Shown: positions 1 to 640 of the stretch, in pieces
How positions within the stretch are numbered: the stretch's first letter is position 1
How the letters are laid out: every line of letters begins with the position of its first letter
DNA from: a phage
Sequence record: AF056257.1
Strand: one strand, 5' to 3'
DNA length: 640 bases
The notes under the pieces: generated by a model
What the model was told of the DNA's origin: nothing
The model's database searches: none
The model's input: the letters and a program-made list of their open reading frames with translations, nothing else
Made by a program: the position numbers and the translations under genes

Positions 1-160
1 CNTTGGCCATTTTTTACGGNAATAANCAGGGAATNTTGTTATNTTCNATTGNNGNATGATTCNGNCCNAGTATTNGCCTNTTAAAGTGGGTATGGTGTGT
101 AGTGGTTTAGCAGTTTATCTGGTTTAAATTCAAATATATGTTTCTGTGGTANGNTTAAAN
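1..160. other. Low-quality read start: 17 ambiguous base calls (N) at 2, 20, 26, 35, 43, 47, 52, 53, 55, 63, 65, 68, 75, 80, 152, 154, 160
   Basis: Direct observation of N characters. The clustering at the 5' end is typical of a single-pass read, so frame and feature calls here are unreliable. Confidence 0.9.
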
Positions 161-214
161 CCAACATTTCTAGGTAAAGTAGATCCAAACCAGTATAACC
201 TGGTTTCCATCTTG
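56..214 (+). CDS. Possible N-terminal part of the same gene in frame 2: candidate ATG 56-58, hydrophobic anchor-like stretch (K)VGMVCSGLAVYLV (83-124), in-frame TAA 125-127, then IQIYVSVV?L?PTFLGKVDPNQYNLVSIL (128-214)
   Basis: Frame 2 translation shows a 13-residue hydrophobic run followed about 15 residues later by an 'F-L-G-K-V' segment, the layout expected for the N-terminal membrane anchor and 'R-F-G-K' start of an SPFH domain. The region contains many N calls and an in-frame stop, so the exact start and frame are unreliable. Confidence 0.2.
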
Positions 215-275
215 TAAACCATTTGATTTTTCGATACTTTTAGTAACAAAAGATATTGCTGTAAAATTAGATAAA
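183..275 (+). CDS. Probable upstream continuation of the same SPFH protein, read in frame 3 (IQTSITWFPSCKPFDFSILLVTKDIAVKLDK); joins the frame-2 core only if about one base is missing near the A-run at 272-276
   Basis: Frame 3 is open from 183 (after TAG 180-182) to TGA 318-320. 'CKPFDFS' lies at the distance from the SQD block expected for the conserved 'W-K-P-x-F-I-D' segment of HflK / 'QKPIIFD' of prohibitin (about 25-27 residues). Codon usage is the same as the core. The frame relationship to the core is inferred, not observed. Confidence 0.4.
187..206 (+). repeat. Perfect 7-bp inverted repeat AAACCAG / CTGGTTT with a 6-nt loop (TATAAC), potential hairpin inside the coding region
   Basis: Direct reading: 187-193 aaaccag is the reverse complement of 200-206 ctggttt. 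It coincides with the place where the upstream frame-2 ORF (ends TAA 215-217) and the frame-3 ORF (from 183) overlap. Confidence 0.45.
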
Positions 276-640
276 TTCAGGTTCCTAGCCAGGATAAGTT
301 TAAATCCACTGTTGACCTGACTGTTATGTTACAATTTGATGGTTCTAAGGCACCGATTAACCGTATTAACGCAGGCACCCAGGATCAAGCATTAGACAAA
401 TATGTAACTGAAAAATTACTGTCCACTATTCGTGAGTTCGGTAAGTCTGTTCCCTAAAGCACAAGATTTGTTTGATGCTAAAATCCAGGCTCAATTACAA
501 ACCGCAATTCAACAGGAAGTTGAAGAGTATGCACGCCCTTATGGTTACACAGTTAAGCAAGTGTTCCTTCAGGATATTACATTGCCACCGGTAATTATGG
601 AACAGGTACAGAATACCAAAGTTCGTGAAGAACAAGTTAA
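275..640 (+). CDS. SPFH/band-7 domain protein (stomatin/prohibitin/HflK-HflC superfamily), internal fragment, 3' partial; frame changes from frame 2 (275-454) to frame 3 (459-640) near 452-458
   Basis: Seen in sequence: frame 2 is open 275-454 (ends TAA 455-457) and frame 3 is open 408-640, with the two translations given in the summary. From recalled family knowledge: SQDKFKSTVDLTVMLQF matches the spacing of the stomatin 'TKD..V.VD..V.YRV' block, LLSTIREFG resembles the 'LR.V.G' motif, and GYTVKQVFLQDITLPP resembles stomatin 'GIKVERVEIKDVKLP'. Spacing between blocks fits HflK/stomatin. Codon usage is consistent across both segments. Confidence 0.75.
449..458 (+). other. Frame discontinuity (+1) within the SPFH gene at GTT-CCC-TAA-A; removing one base from the C-run/T gives ...REFGKSVPKAQDLFDAK...
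   Basis: Frame 2 terminates at TAA 455-457 while frame 3 is open 408-640 and carries the conserved C-terminal SPFH block. Both frames are open across 408-454, so the shift lies in this interval; the homopolymer CCC (452-454) is the likeliest site. Confidence 0.6.

Follow-up and report, generated by a model that had tools for sequence, protein, structure and literature searches.

Phage sequence record AF056257.1 raises the question of whether a gene which appears to be split across several reading frames is truly broken in the phage that carries it, or whether it appears so because of the way in which the DNA was read. The whole stretch of DNA which we analysed, hereafter the window, is 640 nt long, has a G+C content of 36.6% and contains 17 N calls, all of which lie at or before position 160. 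An earlier note, made from the letters of the window alone, had described one membrane-anchored SPFH/band-7 gene from position 56 to 640 in which no single frame is open throughout, and had offered either several errors in the read or a decaying pseudogene as the cause. The lack of an open frame was confirmed, as no forward frame is open across the window and frame 2 stops at 125, 215, 272 and 455. After comparison with related phages, we hold it to be very probable that the gene is intact and that the frame splitting is a base-calling artefact of a low-quality read end, with the disruption at 452 probably also being a miscall.

We compared the window to phage, plasmid and bacterial sequences by blastn. 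In the phage collection it matched 629 phage records, nearly all of which were T5-like (Demerecviridae), with hosts including Salmonella, Escherichia, Klebsiella and their relatives. The top matches span window positions 72-640 at ~91-92% identity, and the whole window is ~91% identical to the tRNA-gene region of T5-like phages (Tequintavirus, Demerecviridae). Positions 277-640 are more similar still, with 97.3% nucleotide identity to Salmonella phage Shivani, Escherichia phage H8 and vB_SLGBLB0002. There was no match to the window in the plasmid collection or in complete E. coli genomes, and a prophage or plasmid copy as the source of the window was therefore ruled out. Judged by its sequence, the window is part of a known gene for an SPFH/band-7 membrane protein, T5.080 or ORF trn1.1 of phage BF23; annotations of this gene already exist in many of the T5-like phage genomes that matched. 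Its membership of the T5.080/ORF trn1.1 orthologue group of Tequintavirus and relatives is supported by both synteny and near-identity: window positions 1-9 align to the 3' end of a tRNA gene, positions 10-36 align to a conserved spacer, and positions 277-640 agree with the group at 97.3% of nucleotides and 100% of amino acids.

The window was aligned to DT57C, Shivani and H8 with N treated as a wildcard, which gave the following layout.

1-9, plus strand: 3' end of tRNA-Arg(UCU), comprising the acceptor stem and encoded CCA; it reads CNTTGGCCA vs CCTCGGCCA in the reference (alignment to DT57C and H8).
10-36, plus strand: intergenic spacer with the ribosome-binding site (RBS); the reference RBS AAGGAAAT is read as AGGGAAT at ~28-34.
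37-640, plus strand: SPFH/band-7 gene, first ~212 of 315 codons; only TG of the start codon remains, at 37-38, its A having been dropped, and the window ends before the gene does.
56-58, plus strand: spurious ATG; it results from the loss of a C in GAACTGA of the reference (codons 9-11), at CDS position 28.
87-139, plus strand: region encoding the hydrophobic anchor, by coordinate mapping from the reference; unreadable, with ~12 changes of frame.
162-640, plus strand: SPFH/Band_7 domain (Pfam PF01145), aa 52-225 of the reference; the window ends at aa ~212.
1-276, no strand: low-quality read end, with 17 N, 40 single-base deletions, 1 insertion and 10 substitutions absent from references.
452-454, plus strand: CCC vs CC in all references; as a result TAA at 455-457 is in frame, and the true reading passes from frame 2 into frame 3.

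The beginning of the gene differs from that which had been proposed, as alignment to the references places the start at ~37-38 and the ATG at 56-58, from which the gene had been thought to run, was created by the dropped C. The number of frame changes had also been underestimated. Breaks had been noticed in four places (near 125-127, 199-215, 272-276 and 452-458), whereas tracing the true codon phase through the window gave 27 switches of frame, which occur every 2-16 nt up to position 162. After this point the blocks become longer: frame 2 at 163-186, frame 1 at 187-218 (encoding PGFHLV, a block which had been missed), frame 3 at 219-225, frame 2 at 226-244, frame 3 at 246-275, frame 2 at 276-451 and frame 3 at 453-640. 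A tblastn search of the window with the intact H8 protein also placed consecutive segments in different frames, as the earlier reading of the locus implied, with matches in frame 2 at 164-454 (E=7e-47) and in frame 3 at 204-638 (E=7e-43). The peptides FLGKV, SQDKF...VDLTVMLQF, LLSTIREFG and ARPYGYTVKQVFLQDITLPP, which had been picked out from these frames, are genuine parts of the protein; however, "CKPFDF" is a garbled form of VNPFASFDTF. The frame-2 peptide at 56-124 which had been taken for the anchor does overlie the true anchor region (~87-139), but its translation is not valid.

The assignment to a membrane-anchored SPFH/band-7 gene stands, both by the matches to the T5-like references and by domain searches. 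A composite of the frame-2 and frame-3 segments of the window scored 47.3 bits against Pfam Band_7 PF01145 (E=3e-12), for which the gathering threshold is 23.6 bits, and the intact reference protein scored 64.2 bits (E=2e-17, aa 52-225). The reference protein also matched PHROG 200 (E=6e-87), and an NCBIfam search with it gave no match. The nearest solved structure by sequence was E. coli QmcA (8z5g; E=1.8e-6, aa 42-266), and prohibitin-2 was also among the nearest solved structures (E=7.5e-5). As is characteristic of SPFH proteins, the reference protein has an N-terminal hydrophobic membrane anchor, at aa ~23-43 (WGIGAVVGLAGLILAFNSYTI). Its only strongly hydrophobic 19-residue windows (Kyte-Doolittle >1.6) start at aa 20-27, and the maximum of 1.79 is found at aa 25-43 of the H8 protein. 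The C-terminus of the reference (aa 212-315), which lies outside the window, is charged and rich in Ala, Glu, Lys and Gln. We also considered the label of bacterial lipoprotein, which is given to this protein in RefSeq and in PHROG 200, and rejected it: a lipobox needs an invariant cysteine, the 315-aa reference protein contains zero cysteines, and therefore no lipobox is possible. The protein looks like a transmembrane-anchored SPFH protein rather than a lipoprotein, and the "lipoprotein" label in RefSeq and PHROGs is unsupported by the cysteine-free sequence.

In the reference phages the gene is a 948-nt ORF of 315 aa which is found in the tRNA-gene region directly downstream of tRNA-Arg(UCU). 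It occupies positions 2729-3676 in both the H8 locus (L004) and the DT57C locus (L005), corresponding to window positions 37-640. The tRNA is annotated in the references, and at the H8 locus ARAGORN predicts tRNA-Arg(tct) at 2620-2694, ending 34 nt ahead of the ATG. The labels given to the gene vary and include "SPFH domain / band 7 family protein", "putative membrane protein (T5.080)", "ORF trn 1.1", "lipoprotein" and "hypothetical protein". An intact ORF of 314-316 codons was present in all of the T5-like loci which we translated (32/32); these loci yielded 29 distinct sequences, which were used as the comparison set. More widely, the protein found a match in 726 phage records, and in 680 of the 726 at least 80% of the protein was covered. 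In the BF23 record, promoter P16-17, stable RNA X and tRNA-Arg precede the gene, and the annotation shows no terminator between them.

Several further features of this region were observed in the reference genomes. A "stable RNA X of unknown function" of 640-780 nt is annotated immediately upstream of tRNA-Arg in BF23 (L002, 71-854) and DT57C (L005, 1984-2619), and the annotated promoter which precedes it also precedes the SPFH gene. In BF23 (L002), a DNA single-chain interruption (a T5-type nick) is found at 1956, 45 nt past the SPFH stop codon, and is followed by a bidirectional terminator at 1982-2025 and then by convergent genes. In the T5-like E. coli phage NG_S8 (LC788711.1, 28690-28815) only the last ~42 codons of the SPFH gene are left; this is a natural deletion, from which it follows that some T5-like phages do without the gene. 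Genomes of the Shivani, SHSML-45 and HildyBeyeler type carry an extra ORF of 66 codons between tRNA-Arg and the SPFH gene (Shivani gp160, L003 2741-2941), for which a Pfam scan gave no match. The upstream layout of the window is of the T5/BF23/H8/DT57C type, without the 66-codon ORF. As its coding part is nonetheless closest to Shivani and H8, this hints that the source genome may be a mosaic.

We examined how the differences between the window and the references are distributed along the window. Measured against H8, its nearest reference, the window shows 40 single-base deletions, 2 insertions, 17 Ns and 27 substitutions. Among these 27 substitutions, 17 are alleles found in at least one other phage of the 29 distinct sequences and 10 are found in none. 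Counting as private events all Ns, indels and substitutions which are absent from all references, their density falls along the window as follows.

Window positions 1-100: 44 private events per 100 nt.
Window positions 101-200: 19 private events per 100 nt.
Window positions 201-276: 6.6 private events per 100 nt.
Window positions 277-640: 0.3 private events per 100 nt.

Thus 68 of the 69 private events, including 41 of the 42 indels (binomial p=2.6e-14), lie at or before position 276, and all of the substitutions absent from references (10/10) lie at or before position 228. Up to 276 there are 40 deletions vs 1 insertion, with homopolymer runs accounting for 25 of the 40 deletions. Damage is as dense in the tRNA acceptor end, spacer and RBS, where the references hardly vary, as it is in the coding sequence. 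The reference spacer is 34 nt long and almost invariant in genomes of the T5/BF23/H8/DT57C type, with an RBS annotated at the equivalent site in BF23, while the spacer at window positions 10-36 has 7 dropped bases, 3 Ns and 2 private substitutions. The remainder of the window is very different in character. At positions 277-640, every substitution relative to the nearest reference (9/9) is an allele of other phages, falls at a third codon position and is synonymous, the chance of all nine falling at third codon positions being (1/3)^9 = 5e-5; once one C is removed, 120/120 residues equal those of the references. Read from these codon positions, the clean part of the gene is under purifying selection, not relaxed constraint.

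The pattern of polymorphism also indicates where the window stands among its relatives. The exact 186-nt haplotype pattern of the window was absent from viral contigs, and when each clean half (either side of 452) was compared to the phage collection by megablast the best matches were 97.7% and 97.9%, with no exact haplotype. The source phage is therefore a slightly new haplotype, of which the protein over the readable part is the same as that of the references.

These distributions bear directly on the proposal that the whole gene is a decaying pseudogene in the source genome and that its frame breaks are real mutations. Having no single open frame and many stops is indeed the look of a pseudogene when no relatives are compared. 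However, the lesions of a pseudogene would be real, independent of position and accompanied by relaxed constraint, and what we found is damage which falls monotonically from 44 to 0.3 per 100 nt, occurs together with N calls, which represent ambiguity of the base caller and not mutations, and crosses the gene boundary into the RBS, the spacer and the tRNA acceptor end. Deletions outnumber insertions by 40:1 and are clustered in the first 275 nt, and the clean part, with its nine synonymous shared polymorphisms and 120 identical residues, shows no sign of decay. We reject the pseudogene, to which we give almost no credence, because the damage tracks position in the read, the clean part differs only by synonymous, shared alleles, and the gene is intact elsewhere, in all 32 T5-like loci. 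The same positional pattern lends strong support to the other cause which had been put forward, namely that the read contains indel and substitution errors.

The CCC at 452-454 must be weighed apart from this, as it is the sole indel and the sole private event in the 364 nt of positions 277-640. We consider that the extra C at 452 most probably reflects a miscalled homopolymer: CC within a single continuous open frame is found in all 29 distinct T5-like sequences, H8 and SHSML-45 carry the CC allele between identical flanks, and the 31-nt CCC allele with its flanks was absent from viral contigs and metagenome contigs. No finished genome with the exact haplotype of the window was found. We see only a slim chance that the extra C is real. 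It would then mean either the fresh loss of a conserved accessory SPFH gene or a +1 frameshift site at GTT CCC TAA which restores exactly the wild-type protein. For the former, the 5' damage would be sequencing error and the C would be a real mutation truncating the SPFH protein after ~residue 150 (at GTT CCC TAA), making this a recently inactivated accessory gene. The C is located where 364 nt hold no other private difference, and NG_S8, with only its last ~42 codons, demonstrates that T5-like phages do lose the gene. Nevertheless, we regard the truncation as very unlikely. A change from CC to CCC is a homopolymer length change, the commonest type of miscall, in a read which demonstrably miscalls homopolymers, and the allele is missing from the viral and metagenome contigs. 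The codons downstream are 100% identical in protein, with differences which are only synonymous, so that the gene could only have been inactivated very recently. Single-pass reads commonly contain errors at such a rate, one in 364 nt (0.3%).

For the latter, CCC-TAA at 452-457 would be a programmed +1 ribosomal frameshift: with the stop codon occupying the A site, tRNA-Pro would move from CCC onto CCU, and translation of two frames would yield the full-length protein. In enterobacteria tRNA-Pro is known to be prone to shifting where CCC precedes a stop codon, and a +1 shift at GTT CCC T AAA GCA gives exactly ...S V P K A Q..., as in the reference protein. Conservation is the hallmark of such sites, but neither the slippery site nor the two-frame structure is conserved among homologues: the site is present in 0/29 distinct T5-like sequences, all of which have CC and one continuous frame, and the CCC allele with its flanks was found in neither viral nor metagenome contigs. 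The read is, moreover, error-prone at homopolymers. A programmed frameshift at this position was thus rejected, its probability being negligible in our judgement.

Under the preferred reading of an intact gene in an error-laden read, the window would be a single-pass Sanger-type read from a T5-like phage (Tequintavirus, Demerecviridae) with a haplotype which is absent from the collections searched. Such a read would run from the last 9 nt of tRNA-Arg(UCU), through the 34-nt spacer with its RBS, into the first two thirds of the 315-codon SPFH/band-7 gene. The apparent frameshifts would be base-calling errors, chiefly dropped bases in short homopolymers and Ns, at one end of the read. A read start seldom has a poor stretch as long as this one (~275 nt), and the steady error decay over this length would better suit the fading 3' tail of an opposite-strand Sanger read. 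The chief value of the analysis is accordingly one of quality control: the fragmentation of this conserved SPFH/band-7 gene very probably carries no biological meaning, and to label it a pseudogene, or to read protein from its first 276 nt, would be mistaken.

It had further been suggested that an NfeD-like gene might be found next to the SPFH gene, as is often the case for SPFH proteins. This lead proved negative. A Pfam scan of eight neighbour proteins from DT57C, BF23 and Shivani found no NfeD (PF01957) at E<=0.01; the matches were instead to a SleB-type cell-wall hydrolase, DUF7616, Toprim and, weakly, a YqeY-like domain. With no PF01957 neighbour, and with the BF23 gene followed by the nick site and bidirectional terminator, an SPFH-NfeD operon pair was rejected and the NfeD lead is negative for the T5-like family.

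Concerning the role of the protein, we found annotation-level mentions only of the T5 SPFH gene in the literature and no experiment on the phage protein, and a recent Tequintavirus paper states that the functions of the band-7 protein are unknown (PMC12752171). By analogy with QmcA, HflK/C and prohibitins, the phage SPFH protein may insert into the host inner membrane. There its helical C-terminal part could mediate oligomerisation into a ring or cage during infection, and such an assembly might organise or shield membrane proteins while infection proceeds. The same SPFH protein was also observed, at 61-80% amino acid identity along almost its whole length, in unrelated phages, namely RB16/RB43/KP15-type and Aeromonas T4-like myophages (168-180 kb) and ~90-kb Salmonella phages. 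This distribution suggests that one accessory SPFH gene has spread horizontally between phage families, and the presence of a related gene at 60-80% protein identity in unrelated large phages is a mildly useful side point of the analysis.

Among known systems, E. coli QmcA, prohibitins and HflK-HflC are membrane-anchored SPFH proteins which build large rings or cages, and the phage reference protein shares their architecture: the hydrophobic anchor is N-terminal, the Band_7 domain follows it, and the C-terminal region is charged and helical. Its similarity to QmcA and prohibitins is only distant, and in contrast to the QmcA/prohibitin/HflK-HflC group the phage SPFH gene is phage-borne and has no adjacent partner of NfeD or FtsH type. 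The SPFH genes of RB16/RB43/KP15-type and Aeromonas T4-like phages belong to the same family, with 61-80% amino acid identity over nearly the full length. Genes of this type (RB43ORF139c, 44RRORF098c and Aeh1ORF064c) were listed as Pfam SPFH/Band 7 among novel ORFs by Nolan et al. 2006 (PMC1524935). These T4-like genes come from a different phage family and genome context, whereas the window belongs to the T5-like group, with >90% nucleotide identity. Within that group its counterparts are T5.080, BF23 ORF trn1.1, DT57C_000058 and Shivani gp161 (PHROG 200). The window as read differs from these by 42 indels and 17 Ns which are present in no reference of the group, and by being a new haplotype, which matches none of them exactly and differs from every reference by at least 9 synonymous changes. 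It is like them in its site directly after tRNA-Arg(UCU), in its spacer and in its RBS, and over the clean 364 nt it agrees with them at 97.3% of nucleotides and, after the removal of one C, at 120 of 120 amino acids.

Follow-up and report, generated by a model that had tools for sequence, protein, structure and literature searches.

The window, by which we mean the whole 640-nucleotide stretch of DNA analysed (AF056257.1), carries part of one protein-coding gene on the plus strand, with an apparent frame change at positions 449-458. When the reading frames on the two sides of this site were joined, the translation matched the PF01145 profile (Band_7/SPFH) with 58.6 bits (E = 1.1e-15), above the gathering cut-off of 23.6 bits, and covered positions 17-164 of the 176 in the profile. 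The gene encodes an SPFH/Band 7 domain protein.

A search with window 100-640 matched 629 phage records. The top matches, at 92-93% identity, were all Tequintavirus, namely the T5-like phages Shivani, H8, SHSML-45, VAH1, BF23 and DT57C. The nucleotide identity of the window to Tequintavirus records ranged from 92 to 97%, and over 280-640 the nearest phage record was 97.2% identical. In Tequintavirus the matched coding sequence is 948 nt long (315 codons) and is annotated as a band 7/SPFH protein, a transmembrane protein or a 'lipoprotein'; the RefSeq label for the SPFH protein is also 'lipoprotein'. It is named 'ORF trn 1.1' in BF23 (CAE53207.1), and its counterparts are gp69 in Shivani (AJA73516.1) and VAH1_00090 in VAH1. 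In the Tequintavirus records the coding sequence directly follows tRNA-Arg, within the region of tRNA genes; this synteny was seen in the relatives, and the garbled start of the window resembles the 3' end of tRNA-Arg only faintly. By nucleotide comparison, the window gene is best assigned as the SPFH gene of a T5-like phage (Demerecviridae, Tequintavirus) and the orthologue of BF23 ORF trn 1.1. The joined translation equals the Shivani protein over residues 93-210; the SPFH genes of the T5-like phages differ from the window in having neither its extra C (452-454) nor its 20 upstream indels. Complete E. coli genomes gave no match to the window, and a prophage or host gene was ruled out on that basis. 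In the literature on SPFH and bacteriophage T5 only incidental mentions were found, and no functional study of the SPFH protein.

The flagged site, GTTCCCTAAA (449-458, plus strand), is read as GTT CCC TAA A. In the mechanical list of open reading frames, the TAA at 455-457 closes a frame 2 ORF (326-457, plus strand) that ends in ...STIREFGKSVP, and from 453 to the end of the window frame 3 gives PKAQDLFDAKIQAQLQTAIQQEVEEYARPYGYTVKQVFLQDITLPPVIMEQVQNTKVREEQV (PKAQDLFDAKIQAQLQ...REEQV). SPFH/Band 7 coding follows frame 2 up to the TAA and then frame 3 from CCT AAA GCA. The frame 2 part (VPSQDKF...EFGKSVP; 284-454, plus strand) encodes a protein sequence identical to Shivani residues 93-149, and that of the frame 3 part (PKAQDLF...VREEQV; 453-638, plus strand) is identical to Shivani and to one of the homologues found by protein search (P0006). 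That search, carried out with the joined translation, returned eight proteins in all, six of which (P0001-P0006) span the site. The joined frames read ...EFGKSVPKAQDLF..., a stretch that is unbroken in these six of the eight homologues, and ...EFGKSVPKAQDL... likewise is continuous in P0001-P0006.

Because there is homology on both sides, the break was counted as real: there is a +1 frame change in the sequence as given. The CCC-TAA string by itself is too short to carry statistical weight. An earlier sequence-only reading of the window had drawn attention to this site and had proposed an extra called base, a pseudogene lesion or a recoding site as its origin, with the first of these ranked highest. 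Its description was correct on every point: where the site lies, that it reads CCC-TAA-A, and that the protein goes on in the +1 frame.

The site of the frame break in related phages

In a MAFFT alignment of the window with six relatives, the window reads CTGTTCCCTAAAG where Shivani and H8 read CTGTTCCTAAAG; BF23, VAH1 and two other contigs carry CTGTACCTAAAG at the site. The CCC run of the window (452-454, plus strand) is one base longer in this alignment than the CC of Shivani and H8, the closest relatives, and the extra C is the single indel in window 276-640. The consensus of the relatives over the flagged site is GTW CCN AAA.

A further 43 loci were obtained from IMG/VR, and the spacing between the conserved flanks was scored wherever both were identifiable, which was the case for 47 related loci. 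Eight bases separated the flanks in all 47 of these loci, compared to nine in the window. The commonest form of the site was GTACCTAA (24 loci), followed by GTTCCTAA (nine), GTACCAAA (four) and GTACCGAA (three); GTTCCGAA and GTTCCAAA were each found twice, and GTGCCTAA, GTGCCAAA and GTATCTAA once each. The proline codon was CCT, CCA or CCG, with TCT in one case, and drifts at its third position as an ordinary sense codon does.

The comparison of orthologous loci was the check that the sequence-only reading had proposed, and it gave the outcome named there as a refutation of recoding: the frame runs on without a break, and the CCC-TAA motif, present in none of the 47 loci, is not conserved. When window 420-490 was compared with 476 phage records, none matched at 100%; the best matches covered 70 of the 71 bases with one gap. 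An exact search for the extra-C string, with degenerate positions allowed, gave no match in viral_contigs, metagenome_contigs or genome_contigs, and the string that is one base shorter was found. The gene also was examined by tblastn in 60 phage genomes, taken at even intervals from the 687 ranked phage matches, and was found in one uninterrupted piece in 59 of them. At least 80% of the SPFH protein was covered in one place in 672 of the 687 records.

Error profile of the read and origin of the extra base

The window contains 17 N, all of which lie within positions 2-160. Pairwise alignments to three different relatives gave an identical list of 21 indel events, comprising 19 deletions and one insertion at 71-275 and the insertion at 450-452. 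The remark in the sequence-only reading that the read has other frame breaks was thereby borne out, with 20 further events relative to the relatives. Counted in 80-base bins from position 81, the indels numbered 12, 4, 2, 0, 1, 0 and 0; two more fell in the aligned part of window 1-80, for a first-bin total of 14.

The first 68 bases (1-68, plus strand) are a barely alignable, low-quality read start with 12 N. A faint likeness to the 3' end of tRNA-Arg, the gene upstream (TTACGG...), can be seen in this segment, from which about 50 bases of the spacer and the start of the gene are missing; what is left probably comprises remnants of the end of tRNA-Arg, of the intergenic spacer and of the gene start. 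It is followed by an error-dense part (69-276, plus strand), in which the N-terminal SPFH sequence is spread across three frames and which holds 20 private indels (19 deletions and one insertion) and five N. Many of the deletions lie outside homopolymers, for example TGGTG[C]TGTAG and ATATA[C]TATTG, which points to a poorly resolved gel or capillary stretch rather than to homopolymer-specific chemistry.

In window 165-640 there were seven private indels compared to one private substitution. Two inserted bases apart, position 197 is the only one in this region with a base found in no relative. The A of the window here (GTATAACC) is replaced by T in each of the 38 aligned relatives (GTATTACC); it lies within the error-dense part and is probably a miscall. 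Outside the inserted base, every base of 276-640 occurs in at least one relative. The protein encoded by 284-640 is identical to Shivani residues 93-210, and the nucleotide differences are all synonymous, as they are relative to the relatives throughout 453-638; each synonymous difference in 284-640 was found in one relative or another. Natural gene decay leaves mostly substitutions, many of them non-synonymous, and base-calling failure leaves mostly indels and N. On this comparison, the excess of private indels over private substitutions is a signature of error and not of gene decay.

The extra C at 452-454 is most probably a base-calling artefact and not a recoding signal, with a probability that we put at about 0.9. 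The features by which such an artefact would be recognised were found together: the change is private, it converts CC to CCC in a homopolymer, and the read in which it occurs contains 17 N and a further 20 private indels. The DNA at the site would in truth read GTT CCT AAA (Val-Pro-Lys), that is, GTTCCTAAAG, in which the CC was over-called as CCC. The over-called C would produce both the apparent TAA stop and the apparent +1 frame change, and the SPFH gene would be an ordinary, continuous ORF of 315 codons with no recoding. An extra called base in the homopolymer was also the explanation ranked first by the sequence-only reading, and it is supported by the finding that all 47 loci have one base fewer and a variable codon. 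The privacy of the extra base, the many other private indels and the perfect conservation of both flanks were observed directly; we infer that the base originated in base calling and not in the DNA.

The extra C lies 177 bases past the last other indel, in the otherwise accurate part of the read (276-640). Judged by this accuracy, the read seems to be of good quality around the site, and a real mutation keeps some weight. One miscall per 365 bases is ordinary for a single-pass Sanger read.

With a base-calling artefact as the preferred explanation, the frame break should be dropped as a candidate for recoding, and the window is best treated as a low-quality read of a well-conserved SPFH gene of T5-like phages. 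Candidates of this kind can be filtered cheaply and decisively by asking whether orthologues share the extra base and the slip motif, and by setting the private indels of the read against its private substitutions.

Real insertion, recoding and decay as alternatives

Of the other explanations, the one that survives best is that the extra C is a real and very recent one-base insertion (CC to CCC, giving GTTCCCTAAAG) in the phage isolate or in the cloned fragment. The SPFH protein would then be truncated at residue 149 of 315, and a spontaneous, non-programmed slip of tRNA-Pro from CCC to CCU at the UAA might partly rescue the wild-type protein. The insertion does sit in an otherwise clean part of the read, and the SPFH gene, which is split in the deposited genome of Salmonella phage bastian and looks fragmented in Klebsiella phage CPRSA, seems to be dispensable at least sometimes. 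We nevertheless regard a real insertion as unlikely. It was seen in a single read only, alongside 20 other indels that are likewise private, and there is no sign of decay downstream of it, where 62 codons agree with those of the relatives and the changes are synonymous only. The prior also is low, the gene being intact in nearly all finished genomes (59 of the 60 sampled; 672 of 687 records), and a single miscall in 365 bases falls within the error rate generally expected of Sanger reads.

A slip at such a site has a precedent. In E. coli, CCC before a slowly decoded codon (rpoB CCC-AGG-C) gave 5% +1 frameshifting with no flanking elements (PMC7022156), which makes a +1 slip at CCC before a stop codon plausible. 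As in the window, the rpoB site combines a P-site CCC with a slow A-site codon, both the result of the insertion of one C, and the slip restores the frame. For rpoB, however, the extra C was confirmed and mass spectrometry detected the trans-frame peptide (PMC7022156), whereas the insertion in the window comes from one read and is most probably absent from the DNA. If the extra C were real, CCC-UAA-A could be self-suppressing, with a percent-level +1 slip regenerating exactly the wild-type SPFH protein; we consider it very improbable that both hold. Were it so, a seemingly broken accessory gene would stay partly functional, as a natural phage counterpart of rpoB CCC-AGG-C.

The recoding option raised by the sequence-only reading, in its strict sense, is that CCC-UAA-A is an evolved programmed +1 site, of the kind found in prfB or in Listeria phage PSA, that sets the ratio of a 149-aa truncated to a full-length SPFH protein. 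A P-site CCC can indeed re-pair as CCU with UAA in the A site, and the +1 frame encodes the conserved C-terminal part of the protein, so that a shift would yield precisely the wild-type protein. Against this, the extra base is conserved in none of the 47 orthologous loci and none of the 476 phage records, and the proline codon wobbles freely. A Shine-Dalgarno-like stimulator also is absent, as the sequence-only reading had remarked: the best upstream pairing with the anti-Shine-Dalgarno sequence, GGUAAG, has a duplex energy of -3.0 kcal/mol and the wrong spacing, ending 6 nt before the CCC. This value is unremarkable within the SPFH gene, where the strongest internal site reaches -4.4 kcal/mol. 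The predicted downstream fold was no better than that of shuffled sequences (455-560, 106 nt; MFE of -15.7 kcal/mol compared to a shuffle mean of -17.1, z = +0.45), and no Rfam family, frameshift elements included, matched the window at E ≤ 1. UAA is a strong terminator that is recognised by both release factors, and because it is read by both, feedback logic like that of prfB does not apply. With all 47 orthologues uninterrupted and the extra-C string in no collection searched, programmed frameshifting was left unsupported, in effect refuted by the orthologues, and has, in our estimate, next to no probability.

Comparison with known +1 sites led to the same assessment. The site in prfB (release factor 2), CUU UGA C, likewise places a stop codon in the A site next to a P-site codon able to re-pair, and the functional protein is read on in the +1 frame. 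It differs in having an upstream Shine-Dalgarno-like element, whereas the window site has no such stimulator 3 nt upstream, and in its stop codon, which is the RF2-specific UGA and not, as in the window, a UAA that offers no autoregulatory logic. Unlike sites of the prfB type, the window site is not conserved among orthologues. It is not a member of this class, and only the two-codon core is alike. Listeria phage PSA, in which +1 frameshifts in the capsid and tail genes are said to have been described by Zimmer and colleagues in Mol Microbiol in 2003, reportedly also uses a proline codon beside a stop codon in a phage gene for a +1 shift. The PSA sites are said to lie at the 3' ends of structural genes, to yield C-terminally extended products and to have downstream structure; the window site, in contrast, lacks both conservation and such structure, and it lies in the middle of a gene for an accessory membrane protein.

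The proposal that the whole gene copy is a decayed pseudogene, with the break at 452 as one of many real lesions, draws on the 21 frame-disturbing indels that span 570 bases of the window, and was rejected as having a negligible chance of being correct: the indels crowd the region of the N calls and become sparser further along the read, private indels outnumber private substitutions 7:1 in 165-640, and the amino acid sequence of 284-640 is identical to that of intact homologues, where real decay would have left many non-synonymous substitutions. The pseudogene option of the sequence-only reading accordingly found no support for the gene as a whole, both flanks of the break having 100% protein identity to relatives.

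Other SPFH gene copies and the ancestry of the window

The SPFH gene of Salmonella phage bastian (MT074459.1; L052:1201-2144) is split into ORFs of 128 and 178 aa. The split results from the loss of 1 nt at GGTA[C]CCAGG, which reads GGTACTAGG and is homologous to window positions of approximately 378-384; the lesion is genuine, or else the assembly is in error at this further run of C. In Klebsiella phage CPRSA (OM971648.1 118383-119300, 198 kb), the tblastn match to the SPFH protein was in four pieces, which lie under three annotated 'hypothetical proteins' and in two places in the record, and the gene looks fragmented. The SPFH homologue on a metagenome contig (ERZ27277035 k141_115839; L053:905-1303) is similar only to about residue 115, beyond which it diverges and overlaps a metallophosphatase-like gene on the opposite strand. 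This contig may represent a recombination breakpoint or a truncated copy.

The relationship of the window to its relatives changes along its length. Relative to Shivani and H8 there were no substitutions in 401-560 and five in 561-640; relative to BF23 there were 12 in 401-560 and none in 561-640. The window is therefore a mosaic, Shivani-like over 401-560 and BF23-like over 561-640. This pattern suggests either that T5-like phages have recombined within the gene or that the lineage is an unsampled one. Exact strings of 117 nt and 65 nt that contain this Shivani-like and BF23-like mix had no match in viral_contigs, metagenome_contigs or genome_contigs.

A fragment of the T5-like coliphage protein, 100% identical to the translation of the window, was found encoded on a contig in an assembly labelled Enterococcus faecalis (L001; GCA_046614055.1, JBKKEN010000281.1, 327 bp), where it is probably phage or cross-sample contamination. 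The SPFH protein also is encoded, at 60-78% amino acid identity, by T4-like phages of Klebsiella, Enterobacter, Cronobacter, Citrobacter and Aeromonas (160-180 kb) and, at the same level of identity, by Cronobacter phages of approximately 90 kb. Judged from these similarities, the accessory gene is common to unrelated phage families.
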